Below are positions 1 to 64,000 of a stretch of 64,000 bases of DNA, in pieces. A program made the position numbers and the translations under genes. A model generated the notes under the pieces. That model searched no databases, was not told where the DNA came from, and saw only the letters and a program-made list of their open reading frames with translations. Positions within the stretch are counted from its first letter, which is position 1; every line of letters starts with the position of its first letter. This stretch comes from Tubulanus polymorphus (lineage: Eukaryota > Animalia > Nemertea): assembly GCF_964204645.1 (NCBI RefSeq), contig NC_134033.1:5294231-5358230 (forward strand), in the 5' to 3' direction.

Positions 1-510
1 CCTCATCTTCCTCCTGTCACCTCATTTCTCTCCCCTCAATTCATCTTTCTCCCCTCACCTGACATTTCTCTCCTCTCATTTCATATTTCTTCCCTTACCT
101 CCTCGTTCTCCTCTCATTTCATCTTTCTACCCTCACCTCATTTCTCTCCCCTCATTTCATCTTTCTCCCCTCACCTAACATTTATCTCCCCTCATTTCAT
201 CTTTCTCCTCTCATTCCATCTTTCTACCCTCACCTCATTTCTCTCCCCTCATTTCATTTTTCCCCTCACCTGACATTTCTCTCCCCTCATTTCATCTTTC
301 TCCTCTCATTCCATCTTTCTCCCCTCACCTCATTTCTCCCCCCTAATTTCATCTCTATCCACCCCTCCCCTGCATCCTTCTTACCCTAATCATTCACATC
401 ATATATTATCACACCTTATCTCAACTCATCTCTCCCTCTCACCTCATCTCTCCCTCTCACCTCATCTCCCCTCGCCTCTCCCTCATCTCTCCCTCCCACC
501 TCATCTGATT
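1..510. repeat. Pyrimidine-rich degenerate tandem repeat (CTCATTTC/TCTCCCCTCA-like units)
   Basis: Recurring ctcatttctctcccctca / tcatctttct units; almost no G on the + strand. Confidence 0.85.
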
Positions 511-573
511 TCTCTGCCCTTATTCATAAAAACAATTCATCGAGGGTGGAACTCAGTAGCGTCTAGGACTTAC

Positions 574-840
574 CTGCGATTCGTTATCGAGGCGACCGTG
601 TTGGTACGCGGCAGCAGCCGCCGAGGCCGGTTTCACCATCGTCAGGACGCTGGACTGGTTATCGGCGACGGCCGTACACAGTCCGTAGTGGACGGCGCCG
701 CACGGCGTGCCGACGCGCGACTCGACGTCGCACACGTCGCAGCAATGCACCGAGCGGTGGCGCCTCAAATCGATCAGACTAGAGTTATACACCGTCAAAC
801 GCGAGCGCACGTAACGTATAGGCGGCGCCACCGGCGTCAT
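574..840 (-). CDS. Candidate coding first exon (MTPVAPPIRY...LDNESQ), possibly an alternative N-terminus of the PP2A B'' gene
   Basis: GC-rich 89-codon open frame from ATG 840 ending at a consensus donor CAG|GTAAGT (574/573), phase 0; same strand as and downstream of the PPP2R3 exon; no homology recognised. Confidence 0.5.
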
Positions 841-1823
841 GCTCGGCGAGCGATACTCGCGTTATCGAGGACGACGCGAAACGACGCATGTCGCCGCCAT
901 CGGAAGAAAATTATCTTTAGAAAAAAACTTTCTCGCACTTCCTAAAGATTCTTATACGCGAATTTTTTTTCCTCGTTTTTCGTTTCGTTTTTTTTAAATC
1001 CGGGACTTCAAGAATCCGACAAGCGAATTTGTTGCGACACTACTTACGTCCTATTATCTAATGCAGAACATCGTATACGCGAATTCCTTCCGACTGTTTT
1101 GATATTCTATCTAATCCGTTGCTACAGGAATCCTATACGCGAGATTCTGCTGCAGATGATCTTAATATTTTAAATTTTTTCAAATCCAGGGAATCCGATA
1201 TGCAAGTTTCCGCGTTCGTTTCTACAATCGAGAGCTTCGATAACACAGCGCGAAAAGTATCTCCAATCCCGCACTTCCTCGCTTCGACAATCCTAAGCGC
1301 TTTGACGCTCAAACGCGGATTCAATGAAAATCCTTTTTCCGAAACTACGTCCTCGAAGTCAAATATTTCTGTGCGTAATCTCCGTTCGGTTTAACGCCCG
1401 GGCTACACTGGAAAAGTGATTCTACTCCGAAGCCCCCCAGAACCGGAAAACTGAAAGTTCACTTTTTTCGTATCTATTTACAGATGCTATACAATGTACG
1501 TCGCATCGAAATTTCATCCAAACAGTTGCGTCGAAACGTTCGCAGTTTTTCGTCACTTCCACGCTTGATTCGTACTTCAGAGGCTTCGTCACAAAATCGG
1601 CAGACTTCGACTTCTTAAATTCCGATAATCCGTCGATAGTTTCGTACGAGAAGATCTTCTGTAGTAACGCGGCACAAGCCGAGGAGCGGAAGCTGTTAAA
1701 TACAGAGACACATTTGAAAACCGAACCGTTCTCAAATTCGTTTTTCGAATACGCGTAAATACGGGGGTCCCTACGGCTCGGTCATTCTTTGATAGGCCTA
1801 CAAGAAGTTTTCACGAAAATTAA

Positions 1824-2111
1824 CCCTTTTAGTGTGGGTACACCCAAGTGCGGTGTACGAATCAGTGATGGATTTTGCTAGTACACCGCACTGTGGTGTA
1901 TTAATTTAATTAGTAATTACTAATTATCTCTCTTGAAAGATGGCAGCACCTGTCAAACATAGTGAATTATAAGTAACTAACGATACACCGCGCCATGGTG
2001 TAGACGCACTATAGTGCTATTCCCGTTATTAAACACACTAGGGTGGAATTTTTCAGAATTTTCAAATTATCTTCAGCACTAAAGGGTATTAATTAGCCAG
2101 CACTGAAAGGG
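1824..2111. mobile_element. piggyBac-type MITE
   Basis: TTAA|CCCTTTTAGTG ... CACTGAAAGGG|TTAA: TIRs plus TTAA duplication; homologous copies at 18604, ~21779, ~24100 and ~32208. Confidence 0.85.
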
Positions 2112-2694
2112 TTAAAGGTGAAAATTTCAAATTTCGAGGATCACATGTATCACCTTCAGGCCTAGACTCCTTCCCTCTCAAGTTGGTACTCAGTAAACCA
2201 CTTATCCGATGGTTTCTTAGGTAGATTTTCATCCGCCTAAACTTCTAATTTGGCAAACGCCTGATCGGCTAAAAGAAACAAATCCTGGTCCCCGACTGTA
2301 ACCGATTTAGGCGTAGTCTACTGTACAACGCAAACTAGACAAAAATCTCTAAATTGCCCGTTTCTCAAAAATGAAGGAATTTCAATGGAGTTTCGAGAAT
2401 TTTGCCCGAACTTAAAGAGTTTCAAGTTGCATTTAGAAGCATTTTTGGTTTAGAATGACAGAGCCGTATATAGGATATACCCTGTAATTTGACTGCGGAG
2501 TAGAAGCTTGTTTATTCGACTTCGGAGTCAATGAAAACAACGCAAACTAATGATAGAGTCCTTTGATGCCAGGATAAACCCCATCGGAGATATCATACAA
2601 AAGATTTATAAAGAGCATTCCCTTTGAAATATATTTTTGGAAATATGAAATATGCGCCACACCACCAGATGGCGTGCCTAACAGTCAGCCTGTA

Positions 2695-2772
2695 TACTTT
2701 GTATAAGTCTCCCTCCGTGTACCATAGAAATGGTTGGAGTGTAAATAAAATCCTAATCCTAATCCTAATCCT
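2695..2772 (+). mobile_element. 3' end fragment of a LINE related to the element at 35278-37338
   Basis: Shares CCATRGAAATGGTTGGAGTGTAAATAAA with ~37285-37312, followed by an (AATCCT)n tail. Confidence 0.7.
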
Positions 2773-3650
2773 GACGAAAAGAAAACCAATTCGTTTTTTC
2801 GATGATTTTGAACAGGATTTTTAAGCTGCCGAATATGTTCTAATGTTCCATGTTCTAATAAAGTGATCATAGCAGAAACATGTATTGTTTTACTTCTATT
2901 GTTTTTATTACGATTAATCAGCGATTAAAGGTTATTACTCGGGTAAGTTTTCTATCTGACTCGCGGGAATGAATCTTCATCGTTTTACTATCATCATTAG
3001 AGAAAGTCGGCAATAAACGCGCCGAATTTGACCGCGGTTAATTTGGGCCTTTGAGAACGGACGAACAATCCACGATTCGGCGAGAGTATGATTTAACCCA
3101 ATAGTTTCAGCCCATTAACAATTATCTAACTTTCAAACATTGAATTTCTGCTCATAACTGTAGAACAATGCCTACAATGCCTGGTCTTCATTAGTTGGTG
3201 AGTAATTAAATGTAATATCTTGGACGTTTGTTATTTGTTTTCACGAAAATATGTCCCAAGCTGATGACTTATCATTTGAAAATCATGGTTGTTTTTTTTT
3301 CCACATGATCTGAAGCCCGCACTCCTGGGTCCCAACAACAATGTAGTTGTGGTATGTCTTTTAAATACCAGGGCCAGGACAATGCCTACGAAAGAAAATT
3401 AATCGTTATCATCGTGAAATAGGTTTCAAAACGGTCCATGAAGCCATACTCGACGTTCTAGCGGGTTGATAATGCCGTTATCGAACTCGCAACTCTGTGA
3501 GGTGTGAGGTTATTACCCCGTCGGAAATCATCATCATTCGTTAAGCGTTAAACGAAATCGTCGTAATTAACCTGAATACACCTGAATACCGATCACCGGT
3601 GAAGTCCTGTTTTAGAAAACGCGCGCGAACTAGGCCTTTATTAATCCGCC

Positions 3651-3686
<36 letters not shown>
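3651..3686. repeat. (CAG)n microsatellite
   Basis: Perfect GCA/CAG run. Confidence 0.95.
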
Positions 3687-4805
3687 TCAAAAGCAACGCG
3701 GCTTATTCTTTAAGAGAGGTAATCCGCGAGCCTGGCGAAGATTAACCCCATTCCGACGATCGGAGCGACCCGGCCGCGTGCTCATAGGTGTAAAACGGAT
3801 TCATCTAAACCCCGACCCTTCGATCCTAAGAAAACTATTCGCATTTTTGCCCCCTGATCGCCAGGTGCCAGTCCTACATAATCGAGAGCTAGATTGATAC
3901 GAATTAACCGTCGATTTGACTACACACTAAAATTGACCGACCAAAAACCATCTATGAAATGAATTCCAACATGAAGAAAAAAAAAATTCTAAACAATGTT
4001 CTCCGTAATTGCAGAAATTTTAAATGGACTGCAATGTGACATCACGGCTGCTGAAACCACAAGGCTTTCGAGCCCACAAAAATACAGAAAATCTAAGCTC
4101 ATTTTTAGCGTAATGTCCTATTTTTTCACATAAGCTCAATATATTTGAGCGCAATTATGAGCATTGATAGAATATTGACATCCACTCTGATAGGGGCTGC
4201 AGTTATTTTATAAGGGGAAGATGTAAAAGTGAAAGGGGTGGATATAGGCCTACATGTAAAAAAGAAGGGGGTTGCCGCCCTTATAAAACATGGAGACTGT
4301 TAAACATCGGTAAAACTGACCAACTCTTTTTTGCGGTTAATCGAGCGAGTGAAAAGTTGCTTCCTAGATGAACGCAGAACTTGAATTCAACCAATAGAAT
4401 TCAATAAGGTGAATTCAATCAGTTATCTCTTCTATAAATTGAACCAAAAGGAATTCAAACAATTATTCTATACGTAAATATAGCTACAAGTTGAACAGAG
4501 ATGAATTCAATCAAGAAATCCAAGCTGATTATCCGAGTTGCTTCTTCTGGCTGAATTCAAACAATAATCATTGCGGGTGATAATTCTACAAGCTGCATCA
4601 AGTTGAATTCAAACGGTATTCCGGTGAGAATTCCGCAAGTTGCATCAAGATGATCCCGAGTTGAATTCGAGCATTGATCCTGCGAGAATTCTATAAGTTG
4701 ATGCGATAATAATCCTACGAATTGTGATAGTCCCGTCCCGCGAGAAATAACGATCGAATTCCGCGGCACCACATTGGCCCGGAAACCGGGTCTCGCAGCA
4801 CTCAC

Positions 4806-4847
4806 GTGGTTTAGATTGTACGAATTCTGGCGTGAAGATATCAGTAT
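4806..4847 (-). CDS. Candidate 42-nt in-frame exon (ILISSRQNSYNLNH) of the PP2A B'' gene
   Basis: Acceptor AATTTTTCTTTAG| and donor CAC|GTGAGT; 14 open codons in phase 0, matching the phase-0 donor at 9386. Confidence 0.55.
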
Positions 4848-5041
4848 CTAAAGAAAAATTGGCAACAAAACGATATAGATGAAAATCATGCGCACTGGTT
4901 TAGTTTATAACCACACACACAACATCTACACTTGTGAGTTGTGGCGGTGCAACGAACCGTGCCTCATTTATATAAAAACAACCATCCTTTATCGACGATG
5001 AAAGATTACAACAGCATCCAGCTGAATATTTACAATGCTGC

Positions 5042-5405
5042 GAGAGTGGAGAGAGAGGGGAGAGGGGGAGAGGGAAGAGAGAGGGAAAAGAGAGAAAAGA
5101 GAGAGGGAAGAGAGAGAGAAGGGAAGAGAGAAGGGAGAGAGAAGGGAGAGAGAACAGAGAGGGATGAGAGAGAGGGAAGGGGAAGAGGGGGAAGGGGAGA
5201 GAGGGAAGAGAGAGAGGGGAAGAGTGGGAAGGAGGGGGAGGAGAGGGAGGAGAGAGGGAGGAGAGGGTGAAGAGAATGGAGAGGGAAGAGAGGGAGAGAG
5301 GGAGGAGGGGGAGCTGGAGAGGGGAGGGGAAAGGGAAGAGAGAGCGAGAGAGAGGGAAGAGAGAGAGGGGGAAGAGAGAGAGGGAAGATAGGGAGGGAAG
5401 AGAAA
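5042..5405. repeat. Polypurine (GA-rich) low-complexity tract
   Basis: Almost only G and A; the overlapping ORFs are artefacts. Confidence 0.95.
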
Positions 5406-5589
5406 GTTCCATCAGTACTGAGTTTACATAGGTAGATTATTATTAACCGTTAACAGCTGTTGATTATACAGTAACCTGTTCCAGCCCTCACTCTCTCCCC
5501 CTTAACTATCCTACGCATCGCATCGATAATTATCCTGTATGAGGATTGTCAGTTCGATAGAGTCGAAACTGCAATGCTACAATATATAT

Positions 5590-6000
5590 GCCCCAATAGA
5601 GGATTCCACTTGGTGGAAAGTGGAGATCCACCAGGTGTCGCAAGTGAGCGGTAGAACATCACCTACTGCGGCAATAGCGGATTCCACTTGTAGCAAGTGA
5701 GGATCCACCAGGTGTCGCTAGTGTGCAGAAGGACATCAACTACTGGGACAAAAGGGGATTCCACTTATAGCTAGTCGAGATCCACCAGATGTCGCTAGCG
5801 TACATAAGACATGAACTACTGCATGCGGTAATAGAGGATTCCAGTAGTAGTTAATGAAGATCCACCAGGTGTCGCTAGTGTGCATAAGGACATCAACCAC
5901 TGGGGCAAGAGACGATTCCACGAATGGCAATTGAGGACACACCAGGTGTCACTAGTGGGCAGTAAGACATCAACTACTGCCACAATAGACGATTCCATGT
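5590..6000 (-). repeat. Dispersed ~70-bp tandem repeat family (CTAGCGACACCTGGTGGATCCTCACTTGCC...GTGGAATCCTCTATTGCC)
   Basis: About 6 diverged units; opposite-orientation copies at ~25270-25480, ~33100-33345, ~62390-62450 and ~63035-63075. Confidence 0.8.
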
Positions 6001-6419
6001 GACAGTACAAAAGTGAATTTTATAGGGCCTTCAACTTCGAGGCTCTTAAAAATATACTCGAGTTCTGTAGTTATTCTTACAACATTAGACTGACTGTTCA
6101 TGACGCCATCTGGTTACCTATTATTACCTGGAGGCCTACTAAGATCAGGTCACCTCTTACTGAACTCCTTAATAATGCAGTTGTGATCCTTTGGCCTGAC
6201 TTGACAAAAATCAAGTCGACTTTCTTAGGAATTAAAATTCTTAATCCGCTAACTACATTTCGAACTAACTAATTAACGAAAAGATATTTTTACAGAAAGT
6301 AGAATTCAAACTATAACAATTGACGTAAAACTGTGAGATGTAACCTGCAAGATATATAGCAAAAATCAAACTGGCGACCATCAATCAAGTCAGCGTCTAG
6401 TCACCGTGCTAGTCACCAG

Positions 6420-6557
6420 GGGCCAGTTGCATAGTCATGACTTAGATTTAAGACCAGTTTAAGACCAACTTTGTTCTATAGCCAATATAACAACTTAAGA
6501 CCAGTCTTAAGATTTAAGACCACTCTTGGACTTAAGTCACGACTGTGCAACTGGCCC
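6420..6557. mobile_element. PIF/Harbinger-type MITE
   Basis: TIR GGGCCAGTTGCA(T/C)AGTC(A/G)TGACTTA with 3-bp TSD CAG; related TAAGACCAGT-containing copies near 16740-17150 and 26205-26320. Confidence 0.7.
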
Positions 6558-7384
6558 CAGGAATCAAACAGCATCTTACGTAGTTGTCACGAACGGACCA
6601 GCTTCTAGTCACCGCGAATCAAGCCAGCCTCCAGTCACCAGCGAATCAAACCTGACAGCCCGATAACTCTCAATTCATCTAGTCCAGCGTATCGAATCAG
6701 CATCTAGTCACCGCACTAGTCACAACGGAATTCAAATGACCACCGATCCAATTAAATTTTTAGTAACTTCCATTCAAACCAGAAAAGCACGAAATTGAAC
6801 CGCGAAAGTACGCACACTATTAACCGTCGATCGCGACGCGAATCCTTTCAGAAAGTTCCTAGTTATATTTCATCGAAAAAATGTTCGTTTAAATGCGAAA
6901 AATATTCATTTTCTCCTTGCGCTTTAATACATGCTTTATAACGTACGTCCCGTAGTCGGGAGAGTTCTCTCCGAATCGCGTCGGTGTTTCTCACGCTGCG
7001 GGCGTTTCGACGCGTTATGACGGCAGCGGTGGTGCTGCTGGTGGTTTTCACCTTCTTCGATCTCGATGAAGAAGTTCTCTATAGTTCTATATATAAACCG
7101 TGCGCGAGTCGTAGGATGATACGTGTGTTCGGTAGTAGAGATGGTACAGGTATATACACGTACGCGTGTATATTCTACTAGGAAGAGTTCTGTTTTACCA
7201 GTCGACCGAGGGGGAGGAGACAGGGGCAAATCAAAGGGGAGACCTTAAAGCGGCCCGGGCCCCCTATATTTAGTGCCGAGATAACATTTTCACAACCTGG
7301 AGGGGCCAAATCCGTTCACGTACCAATTATGTTTTAGGCCTCAGATATTTTGAGCCCCCTATTCGAAATTTCTGGATCCGCCCC

Positions 7385-7860
7385 CGGGAGGAAGAGAGCG
7401 ACATGCATAAAAGGAAGGGGTCAGGAGGAATAGGAGGAATGCAGCGGAGATGATGGAAAAAGGAGCAAGAAGAGGGGGCGAGGGAGAGAAGGAAAAATAA
7501 GATGACGAGGGGGTGAGGAGTGGGGGAGAGTGAGCGGGTTAGGGGTGTGAGGATGGGAGTAGAGAGAAGGGGTTTTAGAGATTGAGGAGCAAAAAGGAGC
7601 GAGGGAGAGCGTAACGAGCGGGGTGAGAACACAGAAAGCAGGCGATGGATGGAGAATGAAAGGGAGGCCTGAGGAAGAGATGAGGAAGGTTATAAGGGGG
7701 TAGGGGAGGAGGAGTAAGGATGAGGGGAGCGAAGGGGAATACAGAGAGTGGGGGTTTGAGATTAAGGAGCAACAAGGAGACGGAAATAGGCATGGGAGAA
7801 GAGAGTATAGGGGGATATAGGGGAGGTTAGTCAGGGGGATGGAGACAAGGAGCAACAAGA
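7385..7860. repeat. Purine-rich low-complexity tract
   Basis: G/A-dominated sequence without coding signal. Confidence 0.85.
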
Positions 7861-8472
7861 ATGAGTCGGTAAGCGACGGTATAACACGCGCTGTATTCCA
7901 ACCCAACCCCTCGCGAAAATTTACTTCGTTTGAACAGATCGGGGCTGTTCAAAAACATTCGACGCTTTTGGTTTCAAATTTACACCGCGCGAATAACACC
8001 AACCTTCGCGGCTACTTTTATCGCGGATGGCCGATTGGGATCGTTAGTCCTCAAAAGAGCAATGTACGGGCAAATATCTTTAAAAAATCCATTATTTATG
8101 AGTCCCTTGATTTGATTACCTAAACTTATGAAATAATGTTGTACTTGTTCTCGCAGCAGCGTCTGAAATTTTTGTTTATCAATTTAATAGAAAATTCTGA
8201 CCTTAGAAGTCGAGACGTTTCTCGTACAAGTACGAATAGCACGCGCATGCAAAAACAAACAAACTACAACTTACACGCCTGGCGCCGGAATTCCATCGCA
8301 ACAAACAACCTCTTTAATATTAATTCAATCACAAACTGTTCTCGATATGAAATTCCAGCCGAGATGATTTACTTTATTTTCTACGCGGAGAAACTTCAAG
8401 GTGAGAAAAAAGAATCATGGTGAGAGCAGAGAGACCGAGAGACTACATGCTCCAAACTTCAGCGAAATATTT

Positions 8473-8915
8473 CTCAACGCTACTGAGTTCCCTGATTGTC
8501 AACTCTTGTGAAATATTTACAGCAGTCTCAACGCTACCGAGTTCCCTGATTGTCAACTCTTGTGAAATATTTACAGCAGTCTCAACGCTACCGAGTTCCC
8601 TGATTGTCAACTCGGTGAAATATTTACAGCAGTCTCAACGCTACCGAGTTCCCTGATTGTCAACTCGGTGAAATATTTACAGCAGTCTCAAACGCTACCG
8701 AGTTCCCTGATTGTCAACTCGGTGAAATATTTACAGCAGTCTCAACGCTACCGAGTTCCCTGATTGTCAACTCGGTGAAATATTTACAGCAGTCTCAACG
8801 CTACCGAGTTCCCTGATTGTCAACTCGGTGAAATATTTACAGCAGTCTCAACGTTACCGAGTTACCATTGTCAACTCGGTGAAATATTTACAGCAGTCTC
8901 AACGCTACTGAGTTC
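8473..8915 (+). repeat. 53-bp tandem minisatellite, ~8 units
   Basis: Unit CTCAACGCTACCGAGTTCCCTGATTGTCAACTCGGTGAAATATTTACAGCAGT; near-identical units. Confidence 0.95.
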
Positions 8916-9385
8916 CAATACATTGGGATGGAATCTTTTTAGATTTTCGAACATAGTTATACAGTTACATGAAATGAAAATTCCCAGGTTTTTCCCTTGA
9001 GCATTTTTCAATTTTCCCAAATGGAAACAGGGGCCTTCATGAAAATGAACAGATATCATCATACTCCAGTCGACATTTTAGAGGTGACTGGTTGATGAAA
9101 AGGTGATTTTCAAGGGAAATTGTTGAAGAAAGTCGCCAGGACATGAAACGTAAATGAATTTCCCAAACATTTCCCTGATTTGAGGAAAACTTCTCAAATT
9201 TCCAAATATTTCCAAACGGGGAATCATCATTCCAAATTTCCAGTTTCAAGTTTTCCCTGATATCCCTGTTCCGCAGGAACCATGTTCAAATCATTTCCAG
9301 CACTTTCAGTTAGGGCCTAGTTATTAATTAGTAAATGAGCCCTGAAAAAAAGGGTTAAGCGAAATAGAAAACTTCTCATCCCTAC

Positions 9386-9706
9386 CTTAGACTGTCCGAG
9401 TTGCTGTTTGTTCGTCTGTTTCTGGAATTTGCGCGGACTCCGCGGACTCGCGATCTTCTGCCGGTCACCGGACGTCGGCGAGCACGGCGGCGTGTTGGGC
9501 GAACCCGGTCGCAGTCGCGGCGAATTCCCCGATTTGCCGCCGACGACGCAGTTGCGCGGACTCGCGACCGGCGCCGGGAACGAGATCGTCTCGTTGTCGC
9601 GGATCTGACGCAGGTTCTCCTTCAGCGTTTCGAGCGCGTCCGTGTCGCCGAGCCATTTCATGAACAGCTCGTCGGCTTTCAGGCGTAAAATCGGCTTCAA
9701 AGCCAT
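9386..9706 (-). CDS. PPP2R3B: PP2A regulatory subunit B'' (PR70/PPP2R3B-like), first coding exon; gene continues beyond the window start
   Basis: MALKPILRLKADELFMKWL resembles the PR70 N-terminus (LQPVLKMKVDELFLYWL), followed by an SP-rich region; donor AAG|GTAGG at 9386; upstream acceptor TTTCAG| at 9827. Confidence 0.85.
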
Positions 9707-10851
9707 TCGGCAATAATTTTCGTAATTTCTAAATCGAACGTTTCAAAAATTCCTTTCGCGTAATTTTCGTCTCGGAATTACCCCCGCGAGACGTTGGGCG
9801 TAGTCGCGAAAAAATCTGGCATCTATCCTGAAATTAGATTAATCTCAATGTATGAAACACTTTGTCAATGTTATGAATTAGAAAGAATATCATATTCCGA
9901 ATGAAAAAGAGGGCCAGAAAAGATTTCCTTAAATAGTGAGGCCTAATGATTTATATTTCAACGCTGTTAAAACCATCATTAATAGGTCCAAGATTTTACA
10001 TTGATAGTTCTAGTAGGCCTAGGGGGGGAGGGGGTTCCGTGCGGGTCGATGTGCGCTTCGTCATCAAAATAACAATTATACAATGTGAATTTTGGAGTTT
10101 GTTTTGCAATCATAATTCTTATTCTATAACAGGCCTATTTCATGAATTTGGATAATTAATTTCAAGGTCGAGTCCAAGTAAGCTACGGTACAGGGCCAAT
10201 ATTTGGCATCTAGGGCAACAGAATGAGAGAGAGCGAGTGAAATTTCATGGAAGAGCAGTTTTTTACTAAACTCCTCGACGGATCCAGATGTTAACTTCTT
10301 CCCCCAAAATTTTTGAATGGGTATAGGCCTATAGGCCTATACCCTACGTCAAAGGGCTTGTCATAATTAAATTCATTTGTCAATAATATTCAAAATCATT
10401 ATTTTTTTAGAAATTGTTAAATTTCTAGGGATTTTAGGTGGAGAGTTCAGGTAGGGCCACGAATACAACCAACGAGTTTACGGTCCACCACCCACATCCA
10501 TTCGGCATTGCCATCGTATTAGACTAGTGTGAAAAACCTGTGCAAAATATACGGTTGTTTCTAAAAAAAGGTAAAAATGGCCCGGCGTATCTCCAAACTT
10601 TTCTGCAGCAAAGAAAGTTGGGAAATCGTCAACGATGAAAGGGTTAAAATGTACATTTTTGCGGAGAAATTCGTTATTACGGTGGCGCCACCGTCCGGAG
10701 GACTTCCGCAAATCGTAAATCTTTTCGAATTTGAAGCCTTGTAGTTGCGCTGAAAACGTAATCAAATACTCGATCGTTTCTTGAAATAGAAGCTCCGTCG
10801 AAGCCGGTTAGGACAAGATGGAAAAATCTACGTTCCACTATCGTAATTTAC

Positions 10852-11551
10852 CTTTTATCACGAAAATCCCGTAGAATTTAGAGAAAATAGCGAATCTCGG
10901 CCGCCATATTGTTTTAGTACCGAAAAGAGAAATACGCACGAGGAACAACAAAGTTTTGAAAAGCTGAACGGAATATGTTGCTGATTACCCTCTCAAATAA
11001 AGATAACCAAAAATACGATGTCAGAATACGTGTAATCCAAATTAAATTGATTTTCTTGCGTTTTCGTCCATTGCTATATGCCAACCAAAAACGACAAAAT
11101 TTTTAAGTGATCCAATTCAATAGTTTATTTATTTGATGCTTTGTTATAAGCCTACTCATGATTTGTGAAGCTGAATGATAGAAAATGGGTTAAATTATCG
11201 AATATCTATTAGAATTTTCGTTGTGATAGTGTTCAACTTGAAGAGTGTTTAGTTTACACTTCATGATAAAATGATGGGAAAATAGTTAGTGCCCTGCTTG
11301 ACATAAGCTGTAGCATTAAAATTGAACAATTTATCGGAAGGCATCGTATTAGCTTTGGAATTTAATTTTTCTGAATGCGTTTGTTAGCTTAATAGACCGG
11401 TTGCCGGAATTTGACCAACAATCAGTCTACAATCCGATCCCGGATTAGGCGAGCGCTATTTCAACGTCTCCAATTTGGCGCATGTCGAATCCTGATCCAC
11501 CTAGCGGACGTAGCTCGAACGAAACTAGGAAACATTCCAACAAAATGGCGG
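10852..11551. promoter_or_regulatory. Bidirectional promoter region between PPP2R3B-like (non-coding first exon, donor at 10852) and AMMECR1
   Basis: Divergent genes; AAG|GTAAAT donor on the minus strand at 10852; YY1-like AANATGGCGG on minus (10901-10910) and on plus (11542-11551). Confidence 0.6.
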
Positions 11552-11894
11552 CTGGCTGTTGTGGTGTGAAAAAACAGAAATTAAACAACTCTTTACCGGC
11601 CATTTGCTGCAACGGATCGGCCGCCGTTCACCCGAACCATCATCACTGCAGCAAAGACCAACAGCAGCAGCATCAACAGAACGGGGGTCATTTATACTGC
11701 AGCAATGACGGAGGAGGACATCATCATCAGCATCATCACCATCATCAACAAAACGGATTTACAGCGGCAGCATCATCATCAGCACCAGCAACCGTCGTGA
11801 AAGCGGAGATGTGTTACTATTGTTTTGATGTATTGTTGGGTCAGTTGAATAGCACGGACCCGCCTCGTAACCCTCCATTTACTAACGACCGATA
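11545..11894 (+). CDS. AMMECR1: AMMECR1 exon 1
   Basis: MAAGCCGVKKQKL N-terminus; EMCYYCFDVL...PFTND; donor TA|GTAAGT. Confidence 0.95.
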
Positions 11895-14800
11895 GTAAGT
11901 AAACGCCTCTTTCTTTTTTTTTACTTTTTTGAGTTTGACCACACATCAAATCATATCATCATCAATCAAAAATACTGATTCACTGTTTTCAGAGCGGTCC
12001 AAGGCCGAGTACTTCTTCGTCCTTCTTTTGTAGAAATGTTCAGACAAACATCACTTTTTCTTCTCTTTGATGAAAAAGTCCTTCCAAATTTCGTTATCAT
12101 TTATTTATTTTTCGTGGGCAATTTTGTCACGCAAATTCAACAGTTTGTTCGCGTTGCCGTTGGGAATTATTGAGCTGCGATGTCTTTTTCTTGGTGAAGG
12201 CGTTGCGAAAATGTTATCTTACGGGTCCACATTTTACTGGAAAGTACTTCTTTCTCAGACAAACGATACTTCCTTTTTGCTGAAATTGCCGAAAAAGTAC
12301 CTCTTCTGCAGTGGGTCTTGTGGGATCTTATACGTGACTTCTGTATTACGAAAAGTTTTAAGCGCCCATTTTTTTCTGAACACTGGTCCAATTTTGCCCA
12401 AAATAATTAATTGAAAAATGGCAATTTATTTCTTTAAACAAAGGAATCAACACTTTTCAGAAATTGTTGAATAAGGCAAAAATTGCATTTTAATTCCCTG
12501 TTATGAAAGTAGTAACAATTTGCTCTATTTTCATCTAAAACTATGCATTTTCGCCAATTTGAGGGGTAGCAGGATTGTTTGTTTTGATCTGTATGGCAAG
12601 CATACAAGGGTGAGTCCATTTCGTTGCTCAGAGGGGTGGCAGCAGTGTCGTTAGTAAACAACAAAAGTACGTAAACAAACGATTAATGAATGCCAAGGAG
12701 AATTGTGCACCATGACCTTTCCTGGTAATTTCCAGTTCAGATTCGCATTCATTGTCGTTGATTGAACTTAGTTGGAAATCAGGCAGGCGAGGAAATAGCC
12801 TATGTCAGGTCGGGTGGGTTTGTTCCTAAATAGGTCAGATTGGAAACGTCCCCTGAAAAAAATTGAACCCCAGAATTAAGAGACTCCCATGGCAATTCAC
12901 TAGATATAACAAAGGTCTTAGTAACTTACATACTTAGCCCTTATTCGCGCTGTAAGTTATAAGTAAAATAAAGAATATTTTTTCATAATAGTTTTTGTAA
13001 TAGTTTCGTAATAGTTACATATTTCAGCTTAATTAAATGGCCTATTTTTGAACCAAACACAATAATAAAGCCTTTTTCTTAATAAAGCCAGCATATGGGC
13101 GGACCATTGTCAACAATGATCGATGGCCCGAACCCCCTGCATCCCCCCTATACGCACGTTGGGTTTTTTTTATTGGAAGCCGGAAGACCTAAAGCTACGT
13201 TGGCCTAGCTCAATTTAGTCCGAAAAGCTCGTTGTATGATTCCGACTTTCCCGGAATAGGCTCAAAAACATGATCTACTCTAGGCCTAGCCCTGAATGGG
13301 CTGATAACCATTTCCAAGGATTCAGACTTTTCACGAATATGCTCTAAAACATCTACATCTAGCTCAAAATAGGCTTGCAAACGTTTCTGATGTTTCAAAA
13401 TATTACCTAACAGGGGCGGATCCAGGGACATGCTGTGACCGTGTCGACCAATAAAAAGGGCATATATTCTTAATTTAGGGCGGAAAGGCGTATCAGCAAA
13501 ATTTTTGAAATTTTACTATCATTTTAGAGTTTTCTGGGCATCTCTGAGAGGCATTTAGTCAAGAAACATGGGTTATATATTTAGGAAAAATATCTATTGC
13601 GTATCTCAGGTGGTTACAACGGCAAATTTTGATACAGAGAAAAAATAAAAAGGCACTTTAAAATTCCGACTGTGTCGGGCGACACGGTCTAAATCCGCCC
13701 CCACCTAATAGGCCTCATAAAGACCTAAAATATAGGCTAAGAAGGTTTTTCGATGATTCAGAGATAATCGCAGAACATTAGGCTCACAAAAAGACCTGCA
13801 CCGTAACATATAGGCCTACATATTTTTAGTCCCGAATAGGCCTATAGACTGAAAAGCTTTTTTAATGACTCAAACCTTTCCGGAATAGCCTCGAAGAAAT
13901 GTCCTACATAGGATAGGAATGAGGACAATAGTCTGGAAAAGCTGTTTCGATTAAATTTTGAGTCATCGCTTGATATGGGATTTTAGAATTTCTAATTTTA
14001 GATGAATAATTGATCGGCTTCGACTGGCTGTCGCCACGCCTAATCCATACGAGGCCTAACGAAAGTAGATCATCAACTAATTAGACAAATTAAAATTGTG
14101 GATCAAAATATCGCATGCGTAGGCCGTGTCGTGATATAGGCCTAGATCGAGTCTATTTTCTGAGAAAAAAGAAGTCAAAAATTTTGAACAAGAATTTCGA
14201 ATGAATGGGGGTAGGCTACCCGCGCGGCAACTGTGGCAAACGAGGATTCCACGACGTATGGCAGGTGAGGGTCCTTACCTTCCCCTGTCAGAGATTGCCC
14301 CTATCCAGCGAGACAGCAGCTAATAGTTAAAACTTTGATTTCCGAAAAAAAATGATTTCTAATTTTTTTGAATCTCGAAACATAATCGTACCCTTTTTGA
14401 AAAAAAGTAGCACTTTCGGATAAATGGGCGTGCTAAAAATATCGAAGCCGATCGAATTAAATTACTGGTTCAGGTAGTTCACTCAGCGCCCTTTTTGAAT
14501 ATCCAGTGCCCTAGGCCTATGTTTTTTGCGCAATGTCAACAGTCCCCAGGCACCGTGCTTAAAGTGTGTTTGTCTGTCTAGCGGCTTACACAGCTGTGCT
14601 CCATGTAAACCTATAAAGCAGGTCATCGCAAGTTCATATTCACTATTGATTGAACTTATCAACTAATAATGCACTTGATAAGCGTCACATGAGGCTGATC
14701 TATTTATAATAACAGTGTAATTTATATAACGTAGGTATCCAAACTAGAGTCTGTTCAAATGCGCGCCAAACTATTATTACCCCCATTCTTTAACTATATT

Positions 14801-14984
14801 CATGTATCAGTCATCTTTCCCTGGGTAGAAGTAATATCCGAGCAGCTGCTAGGCACTCTGGAATCATCTATCAGAACAGGACCCATTTACTGCAGGGTGA
14901 AGAGAATTTATGTCGTTCTCGAATAACTTTGAGGGCCTCGTGAATGTAAGGCCAAAACTGCAATTGCTTTTTCACCATATTCAA

Positions 14985-15230
14985 ACCCACAGGACTGCCG
15001 CCCGGGTCGCATTGAACCCGCGCAACTGTGGAACTGGATCCAGAGTCAAACCAAACACGCATTTAACTGTGGAACTTGATCCACAGTTGTATTGAACCCA
15101 CACAACTGTGGAACTGGATCCAGAATCAAATCAAACCCGCACAACTGTGGAACTTGATCCAAGCGCGCATTGAACCCGCGCAACTGCGGAACTGGATCCA
15201 CAGTTGTATTGAACCCACACAACTTGAACT
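14985..15230 (+). repeat. ~33-bp tandem repeat (ACCCGCACAACTGTGGAACTGGATCCA); inverted copy at ~22850-23040
   Basis: Repeated CAACTGTGGAACT(G/T)GATCC units. Confidence 0.75.
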
Positions 15231-17467
15231 GTGTCTAGGACGCCCATTCAAACTAGCATTTTTAAGGGAAGTACTTTAATCGATCTGCTGATGTGATAAG
15301 TGGAATCTGAGGCGTCTATGATATATGAACTACTACGGTGTGCGGGGGGGGGGGGGGGGCGGGCAGGCGTAGAAACAATAGACGCCACAGCTGTAAAACT
15401 AGATTAACCAGGACTCAATTCAAATTCCTTATTTCCGTATTTTCATATAGATCTGATGCATGCGCTTGTATCTTTATAGAGTCTGTTATTGATCTCATCG
15501 ATATCACACGCAAGTGTGTACAATATGTGACTGAGTACAGTGTGTGTGTGTGCTTACGAAATAAAACTTCTTAGAAATCGTTTTTTGAATATATCTCTCT
15601 AGGAGAGAGATGTCGCCCGTACACTTGGTCAACGCCCTTCGTCTATATAAGTAACCAGGTCTTTTAGATAACCTGTCAATAGTTAATGCGTCGAGCTATA
15701 TTCGATACAAGGCAAAGCTCCATAAAATATTATCAGTGGGAAAATGGAAAATCCTCGCGCTAGGCCCTAACCGAATTTCGTATTTAAACCATTTGATAGA
15801 AAGGATTGCGTCATTACCTCAACCCGTTCTAAACGCTTGTCCTCTCACCCGGCACAAGTATGTTCACTCGCGGGCAAGTTGGTTAGTCGTTTTCACTTGT
15901 CCGCCAGGCTCTAGCATATTTTGATGGCCGCCAGTTGGACTGCCTATGTACACGACAAGTACATTTTTGATTTCACCGAGTTGACAATCGGGGAACTAGG
16001 TAGTGTTGAAAATTCTTGCTTTTTCTCCGAATACATATTTCGACGAAAATTCTGCTTCACTCGACTTAAAACGAGTTAACCGGTACTACCGGAGAATAGA
16101 GCGATCTATCTGTATATCAGAAGAGAAATTTTAAAAAGAACTCTCTTAGACGTTGGTGCCTGACTCTTTCTCTCATTAGTTTGCGGTTTTCGAAGTAACA
16201 ATTCAATCCTGAAATTTGCTGCGCAGCGAGTTCATCACATTCAGTTTTACGACCCTATTTGGTTGTGCGGCCTTGTTTTGGATTAGAGCGGCTTCTCTCC
16301 GGGTTTCGGCATCACCCCGATACACGATACACACGCCTGGTGTATATAATCGTGTAATTTGTCAAAATGTCGCAACAAACAGATTTTTCTTTGAATCGCC
16401 CGGCTCGAGTTCGCGGAAATTCGAAAAGGCCATCAGCAGACGTCGTGTCAGCGAGCGAAAACAAACCAATCATCACGAGCGAAGATCAACGGTTTAACCG
16501 GAGTAATTGTCACCGGCAGATGACGACCGTGATCGGCTGCTGCGTGCGTGTGTATATTACTACTACACGCGCAGCAGTTCAATCTGAGCGCTGAAAATAG
16601 AATCGTCGATATGCGCGACAACCCGAAACAGAAGATAGCAAGATCCCTGCGCTCTGTCGCGAAATAGGTTTTCATCTTTGCCGCTGGTGGTTTAAGTGAT
16701 CTTTAAACGTTTTACCTTTCAGTAAGCCTTTTTCTACAGCCAGCTTTGAGACCATATTATAACCAGTCTAAGCTCATTTTGGTTCTGTAACCAATCTAAC
16801 AGCTTAAGACCAGTCTAAGCTCATTTTGGTTCTGTAACCAATCTGACGAGTTAAGATCAGTCTCAGTTCATTTTAATTTCTATAGTCAATCTAACAACTT
16901 AAGACCAGTCTAAGCTCGTTTTTGTTCTATAACCAATCCTACAACTTAGGCTAAGACTTTGTCTAAAGTAGTCCAGTCTTAGACCATGTTTGGTCCTTCA
17001 TTATTGCTAGGACTGCACAACTAAGTGATGGGCTCAGTTATATTGTTTAGTCCGAACATGTCTTAAGACTAGTCTTAAGAATGGCTATCGAACTAAGATG
17101 GTTTTAGACTGATCTTAAAATCTGAGCGTTGACTACATATAGCTAAGCCTAGGTGTTAAAGTTATCACCGCGTGTCCTTAATGCCGCCCTACTCTAAAAG
17201 ACTTTGCCTCGCACCAGTGTATCTGGTGAGCGATATTCGAGTTGATATATCGTGTGAGTGCGGCTTAGAGAGCCAGGCTCGGATGAAGAAAAATATTCCC
17301 GGAAAATTCAGCAGCTTCCGCACGCTGATAGGCGCCAAAGATGTTTACTGAGAAATCCACTGCGGCATCTGCGTTCAGTTGAGAGTTCTCGCGTATGAAG
17401 TGCTCAGGCGGGATGTTGATCTTTATTTATGATCGGTTCAACTATTTTGAGTATTTATAGATTTATC

Positions 17468-17700
17468 ATCTCTCTGTCCTCCCTCCCTCTCTCCCACCTC
17501 TCTCTCCCCTCTCCTCCCCTTCTCTCTCGTTCCCCTTCCATCTCCCCTCTCCTCCCCTTCTCTCTCGCTCCCCTTCCCCTCCCTCCCTCTCCCCTTTTCC
17601 CCTTCTCGCTCTCCCTCCCTATCCTCCCTTCTCGCTCTCCCTCCCCTCCCACTCTCTTTCTCCTCTCTCCCCCTCTACCTCTCCCCCTCCCCCTCTCTCA
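17468..17700. repeat. Polypyrimidine (CT-rich) tract
   Basis: Almost only C and T. Confidence 0.95.
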
Positions 17701-18603
17701 AACTCACACGACCGCGAGCCGGGATAGAAATAGATGGATAAAGGACCTTGAAGTTCATTCTTTATCATCAAAAAAAGTCCTGCGTTCAGCAGATCTAAAG
17801 ATGAGTTTCTTTGAACGGCGTGCATCTAGTTGTTCTGATCTCTGTGAATGCGGCGTTTTACAGGATTCCTACGATTCCCTGTGCGCTAAAAAAACACTCG
17901 TCTATATTGAAATCACTGTTAAAGGAGTTTCGTACTCCTTTAATCTGAGTAAAATACACAAAACTCCTTCAATTTTGATGAACAGCCAATTAACAGATAT
18001 TCGTTTGGTTTGTAGTTATACAGAGGCCTAGATTACGGAATAGGTTAAGAATTAGCTTATTAAGCCATGGTTCATGAGATGAAGCAGTACCGATTTAGTA
18101 GTTCTTTTTTAGCAGTACTTTGTATATACAAGTGATGATGCATTTATTAGTATTGTGCAGACGTTACCTTGAAACCCCCTTATATTTAGGAATGACCTTG
18201 TTTTTGTTCGGTTGAAATCTGTATTTTGCCTTGGTCAAAATAAACCCTAGGGGTCATTCATTTATTGCCTACGCATCAGGGGAGGGGGAAGGGTCAGTGC
18301 AATTGTGTACTGTAATGCTTTATGTATAGGCCTATGAAAAAATGGCTGATTTTGCAGAGGGGGATTGAAAAATTTTATGCGTACGTAATAAATGAATGAC
18401 CCCTAGATACATTTATCAGTGGTTGGCCGTATTTGGTAGAGTTCTCCCTGAAAAGTTCTCACAGGGTCCCTACAACTCCTTGATTCCTTAAGAACTTGTT
18501 CTGAATGGAAAGTGATTTTAAAGGGTGCTCGAAACTCCTTCACTTAGAGCGAAATGTCCGAAAATCCTTTAAAATTCAATTATGAGAAAAAGACATTAAT
18601 TAA

Positions 18604-18878
18604 CCCTTTCAGTGCTGACTAGTTAATACCCTGTAGCGATAGAGATATTTTGAAAAATTCTATCCCAGTATGTTGAATAACGGGAATACCGCTATAGTGT
18701 GTCTCACCTCGGTGCGGTGTATCGTTAGTTACTAATCTAACTATGTTTGACGGGTGCTGCCATGTTTAATAGAGTTAAAAACTAATTACCGATTACGTTA
18801 ATACACCGCAGTGCGGTGTACTAGCAAAATTCATCACCAATTTATACACTGCACTGCGGTGTTGACTCACTGAAAGGG
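18604..18878. mobile_element. piggyBac-type MITE (opposite orientation to 1824-2111)
   Basis: TTAA|CCCTTTCAGTG ... CACTGAAAGGG|TTAT; internal homology to the 1824 copy. Confidence 0.85.
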
Positions 18879-19213
18879 TTATGTAATTTACAGTAAACTA
18901 CACCTGAATCGTACAGTTTCAACCCGGATTTGTTTGTATCCATGTGAAGCATTTGCCAAATCAGAAAGCGAATACGCTATAGGCCTAGTTAATGTAAAGC
19001 ATAGATTATACAAAACCACCAAATTAGCGTCTAACTGAGATAGACAGTAGTGACCATTTCCTCCCCCTCTCCCTCCCTCCCTCCTTACGGTATTGGGACG
19101 AAAGTGAATGCAGATACTTCCTTGGAATTGGAAATTTTTCCAATCCTGGTATCCTAGGAATGACCGATCTGTAGGGACAAATCCAACGCGAGTGTTTCTT
19201 CCGTTTATCGTGA

Positions 19214-19360
<147 letters not shown>

Positions 19361-19900
19361 TAACGCACGGAGGATATTCGGAGAAATTTGAAATGACGAA
19401 ATCTTGGACTCAGTTTTCGGATAGAATCCATTGAAACAGTGAACTTTTTATCTAATTTTCACGTTCAACTGTCCACTGTTTAACGCTAACCAACTTTAGA
19501 TCAACTTCAGTCCCCGCTGACTTTGAAATCTGAAAAAAAACTCTAGAAATCGGCATTGATTTAGATAAAATCCGGCAAAGTTTTTTTTACGAATTTGATC
19601 GTATGGTATCGTTACAACAGTCCAGAATAGCCTGGACCACTGAGCTGGAAAGCCCGGAAAAATCGAAGAATAAAAAAAAATCTGGAAATATCAGGGAAAT
19701 TGACATATTTTGTACGCACTAAAATCTGGGAATTCGGATAGTGCTATTGACCATGCGTTCCTTTAGTATGTGATTCGATGAATGATGAATGAATTGTTAA
19801 GTTTTACACCTAGACATTTCTCGCGTGATCGCGTGGACAAATCAGGGAAAACTCAGGCAATTCGTAAATGGGCGGAGGAGTGGTTAGTCGAAGAAAATGA

Positions 19901-20056
<156 letters not shown>

Positions 20057-20567
20057 TAGCACGGCTGCCTACTGTAGATCCCCCTATGACATCATCAATT
20101 TTGATCTTGAATCCCCCTGGAGGCAGCCGCATTTCCATGATACTTACATTTGTACGGCGAGGAATTGGCTTGTCCTATATATGTGTAACACGGGGTTGAC
20201 GGATCAAAATTGATGATGTCATATGGGAATTTACGGAATTAGCCGTATTTCTATGCTCTCATGACATCATCGAATTTGATAGTTTGAGTACTTTAGATAA
20301 ACGGCGGCCTCCTGTAGATCCCCCTATGACATCATCAATTTTGATCAATCGACCCTGTTCGAGTATTATGGAAATATTGCTGCCTCCATTATTCCCCCTA
20401 TGACATCATCAAATAACATTGGTATTTTGACCTATGTTCCTGCCTATAAATCCAGCATGACGTCATCAAGCACCAAACAGATGAACTTAAACAGCCTTCC
20501 ACCAAATAAGGTTGCCCGATATCCCCCACTATGACATCACTGTTTCAACTTGATGCAATATTTCTAG

Positions 20568-20663
<96 letters not shown>

Positions 20664-20681
20664 TAAATCGGGGGCAAACAG

Positions 20682-21256
20682 GTAAATATTTCACCGAGTT
20701 GACAATCAGATGACTCGGTAGCGTTGAGACTGCTGTAAATATTTCACCGAGTTGACAATCAGGGAACTCGGTAGCGTTGAGACTGCTGTAAATATTTCAC
20801 CGAGTTGACAATCAGGGAACTCGGTAGCGTTGAGACTGCTGTAAATATTTCACCGAGTTGACAATCAGGGAACTCGATAGCGTTGAGACTGCTGTAAATA
20901 TTTCACCGAGTTGACAATCAGGGAACTCGGTAGCGTTTGAGACTGCTGTAAATATTTCACCGAGTTGACAATCAGGGAACTCGGTAGCGTTGAGACTGCT
21001 GTAAATATTTCACCGAGTTGACAATCAGGGAACTCGATAGCGTTGAGACTGCTGTAAATATTTCACCGAGTTGACAATCAGATGACTCGGTAGCGTTGAG
21101 ACTGCTGTAAATATTTCACCGAGTTGACAATCAGGGAATTCGGTAGCGTTGAGACTGCTGTAAATATTTCACCGAGTTGACAATCAGGGAACTCGATAGC
21201 GTTGAGACTGCGTTAAATGTTTCACCGAGTTGACAATCAGGGAACTCAGTAGCGTT
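20682..21256 (-). repeat. 53-bp tandem minisatellite, ~11 units, reverse complement of 8473-8915
   Basis: GTAAATATTTCACCGAGTTGACAATCAGGGAACTCGGTAGCGTTGAGACTGCT units fill most of AMMECR1 intron 4. Confidence 0.95.
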
Positions 21257-21340
21257 GGGAATTATTTTCCAATCCTTTGTCTACCTCGGACTGATTTTTT
21301 CGTGGCGCCACCCCATGTCGCATACATTGCCCGACAGTGA

Positions 21341-21610
<270 letters not shown>

Positions 21611-21778
21611 TATTACGTTACATCTAGTACAGTCGTCGCCACCAACACCACGCGTTAGGTCGATAATAAAATCAACGACATCGCCGATTCATCGTATTTC
21701 GGGGGCGTTCCGACGTGGCGCGTACCACGTCGGGACGATCGGATCCGTAGTCTCGTGCGTCGAAATTCGATTTGTTTT

Positions 21779-22035
21779 CCCCTTTTCGGCGCCGACTAAT
21801 TTATATCCGAAAGCGCTGGAGACAATTTGAAAACATTTCTAAACGTTTCGCGGTGCGGTGTATCCTTAGTTGCTAATATTTCACTATCTTTGAAATATGC
21901 TGCCATCTCTCAGTAGAAAGGCCTATACATGTAAAAACTAATTATTTATTACATCAATACACTGCAATGCGGTGTTCTAGCAGAGTCCGTCACTGATTTT
22001 TACACCGCACTGCGGTGTAGGAAATGCTGGAAGGG
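21779..22035. mobile_element. Diverged piggyBac-type MITE just downstream of the AMMECR1 stop
   Basis: Homology to 18604-18878; ends GAAGGG|TTAA. Confidence 0.65.
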
Positions 22036-22578
22036 TTAAGCATGTCGATACACCGCACTGTGCGAAGACAATATAGTGGTCATACACCGTACCGGGGTGG
22101 AATTTTCCCAAAATATCCAAATCATCTCCGGCGCTTAAGCGTCCAAATCGGTCGGTTCCGAGAAGAGTAAACAGTCGTTTATTCAATGACTCGATTTCAA
22201 AGTCGATCAAGTATGCGCGCGACTACGAAGTCGACTCCCCGATCATCAAAATCATCTGCTAAGTTTACACTCAACGTAGCACTTTGAAAAATGATTGGCC
22301 TAATGAATTTTAGCGTTAAAACAACGAAAACAGCAAAAGCAAATTTGCGCGCACTGTTTCGATCGTGAAAAGTGTGTGTGACCTGTCGATTTCTATTGAA
22401 ACGATGCATTGTAGTATGATAACCAAATTCCGACGTGAGCGACAGTGTCTGAAAGTATATTGAACCCCTTCCCCTTATTTCGAAAAAATTCAGTTTTACG
22501 TTTTATGGAGTTATTGGATAATGATGTCCGCTACGTTTATTGTGAACTTGGTTCTTCGACCATCGTCGTCGTCATCGA

Positions 22579-22697
<119 letters not shown>

Positions 22698-24099
22698 GTG
22701 AGCTGTGATTGGCCGAGTCGGTATGCTCTGTTCTACGATTGGCCGCTCACTTAGTACGTTAGGCTTTCGTTATGTGTATGTACTTACTTTGATCTCCTTG
22801 AATTAGTGAAACGAAAACTGTTTTGACTTGGATTCATTTCTACCGTTGCCGGGGTTTGAATTTACTCTAAAATCAGTTCCACAGTCGCGGGGGTATTATT
22901 CGAGTCTCGACCCAGTTCTACAGTTGTGTGGGTTTAATTCATCTCTGGATCCAGTTCCACAGTTGTGTGGGTTTAATTTCACTCTGGACATGGTTCCACA
23001 GTTCGTGTACGTTTAATTCCACTGTGGATCCAGTTCGACAGTTTTGTTGTTTACAATTTGACTCGAGCCGATCACAGCGCAAACGAACATATCAAAACAC
23101 CATCATTTTCATCCACGCTATAGACCCATCTGGAAAAAATGGCCGCCTTCGTAAGCACAACTACGACATCGTCAAATTTCATTCAACCGCAATTCAAAAT
23201 AGAAAGCCAAATGTTGATGTTGCGGTGTGTAATAGTTAGATGATGTCATAGGGGGATTTCATGCAGGCAGACATTATGTTCTCGAGAAGTTTTTATATAG
23301 CGATATACAATTAGGGTTTGAATCGAGAATGAATTTCAATATTTTTCTTTTTGTGTCGTTTTTAATGGATGCTTCGATGACTGTTGTCGTGCGATCTTAC
23401 GAAACAAACAATCGAGTTTTCGCGCTAGTCGTTAATTCGTCCTGCCGGGGATTGGGGCGCGAGCACAAAATCCTTAATTTCAAATGAACGCCGAATTTAA
23501 CCGACTTAAAAATGAATTATTTCAATCAATAATTATCCCTCGTATGCGTGTACGTATGTTTTTTTTTTTAACCAGAGATTTTTTAACCGGATTAGACAGC
23601 GAATTTGAAAAAAAAAGGTGAATACTAGCACCCTATCCTCACTTGCGTAGGCACGGTTATGAACCATAAATCATAACCTAATTGCCAATAATTGAATCGA
23701 CTGTAAAGAATAATTTGCACGGTCGTAGATTTTAGTTGCGTTGTAGAAGATCAGAATCTCCCTTTTAGAGTGCGTTTCATTATCGGTACGTCAATGTTTA
23801 GGGTCGTTTCTTACTAAAAAAAAAAAAACGGAATATCGAAAACCATCTATGCACTGTTAATAATTTCTACTGGGACAAGTGTTTCACCGATTTGATCAGT
23901 ACCGAGTAGGAAGCAGTTTGCTGTTGACAGAATTATTCTACCTAGACAAGTTAGTTACTGTCTTGATCGGTACCGTGTAGGACGCAGATTACTGTAAACA
24001 GAATATTTCTAACCAGACAGATTAATTGCTGTCTTGATCGGTACCTAGTATGAAGCAGTTTACTGTAAACAGATTATATCTACCTAGACAAGTAATTTA

Positions 24100-24552
24100 G
24101 TCCTTTCAGGGCAGTATTAATTGATGAGCTCTGCTTGTCGGTACGTGGCATCGGGTGTACACCACAGTGCAGTGTATGAATTGATAAGCTCTGCTTGTCA
24201 GTACATCGTATCGGGTGTTCGCCACAGTGCGGTGTATAAAATTGATGAGCTCCGCTTTTCGGTACATCACATCGGGTGTTCACCGCAGTGCGGTGTATAA
24301 AATTGATGAGCTCGGCTTGTCGGTACGTCGCATCGGGTGTATTGATATAGTTAGTTATTGTATTGTATGTCTCTAAAAAAAATATGGCAGCACATGTCAA
24401 ACACTGTGAACTATAAGTAACTAACGATACACGGCACCACGGTGTAAACGCTTTTCAGTGGTATGGCCGTTTTACCGTATCCTTGGGTGGAATTTTTTAA
24501 AAGAATCAAATTATCCTTAGCATAGAGTAATAACAAGTCGGCAATGGAAGGG
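24100..24552. mobile_element. piggyBac-type MITE variant with internal ~60-bp tandem expansion
   Basis: Right half homologous to 1900-2111; four ATTGATGAGCTC...CATCGGGTG units. Confidence 0.65.
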
Positions 24553-27500
24553 TTATTATCGTTTTCAGTAGCCAGTAGTTCACTGTAGGCTATGGTCCAA
24601 TTTTGTTTAAAACGATCTCTAGTATTGTTTTATTAGATTTTAATACGAGAACGTACGGAGTTTTTAATTAACGAAATATTACGCTACGTAATTAGCACAC
24701 GAACATTAACGAAGCACTTGCATAAAGATATATATATATAAACATATTAATATTGATATTACTACGGGTGTTGAAAGACTATAGCCGCGATCACACGAGC
24801 ATTTTTGGCCCGGGCCAAATCTTCTCCGTGTGATCGCGGCTTATGTGTCGTATGTTTGTTAACATTATCATTTACACTAATTAAAAAAGCGATATATCTA
24901 TTCAAACAAAGTATATTGATTAGCGATTCGATATTTCGGAGGTGAGATTGATGGTGCATTCGAAATTCTAACATTCTGAGGTGAAGGAAAAGAACGAAAT
25001 TTATGGAATTTTTTTTTTTTTTCGCGAAAAAAAACGAGTTCTCCCGAATAAGCATCACCAGCCTGTAAGCGGTACATTTTTGTCCACCTCTTTCTTCATT
25101 TAGACGCGTTTTTTTTTTTTAAACTTATAGTCGAAACAGATCCCTATGCCTTTGGTCGTATAATGAGAATATATAATGATCATAATATTTTGAGAACGTA
25201 AATCGAGTTCCACTGGTTCTAATGGGCGGATTTAGGGGGTTGTCTCTGGGGTGCTGGGAACCATGTCTTTTCTAGCGACAGCTGGTGGATCCTCACTTGC
25301 CGCAAGTAAAATTGTCTATTGCCGCAGTAGTTGATGTCCTACTGCACTCTAGGGACACCTGGTTGATCCTCACTTGCCACAAGTGGAATCCTCTATCGCC
25401 GGAGTAGTTGATGTCCTACTGCACACTAGCGACACCTGGTTGATCCTCACTTGCCACAAGCGGAATCCTGTATTGCCTGCCTTTCATTAAGGTTGCCCTT
25501 TTCGTCCAGGCGGAGATCTTTTTGCGGTTAATTTCTTTAAAAGAATATCAAATACTGATGGCAGGGATTAACTGCAGGCTATCGACGTGGTTGCTTTACC
25601 AGAGATACGCCTTTTCTTCTGGAACCCGGCCTTCCGATTTTTCCTAGATCCACCTCTGAATCATCGTTCGTTTTGTTTGTCACCTTTTATTCTGTCTAAT
25701 CAAAATTTCGGTAATAATTATCTGTGTCTAACCTCCTACGAATATATATATATAAATATATATATATATTTATATATATGTATGCTTGTACGAAAAATAG
25801 TTATAAAATAAGTTAAGTTTTTTCTTCCGTTTTTGAGATGTATGTGAACTGTGTTTTTACGGATATCCGTGTATTTTTAAGTTTATACGTGTACAAGCTC
25901 GTATCACCGTCGAGATCAGAAAAACAGCTTTGTGAAATTTGTCGATTATCATCTTACCGCGACCAAGAAAATGTTGTGCCATCTGGTCAACCTAAACTAA
26001 AAGTTCAACGTCACAAAGAAGTAGAAATTTATATTTTGGCTTTTCAAATTGGTCATCAGAATTCGGAATTAGATCAGATTTCACTGAATTTTTAGGAATT
26101 GTTAAAAATGGACTCTGAAGCAAGACAAATTTTTTTTTGGGACTTGAACTGTGTGCGTTTTAGTTTACTCGGTCAACTATAATGTCGCGGTAAATTGAAA
26201 CCAAGTTGCACGACCTAAATTCCAAAGTGGTCTTAAAGGTTGAAACCGGTCTTAAGTTGTTAGATCGACTTCAGACTTAAGATGGTCTCGTATCTAAGCC
26301 ATATCCATATAACTGGGCAACTTTGACCGTCGTCTGTCGAGACTGACCACCACCCGGATGAACTTCAGTTCTCGTAATTAGTCGACAGGTGGTCGGGACT
26401 AATGACCGAGCGCGCAATAGGTCGGTCGAAACGCATTTCCAAGCATCGGACATCTTGGAATTTGGGCCGAACTACAGAGACCAGGTTCAATAGCATGGTT
26501 CGCTATATCCGGACTCTATTCCGAAAAACTGTCCTGCAGTTTAGCTTATCTCGTGACTCGTCGACGCGATTACCGAAGCTCGCCGAGGTCGGCAACTCGA
26601 CGGTGATATCGACAGGGTCTCTAACAACTCCTTGATTCGAATTCATTGAAAACTCCTTCTAGGGCTTAAACCAAAAATGTAATATCAAGGTGCTCGAATG
26701 TCCTTGAATTTAATCAAATTGTCCAACAAAAGTCTTGAAAACTCCTTGAATTTTGAGATATTGGCCCAATTACAAAATAGATTATGCAATATTGAGATTT
26801 GGCTATTACAAAATGTTCAGGTCTTGGGCCTACCAGCAGTTATTAAACGTATTGATTCCTCTGAATTAAATGGTTTACCGAGAGGTGTCTATGAAACTTA
26901 CGCATACACTCCTCGAAATTTGAAATTTTCCGATTGAAAACTGCTTGAAAAAGCACCTTGAATTCCGTAATCACCGATCTTTAGGGACCCTGATTGAGAT
27001 TTATTGTACACACGCGTAGATGTCATTTTTAACATGTATGTTTATACGTATGATACGATATTTGAAATATTTTGGGGCCAACATCCATCCTATGATAACG
27101 TGTGTGTGCGCGCGCGGTGCTAAAATTAAACTATGTCGTCGTAGCGATGTTACATCGACCGGGAGAAGTCAGAAGGCGTTTTCGTGAGATGATTTGATTT
27201 CGCGCCGTCGATGAAGTACGTGCAGGGCCGCGTTGGGGACGGCAGATAAAACCCGAAAAGGGGCAATTACCTAAAATCAAAAATTGATGTACCGATTCTT
27301 TTTTATGCCCTAACAAAAACTCTGTTAGGCCTATAACAAAATGCTCGGTGAATTTCTATTGGATATGATTGTTATATTCGAAAAACAGAGCGTTTTTCCC
27401 GCGGTTGGGGGCTGGTCCAAATTTGCCCGTGGCAAACTTATTATCGCGGCAAATCAAGTCGTCTCGCGAAAGCGCCTCGCATGTTCCGACGTATGACTGC

Positions 27501-28213
27501 AGCAAAACCCGAGCATCCATCTGTATGACTTGAGTGATTGAGTACCGAACAACGAACTTACGATCATATCATAGTCGTCCATTATTCGTCGTACGCCTGC
27601 CTGACGGCCGTCTTTGATAAATCGCGCGTCATCATCGCCACCGACATTGATCATCGTTTCATACGCCGAAAAAAAAACACATCTCTCATCGCAATCGTTT
27701 TCGAAAGCGTCGACTGTACTAGATGACGGTTTTTAAATCTAGAATTATTATACCATTTCTCCGCGAGACGTGTACCACACACGTGCGCCCTCTAGTGGCC
27801 GTGTCCGAACCTTGGTAGTGCCGGGATGGACGCCGTTTTCTTATTCGAATTGTAAAACCCGATTTATAACACACGAAAGTCATCCGTCAACATCGTATCT
27901 CGGTTATTGAGGAATATTTTCAGTTTTAGGGCGCTGCGACATCCTTGAGCGCGTTTTTTCCGAGATCGAACGAGAAATTCGGGTCGGATTTGGAACTGTT
28001 TTTCCGAGGAGGCGCCGGATCCGGTTTGATCCGGATACCGGATGTCGATCTAGCCGGGATATTATTTCTAATCGTTTTATCGTCGTCGTTAGTTCGGGTC
28101 GAGGTCGGCGGTTTACGACGCGGGCTGACAGTTCAAAATCCTCGAATCTAATCAATGTTTCATGAACGAATTCGCGCGCGGTCAAACTGGCTTGATCGCG
28201 ATATAGTCGATTA

Positions 28214-28825
28214 CAGTGGAATCTCGTTATAACGACCATTCATCAGTTATCAAAAATCAATATTTTCGTTCCGAATTCTTATAATTTGATACTGGATATG
28301 TAACAAACTCAGTTTTTAACGAAAAGATTTTCTGATCCCCTGAAGTTCGTTGTAACCAGGTTCTACTGAATGTAGAACTGTAGAACTATCAGTTACAACG
28401 AACAGATTTTCTGAACTCTTTCGTTGTGACAAGGTTTCACTTAATACAGAACGACCGGTTATAACAAACAGATATTCAGGTGCCCTGTAGTTCGTTGTAA
28501 CATTTTCCGGGGCATGAAGATCGTTGTAACGAGGTTCTGCTATTAGAACTATCGGTTTTAACGAACGGATTTTCTGATGCCCTGAAGTTCACTGTAACGA
28601 GGTTCCACTGTATATAGAACTATCAGTTAAAACAAATGGGTTTTCTGGACTCTTGAAGTTCGTTGTAACGAGGTTCCGCTGTATGAAGAACTATCAGTTA
28701 TAACGAACAGATTTTCTAGTGCCCTGAAGTTCGCTGTAACAATTTCTGGGGCCTGAAGTTCGTTGTAACGAGGTTCTGCTATATGTAGAACCATCAGTTG
28801 TAACGAACAGATTTTCTGGTGCCTT
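28214..28825. mobile_element. Tc1/pogo-type MITE with tandemly amplified right end
   Basis: Starts TA|CAGTGGAATCTCGTTATAACGA; repeated inverted copies TCGTTGTAACGAGGTTCCACTG|TA. Confidence 0.6.
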
Positions 28826-31800
28826 GATGAGGGTCGACTGTGTTTTTTGGACCACGTATACGTCAATGAGCATAAAATACAATGTTTTGATTCAGATTTC
28901 TGATGATCCGGTCCCGACTGATCTGGATCAAGCCGGTTTGACTGTCGAACGCGGAGAGCGAAGTAAATATTTTTCTGGTAATCGCTCATCCCGGGTACTG
29001 TTTCTGGGGTACCGGCATATTATCACTATCATTATTACTATTACTATTATTATGAAATATATGTATATAATCGAATATGAATATTTAGATATAATGTAAT
29101 GAATTTTTAACGAGCTGTTTTACTTCGAATGAAAGGTTTCCATTCGTTTGTTCGTATGTCGTGCGTAGAATAAAAACTAAAACTATGAAAAAAATATTTC
29201 AAAAAAACAAACGATTTCTTATAATCGTGAACAAAACAAAAAAAACGAAATAAATAATTATGTACGTATATGTTTTGAATTCGAAAAAAATGATGAAATA
29301 AAATGCACACATGACGCATTGCATCGATTTGTTTGTTTCTAAAAACTGGTGGTGGTGAAAAGAATCTTTGATTTGCCAACTTTTTGAATCGATTGTTAGT
29401 GAGTTCGCTGAACCTTATGTTGTACACAGTAAACCTTGCCCGACTCTGGACCGTGGCAAAATTGGTAAAAGGTGAAGTCCGAGTTGATGTTGCGTCCTCG
29501 CTTGCCAGGGTTTTATTGCCTGCTGTCAAAACTCGCGCTGACACAAACCCATCTGTTACACTGCCCAAGATTTTTGGGCAAACGGGTTCCCGCTAGGCGG
29601 CCGGCGGTCTATTTCTCTCTTGCTTATCAGATGCGTAGCAATCTGCAAGTAGGTAGGAAACAACCCATCCAATTGGCTTAATACAGACTGGTGGCCGCCG
29701 AGTGGAAACCTGTCTGGAAATCTCGGGCAACACAGTGGATTTAGGGGGTGGACCGGGTGGAATGCTCCACCCCCTACAAAATTCGAATGTGCCCATCGAA
29801 AAATATTTTTTGGAAAGAAAATTTTAAAAGACTATAAAATAAATCCAAATAGATCTTGATAAGGACAAGAGAAGCCCCTCTGATTGCCCCAAATGTTCTG
29901 TGGGAAGGGCCACCAGAACCCTACCAATGCGTACCAATGTTTCGCTTGCAGCCCTCGCATTACCAAATCTGCCCTTTCAAATTAAGTGTCCATTCGAATT
30001 TCAAGGTCCACCCCTTTCAAAGAATCCCAGATCCGCCCTTGGGCAAAGTAATAGACCAATGAAGAATTTAACGGTCAGGGTTTGTTTCATGGCGTACTCC
30101 TTGTGCCCCTGTCTGGATCCACTATCCGTAACATTTGGTCCTGCTCGATGAACCCACAATTGATGGTCTTTTAAAAAGCTTTTATTCTAAACGTTTTAAA
30201 GTTTTAGCTAAACCTTTTCAACAGAAATGAAAATACCTTAAAATCTTAGAATAAAAATTCTTTTTGAACATCAGTTGTAGGTGGATTTATGGGTTCGACT
30301 GTGTGGACTAGAATAGTTTGATTGTGCTCTCCAAAAATTATGGAAATTTTTTCTAGAAGGACAAAAACCAAATTGTCAGTGGTGAGAATTTTGTCCTAAA
30401 CCAGAAGCCCACACCAATTGCCAAATCCGCCCTTCCAAATTAAGTGCGCCATTCCAAATTAAGTGCGTCATAACAACTGTTTTCTTTGTTGTTTACAAAT
30501 TTTCAGTCTTCAATATTTGACAATCTGCCAGTGACCTTCGAAAATTCTAGATAAACATCATGTTTGATAGATATTGAGCTCTTGAGGATTAACCGTGGGT
30601 TGAACTTACAGAGTTTACTGTAAAGTACATGTACCATCGATATACCTCCCATATACCGCCAGGTTTTCTCAAATAGATAGTAAAAAACCCCGATATACCG
30701 CCATACTCTCTATACTGCCAAAATCGTTCCGCACCGATGTGGGCGGTATATCGGGGGCTGACTGTACTACCTTTTCAGATTTGGTCTCTCGTTGGGGCCA
30801 GATTTTCAAATAAGGAATATATTAAGAATAAATATCAAGAAAATAATCATTTTTGCAAGTTTTAACCTTAGCCGAAATGACAAACACAAGGTATCAATTT
30901 TTCAGCCTAAACTACATGTACTACATTTGATGTCATACTACTCTTAATTTCTTCATGAAAACTACAAATTTACGGACATCGGGTGGTTTGGTCTGACACA
31001 TGACGATAGACCGTCAAATCGTAACTCGGAAGTTATGCGTGGAATAGCCGCATACCTATGCCGGATGGATAAGTATCAATGCTTGGTTATCTAATGGGGA
31101 TGAAAGGGGCGCACTGGACTTTAAAAAAAAAAGATAATCGCGTAATTTACGAACATGGAAGGTCTGTTTACATAGATCACTTATTGCGTTACTGTTCGGC
31201 GACCAATATGGCATAGTCAAGTCGAAAAGGCACGTGTCTACGAGACATCTCAAAACTGATTGAAAACCGCGATACGAATATTGATTAATTCAAATTTATT
31301 CAATATATTTTCAATGCAGTGTATAATAATGAAGCAAGTACCGATAATAATATTTCCAAAAACAGCGCGCGCATACAAAATATACAAAGTTCTATACGAT
31401 GATCGATGACATGATTGTTCGATAATGATAATCTACTAATTAAGTTTGTCCAGTTTGATACGTATAATCAAGAACTCCGCTCAAGTCCGATTGAAACATC
31501 TCGGCAGGTAAAAACAAAACCGTTTAGCTCGGATATCCATAGAAGCAAAAACAGTAAATTTTCATATCATACTGGTATTTATATGAAATAAGATGAAGCT
31601 AATTGCAAACAGAGCCGTTATTTATTCTATATAAATACCGGTATATGAAAATTTAATCACTTGCGCTATGCCAGAAGAGAGAAAAATGTAACTCCCGAAA
31701 ACGTTAATAGCTAGGATAAATATATATACTTATTGGGAAATGAGGTACTGTTTTTGCTTCGATGGATTTTCAACTATTTGAACTTGATTACCAAAGATCT

Positions 31801-32662
31801 AACTCTGATATCGCCTTCAAGTCAAAAGATCTGGACTTAAGTGAAGTTTACCGTACTATCAAACTCTCGGATATCGCTGTCAATGCGGGCGTCTTTAATG
31901 AATTTTGTAAATACTTCGCTGAGTTGAGTAATACGGAGGAGTGTCACTTTAAACTATTCGGTAGGAAACATTTTTGGACACGAATATTGCCGGACGCCAA
32001 TCACAAGGCGGGGCCTCGATACTACGTTCTTAAAAAAGTATCAATTTTGGTATGAAGTAAAATTCAAAAACGAGTACTCCGTGGGCCTCGAACCCCGAAT
32101 TTTGATGTTCGTTATATATTTTATTGTAATAACAATTATTTCGTTGGTATCATGATCCGATTCATTTTGAAAACACCAATCTACACGAGAGATGAAATCC
32201 TGCGTTAAGGCCTTTCTCAACGCTTTCAATGAATCTACACTGCAGTGCGACGTATTAGTCGGTAATGGACTTCGCTTATACACCGCACTGCAGTGCCATT
32301 TCTTATATTAAGATTAAATTAGTAACTAATGATACACCGCACCATGACGCACTTAATGATATGCGACTGGGTTTGAATTTTCAAAATTTTCATCCAATCA
32401 TCTCCAGCATCTTATGGTAAACACTGAAAGAGTTAAGCCGATGTTGAGTTTCACATGTGAGGAGACCCCGATACAGCCAGCTTTAAATAGCAGAGTGATG
32501 ACTGTGACTATGAGTGTAAAGTAAATTAATTGCGTAGACGCAAGACTTTAAACAGACCCGCAGACAGCCGGTCGGAAACGAAGGCGGCTTTTTCATGCTC
32601 TCGCGTAGATTGGCCTCGACGGAGATGATTTCCCTGAGATCGATGTCGCATCTGCAAACGAG

Positions 32663-32790
32663 TTACGAAGACTTCTCCAACAGTTCTTTGTTGAACATGT
32701 ACTCTCCTAATCCGACACCGGCTAGTTTCGCTCGTGTCGTCAAATCGACGATCTCTTTCATCGACTCTACTTGCGGCTTCAGAAATTCAC
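32663..32790 (-). CDS. Ferritin (H/soma type), last coding exon
   Basis: (G)EFLKPQVESMKEIVDLTTRAKLAGVGLGEYMFNKELLEKSS*; acceptor CTGCAG|; AATAAA at 31300-31295. Confidence 0.95.
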
Positions 32791-33366
32791 CTGCAGAATA
32801 ATACACAAACAACGACGACTTTATTTCAACCTTGATAGCTTGATCGACAGGGAGCCTTACAAATCCAGTTAGGTGCCGATTAAGGGGTTAGTCATCTAGC
32901 GGCAGAACTAGACGTTAAAAACTCTAGTGACATGACCTCGAAGATGACCTCATAACTGAGGAACGGGGTCGAAATTAAAAAGTTGTCGCGTCGAAATTTA
33001 GCTATCGGCTCTATAGACAGAACATTTTTAAAATCATGTAATCGATTTCTGAACTCTGGCAAGACGGTCCCAGTTCGTCCAAGTTAGGCGAAGTTTACTG
33101 TAGCGAGCGACTCTCACAAGTGGAAACCTCTAATGCCGTAGTAATTAGTGTCCTAGCGACACCTGGTAGATCCTCAACTGACATAAGTGAAATCCTCTAT
33201 TGCCGTAGTTGATATCCTACTGCTCACTAGCGACACCTGGCGGATCCTCACTTGCCAAAAGTGGAATCCTATATTGCCGCAGTAGTTGATACCCTACTGC
33301 TCACTAGAGACACCTGGTGGATTCTCACTCGCCACGAGTAGAACGGAGACATAAAGCGATGCTTAC

Positions 33367-33565
33367 CTTCGAGATAATCCGTCAGATTAGCGTCGGAATG
33401 TTTCGAAGCGATCGCATGAAGTTCCAGCAGCGATTCGTTGACTTTTTTCTCCAACGCCAGCGCCATCTCGAGCGAGGCCACACCGGACGCCCACTCGCTC
33501 TGAGCTGGGGCTTTGATGTCTTGCAGGACAATGCGACCTCCGCGCATGTTCTGATATTTCATCAA
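33367..33565 (-). CDS. Ferritin coding exon 2
   Basis: [20 protein letters not shown]...[13 protein letters not shown]...LTDYLE; TTACAG| and G|GTAAGC. Confidence 0.97.
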
Positions 33566-34323
33566 CTGTAACAAATCGTTGAGATGTTTGAGTCATTATG
33601 TAGATTATTGAAATTAAAATACAAGTTTTCTACGGATCAATCATTCCGGGATAGACCCTATAAGGAGTTCGAAAAGAGAGAAAATTTCAAATTTCGAGGA
33701 AGCGTCTACATGACCTTCATATTCCAATTACAGTCGACTCTTCTTAAATCGATATTGTTTATCTCGATACATGTGTAATCCAAAATAACTGGATTCCGTC
33801 TACGGACAGACGGACGAACGAAAAGTGAACGCGATAGCCCGCTAGGACTTAAGTTCCAAGTGGGCTAATAATCCATGTCCAACTTTTATAATATCGATTA
33901 ACCTTTTATCCAACTACAAACCAGACAAAAAATTTTAATCGCTTAAACCCTCAAAATTGGAGTTTAAAAGGAGACAGTCGTAGGGACCCTGTCTTAGGCC
34001 TAGGTCTTTAAGGATGAACCAAACAACATATAGGCTCGACACACAATCCAGTTACTGACAAGAAGACAAAGTCTAGTTTTACTGATTGAACCATAGCCCG
34101 GTTACTGACTAAACCACAATCTTGAATGATACTGATTAAACAATAGTCCGGTTACTGACTAAACTGCAGTTCAGTTATTGACTAAAACCTACAGACCAGT
34201 TACTGACTAACCCACCTAACCACAATCTAGTTACTAACTAAACAGTAGTCACTAGACCGGATTCCAGTTACTGACTAAAACAGAGTCCGGTTACTGACTA
34301 ATTAGTAATTAGTATAATCTTAC

Positions 34324-34518
34324 CATATCGGCGTGGCCGCGCTCCTCGTCGGAGTTCTCTTTGTAGAACTTGTGGAAACCGCTCAACGCGACGTCGTCCC
34401 GATTGAAATAATGAGCCATCGACAAATAAACGTAGCTCGCGTAGAGCTCCAGGTTGATCTGTTTATTGATCGCTGCTTCGCATTCCGCATGGTAATTCTG
34501 TCTGACGACCGACGACAT
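34324..34518 (-). CDS. Ferritin coding exon 1 (173 aa in total, no signal peptide)
   Basis: [34 protein letters not shown]...SDEERGHA; ferroxidase ligands E, EExxH, E and Q present across the exons; donor ATG|GTAAGA. Confidence 0.97.
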
Positions 34519-35144
34519 TACGATAGATCACAATTCGAGACTCTGAGCCGCGAGATCTGAAATTCAATTCGATAACTTTAAAACTGGAGCGACTTAAGAA
34601 TAGGGGAATATAGCAATTAAATATTTAGTAGGCCTAGCCTAGTAATTAAATAGATTAGGGAACTAATCCTAACGACCTAGTCCCCTATTCTTGAATCTTA
34701 CCCAACAGTAGTGTTTTGGCCCTTGTCTGTTGTCGTCCCTGGTAAGCCTACAGGGCTCAGTTTCACAAAGAAATTAAACTCAAATTTTTGGTGTAGGCCT
34801 AATTGCCATTATATTGGTTAGGCCTACTTCAGTCTTCATGTTTTCAATGAGGACAACAATTCAAACTAAACAGTTTTAGGCTTAAACTTTTTCGTGAAAC
34901 TGGGCCCATATCTAGGTCGATTATAAAAGCTTCCCACCACCACCAACACCAATGCAATGGCAACGATTTAATGATTAGGTAACAACTCAGTCAGTCAGGT
35001 TGCAAGTAGGCTACTTGTCTTTTTTAGTTTTAGGCTTATAATTTCTTATTTGCAAGAAAAAATTGTTACATAATTTACAAAATAATGCCTGGACGTCATT
35101 TAAAATCGTCCAGGCTGTTCTAAGTAAAGAGATAAAATGCTTAC

Positions 35145-35209
35145 TTCAAGCGTTGTGGTGACGAGTGTTTGTCACTTCTTCTCGAAGTCCTCTAGTCCTT
35201 GGCTTTATA
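35145..35209 (-). promoter_or_regulatory. Putative ferritin TATA box and short non-coding first exon
   Basis: TATAAA at 35209-35204; donor GAA|GTAAGC at 35145; matching acceptor TTTCAG| at 34556. Confidence 0.55.
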
Positions 35210-35277
35210 CTATTTCCGGGTTAGTGTACCATTCGGCCGCTGCGAAAAATATAGCAGCACCTGAGGGTGTTGGTACA

Positions 35278-37338
35278 CTCAAAAACAATAAGGCCCCAGG
35301 CATTGATGGAATCACGAATGAGCTGTTGGGAGTTAGTCAGTATCCGTTTTTAGTTGATATATTACAAAAATTATTCAATTTAGTTCTTAAAACAGGATAT
35401 GTTCCAGAGATGTGGTCTATAGGCGTCATCAAACCCATTTTCAAAAAGAATGGCGATCCCTCTAATCCTGATAATTAGAGGTATTACCTTAGTTAGCTGT
35501 CAAAGATTGTCAACATTTCTAGATACGAATCACATTATAAGTGAAGCCCAGGCTGGCTTTAGATCGAAATATTCCACCATTGATCATATTTACACGCTTA
35601 AAACAATCGTAGAGCTGTATCTTTGTCAGGGAAGAAGTCTTTTTTGCGCCTTTGTTGATTTTAAGAAAGCTTTCGACTCGATTTGTAGGGTAAAGTTAGC
35701 CTATGGCGAAAATTAATTGCTAACAATGTTAATGGAAACTTTTTCAATGTGGTCAAAAATATGTATAACTCCATAAAATCATGTGTTGAATTAAATGGTT
35801 GCACCTCACAATACTTTGCAGCTGATAGAGGCTTAAGACAAGGCGAAAATCTCTTATCTATCCTCTTTTCGTTATTCTTAAACGACATTGAAGAATTTTT
35901 CATTGATCGTGGAAAACCGACTTTGTCATTTATAGAAAAACTAAATTTGAATCGTGATCAGGATATTGATACTTTACTGAATTTATTCATAATACTATAC
36001 GCAGATGATACAGTTATTCTTGCTGAGGATGAGAAATCTCTTCAGCTACACTTAGATACCTTATTTGAATATTGCGCGGCTAATGGTCTCACTGTTAACT
36101 CAGAGAAAACTAAAGTACTAGTATTTGCGCGAAGTAAATCCCGGATAAAAACGATTTCGAAATTTATGTTTGGTGATCAAGAGTTAGAGGTATGAAGATT
36201 ATGTTTATCTCGGAGTAAAATTCAATTGGAATGGTAACTTTGCTAAGGCAAAAAAGTATCTTTACGATAAAGCTATCAGAGCTATGTTTTCGATCGTTCA
36301 AAAAGGCAGACGTTTGAAATTGCCCATAGATGTTATGTTTAAATTATTTGATACGTGTGTTGCTCCAATAGCCATGTATGGGTGTGAGATCTGGGGATAC
36401 GAAAATCTTGATTTATTAGAAAATATTCATTGCTTCTTCTGTAAAATCTTAATGAAAGTGACGAAATATTCTCGCAACTTACAAGTTTTATCAGAGCTAG
36501 GACGTTACCCTTTGAATATAGATGTTAGACGCAGGATGATTAACTTTTGGGTTAAAACAGTATCTGGAAAGCAAACCAAACTTAATTCAATTCTCTATAA
36601 AATATCTTTCAATTTATTTTTAAGGGATAAATTTAAGAGCCCTTGGTTATCATATATAAAGAAAACGTTTGATGACTGTGGTTTGTCCTGCATTTGGACG
36701 CAGCAATTCATGACTAACAGTAAATCTTTTTCAAAACGAATAAACAGATACTCCGTGACCAGCACCTTCAAGAAACTTTATCTGCCATAAATACTAATCC
36801 GATATACACTAACTTTAGGCAATATAAAAATGATATTAGGTTAGAGAAGTATATAATAGAACTTGGTGATGACTTAGGAACTATTTTATTTGAATTTAGG
36901 GTCGGGTCCTATATTTTACCTGTGAACAAATTTTCAAACCTTCATTTAGACAGAGCCGATAGAATATGCCCCACTTGTAATACTTTAGGTGACGAATCCC
37001 ATTTTCTGTTAGACTGTACCTTACTTAACGAACAACGCAAAAACTTTTTGAATTTGAATACCTTAAATACCCTTGATATTCTGAAAAACCCAACGGTCAA
37101 CTTAGCTAAATTCAATAAGACCGGCTTAGATGTATATAGATCCCTCCAATAGTATATATATAGTATTGTAAATAGTTGATGTATATATATATTTCGTTAC
37201 GTTTTCATTCTCTAAATTTCTAATCACTTCAGTGTTGTTTTGTAAATATTTGTATATACATGTGTAATAGTTTTCCTCCATATACCATGGAAATGGTTGG
37301 AGTGTAAATAAATCGTAATCGTAATCGTAATCGTAATC
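35278..37338 (+). mobile_element. 5'-truncated, degenerate non-LTR retrotransposon (ORF2 RT; RTE-X/L2-group-like)
   Basis: KAPGIDG, QAGFR, FVDFKKAFDS, GLRQG, YADD motifs; C-terminal CxxC...H...C; stops and frameshifts; (AATCGT)n tail; candidate TSD GGTACA (35272-35277 / 37339-37344). Confidence 0.93.
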
Positions 37339-37864
37339 GGTACAAATGTTTCTGAGATATTTAAACGACCAAGCTCTTAGAATAGATTTCAATTTTACGT
37401 ACCAACATGAATAAACATACCCTTTGTCATGGATATCTATGCATATTATAGTCCAAGTTAGTTACTTTGTTATTTCTGTTTGTTCATTTAAACAAGTTTA
37501 TTTTGTCATCGAATTTGTAAATTTTCTACAGTGTCATAAAATTAGTAATTTTTTGTGTTGTCCAATACCTGTAATGGGTTTGAGTGTTAAATAAATGAAT
37601 GAAAGCGATTTTTTCACGGTGTTGGTCACGGTCTCTCCAAAACTGAGTACATTAATTACTTTTGGAACGAACTGCATCATGATAAAAGGTGTTGCTTTCA
37701 TAAACTCGCCAAAATAAATTTTGGTTTGAAACGTACGTATCTAAACTTGCCAGCCGATTTAGCTCTTACTAAGTAGCTGGTACATAACAACTTCATTTGT
37801 CTGTGTATCAACATATTCTGTGTACCATCCTCGCTTGCCAGGGGTCCTGTATCACTCCCAAACT

Positions 37865-38055
37865 CGCTGGAACAGCTTTAGCGTAGTGGGTTCGAATCCC
37901 TTGACGGGTGAAGATGTCTGTGTACCGGTGCAGGTGTTGTGTTCCTTTGTCTCGGTCAAATTTTATTGCTTATTCTATATTTTACGTTATGTTTTACAAA
38001 TGTAAATACATACCTCTCGTAGAGGTGATGAGTGTAAATCAATTTCATTTCAATC
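37865..38055 (+). mobile_element. Probable tRNA-derived SINE
   Basis: B-box GGTTCGAATCCC; LINE-like 3' end GAGTGTAAAT plus short repeat tail. Confidence 0.45.
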
Positions 38056-39184
38056 ACGCTTTTATATGAAAATCTGCCCGTTCATCGAAATCGAATATAT
38101 GTCGTTTTTTCGTGGATAGGCCCTAATGCCATTTTTATAAGTAAGATACGCCCATACTTAAGGTCCTGGTTGCAGGAATTTGATAAAAAAAACAGGTAAA
38201 ATATCAAAATGTTCTCTTCCCTGCAGCGATCGCACAGTCCAGCCCACCGCCATAACCATCTTGGGTAGGCCTACCTTTTTTGTGACATTGCCCTTTTTAC
38301 CCCAAGTAGAACCCCCTAGTAAAAAGAATCCTGTGTACGGGCCTGGAACCTACGAGCTATTGCCGGTATCAATTATTGAGATAATTGCTCGTAGGTCGAA
38401 CTTATCTTAGTAAAACCTGTAGTGAACAGGTCTGGAAGCTATCGTACTGTGTCACTGGTCATTCTACATCGTCGCGCTCTTGCGTTTGGAAATTCGGCGG
38501 CTACTTTTCCCAATTAGTCGCAGATTCCGCAGTTTTAACTTTATCTTACGCTAATTGTCTTTTAAATTCGTTTTGCCTCGCACTGACTCTCTGCACTGCA
38601 TCAATTTATACACTGATGCCCGTTTTAAAGTTTGTTCTCTTGCATCCAAAAGTCGGTCCTTATCACGATGAATTCACCTGATCACTTGTCAAATCTATGA
38701 ATTTTTAATGGCGCTTGCCGTCATATTTCTTGGTTAATAGTACTTAACGATATCTCTACAACGTGCGGCAGTTAGTTGTGCTCGTCCCATTCACATCTAG
38801 TTTGATATGTACACCGAGATTCTCTAGATATGCTAATATTGATAATTATAGTGAATGTAATGTTTCTCTCACACCTGTTTTGTCGATGTATACATTTTTC
38901 TGACCGGTTTTTCGGATGTTACTTCATAGAATTATCCGATCAAATAACATATTAAAACCATAGTTGTCTTTTACATCCACGGTAATGCCATTACCTTTGA
39001 TTGGAACATCAAATTCTGTAGAAGTTCAGTTATCCAATAGGTTCAAAGATGGTTTCGTCTTAAAACCACAAAATGCTCGCAGTTGCAATGATTATTTAAC
39101 TTCCATCTACTAATTACCGTACTGCATTTTTGCCAGTCTCACCGGAACAAACAGATGATGATTTTGTAGGCCTACTTGGACGAA

Positions 39185-39760
39185 AATTCGAGAATCCTTA
39201 TTGATATCCTCATGTACAAGGAAGGATACTGGGAAATCGATGTAAATGTTCTGTTATGTTTTTGATTAAGTTTAGTCGAGTGTCTGCTGAATCACTAGCT
39301 GAAAAGCTCAATCGTGCCATACTTTCCGACATGAAGTTATGTTTGAAAATAAAGTGTTTTATTCTGGTTCGTCACGATTATTTGTTTGTTAAACAGTAGA
39401 AATGAAGCTGGTCCTATCGATATTCATTCAATAGAGGCGCTGACTGGTTCACTGACAACAAGGGCCGGGCTGGAATCAAAATGACTTGACCGAATCGAGA
39501 GTTATTGGTATAGTTTTCATGCTAATGAAATTTCCTATCCATCTATACGAAAATTGAAAGTCTGTAATAAGTGGAAGTATGAGGTAGCATTTTCTCCACC
39601 AATCTGTATAACTGTTCTCATTTGTTGATGCAATACCGGGAATTTTAAGGCATAATTGCTGCTATGATATTTAATACTAATTGGATTGATTTTGTAGAAG
39701 TGCTAACTAACTGGTTACCTTAGTAGATTTAAAAAAGGAATCCCGTACGTGATCATTAAG
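39185..39760 (+). repeat. Diverged duplicate of the GPCR upstream region (~42135-42695)
   Basis: Colinear blocks such as GAGGCGCTGACTGGTTCAC, TGGAATCAAAATGACT and TTTGTTGATGCAATACCG in both copies. Confidence 0.85.
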
Positions 39761-39768
39761 CTTACGTA

Positions 39769-41684
39769 AGTAATAGGGAATAAGTTGTTTCATACCAAAG
39801 GTCGAAGGGTCGAGCTCATAAAAAATAAAAATAAATTCTCGCACGCTCGAATTTATTTTTTTATTTTTTACTCACTCGCCCCTTCAACCTTTGCTATGAA
39901 ACAACTTATTCCCCATTACTCTAATATTTTTATAAATTAAAAGAGTGAGTAAAGTGTGAGTAAATCATTTTCTGAATTAACTTTTTTATTCTTTATATTT
40001 CTGTGATTGTTTCCATTAAATTTTTTTCAATTTCTTATTCAATTTCGTATTTTCATTAATCAAATCCTTACTAATATTCTCGTAATAATAGTATAATGCA
40101 GCCAATATTAGCCCTCCAGCAACTAAATAATGCTTCAAATCACTTTTTCCAATAGGAATGCTATTAAAAGTAATTTGAAATATCTTATTTTGAATTACTC
40201 ATACAGCTTAATCTTATTTCAATATAGAATTATTATTCTTTCCATATTTGATATGTTTAATTGTCTGATAATGCTTTGATTTATGTGATTTTAAATATTT
40301 GCCGCCGCAATAACAATACACTTTTTCATTAGGATTGAATTTTCTAAATTCATCATCTAAATTACATAGAATTCCAATATCTTTATTAGAATTATTATTA
40401 ATTGATTCACATAGAATACCAATATTTGATGAATTATTATTATCTAAATCACATTGAATTCCAATATTTGATGAATTTTCATTATAGATAATTTGTTTAT
40501 TATCAAAAATAAAATAATATAATTGTCGTTTTTCAATTCTTAAGTTAATCTAATCGTTGTAACTTTTAGAAAGTATTAAATCACTATCTCTTTCATTAAA
40601 AGGAGTTTGAAGAATATCTATTATGTTTTCTACTAAAGTTCCTTTATAATTTAAAACTGTATCAAATATTTTAGGATTTTAACACCATTATCAAAAGTAT
40701 CTACTAGTTCAGTAATTAAATATGTTTCTTTTGATAATATTTGATTAATCATTGTAAGATTATCAATTTTATATGTCTGGGATATAATGTTTAATGTAAA
40801 ACTGTGAAAATAATTTATTGGTTTCTTTTATTTCGATTTTAAATTTGGTTTCTTCTTCTTCTTTCTTCATTTTTATAACAAGATTTTTATTGAAATAAAT
40901 CTAACTCATTCAAATATAAATATTCAATGTTAAAATATGAATTATTTCAATCACACTTTACTCACACTTTTATGTTTAAAAATCTAACTCATACAAATTT
41001 AAATATTAAAATATGTTTAAAATATAAAATTGATTCGATCACACTTTACTCACACTTTTTATGTAAAAAAAATTAAGAATCTAACGCATATAAATATAAA
41101 TATTCAATGTTTTAAATATGAATTATTTCAATCACACTTTACTCACACTTAAAAGTTGAAAAAAGAGTTAGAGTTTGCTGAAACCTTTCGCTCTAGAATA
41201 TTTTTTACCCCTTATTGGTTACTGAATGATTGATTACATGTATCACATTTATATGTTTCTTTTTCATTTAATTCTTCATAGTAATACATAAATATATCAT
41301 CTTTATATTCTAATTTCAATTTATTCTCTAAGTGAGATTTAATTTCATTATGTCTTGCTTTTTGAGATCTATCTATATTGATTTTACATGTTGGACAGTA
41401 GTACTTCTTATTTGCTTCAATTTTAATATCAAATTTTTTTATTATAATTGATTTTAGAAGTTATTCATATATAAATTATTCATTTATATATGTTATTCGT
41501 TTATATGTTATTCATACATATGGAATTATTAGAGTAATAGGGAATAAGTTGTTTCATATCAAAGGTTGAAGGGGTGAGTGAATAAAAAATAAAAAATAAA
41601 TTCGAGCGTGCGAGAATTTATTTTTCATTTTTTATGAGCTCGACCCTTCGACCTTTGGTATGAAACAACTTATTCCCTATTACT
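39769..41684. mobile_element. Non-autonomous Polinton/Maverick-related element with 152-bp palindromic TIRs
   Basis: AG...CT termini; 39769-39920 is the near reverse complement of 41533-41684; termini related to the 43751 element; decayed C2H2 zinc-finger segment (~41230-41440) homologous to ~49380-49600. Confidence 0.85.
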
Positions 41685-42720
41685 TCTAATAATGATGAAA
41701 CTTTCCGAATACATTTTTGACTTTTTTCCCCATAGAAATGAGATTTTTGTGGAAATTTACCCTCTTTTCTAGTAAACTGTATAATTTGTCCACATAACAG
41801 ATGAAGTAAACGAATCAAAGATTTTGACCTCCCATATCCCTGACTAGAGAGAATGATAGTTGGTATTGTTAGCGAACAGAGTCGCCGCACGACTGACTGG
41901 TCATCACAGTTTTGTTTTTGTATTGAGATGTACATTGAGAAAACCTGGCGGTATACGGGGGTGGCGATACATGGGAGGGCGGTATATCGGGGGTTGGCTG
42001 TAATTGTCATCATCTTGTCTCTGGTCTAACACGCTTTTGACGCATGTCATTTGGAATGTCCTGGCATGGAGTAAAGATGACAAGGCTTCCAGTACTCCAT
42101 CAAACGAGAACATTCATGGTCCTTGCCTACAAACGATCAGAGAACCCTTATTGATGATACTACACATGTACAAGGACACTGGGACATGGACGTATATGTT
42201 CTGCTAAGTTTTCGATTAAGTTTTGTTGAGTACCTGCTGAATCAGCAACTGAAGCAAAGCTAAATTGTGCCATGCCATACTTTCCTACATAATGTTGAGT
42301 TTGAAAATAAATTGTATCTTTTCGTTCGGTCACGATTATCTGTTTGTTAAACAGTATAAATGGAGCTGGTTCTATCGCTATTGGTCATCCAATGGAGGCG
42401 CTGACTGGTTCACAACAATGACCCTGGAATCAAAATGACTAAATCGAATCGAGACTTATTGGTGTAGTTTTCCTTCTAACGTAATTTTCTATCCATCTGT
42501 ATGAAAATTGAAGGCCTGTGGTAAGTGGAAATATGAGTTTGCGTTATTTTTCGACCACGCTGTTTAACAGCTTATAAATTTGTTGATGCAATACCGAAAA
42601 TTTAAATACACAATTCTATGATTTTACTAATTGGATTGGTTACTAAGTGGTAACCTTAGTAGATTTGAAAAGATCCTGTACGTGATAATTACGTACACTG
42701 GATTAGTAGATCTCTGGAAG

Positions 42721-43713
42721 ATGGCAGTCACTGATGCAAACTCGACAAACTCGACAGACGACACCGTTACAATTAGTCACATGCTTCTATCCGGTACGTG
42801 GCAGAACGCTGTTTGGTACACGTTCAATATTTACATATATTTCTGGATGGTGACCGGTGTTACCGGGGGTTTACTGTCTGCAGTCGTCATGTTCCGTCTG
42901 CGTCGCACGTTAGACGCGTGCACCTTCCAGTATTTGGTACCGCTAGCTTTCTCTGATTCGATTTATGTCGTCACTTTTTCGTTGAAGTCTCTTGAACGAA
43001 TTCACATCGTGGTCGGCACCGCGCACGGTGTGTACGTTTTCTACACCGTGAACGATTTCACCTGTAAATTTGGAATGGTGCTCAACAATTTCGGAATCAA
43101 AACCTCTACACGGATTCTGTCGTGTTTTGCCGTCGAACGCAGCATAGCCGTTTTGGTTACATTGCGAGTTGGGAGACTTATGACCCAGGCTCGCCGCCGG
43201 AATGTTATCGTATCGGTTTTTCTTTATCACGCCGTTACGGAAAGCGCCCAAGGAGTCACTTACCGCATCAAAACCATCGGGCTTGGTTTAAAAAACTGTC
43301 AAATGGACACCGTTTCAGAAGTCGTAGCACAAATCAACGTTATCTATTCTTACACGACGGTGACTATCATTCCTTGGGTTGGTTTGATATTTTCGACGGT
43401 TTTGATCGCTACTCAGTTCGCCAGACGAGATGTCAAGTTCAAAAACAAGAACACTTCCGAACAGGAACGCAGATGCGTGCGCAATCTGATTTGCATAATC
43501 ATAGCCTTTTTCGTATTCAACGCACCAATTACCGTATTGAACTTAGTTTACTTTACGTGTGACAAACTGAGGCATTTACCAAATCCAATACAGCATTTAT
43601 TCTACCTTATCGGCGGCGTTTTTATGATCACAAATAGTGCGGTTAATTTTTTCATATATATCGCGAATTTGAAGTCATTTCGAGACGAACTGGTGCGCAT
43701 AGTGAAACACTGA
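42721..43713 (+). CDS. Intronless rhodopsin-class (class A) GPCR, 330 aa, peptide-receptor/chemoreceptor-like
   Basis: Seven hydrophobic segments; LAFSD (TM2), C at the top of TM3, ERS at the DRY position, FVFNAP (TM6), NSAVNFFIY (TM7), FR in helix 8; N-terminal NST sequons. Confidence 0.92.
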   Translation: MAVTDANSTNSTDDTVTISHMLLSGTWQNAVWYTFNIYIYFWMVTGVTGGLLSAVVMFRLRRTLDACTFQYLVPLAFSDSIYVVTFSLKSLERIHIVVGTAHGVYVFYTVNDFTCKFGMVLNNFGIKTSTRILSCFAVERSIAVLVTLRVGRLMTQARRRNVIVSVFLYHAVTESAQGVTYRIKTIGLGLKNCQMDTVSEVVAQINVIYSYTTVTIIPWVGLIFSTVLIATQFARRDVKFKNKNTSEQERRCVRNLICIIIAFFVFNAPITVLNLVYFTCDKLRHLPNPIQHLFYLIGGVFMITNSAVNFFIYIANLKSFRDELVRIVKH

Positions 43714-43944
43714 GAACGGAGGCTCGAAAAGATCACATTTCCATATCATAAGTAATAGGGTATTAGTTGTTCTATACTAAAGGTCGAAAGGTAGAAAAAT
43801 AAATTCTCGCACACTCGAATTTATTTTTCGACCGTTCAACCTACCCTATTACTTCTATATAATTACAAGTCTCATAAATTTACAAGCCTCGACACGCTGA
43901 GTATTGCGTAATACATGTAGTTTTCTAGAATCATCCATTTAGAA

Positions 43945-44243
43945 AACTACATTAGCCAATCACAGTTGAGTATTACTCTAGCCAATCATAGTTGAGTATT
44001 CCCTATTACTCTATCCAATCACAGTTGAGTATTAATCTATCCAATCACAGTTGAGTATTCCCTATTACTCTAGCCATTCACAAGCCTCATAATTTACAAG
44101 CCTCAAAACGCAGCTGGGGATTCCCCACTGTTGAGTAGTATAAATAGGCGGGACTCACACGTGGCGGCGGTACGCGTTGAGAGGTAAGTGTCGAGAGGTA
44201 AGTGTTATGTTCAATTTTAATAAAAAAATTCGATATTAAAATG
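43945..44243 (+). promoter_or_regulatory. TIR-embedded promoter module (mirrored at ~49588-49890 on the minus strand)
   Basis: Tandem CCAATCACAGTTGAGTATT repeats, GGGGATTCCCC (44116-44126), TATAAA (44139-44144), CACGTG, AG|GTAAGT, ATG at 44241. Confidence 0.65.
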
Positions 44244-44289
44244 GAGAGTAAACAAGTACACAGTGAGAACAACAAATCATTTCTAGATA

Positions 44290-44697
44290 GATACTATTAT
44301 AGGATCGGCAATTGTTAACGCTTTGGCATTTACTGGTGGTGGATATTTATTTAAACATATTGATAAAAATAGTTCATTAGGAGAACAAAGAAGACATAAC
44401 TTAGCATTAGAGAAATATAATAAAGCTGCAGAAGAATATAGAGAAAAAAGACAAAACTATATGGATTACATCAATAAAGAATTATATAATCAGAAAATTA
44501 CACATAGAGATTTTCAATCAGTCGATGAAGCTATGAGTTTATATAACGCAGTAACAAATAAAGAAAAATTACATTTGTACAAACCTAAATTATCAAATTA
44601 TTATACCCCAAGTAAAGAACAACAAAAATATGAAATAATTTGGATTTTAGGTGGAACAGTTATTGTCATATTTGTTGCAAATAGATTTACTAATTAG
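44290..44697 (+). CDS. Element-encoded small protein: hydrophobic Gly-rich N-terminus, coiled coil, C-terminal TM; function unknown; start uncertain
   Basis: Open frame IIGSAIVNALAFTGGGYLF...EIIWILGGTVIVIFVA in otherwise stop-rich AT DNA. Confidence 0.7.
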   Translation, partial: DTIIGSAIVNALAFTGGGYLFKHIDKNSSLGEQRRHNLALEKYNKAAEEYREKRQNYMDYINKELYNQKITHRDFQSVDEAMSLYNAVTNKEKLHLYKPKLSNYYTPSKEQQKYEIIWILGGTVIVIFVANRFTN

Positions 44698-44716
44698 TAA
44701 TTTCTTTTCTAAATAA

Positions 44717-45125
44717 ATGGCTGATGAAGTTGATAATATTGATATTATTCCTCATGATATAAATAAAACTAAATTAAAATTATATTTGGAAAAACAAATA
44801 TTAGAATTTGAAAGTGACTTAAAGATAGAAAAAAAATATTTAAAATCTAAAATCAAATATTAGTGGTTCAGTTACAATTAGTTCTGTTATAACATTTTTA
44901 GCAATATTAACACCTTTATCTATATCAATTGGCGTGTTAGGATAAAGTTCAAGTGTTTTAACCGGAATAAGTTCAAAATTGAATATAAAAAAGTAATAAA
45001 GAAAAAATAAAATCTAATATAAAAGAAATTAATGAATCAAAAAATACATTAGATTATATAATAAGTTTAAATGGTAATATAACAGTTGAATAACAGGATA
45101 AATTATTAAAAGAATTAATAAATTA
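44717..45125 (+). pseudogene. Decayed element-encoded small membrane protein
   Basis: ATG 44717 MADEVDNIDIIPHD...; hydrophobic hairpin (ISGSVTISSVITFLAILTPLSISIGVLG) interrupted by stops and frameshifts. Confidence 0.45.
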
Positions 45126-45145
45126 TTAATTTTTTTATTATATAA

Positions 45146-45615
45146 ATGGTAGATAGTTTTCCAAAAGCTTTCCAATATAATAAATAAATTAAATATAATA
45201 TTCCTGCAATAGATTTTAATAAAGATATTTCATATAGGAATGAAGTTTTAAATTCATTAATTAATTTAGATATTTATGTTACTGAAACTAATAATTTCAA
45301 TGCAAAGATGGAAAATATAGTTCATGTATATTTAATTAATTTAAAAAAAATGAAAGATGAAAAACAATGGTTATTAAAATCTAATATGAAGTATTGGCAG
45401 AACAAATTAAATTTGCTGTTTATTGTGCTAAAACAGGATGTGGAATAAGTTGGAATGATCATTTGAATAATTCTAAATATAAATTAATTCAAAGTTTATT
45501 TAGATTCCATACTTATTTTCAAATAAGATTAATATTAAATGAATTAGTGACTCCTTTGCCAGAATCTAGATATTTTAAAGAATTAGATAATAATATTAAT
45601 TTAACAAATCTAACT
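45146..45615 (+). pseudogene. 5' fragment of an element-encoded protein with QIKFAVYCAKTGCGISW motif, truncated by the internal deletion
   Basis: ATG 45146 MVDSFPKAFQYN; protein-like frame 45394-45615 abutting the truncated PolB. Confidence 0.6.
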
Positions 45616-46402
45616 AAAAAAAATCCATTTTTATATCTGTAAATTTTAATCCACAATCCCAAGTTAAACCTGACACTAGAATAACAATGGCAAGGATCAA
45701 TATTAAAATATTTTAGATTTACGTCTCTAAACCTTTCAAATATATCAGTTAATAATATTACATCTGATTTTAGATATAAATCTACTAATTGTCCATGATT
45801 TTTTATTCCAAAATGATTCCAAATATTCAATGTTCTATTATATACTTCATCTTGAACATATTCATTTTTTAATTCATCATAGAATTGTTCTTTTAATAAT
45901 TCAGTGATATTGAAATCATTATGTGATTTATAAAATGAATATGGAATTGCGCCTCTATATCTCATTAATTGAAAATCATCATTATTTGGATAGTGTTGCT
46001 TTAATATTTTCAATTCATCATTATCTAATGAACTACCTAAAAATCTATATGAATCTATAAATCTTAGGCATCCAAATTGGAAAGATATATAATTCTCAGA
46101 TGTTTTATTAGCTAACTTTTTAAATTTATATGTTGGTATTTTATCTTTTGATCTATATGAATTTACTCTTTCCATTTCATTATTTTTGATGAATCTTTTT
46201 AATAGTATTTGAGGATCTGAATAATCAATTATATCATTTTCATAACAATTTAATATTTTTCTTTTATGATATATTCCTTTTCTATCTTGATCAGTTAGTT
46301 CTTTATTTAATGATTCAAAATCTCCATATATTACAAATGTTACTTTATTTTCGTAATTATATTTTTTGAATTCTAATACTTTATCCTTTTCATTTGGTAA
46401 AA

Positions 46403-48044
46403 CGGCCGAAGTCCGATATACGACATTATAGTGCAACGTGTAGAGATACTTTTGGAGTAAATCGGGGAATTAATGCGCAAGCTGAAATATAAAAGCGTAG
46501 TAATATGGAACTAAAAGAAGTTCCATGAAAATAGATCCTTGATTGGGGATCCATATTCTACAGCTGATGACCCGCAACACCTTACATACTAGGGTGATGA
46601 CTCTAAATGACGGTTGACAGATGACACCCAACACACCAGTTAGGTGACGACTCGACAGGACGGTTGACAGATGACACCCTACACACCAGTTAGGTGACGA
46701 CTCGACAGGACGGTTGACAGATGACACCATACACACCAGTTAGGTGACGAATCCACAGGACGGTTGACAGATGACACCCAACACACCAGTTAGGTGACGA
46801 CTCCACAGGACGGTTGACAGATGACACCCTACACACCAGTTAGGTGACGACTCCACAGGACGGTTGACAGGTGACACCATACACACCAGTTAGGTGACGA
46901 CTCCACAGGACGGTTGACAGATGACACCCTACACACCAGTTAGGTGACGACTCCACAGGACGGTTGACAGGTGGACACCCTGCACACCAGTTAGGTGACG
47001 ACTCCACAGGACGTTTGACATGTGACACCCTACACATCCTCCCTATGATAACCCAAGATGAACGACACGTCTGGATGCATTAGAAGAGAAAAAATTTCAT
47101 TAAAAAGTAAACGTCGTGGCCATCTGCAATTCGATCGAATTGAAACCCCACCGATACGATTACGAGCGCAGCGTCATACCACTAGACCAACGAGCTCGCT
47201 GACATCTAACGTGAAGGATAAACCCATAACGTGAAGTATAATGTTGTAACGTGAAGGATAAACTCATAACTTGAAGGATAATGTCATGACGTGAAGGATC
47301 AACTCACGTCATCAAGGATAAACCTATTATGTCACCAGATGGCGTGCCGGTCGGAAATAGACCGGCAACCAGTCTAAAATAATTTCGGTTAAAATGCAAA
47401 TTCATTTTATTCATCATACGATTCAAATTCAATTCAATTCAAAATAACTCTTTACGGTTAAGAAGCGTCGTAAGTTTTACGGCGGACGAGTGGAGGTTAA
47501 AAAAAGTTTATCTCGAAAAGTTTTGTATAGTATAATGTGCTCGAGTACTATTGTCTATTATGTATGGGGTACTTCTGCAATTCAGTAGGCTTAATAAAGT
47601 AATTAATGATTCTCTGTTAGTGTTGTTGGCCGACATATTTTGCGTGTAATTTTCCGCACCGGAAATCAAAATTACCTCCACTCCACCTTAGAAAAATACG
47701 CATTTTAATCGCAATTATTTTAGACTGGTTGCCGGTCTATATCCTTCACGTCAGATTAAGGTTGATCCTTCACGTCATGACATTATCCTTCACGTTATGA
47801 GTTTATCCTTCACGTTACTACATTATACTTCACGTTATGGGTTTATCTTTCACGTGATGACTTTAGCGTCTGTTTGGCGGGGATGGCCGCCCATAAAAGC
47901 CACACTGTAGTCATGGTTGACAGGTTGCCTCTCGTCGTTTACTCTAACTGTCAACTGTCAACTGTCAAACGCTGTTAACACTGACCGAAGAACGCAGTGT
48001 AACTCTACACACGCACTATAATGTCGTATACTGGACTAGCGCCG
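46403..48044. mobile_element. Non-coding TIR element nested in PolB
   Basis: ~45-bp imperfect TIR (CGGC..AGTCC..TATACGACATTATAGTGC..GTGTAGAG); 6-bp TSD GTAAAA (46397-46402 / 48045-48050); removal restores CKIVLPNEKDKV. Confidence 0.85.
46608..47035 (+). repeat. 50-bp minisatellite, ~8.5 units
   Basis: GACGGTTGACAGATGACACCCWACACACCAGTTAGGTGACGACTCSACAG. Confidence 0.95.
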
Positions 48045-49281
48045 GTAAAACTATTTTACAATAATCATGATTTTTCACATAATTGTTTATGATTCAATAA
48101 TGCACTTTCAGTTCTGAATTTAGTTATACATTTTCTACATAGATATATTTTATTATCAAAATCATTTTCTGATTTAAAACTAAATCAATGCGTTTTATCC
48201 ACATATAATGATTCTCATAATATAATATATCTATAACATCATTTGAATCATAATCTTTTGATAGGTATAGAGGTTTTAATGTAAAATGTTTAATATTGTT
48301 ACCTTTTGTTTTTGGTAATTTGACTAAATCAAACACATTTATCTTTATATTATTATCTCTTTCTATTTTTGGAATATTTTTAATTCTAACAGGATAATAA
48401 TCTATCTTATAATTATTTTCAAATGGTTTATAATTTGTTAATCTAAAACTATGAGTAATATCTTCTGTTGGATGTAAACAACTAGTAATTGACCATAGAA
48501 AACATTTATTATCTTCATTTTGAACATTTATTACTGCTTTCGTTGTGAATGGTAATTAGCTTGTTGCATTTATATTATCATCTTTATAATATGATGAATT
48601 ATTTTCATCAATTGGTTTTGATTTAGTTAGCTTATTATATTTTGTGTTATAAACATGATAAGTCATAAATATTATTTCATCGAATATTAAACCTGATCCT
48701 TCAAAGTATTTCTCTTCTATTTTACTTTTTATTTCATTATAACATTTATCTAATTTATCTATATGTTGTTTAGATATAATATGTTGTGAATGAGAATTTA
48801 TATTATATATTGGTTTATCTTCAGATTTTATAAATTAAACTTTAGAAGATATACTAATTTTAGGGTATTCAACATCTGTAATTATTTTAATAATATTTTT
48901 CATATTTTCTAAATGTTTTTTATTTTCTTCTTATGTTTTTCCTTTATGAAATTTAAACTCGATAGCTTTTGGACCAATATCACTTTTAAATGCTTCAGTT
49001 ATTTCTATTTCTTTTTTATTATCTAATGAATGAATATAATTTCTTACATCTTCCATGTATGGCGTTTTATTGTTTATTTTATTTTTTATTCTTTTAATTG
49101 TCTTCTGTTTCTTATCATTATCATTATCAAAATAATCTTCACCTAAAATATCATGATTAATAGAACGATAACCACACTCAAACGTGGTGAACGGATAATA
49201 AGATCGTCACGACGATGATCTCTAGGGTGAGATCGTCGTGTCTTTTATATATTTTAGATTGAATAAATAAATTTCTGGTTT

Positions 49282-49590
49282 TTAAATTCTTTTAATCTGT
49301 AAATAGTGGGATTTTATCTTATTATCATTATTAATATTTCTAATATGACTTTTAGATTTTAAATGTTCTTTATAATATCTTTTATCACTGAATGATTGAT
49401 TACATGTATCACATTTGTATGTTTCTTTTTCATTCTTCAATTCATCTAATTTAGTTTCTAATATATCATCTTTATATTCTAAGTTTAATTTATTCTCTAA
49501 ATGTGATTTGGTTTTATTATATCTTGCTTTTTGAGATTTATCTATATTGATTTTACATGTTGGGCAGTAGTACTTCTTATTTGCTTCCAT
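49282..49590 (-). CDS. Element-encoded C2H2-type zinc-finger ORF (possibly the 5' end of the PolB reading frame)
   Basis: MEANKKYYCPTC...KSH and YKCDTC...HLKSKSH; ATG lies at the inner edge of the right TIR. Confidence 0.7.
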   Translation of the reverse strand: MEANKKYYCPTCKINIDKSQKARYNKTKSHLENKLNLEYKDDILETKLDELKNEKETYKCDTCNQSFSDKRYYKEHLKSKSHIRNINNDNKIKSHYLQIKRI

Positions 49591-50399
49591 TTTAATATCA
49601 AATTTTTTATTAAAATTGAACATAACACTTACCTTTCAACGCGTCCCGCCGCCACGTGTGAGTCCCGCCTATTTATACTACTCAACCATGGGGAATCCCC
49701 AGCTGCGTGTTGAGGCTTGTAAATTATGAGGCTTGTGATTGGCTGGAGTAATAGGGAATACTCAACTGTGATTGGATAGATTAATACTCAACTGTGATTA
49801 GATAGAGTAATAGGGAATACTCAACTGTGATTGGCTGGAAATACTCAACTGTGATTGGCTATAGTAATACTCAACTGTGATTGGCTAATGTAGTTTTCTA
49901 GATGGATGGTTCTAGAAAACTACAGGTATTACGCAATACTCAGCGTGTTGAGGCTTGTAGATTATGAGACTTGTAATTATATAGAAGTAATAGGGTATTA
50001 GTTGTTTTGTATCAAAAGTTGAATAGTCGAAAAATAAATTCGAGTGTGCGAGAATTTATTTTTTGACCTTTCGATCTTTGGTATAGAACAACTAATACCC
50101 TCTATCATAATCCATAAAACGTAAATAGTTCTTGAAACTACTAATTTATTAGGTTATATTTTACCTAATGAAGATCCTTTACATTACTAGCAAGTGTCTT
50201 AACCTATCTCTACTGATTTAACACTAGGTTAAGGCGGCTCCTCTACGAAAATAGATAATCATGATGATTTTTTTATTCAATTTCAAAACCTTAATATTGC
50301 AGTATCTGGTAAACTGTTCCACGAGGATGGTGCAGCAAAAATGATACATCGATTGCTATAAAAAAACCCGTTCCGGAATTAACTTGAAAAAATGTGACA

Positions 50400-51420
50400 T
50401 TACATCGCAATATAAGTGGACGACCCGCTTCATAAGGACTAGGAAATTCAGTTTTACCTCACGAGGTCATCTTTGTTCAAGTAATTGATTCGGCCCAAAA
50501 TAAGTTTCTTGGTATTCGTATCGACGACGAGCGAAAATGGGATGTTCATATAGATTATGTTCGACTGGCTTCAGTGTCGAATACAGGGAAATATTGCAAG
50601 GGTGATGGAACATATTCTATACGTGGATTCGGTTCTTCATTTTGACGTCATTCGAATACCAATGGCATCTGAAAAGGTATACTGGATGTCCGGATGACTG
50701 GTTGACTGGACGACAGGTCGACTGGTTGACTGGACGACTGGATGACATTACTATCATCACCACGTCCACCTTCTCCATCAACTCCACAATCACCTCCTCC
50801 AGCACCACAATCATCTCTATCACCGGCATCAACATTACCTTCAACATCACTACCGTAGCACGATTACAGTCTCCATCATCCCCACCATCTCTGTAATCAT
50901 CACCATCATCGTCTCCATCACCATCACCACCATCGCACATTGAACCATTCATCCAGACGACCAGTCGTCTAGTCACCCAATCACTCAGTCATCCAGTCGT
51001 CCAGTTGCTTAGTCACCTAGTCATCAAGTATCCAGTCGCCTAGTCATCCAGTCGGCCAGTCATACAGTCGTACAGTAATCTAGCCGCTCGGTCATCCAGT
51101 CATACTGCCAACCAGTCAGGTGTGCATATTCGTGATCATTCCTTGTTTCATTGGCGTGAATGTTCTAAAAATTCATGAATTCAACAATTTACAGCTGGGT
51201 CGTTTTATGTTTAATGATGTAAGTCCAAATACACCGGCTAGTTTCAGAACTATTTCCAATTCATTTTTCAGGTCCATGGTCGTCAGACGCAAAGTGTAAA
51301 TAATCTACACATTACACCGAAATCAAACACGAATCTTATTTCCAATATTCTTTCATAGTAATACCTTATCCAAACATAAGTTGAATCACCGGTCCGAATT
51401 GTTTATACTAAGGAACAGGT
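50400..51420 (+). mobile_element. Highly decayed CR1/L2-group LINE 3' fragment interrupted by a low-complexity/foldback insert (~50670-51120)
   Basis: KFLGIRIDDERKWDVHIDYV (~50502-50560) and LKIHEFNNLQLGRFMF (~51165-51212). Confidence 0.5.
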
Positions 51421-51503
51421 TTACTTTAAAACAGAATTTCCCTGAACTAACCCAGTTCATAATTCAGCATAAAGCTTGAAATGATTCTGGATATCGTAAA
51501 TTC

Positions 51504-51700
<197 letters not shown>

Positions 51701-54467
51701 GAGAATTCGTACAAATTATTCGGCGTATTAGCTATGCCAGTGTGACCCGATCACAAAAACTACTGCCATCTTTTTAGATGTGAGCCCAGACGAGTATATG
51801 TACATTTATGTGCATGCATGTACGTTTTGACATGGTCTAAATACGAATCTAATTTTTGAATGTAATTATACGTGGTCTGGTGCGATACCTGGTGCTGCAG
51901 CTTCCGGCCAACCAAAGATCAACGTGTTTTGAAAAATGTGGTTGTAGGTAAAAACCCCACATCTTCTAAATAGGTATAAAAATCCCCACTTTTCCAAGAA
52001 CATTTCAAAGCAAGATATATCTCCAATTCTATTCATTTGCCCAAAAACTATAATTCCATTGAAATGTGCTACGAATTCTTTCTGTCTTAAGAGTTATTTC
52101 AGTGGCAGTTTCTTTTTTTAAATTTAGTCGGATTTAGTTCCCTAGTATTTGAGTAAATCCTGGACTGCGCAGCCTGGCCCGTGGATTTGATAACTGACTG
52201 ACACCAACAAACCGTTCCTAATTTAAAAATATGAATTTTGCAATAAATTCTAAAATTGTGGGTTTTGCACAACAGAACTGCGATGACCCGCTGTTTAAAC
52301 CAATTGTCCGCCCCGGGGCTTGTGAGGGAGTCGAACAATCCCGCGCGTACTAATCCCATTGAACGATATACAAATTAGATTCGCTAAAATTCGTAATCCC
52401 GTCTGTTTACAGATTAATCATTGTAATCTCCCTTTCAACCCCTTTCAACAGTCGAAAACCATCTTTTCATGTTTTATTCTCTGAAATGTCACGGAAATTC
52501 GCAGACGATACTTCTGTCTTAAATTTATCGGATTAAGGTATCAATGATCAGAAGGCAGCATCTTTTAGGAAGCGCCATATATAAATAAGAGCGGGTTATC
52601 AGATATTCTCTGCTGCATTTACGTATTTGCGCAATCCGGGTCCTGAACGACAGTCGAGTTACGGATATCGATTAACTACAATTATAAGGTACGATTTTAA
52701 GGTTTACTCATACTTTTTGTTGCCCGTGAGAACCACGCGTCTCACCTACGAGCAATCCTCTCAAGAGATGATTGCTCGTAGGTCTCACGAAAGCACTTAA
52801 GATTTACTGGTGGTGGCAGCCTTGTCATTGCTGTCGGGTGTGAGGACCCATGGGCGCAGGGTTTTGGTACACTGTCCATCTTGGACGGCTGCGGCGGGGA
52901 TGAGTGACTAAAACAAGCACATGGGTTCCCGATGAACCCCCTCACAGCTGTGGTGAAAGTGAGTGATTACAATAGACACGTGGAGTCTTGGTGAACCTCC
53001 CTCAAAGCTGTGGTGGGAGTGAGTGATAAGAACAGACCGTGCGTGGAGTCTTGGTGAATCTCCCTCACAGCTGCGGCGGGATTGAATGACTAGAGCAGGC
53101 ACATCGGTTCTTGCTGACCTACCCTCACTATTTTCTGCGACCGGATTCTCTAGATGGCAATTTGACGTTCCGAAATAACAATCATAATTGTCTTGTTTAG
53201 CGTTCAATCTTTAACGATTCAATTTCATTTAATAACGAATTTTCACGTATATTCACTAATGAACTTCAATCCCAATTATTGTTAGCGTGTGAGTGGATGA
53301 GTAATATGTCGTAATATCAGGGCCATGCTAGACTGGTTGCCGGCAATTGAATTAAATTGAATTGCTGTTTGCCATCGAAACACAGGCACCGAGTTAGCCA
53401 GATGTCATTATCGACACTTATGATCAATGGGGAACCTCCAAGCAAGCAGGGATCCACCAGGTTCGCAAGGAGTTGCGCAGATCTTCTTGCGTTGAATCTC
53501 TTTACGAAAGACAAGTGGTTTGATTTTGAAATCGGAAATCGAACTACATGTGATCGGCGGTCGAAAATAATGTCACGGTTTTTACCATCTGACCTTGCGA
53601 GGTTTTTCACGAATTTGCAAAATTCGGCCTCTTTGTCGGTGGAAAGAACGCGTCGCATCGTTCCAATAATGCGCCTACGGCATTTTGTGCACTTAAATGA
53701 AACACGAGATCACTGGTGGATATGGTAAAACTGCCTGCATATCTAAATATAATCATAGACCTATGGACGTATACCCTCCTATTCGAGACGCTCGTAAATT
53801 CATCAAATTCAAACTTTATTCAGCATAAAACACAGAAGTACAGATCTTGCACGGAATCGAGAAATACAAAAATAGAAACGCATTGTACAAAATATATCAA
53901 AAATTTAACACGAATAATACAAAAATAATATGCAGGTATGGGAAATTATGATAATAACATGCAATAGCATTGTAGAAAATAAAATGATTATATCGATGAA
54001 TTTTACCCGTATAATATTTGTATTATTAGCTGTCTTCTAAACTATGAAGTGTGCTCTACGGTATAAAGAAAATATAGATATAATATCTCTCAATTGAATC
54101 TCAACTGGTCAAAGCATATCAAAGTTTCGATACGAGGTGTAAAAATGGTCGGACTATAACGTTCATTCTTGGGACGGGATTCAAATGGAATAGGACAAGT
54201 GAGGCTAAAAGCTAAATAATCCAGACGATGGCAAGCCGAATCTAATGGACTTAACAAACTGTTCACTCCTCTATCTCTTAGAGTCCGTGATTTACCGGGG
54301 ATAAACACTGTGGCATATTCCTGGCAGATGATCCAGTTAAGTTGAAGTTAGTAAGGATGAGAATTATTCGATTTCGCAAAGCGGAACATTTTCGTGGGAC
54401 ATTTTATCCTATAATTATCATCGCTATCAACTTTGCATTGTTGATGTATATATTGCCACGCTGGCAT

Positions 54468-55535
54468 TTATTGCTTATTTATATTTCTTTTCATCCTTTT
54501 CTTGTTTACCTTTGGTTTATTTTTTGATCGAGGTTTTCTCTTTTTCATACGTTTTGAAACCTTTTTCGGCGGGGGGCAGGTCTTACCGGCCAGTTTTTCT
54601 CGCCATATTCCTAGCATATTTTCAGGTTTTAACTCGTGCGTCGTGATATAAGGCTTTACTTCGCACCAGTTTTTCAACGAAGGCGTAAAATGTATGCGTT
54701 CATCGTTGATTTGTTTAACACCCTTTATTTTCATGCCTACGATAGCCGTCCACCAGACATCTTCAAATTTCATTAGATTAGTTTTTAGAGCCGTATCCCA
54801 CATGTCGGGAATTATGTTCGTTTAAAACCGTATCCGCTGCCGCAACAGTGCTTCGGGAAAGTAGACAACGGCCACGATTCTCGGCCGACAAAAAATTTAC
54901 TTTTTGGATCTCGATTGACGTTTGGGCGTTAAAATACTTTACACACAAATTACGCGTTCTGATCTGCGTGCGCATCTAACGCAGACGTGAACTGTGCCGC
55001 GTCCAAATACATGTTATCGTCGATTTTGATGACGTATTTCGCGTGTCGGCAATAATCGTAAACCCATTTAACCATACCACCAGTTTTTATTGTCAGTCTG
55101 TCATACGTATCTTCAACACCCAGCTGTATAATATCGCCGTACGTGGCCATTTCGGCGGACAGAAACCAATCCCAGAGGTGATCGGTCGCATCCGGCAATC
55201 CGATCAAGAAAGCAAATTGATTATCGCTAGTTGGTTTGGCCCAAGTTGCGCGAATCACCCGACGCTGTTGGTAGTTATGTACGCGTGTTATGATGAAAAC
55301 AATAGTTTTGGGATTTCCCCAGCATATTGTGGTATTGTTGATAACGAATGCGATATCTCGTAAATTCCCAGTCAAAGGAGTTAGCAGTGGTATCTCGGCG
55401 ATTTCGAGTGGCGACTCATCAGCTCTATCCATATTTTGTACCTCGGGTGATTTAAGTAGTGGCTCGATTTTTCTGTCTAGGTCGATGAATAGTAGTAGAA
55501 TAACACATAATGCGGCTAGAAATATCCATTTGTAT
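54468..55535 (-). pseudogene. GT31 beta-1,3-galactosyltransferase-like pseudogene
   Basis: Signal anchor WIFLAALCVILLLFI; RRVIRATW, YGDIIQ, DTYDRLTIKT, KIDDN, RDPKSKF, FPKHCCGSGY and EDVW motifs; two in-frame TAA near 54950 and 54929 and a frameshift near 54810. Confidence 0.85.
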
Positions 55536-55879
55536 CTGAAAATAGATTAAAAGTTTTCAGGCTATGGAAGAAAATAGTTTGAGCAGGTCGATGCGGTTTG
55601 ATATCATCATCTGTCCGGTATGGTGGCCGATTCGACAGTGTACCAAAACCATGAACTTTTTTAAAATTTCGCATTTATCGTTTTACCGACACGTTAAAAC
55701 CAGCCTTTAGTTTTGACGCGGTTTTTTGTTCGTTTTTAACGCTACGCCGAGGTTTCGTTGGGATTTATACTCCGAAAACGACAAGACGAATCCCCATGCA
55801 GAGTTTTGGTTCCACTGTTGCGCATATAGCAGAAGGTTCACGCATTTAGCAGAAGCTGTTTTACCACTGGCCAAGTGGA

Positions 55880-55955
55880 CTAGTTCTGTTGGTATACTGG
55901 TTAGCATGCTTGTATTCTACGCGCACGAGACCCAGGTTCGATCCCGGTGAGTGCA
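55880..55955 (+). mobile_element. tRNA-derived SINE head or tRNA pseudogene
   Basis: A-box-like TGGTATACTGG and B-box GGTTCGATCCC; stems do not give a clean cloverleaf. Confidence 0.5.
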
Positions 55956-55979
55956 CGTAATTTCACTGTCACTTCTCTA

Positions 55980-56550
55980 AATGATGTTATCGTAAAGCAT
56001 GGTCTGGATCATATGATGTTTGCTGACGATACGATTATACATCGTTTGTAAAAAGCCCAATTCTATTAAGATACGATTGGATCTCATCGCGAAGTTTAGA
56101 CCGAATTCTCAAAACAGTTTCAGCGAGATCCATGTTGGAAACTCCTTTATATCTCTATCAGATAATGTACGAAATCTAGGTGTATTTTTTTATACCTACG
56201 TGACGATGGATAAGTATGTTAACCACGTACAGTAAAGCTGCATCGTTTGCTTTGTACAGAATTAGTAAAATCAGGAAGCTACTTGACCAAGCCCTGACAG
56301 AGAGACTGGTGCATTGCTTTATTACTTCCAGGCTCGACTATTGTAACAGTTTACTACTTGGGGTTACGAAATGTCAACTTGGTCGTTTTCTCATCGCGAA
56401 GTTTAAACCGAATTCTCAAAACAGTTTCGGCGAGATCCAAGTCGGAAACTCCTCTATATCTCTATCAGATAATGTACGAAATCTGGGTGTATTTTTATAT
56501 CTACACGACGATGGATAAGTATGTTAACCACGTAATGTAAAACTGCCGCG
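55980..56550 (+). mobile_element. L2/Crack-like LINE RT fragment with internal duplication
   Basis: FADD, VRNLGVF, LVHCFITSRLDYCNSLL; ~56080-56235 repeated at ~56389-56540. Confidence 0.8.
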
Positions 56551-57004
56551 CAAAAATTACCGAAAATATGGTAAGGACTTACTGGAAGAAGTTTTGTGTA
56601 GTAAGCTATATAGCGTATGTGACTGTCTGTTTGTTGGCTGAATAGAAATTTGCCGGCACTTGTTGTTTAAAAAGAAAAGAAACACGTTCGAATAGGTTAC
56701 GTGTAGAAGATCATCTATCGAAATAGGGCTCAAAACAGATTTTCTAAATGCGGAATTTTTTTTTGAAATAAAATGGTATCATAATGGATCGTACGAAGGC
56801 AAAGTCACGATGAACGTATCGACAACGTATCAACTCTTTAATATTAGATTATAGTAGAGTAAATTGCCCCGTTACTTTCTAATCCCTACCAACCAATTTC
56901 GTAATGTATCTCTATCTACCGTTTAGATTTGTGTGATTCCTACGGTACCCCTTTTAAGTTTTTATGTATTACCGATGCATAGGTCCTGCTAATGATGGTG
57001 GTTA

Positions 57005-57190
57005 GCGGTAAAAATCCCAATGGTAAACCCCTCTAGGTAAAATTCCCCCGGGTAAAAATCCCTAGGTAAAATCCCCATGGTAAACCCCCTGGTAGGTAAA
57101 ATCCCCCGGTAAAAAATCCCCATGGTAAATCCCCGAGGTAAAATTCCCAAGGGTAAAAATCCCTAGGTATAATCCCCATGGTAAACCCCC
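57005..57190. repeat. GGTAAAA(T)CCCC minisatellite
   Basis: About 12 short degenerate units. Confidence 0.85.
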
Positions 57191-58475
57191 TTTTTCGCAA
57201 CTTTTTGGAACTTTTTCGCGAAAACGCCCTCTATCGATTGAAATGTGAAATTTAGATATTAGTGCCTAGTTTTCATCTTAAAGCTATCAAACTGCAGTGC
57301 CTCTGTTGTCTCATCCGAGTTTCGGCGCTGTTTTCTTCTTATTCGCTCTGATTATAATAATCACGAGGATTAACAGTTGTAGGACTTAAGATTAAGCCCG
57401 ACCAAAAAAGTCGGTCCAGGCTCGAGCCAATTTAGCACGGGACAAAATGATTGCGTAAAAATTGCAACTGTTTCCGAAAATAACCTACTTTTTAACCTTT
57501 TTTTTTTAAAATACCCCAACCCACTGAGCGCCACACAGGCCATTATTAGCGGGTTCGATGTGTCTTTTTCCCAATTAGGGAGAGACCAGAGAAGAATCTT
57601 CGACCAAGAAACTCTGTCACCACCAGGGTTCGAACCCGTAAACCCTGGATTGACATGGACGCGCCCTCTAATTATGCGCGTACTGGCGAGATGAGTCACT
57701 TCCGGAACCAGTTCGCAATTCGCTCGCAATGATTTGACCCGCGCTAAAATTTGGATCCGGTTCTTGTTCGGGTTCGTGCTCCGGTTACACTCGATCCAGG
57801 GCAAATCGTCCGCGTGTGATCGTGACTTTCGACTCAACGTCCTTTTCTTCTAAATAAATCGGTAGTAATCATTCGGGGCGGATCCAGGGCCATTCCATGA
57901 CTGCAGCTCAGTGGAATATAAAGGGCAGCAACATTTAGATTTTTTTTTGTTGTTGTTGAAATTCACGTTATTCTGAAGCATTTTCCAAGCACTTGGGCAG
58001 CAAAGAAGAAATAGGTTAACAAGGCAGATTCCAAGTGAATCCAAATGATCTTAATCTTCCTTTTTATGAGATTTGCTCAAAATGTGTGTGCCATTTATTG
58101 ATGTATGATGCCATTAGATTTGCGAAGACCTACGCAATTTCTTCACATTCAATTTGCTTGTACCTTTTTTAAAGTTTTTTTGGGCAAAATTTGCCTAATT
58201 TCCAATTACACGCGATCACATGTCTTTTTAGAGTAGTGCATGCCTCATATTGCCTTTTTCGATTTTGGGTGGTTCATTATCAATCACATTACGGATTTAG
58301 GCCTAGCAGGGAGGCAATTATTCTTCTAATGGCTCACAGATTGAGTGCGCATTTTATCTTTCCACCGCAACCAAACCTTTTCGTGGGCACTTGAAAAATG
58401 CTGCGTGTGCGACGGAGTCAGGATCCGCGCCTGCTAGTTCATCTGTAACATTTTTCTTGCAATTCCTATTTTCAG

Positions 58476-58680
58476 ATGGCGCGTTTTCTATGCTTGCTAA
58501 TTGTGTCGTGTTGGTTACTATTGAATGTCGACTCGCTGCCTCACGAACATCGTGAAGCAGCGAATAGCTGGATGAAACGCGCAGCCACTCCAGCGGCGGC
58601 CGCTACTCCAGCCAGTCCGCTCGATTACGCTTTGGGATATGGCGAATTACCGTACGATCTTCGTGGATTCATATGGACGA
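58476..58680 (+). CDS. Secreted peptide precursor candidate, coding exon 1
   Basis: Acceptor TTTCAG| immediately before ATG; signal peptide MARFLCLLIVSCWLLLNVDS; KR site; donor A|GTAAGT. Confidence 0.75.
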
Positions 58681-59019
58681 GTAAGTGCTGCGTTTGGGTA
58701 AAGGTTTTTACTTTTGACCCTAGAATCTGTTGTTCATTTCATCCAACACTTTAGGAAATTGTTCCTCGCTGATTTAACCTAGGATGCAGGTATCTACCAA
58801 ATCTGCTGCTTTATGGCATTCATGTATAGTTCATTTTCAATTGAAATGTCTCGAGGTGACGTCCTGAATGGACGTGAAGTGTATGATCAGTTTTTGAAAA
58901 TGTGCTGGTAAAATGTCTAATATCTGGCGTTTGTGCAATTTAGGTAATGTTGAAACCATCCACAAAACGGTAGTGATATTGAAAAGAGACAAAAAGGTCG
59001 CTTTTTGAATCGCAGAAGG

Positions 59020-59180
59020 GGTAGGGTTTAGGGTCTAGGGTTTAGGGTCTAGAGGGTCCAGAGGGTTAGGGTTAGGGTCAAGAGGGTCCAGATGGTTAGG
59101 GTTAGGGTTAGGGTTAGGGCTACGGGAAGGATTAGGGTTAGGGTTAGGTTCCATTACATATTATAACATTGTAGGGTTAG
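59020..59180 (+). repeat. Degenerate interstitial telomeric repeat (TTAGGG)n
   Basis: Runs of GGGTTA with variant units. Confidence 0.8.
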
Positions 59181-59809
59181 GATGAGGCTATAAGTAGTTA
59201 AAAAGTTACGACTGAACGAAGCAACCGTCATAGCGCTTTGGGGTAACGTTAGGCTTCCACTCGTATGCTTGCGTGTTCGAATCCCAATTTTCGTGAATCT
59301 TTCTCAGAATTTTCTAAGTCCAGCGCATTCGCGCATGCGCATTGGATTGATTTGTGGATGGCTTCAACATTACACAAATTGCGGCGTTTGTAGTTCATTT
59401 TCGATTAAAAATGTCTCCAGTGAAGCCCTGAACATATGTGAAGTGTGGACGATCAGTTTTTTGAAAGAACACTGATAAAATGTCTAATGTCTGATGTTTG
59501 TAGTTCATTTTCAATTTGAAATGTCTCAGATGAAGTTCTGAACAGATACGAAGTGTGGATGATCAGTTTTTGAAAGTTTGCAGATAAAATATCCATTCCG
59601 ATATCTAGTGTTTGTAGTTCATTTTCAATTAGAAGTCTCAGGTGAAGTTCTAAACACATGTGAAGTTGTGCCTTAAGTATCGAATGTTTGAAGGATTCTG
59701 TAGATCGATACTGAAAGAAGGTTGACGGCCAACTAACACAATCACAATTCAATAAGCCCAGTTTTTCCCCCGTACTGTTTTTAAACATCGGTTATGCTTC
59801 CATTTTCAG

Positions 59810-59925
59810 CGACATCGGACAGTAAACGCCCGATGTACCGAATTATCGACGAAAAGAAAAGATCGCCCGGAATCGATGGTAACAGGCAGACGAAAAATAA
59901 TTTCCGATTTGTGGCAGGAATTTAA
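59810..59925 (+). CDS. Secreted peptide precursor candidate, coding exon 2
   Basis: Acceptor TTTTCAG|, phase-compatible; TTSDSKRPMYRIIDEKKRSPGIDGNRQTKNNFRFVAGI*. Confidence 0.65.
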
Positions 59926-60731
59926 ACAATCGGCTTCGTATATGAACAACCGTTTACACGGGACCTTTCAATCGCAACCAACCTCTTCACGAACTAAGTC
60001 AAGTATCACGCCTGCAATTCTGTTTCCCTAGTACCAGTCCGCTAATTCCAACGTTTGTCTGAGAATGTAGATTTGCCAAATCCAATGAAACTATTGACTT
60101 GCATCGCATTCTTTATATCACGAAATCCTATCATTTTAGTAGTTCTAAACACTGGCGTTATATAGCGGACTTTTAATCTCCGACTGTTTCTGTTGATATA
60201 TTTTTTTCGTGGAGATAAAATGTTGAAAAGGCGCAGCTGTATGTAACGTACGTACATTCCGAAATCAAACTAGAACTATAAAAATTTTAACCGAAGTTTA
60301 ACTTATCTTCGCTTAAAGGCCCGGTGGTCCTTCGTGAGGTATCTAGTCTAACCGAATTTTCATGAAATTTGCGTATGTCTTGGGATTATGTAAGGAAAAA
60401 AGTATGGACAATAAAATGTTATCAAGCAAATATATTCTATAGCCTACTGGCAAGTTTCGTTAAGTAGATACGTCGTGCTCCCAGCCTTCATTCGACGTGG
60501 CCAAATATTCATTATTTATATTCATTTCGACAGACTACCGTAAGGACGATACGTTTCACGCTATGGCAGAAGAAATTATGCCAGATTTTCCAACGGCAGC
60601 ACCATTGACAGCACCAGGCATGTCGATAAGTTAACGACGAAAAAGCAAACGACGAAATGCTTTGATCCGCGGCTCGATTCGAGGAACTTGTTCTGCGATT
60701 TGAATATAGTTCGGTCGACGCGACGTGGTGC

Positions 60732-60761
60732 CTACGAGTCACCTGCGAGTATGGGTAAATT
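60732..60761 (-). CDS. Terminal coding exon (NLPILAGDS*) of the OST-alpha-like gene
   Basis: Acceptor TTATTTCAG|; phase 0 matches the donor at 61577. Confidence 0.5.
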   Translation of the reverse strand, partial: NLPILAGDS

Positions 60762-61344
60762 CTGAAATAAAGGAATCATGACAAATAATCATCGAGAAAT
60801 ATCTTTTTAAGAATATTCGCATTGGACGTCATGTAGTTCGTTTGCAAACCAGTGCAGTTGAAGACCAGTTTGAAAAACGCAAGCGAAGAGACGTTAATCG
60901 GGGGCCGGTTTTATAGACTGGTACTAGAGTGGAATCTGGTTGTAATCCATAACACTTTCCATAAAAGTCTCCATTTTTTCCTGACTTTTTGACCCGTGCA
61001 GTAAGCTCAGTAGGAAATTCAAGGTAATTGATTGCGGTCACGCGCCGTTAGTCATTGGAGTTTCCCATCGCAATACATCGTTACGCCCGAATGTGACGTC
61101 ACCAATGAATGGGTTTTTTAAACTTAAAGAAATCTTGAATCTATAAAAAATCTTAATTTCAGTTAGCGTTGTTACACGGGGAGTGACGATGTTATCCGAT
61201 GTCTTGGCTAGGTAACGGGTGACTGACCTACTGACTTAATTTTCCCATAGATGGCGAACTAGTCAAACCTGGCCGCCCTAACTGCACAGGCACGCACGAG
61301 ATTTAGTCTTACAGTCGTTTAAATGCCAAAACACAGATATGTGT

Positions 61345-61520
61345 CGGTTTATTTATTTGTTTTAATTGGCGTTACGTCGCCTGGGTCTTGGTTTCCCTAG
61401 ACTTACCCTATTGGCATTTAACCTCACGACGGGACGGCATTTGAAGTGTTGCCCGCACACTGTACGCAGCCAACAGGACTCGAACCCACTTGTAGTTAGA
61501 ATTAAAGCCCAAAGTCTCTC
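61345..61520 (-). mobile_element. Probable tRNA-derived SINE
   Basis: B-box GGTTCGAGTCC and A-rich tail AAACAAATAAATAAAC on the minus strand. Confidence 0.5.
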
Positions 61521-61576
61521 AGGTTTTTTAAATCCCCAAACGAAAGCGTGTTATTCAAGTTTCATTTCTATTTTAC

Positions 61577-61833
61577 CTCGTCCGCAGAAGTGGCGCTCGA
61601 TTCTAAATGGTCCTCGCACGATTTGTCGATGATTAAATTTTGACTGCTGTCGATTTTCAGCGACGGTTCGACGATTCTGGCCGGATCGCCGGGATCCCTG
61701 GCCCAGTCGTGAGTCGAGCCGTAGATACAGTGCGGGTAGGCGACGTCTTCGCGTAACACCGGCCGGAAGAAACAAACACGCGCGTAAATACCCACCAGAA
61801 CCATCTCCGCAATCAACATCACACTTTGAATAT
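61577..61833 (-). CDS. Penultimate exon of an organic solute transporter alpha (SLC51A/TMEM184 family)-like gene
   Basis: IQSVMLIAEMVLVGIYARVCFFR resembles the last TM (xxEM motif) of the family; TTCAG| and GAG|GTAAAA. Confidence 0.55.
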
Positions 61834-64000
61834 CTGAATCAAGAAATTATAGGAGTTCGTTAATTATTCAATTTCCACCATAATTTTTGTGAGGCGTACG
61901 AATAGGACCCGCACTCAATATACGGCTCAGACACTAATCCAAAACTGAACAAGAATCAGGTGGATTCGGGGTGTCCGACCCTGCTTCTTTTACCCCAGAA
62001 AATTCCATCCTCAAATATTCCGGGCTGAATATTTTCTGCTGAAGAGAGATCAAAATCAATGGCGAACGACCTAGAAATATCAAAATCTTGTCACGGCAAG
62101 TTGTTTTACAATTCTAAGAAGAACTAAACAATAGGGTACCCGCAAAACCAGCTATCCCACCAGATGGCACGACGAGCAGTTGGTTTGTCAGAATTAATTC
62201 ATTTTCAATGAGATTTGAACTGAATTTTTAGAGTCACGAATCCATATACTATCATAGCACCCCGCAAAATACAAAACTTTCATTCTTCTACTCGGATATC
62301 GGTAAAGTTATCTTAAATAATTGATTCATTTAAGAGAAATGTTCATTTAGATTTTATTGAAATGTAGAAGAATTCAAATGACCAACTATCTACTAACGAC
62401 ACCTGGCGGATCCTCGCCTGGCATACGTGGAATCCTCGATTGCCACAGTGGCGATTCGGGTCCCCCATTACTACGTATAGTACGTGGACAACAAAATTGC
62501 GGCAACACTTTGGAAAAGTCCCTTAACTTCTTAAGGGGAAACCATTTTCTCTTGACCTTGGATGTGCCCTTGACAACGCGTTACGATTTGTCACGAACGG
62601 CCATGTTTCCTCTAACGGCAGATGGCTTTTAAGTGATCGATACAGCGTTGACAACGGGTCGTCTACACTCAACAGATGGTGCAACAAATCAAAATACCGC
62701 ATTTATTTATTAGTTTGCTGTGTTCTAAAATGTTTTATGTTCTGTTATTGTAATCAATTGTAAATAACATCATCTCCTCTTTATATCGTTGTGATGGTTG
62801 GTGTTTTAATTCGATTTCGTATTCGTTACTCGTATTGAAAATTTGTTCATTTTCAACAAAATTTGAACTTGATCTCCAAATCCGAATGTTATCAAACGAG
62901 TCTCAAAAAGATGTGTAAGATTCGTTTTTTCATTATGATTGAGATTTCGATGAAAAGTTCGTTTACTAATCCGAACAATCTATTCGAATTTCATTAAAAT
63001 GTAGAAGAAATTGTCGCGCGGTGACTCAGTAACCACTAGCGCGAACCTGGCGGATCCCCGCTTGCCACAGTAGCGTCGCCGCTACCCTATTCATTCCACG
63101 CTTAGATGCTGAGTGTTAGTCAACAGCCGAAAGATTATCATATCAGTTCCATTTTGACATCTTTCATCGCATACATATTCCAGTGAGGGATTTCTTCTCC
63201 AATATTTACGGGATTATTCAGTAGTATTCCCACCAAATTCCCTTCGTATATTAGATGATATACGATTTTCTGCCTGCTAATGTATAGTAGCTTCATCAGG
63301 TAGCGAAAGCTCGTGCGTCAAACTATTACATTCGACGCACGAGTTTTCGCTACTAATGTAACGTCTGTGGAGATAGTGCTATAGATGAACGATATATCCG
63401 CACGAAATGGAAGCTAGCGAGCCGAGACAAATCTTCTCGATGAAGACTACGGAGGGTTTACTAACTTGCTTCCGTGCCAAATATAAGCTTCCGTAGAACT
63501 GCGATTGAATGCTAAAGAAATAAATACAACGTTCTATATCCCATTAGCATTCAAGATGCCCGTATCCGACCTGCCTATTTCTCCTAAAGCGGCCCGAATC
63601 GGCCCTGACGCATTTTTCATACGCGGCACAAAAACGGATATAGTGGGATTCGAACCCAATAGATTATGATAAACTAGACACCCAAGTCCTCGAAATACCG
63701 AAAAGAAATCAACATCCTTTTTCAATTTTTCGAGTATTTGGAGTATGAACATGACTGATCTCGGCAAATCCAAGTAACTTTGGATGAATTTCGGGGACCA
63801 AAAGGACCCGATTTTGTGGCCCACCTCATCAAATCTTATATCATATTAAAGCCTTGACTAGTTACTACAAAATAACACAAATAATTTGTAATGTGTGGAA
63901 ATAAACAGCAAATCAGTATCGTGATGAACTTGGATTTTCCCATGAATTTTCTGAGGAGTAATTGACACTACATAGTGAAATTCCTGAGTGCTAACGGGAT

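Follow-up and report, generated by a model that had tools for sequence, protein, structure and literature searches.

What kind of element carries the long terminal hairpins found in a 64,000-nucleotide stretch of the Tubulanus polymorphus genome (hereafter the window), and what could these hairpins do? The original prediction placed here a Polinton-like element with a deleted centre, and the borders agree with it. The main element, E1 (coordinates in Table 1), begins with AG and ends with CT, lacks 4 nt at its right tip and is flanked by the predicted 6-bp target site duplication (TSD) ATCATA. Its tip reads AGTAAT. The terminal inverted repeats (TIRs) have the expected length of about 500 bp, are alike at 464 of 491 ungapped aligned columns (94.5%) and extend on either side as far as the first ATG. 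Since 1,640 bp are a nested, unrelated insertion, E1 proper measures about 4.7 kb. Together with its broken PolB, these sequence features make E1 very probably a non-autonomous member, with its centre deleted, of a Beta/group-1 Polinton (Maverick) family. Taken by itself, this copy is dead and looks like an ordinary relic.

Table 1. Features of E1 and E2, in window coordinates.
Feature	Position	Strand	Remarks
E2, second family member	39769..41684		1.9 kb; 2 kb left of E1; overlooked in the original prediction
E2 terminal hairpins	39769-39920 and 41533-41684		152 nt each
Left TSD (ATCATA)	43745..43750		6 bp
E1, main element	43751..50103
Left TIR	43751..44250	+	hairpin, small hairpin, CCAAT-like tandem repeats, TATA at 44139, first ATG at 44241
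Left terminal hairpin	43751..43853		103 nt, 10-nt loop; 19 nt of inner arm lost
Small hairpin in left TIR	43915-43951		37 nt
Stub of first left gene	44241..44291	+	17 codons, like start of the L004 121-aa OB-fold-like ORF; deletion junction next
Conserved small ORF, 136 aa	44287..44697	+	start lost in E1; 15 homologs, 30-77% identical
Decayed ORF	44718..45120	+	stops and frameshifts
Decayed ORF	45147..45642	+	homolog of L007 440-aa ORF near PolB, E 7e-12
PolB piece	45620..46403	-	Exo I and Exo III motifs; stops short of polymerase motif A
Nested non-coding insertion	46404..48043		GG...CC ends, ~40-bp TIRs, Merlin-like
PolB N-terminal part	48052..49590	-	zinc fingers; GSG loop of the terminal protein; Cys and His motifs of vOTU; frameshift and stop codons
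Right TIR	49580..50103	-	TATA at 49670-49677; PolB ATG at inner edge
Right terminal hairpin	49986..50103		118 nt; tip short by 4 nt
Right TSD (ATCATA)	50104..50109		6 bp

As predicted, PolB reads inward from the right, with about 150 aa (the HNH/EndoVII-like domain and Exo II) gone near 46200. The left ORFs also read inward, but two of them, called unknown beforehand, resemble ORFs of the relatives L004 and L007. This ambisense layout had been taken as a densovirus or bidnavirus sign; inward-pointing gene modules on opposite strands are the usual arrangement of vertebrate Mavericks (excerpts of PMC8097293). The absence of integrase, ATPase, protease and capsid genes was confirmed in the window copy of E1, where neither an rve integrase nor a packaging ATPase, protease or major or minor capsid gene was found. 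NS1 HUH/SF3 and PLA2 capsid genes were not found in E1, whose centre is deleted, nor was an NS1-like helicase or single-jelly-roll capsid in the window copy or the close contigs, all of them incomplete. The small ORF beside PolB in L004 (121 aa) gives a poor model (pLDDT 54) of OB-fold/SSB-like appearance (best Z 5.2) that had no Foldseek match at E 0.001, a weak lead to a candidate SSB-like protein.

The PolB pieces of E1 are 52-82% identical to relatives of 1,319-1,365 aa. Nine of ten close full-length relatives give no PF03175 match at E 0.01, which marks them as Beta-like, and judged by its sequence the E1 polymerase is a Beta/group-1 Polinton pPolB. An Alpha-type (PF03175-like) PolB with inactivated vOTU, as in Bidnaviridae, was rejected on the same count and on the vOTU residues given below. 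In a quick tree of 97 rows, built without L004/P0016, L007 and others (length filter), L002 and L003 (near copies) or any bidnavirus, the window PolB piece groups with P0017 and L001 (97) and with L005 (98). L002, 80% identical in nucleotides over PolB, has an rve integrase match (E 6.5e-9, above the cut-off). Among viral structures, the PolB N-terminus matches Drosophila adintovirus 2 best (E 7.8e-18). Residues 45-161 of the L004 model fold like the little finger of a Y-family polymerase (Z 8.1, rmsd 3.2, 103 aligned), and residues 192-322 like a viral OTU (Z 7.2, rmsd 3.4, 102 aligned); Z-scores of 7-8 are middling. Terminal protein (TP) plus vOTU domains are the signature reported for such PolB (excerpts of PMC11161782). 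The TP serine, located in the loop that precedes the last strand, is present in 90% or more of 25 rows, L004 keeping its priming serine; the vOTU Cys is found in all 25 rows and the His in at least 90% of them. L004 and L001, both hairpin-bearing, carry a pPolB with a predicted terminal protein. No capsid, ATPase or protease gene was found in the close-relative contigs, because these are short (5.9-7.2 kb).

Folding of the termini supports the claim that the outer 103-118 bp of each TIR form an imperfect palindrome. It is present at both ends as predicted, although the left one has lost 19 nt of its inner arm, a deletion that gives rise to a side stem. The right end of E1 and both ends of E2 form a plain stem with a 10-nt loop that is not Y-shaped. 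Folding energies of the E1 hairpins are -25.3, -22.8 and -28.2 kcal/mol (z -8.9, -7.8 and -9.5), with 0/200 shuffles folding as well in each test; raw energy is less special, -22.8 being reached by 5 of 390 other 118-nt stretches of the window. E2 shares the hairpin tips and loop of E1, and its PolB N-terminal fragment is 88% identical. Its TIR hardly exceeds the hairpin in length and no TSD was found around it; 8 nt of its interior are mirrored on the host side of its right tip (one case, noticed post hoc).

At all four window ends the hairpin is flush with the element end and carries the element's own tip, and in L001 and L004 it precedes PolB, which rules out independent palindromic MITEs. 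In the hairpins of E1 and E2, mirroring is most exact over the outermost 21-26 nt, as would suit a role in excision or tip repair, with a junction cruciform being cut or a trimmed tip being rebuilt from the inner arm. Such a role would bear on how the terminal protein is taken off ahead of integration, left unexplained in the excerpts of PMC11161782. The right tip of E1, however, lost 4 nt that were never restored, and we regard this role as decidedly unlikely.

Terminal hairpins are a trait of the whole E1 family. The palindromes are conserved beyond E1, in E2, L001, L004 and the raw reads, where depth over the hairpin core is about 300-fold that of the flank, pointing to about 300 ends with a near-invariant core. 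L004, a relative from another dataset with an intact PolB, has a 257-nt hairpin (z -13.5) with the same tips. The L001 contig begins within the hairpin, whose inner arm finishes in the same tip, and L005 has only an outer-arm-like stretch with no fold-back. Among the three close relatives whose sequence extends upstream of PolB, one has a whole hairpin, one a partial hairpin and one lacks the fold-back. In the first 28 nt, both arms have changed at 3/24 paired positions between E1 and E2, 9/22 between E1 and L004 and 8/25 between E2 and L004. A single hairpin polarity is seen at 7/7 informative ends (4/4 in the window, 3/3 in relatives), so the check for flip/flop isomers revealed none there. 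Twenty-six reads are ambiguous: they show an opposite-strand joint at 49985-50095, where depth is about 150, and could represent flop ends or a subfamily whose arms are more symmetric. With no more than 30 letters on their shorter side, they do not show the loop as linked.

The hairpins could also be a neutral by-product: a palindrome created by one accidental fold-back and kept symmetric by routine mismatch repair. Accidental annealing is named as an alternative in a preprint on Halocafeteria elements (bioRxiv 10.64898/2026.07.28.741278), and the variable hairpin length (103-257 nt), the E1/E2 loops that differ from the L004 loop and the lost fold-back of L005 agree with it. But the tips are retained though PolB diverges by about 20%, identical arm mismatches recur across separate lineages and some 300 ends share the core, so that we find this origin improbable.

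The original prediction went further and suggested the remnant of an integrating virus lineage that joins Polinton, densovirus and bidnavirus features. The size likeness to JcDNV is genuine (ITR of ~550 nt, precisely 547, terminal hairpin of ~130 nt, TATA at both inner edges; PMC3738899), and densovirus-labelled PolBs are among the structure matches (E 5e-8 to 3e-6). Adintovirus 2 and a MELD virus are both better matches than these. JcDNV hairpins are Y-shaped, occur as flip and flop and accompany NS1 helicase and PLA2 capsid genes (PMC3738899); unlike them, E1 has a plain rod of one polarity, a pPolB and a TSD, and the E2 TIR scarcely outreaches its hairpin. Bidnaviruses/bidnaparvoviruses share inverted repeats and a pPolB with TP and OTU-like domains, but bidnavirus PolB matches that of Alpha Polintons and its vOTU is inactive (excerpts of PMC8502044 and PMC11161782), whereas E1 is Beta-like, keeps the vOTU Cys and His and is integrated with a TSD. 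With the standard Maverick layout, the 7/7 polarity and a Polinton-type rve in a close relative, the hybrid lineage did not hold up and appears highly improbable.

What the hairpins would do is best approached from the polymerase. Intact family members would have supplied pPolB and integrase in trans, leaving the 6-bp TSD. The hairpins probably form in vivo, because both arms change and lengthen together. The pPolB would start from the terminal protein, copy the element and displace one strand, whose 3' tip would then pair with the inner arm, so that the terminal protein could prime on a locally duplex origin. As the inner arm repeats the tip, each end would restore its own origin without the genome ends pairing, and copying from tip through loop to inner arm would keep hairpin polarity and hence yield no flip/flop. 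As a whole mechanism, this fold-back duplex origin for protein priming on the displaced strand is the reading we tentatively favour, plausible though somewhat short of probable. It accords with the retained TP and vOTU domains, the single polarity and the 3'-terminal strand being the better folder at 4/4 window ends. There is also a G.T bias of 17 vs 3, in ends that are not independent and where CpG decay could produce it. Many pPolB elements do without terminal hairpins, which are therefore not generally required; L005, one of three close relatives, has no fold-back, and we infer the role of the hairpin.

In a parvovirus-style alternative, the folded 3' end itself would prime the second strand and the closed end would later be cut, perhaps by the HNH/EndoVII-like domain of PolB. 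Protein priming would then serve one step and hairpin priming another. The flush fold-back, with its 3' OH towards the interior and its better-folding 3'-terminal strand, fits this scheme, and the conserved mismatches between the arms are reminiscent of the asymmetric left end of parvoviruses, for which resolution on one side only, with flip only, is reported (excerpts of PMC1185569). The HNH/EndoVII-like motif is intact in 6/6 full-length relatives checked, but an EndoVII-like domain (PF02945) is common in distant PolBs and so is not tied to hairpins. The same model was put forward for the Halocafeteria elements, and the mirrored right tip of E2 without TSD would agree with it. The kept TP serine and vOTU tell against self-priming, one polarity at 7/7 ends demands an extra asymmetric step and no HUH/NS1-like protein was seen, which leaves it possible yet rather doubtful. 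A mixed route, in which first-strand synthesis starts from the terminal protein, second-strand synthesis starts from a parvovirus-like terminal hairpin and the PolB nuclease resolves the closed end on one side, seems to us unlikely. The conserved arm mismatches would guide its one-sided resolution. If true, a single integrating element would combine protein-primed with hairpin-primed replication.

Beta adintoviruses/group 1 Polintons share with E1 the 6-bp TSD, TIRs a few hundred bp long and AG..CT ends near (AGT)2 (excerpts of PMC8097293), as well as the TP-vOTU-exonuclease-polymerase PolB, rve (in a close relative) and inward genes (excerpts of PMC8097293, PMC8502044 and PMC11161782). Here the tip AGTAAT recurs inside as a hairpin of 103-257 nt, whereas these excerpts mention none, and E1 without its insertion is far shorter than the 12.7-24.6 kb of intact vertebrate elements (excerpts of PMC8097293). 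Casposons are likewise self-synthesizing pPolB elements, some with palindromes in their TIRs, but they are prokaryotic, use a Cas1 integrase and have palindromes internal to the TIR (PMC4046053).

We found no description of hairpin ends in animal Polintons; the original Polinton/Maverick papers, Repbase entries and supplements, outside our search, may mention them. Terminal palindromes are already reported in virophages and Polinton-like viruses of one protist, mostly without pPolB. The only direct report we found concerns virophages/PLV subtype 4 of Halocafeteria seosinensis, with palindromes in TIRs beside the TSD, as in E1, an rve and proposed hairpin priming (bioRxiv 10.64898/2026.07.28.741278). 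There the palindromes accompany mostly non-pPolB genes, measure 52 nt in the figured subtype and occur in a protist host; a replication gene of that type was rejected for the E1 clade, as L004 and L001 hold pPolB, with predicted terminal protein and in an animal-type genome. The E1 clade qualifies the reported tie of such palindromes mainly to non-pPolB elements, its hairpin being common to the family and to a relative elsewhere. To our knowledge, Polinton exit from the chromosome, replication start and end preparation for integration have never been shown. Fixed-polarity hairpin ends with a predicted terminal protein offer defined short substrates to test protein against hairpin priming.

Scans of viral contigs with two hairpin patterns, and with the small ORF, its alignment and one PolB, gave no relative, nor did one pattern over 104 loci. 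The PolB alignment retrieved 24 distant viral loci, mostly stopping before their ends; one with both terminal repeats (L103) has no terminal hairpin at its tips, perhaps not the true ones. Hairpins in distant loci L032, L035, L037, L038, L046 and L062 are treated as unrelated, lying inside genes or without Polinton-like tips.

The nested insertion that divides the E1 PolB is unrelated to E1. It has an 8-bp TSD (46396-46403 and 48044-48051), and its ends match the 5'-GG termini, 24-462-bp TIRs and 8-9-bp TSD of Merlin (PMC8101967). Lacking a transposase, it is best called Merlin-like, of a putative parent family, and contains tandem repeats of 50 bp and 20 bp.

The element E1, a centre-deleted Polinton (Maverick) copy, is flanked on both sides by ATCATA, begins with AG and ends with CT, its right tip lacking 4 nt, in agreement with the original prediction. 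Its terminal inverted repeats (TIRs; 464 of 491 ungapped columns identical) extend to the first ATG on either side and each carry a TATA box ~390 bp inside. The outermost 103 nt on the left and 118 nt on the right fold as single stems with a 10-nt loop each (z -8.9, -7.8 and -9.5; 0 of 200 shuffles equal in each test), which substantiates the palindromes predicted in the outer parts of both TIRs. A 19-nt loss has shortened the inner arm of the left hairpin. Because 5 of 390 other window stretches reach a raw folding energy as good, the case for the E1 hairpins rests on position and z-score. Both TIRs also hold a second hairpin, followed by CCAAT-like tandem repeats and the TATA box facing the first ATG.

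Coordinates of features in the window and in three metagenome loci with PolB relatives (L001, L002, L004)
Feature	Position	Remark
E1	43751-50103	4,705 bp without nested insertion
Second hairpin, left TIR	43915-43951	37 nt
Second hairpin, right TIR	49888-49924	37 nt
Break-off of reads in E1	44293	667 reads
Merlin-like insertion in E1 PolB	46404-48043	1,640 bp; GG...CC ends; 8-bp TSD
Opposite-strand joint in E1	49985-50095	26 reads
E2	39769-41684	2 kb left of E1
Intronless rhodopsin-family GPCR frame	42631-43713	7tm_1, E 1e-15; ends 37 bp before E1
LINE-type element	35689-37152	broken reverse-transcriptase-like frames (by eye)
Unrelated near-perfect palindrome	22596-22697	102 nt
Small ORF between terminal hairpin and PolB	L004:571-936; L001:338-724	weak OB-fold/SSB-like prediction
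HNH-like ORF after PolB	L001:4842-5612; L002:4079-4849; L004:5129-5833	by eye

E1 is an ordinary dead Polinton derivative bearing a real, conserved hairpin feature. E2, a second family member without target-site duplication (TSD), has hairpins of 152 nt at both ends, with a tip identical to that of E1 and a nearly identical loop; the PolB fragment common to both elements is 88% identical. Raw reads from this organism give a depth of 330-1,120 in the E1 interior versus 4-7 in the flanks, leading to an estimate of roughly 50-250 copies at an identity of at least 85%. The hairpin core is ~300x deeper than the flank, which suggests that it is common to most ends, with arms differing by subfamily; across 40 difference rows (43 more existed), only two loop positions vary. 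Among the best 80 of 266 metagenome loci, three close relatives have sequence upstream of PolB: L004 holds a complete 257-nt hairpin (z -13.5) with tips as in E1 and E2 and a different loop, the L001 contig begins within a hairpin, and L005 has an outer-arm-like stretch without fold-back. Within the first 28 nt, the paired positions changed on both arms are 3 of 24 between E1 and E2, 9 of 22 between E1 and L004, and 8 of 25 between E2 and L004, in an ungapped comparison whose counts small indels may inflate. The arms also grow longer in concert across the family. This joint change and lengthening suggests that the stems form in vivo; that the hairpin is a neutral fold-back seems to us quite improbable. 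Independent MITEs at the ends, which would have undermined the original prediction, are ruled out by the arms changing and lengthening together and by the hairpin shared among E2, the reads and L004. At the right tip of E2 the host side mirrors 8 nt of the interior after one extra base, possibly a trace of fold-back extension, or chance.

The metagenome locus L002, with 80% nt identity over PolB, has an rve integrase downstream (E 6.5e-9); close-relative contigs stop short of the capsid, ATPase and protease genes. PF03175 is not matched in 9 of 10 close PolBs, which fits the Beta class in the available part of PMC8502044, where bidnavirus PolB belongs with the Alpha class. When the L004 PolB N-terminus is modelled (pLDDT 79, alignment of 25 rows), its best structural match is Drosophila adintovirus 2 (E 7.8e-18), followed by a MELD virus and then by PolBs labelled as densovirus (5e-8 and weaker). 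Its predicted first domain resembles the Y-family polymerase little-finger fold (Z 8.1) and the second a viral OTU (vOTU; Z 7.2), together the terminal-protein and vOTU signature according to the accessible portion of PMC11161782. At least 90% of the 25 rows share a serine at the predicted linking position. Since both domains are modelled and this serine is kept, hairpin and putative protein priming coexist in L004, which combines a whole hairpin and a predicted, intact priming apparatus in one natural element. The small ORF preceding PolB in L004 and L001 has similar clusters in the Atlas, unnamed and mostly eukaryotic, and the L002 copy of the HNH-like ORF has no Pfam match. An intein that includes a LAGLIDADG-like domain sits at polymerase motif C of P0023, a sister-clade PolB.

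Palindromes adjoining TSDs are described in TIRs of Halocafeteria seosinensis virophages and one Polinton-like virus subtype, with a proposal of hairpin priming, in the available part of a preprint (bioRxiv 10.64898/2026.07.28.741278). There they go mostly with non-pPolB replication genes, whereas the L004 hairpin lies beside a pPolB with a predicted terminal protein. Excerpts of other sources mention palindromes in some casposon TIRs (PMC4046053) and hairpins or palindromes in other contexts (PMC12747079, 10.64898/2026.10.13.758929). By word search, 'hairpin' is absent from PMC8502044, 10.1101/2023.08.22.554363, PMC8363768, 10.1101/2024.01.15.575659 and PMC3014272. The literature library searched, outside the founding papers, Repbase and supplements, yielded no report of terminal hairpins on animal pPolB Polintons.

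Replication of protein-primed linear genomes requires that the displaced strand regain a duplex origin, which in adenovirus arises by pairing of both genome ends. Here the inner arm repeats the tip, so that the 3' end of the displaced strand could fold back on itself. The terminal protein would then prime on this local duplex, and copying from tip through loop to inner arm would preserve polarity. The 3'-terminal strand is the better folder at 4 of 4 window ends, and mismatched stem positions read as G.T on this strand 17 times versus 3, the ends not being independent. We tentatively favour such a fold-back origin because the serine is kept, the tip mirrored and the polarity fixed. Self-priming by the hairpin with one-sided resolution, possibly analogous to the parvovirus left end (PMC1185569, in its available part), is a more doubtful proposition: it would require a resolvase, and the candidate HNH/EndoVII-like motif, intact in 6 of 6 relatives, is common in distant PolBs too. 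Use of the hairpin for excision or tip repair we regard as unlikely.

Loop orientation is identical at 4 of 4 window ends, and in L001, L004 and L005 an arm signature points the same way, making 7 of 7 ends; independent flipping would produce this with a chance of 1 in 64, although ends that belong to the same element may depend on each other. Flip and flop forms, a suggested check, are thus not seen at these ends, but the reads with an opposite-strand joint are ambiguous: they may represent flop ends, or else a subfamily whose arms are symmetric. The single polarity also bears on the virus lineage, hybrid between Polintons, densoviruses and bidnaviruses, that had been envisaged. The likeness in size to the ambisense densovirus JcDNV is real (547-nt ITR, 130-nt hairpin; PMC3738899), but the hairpins of JcDNV take a Y shape and occur in flip and flop forms, whereas those of E1 are single stems. 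The inward gene layout, taken as a virus-like hint, is ordinary because vertebrate Mavericks likewise have two modules on different strands pointing to the centre, as stated in the accessible text of PMC8097293. With a Beta-like PolB in addition, a hybrid origin is highly improbable.

Surviving pieces of the E1 PolB show 52-82% identity to three full-length relatives (1,319-1,365 aa). The gene is frameshifted, terminates ahead of polymerase motif A and lacks ~150 aa that include Exo II as well as the HNH/EndoVII-like domain; raw-read depth falls to 49 at its internal junction versus ~400 around, so most copies differ there. On the left side a 17-codon stub is fused to a 136-aa conserved ORF, and other copies carry different sequence upstream of the position where reads break off. 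A homolog of one decayed ORF lies close to PolB in the metagenome locus L007. The ends and TSD of the insertion that interrupts PolB are Merlin features according to the available part of PMC8101967; within this non-autonomous insertion lie a 50-bp tandem array and, internally, an inverted pair of 95 bp built of 20-bp repeats. The neighbouring rhodopsin-type GPCR frame, which is indicative of an animal host, may come from a multi-copy family, since read depth across it is uneven.
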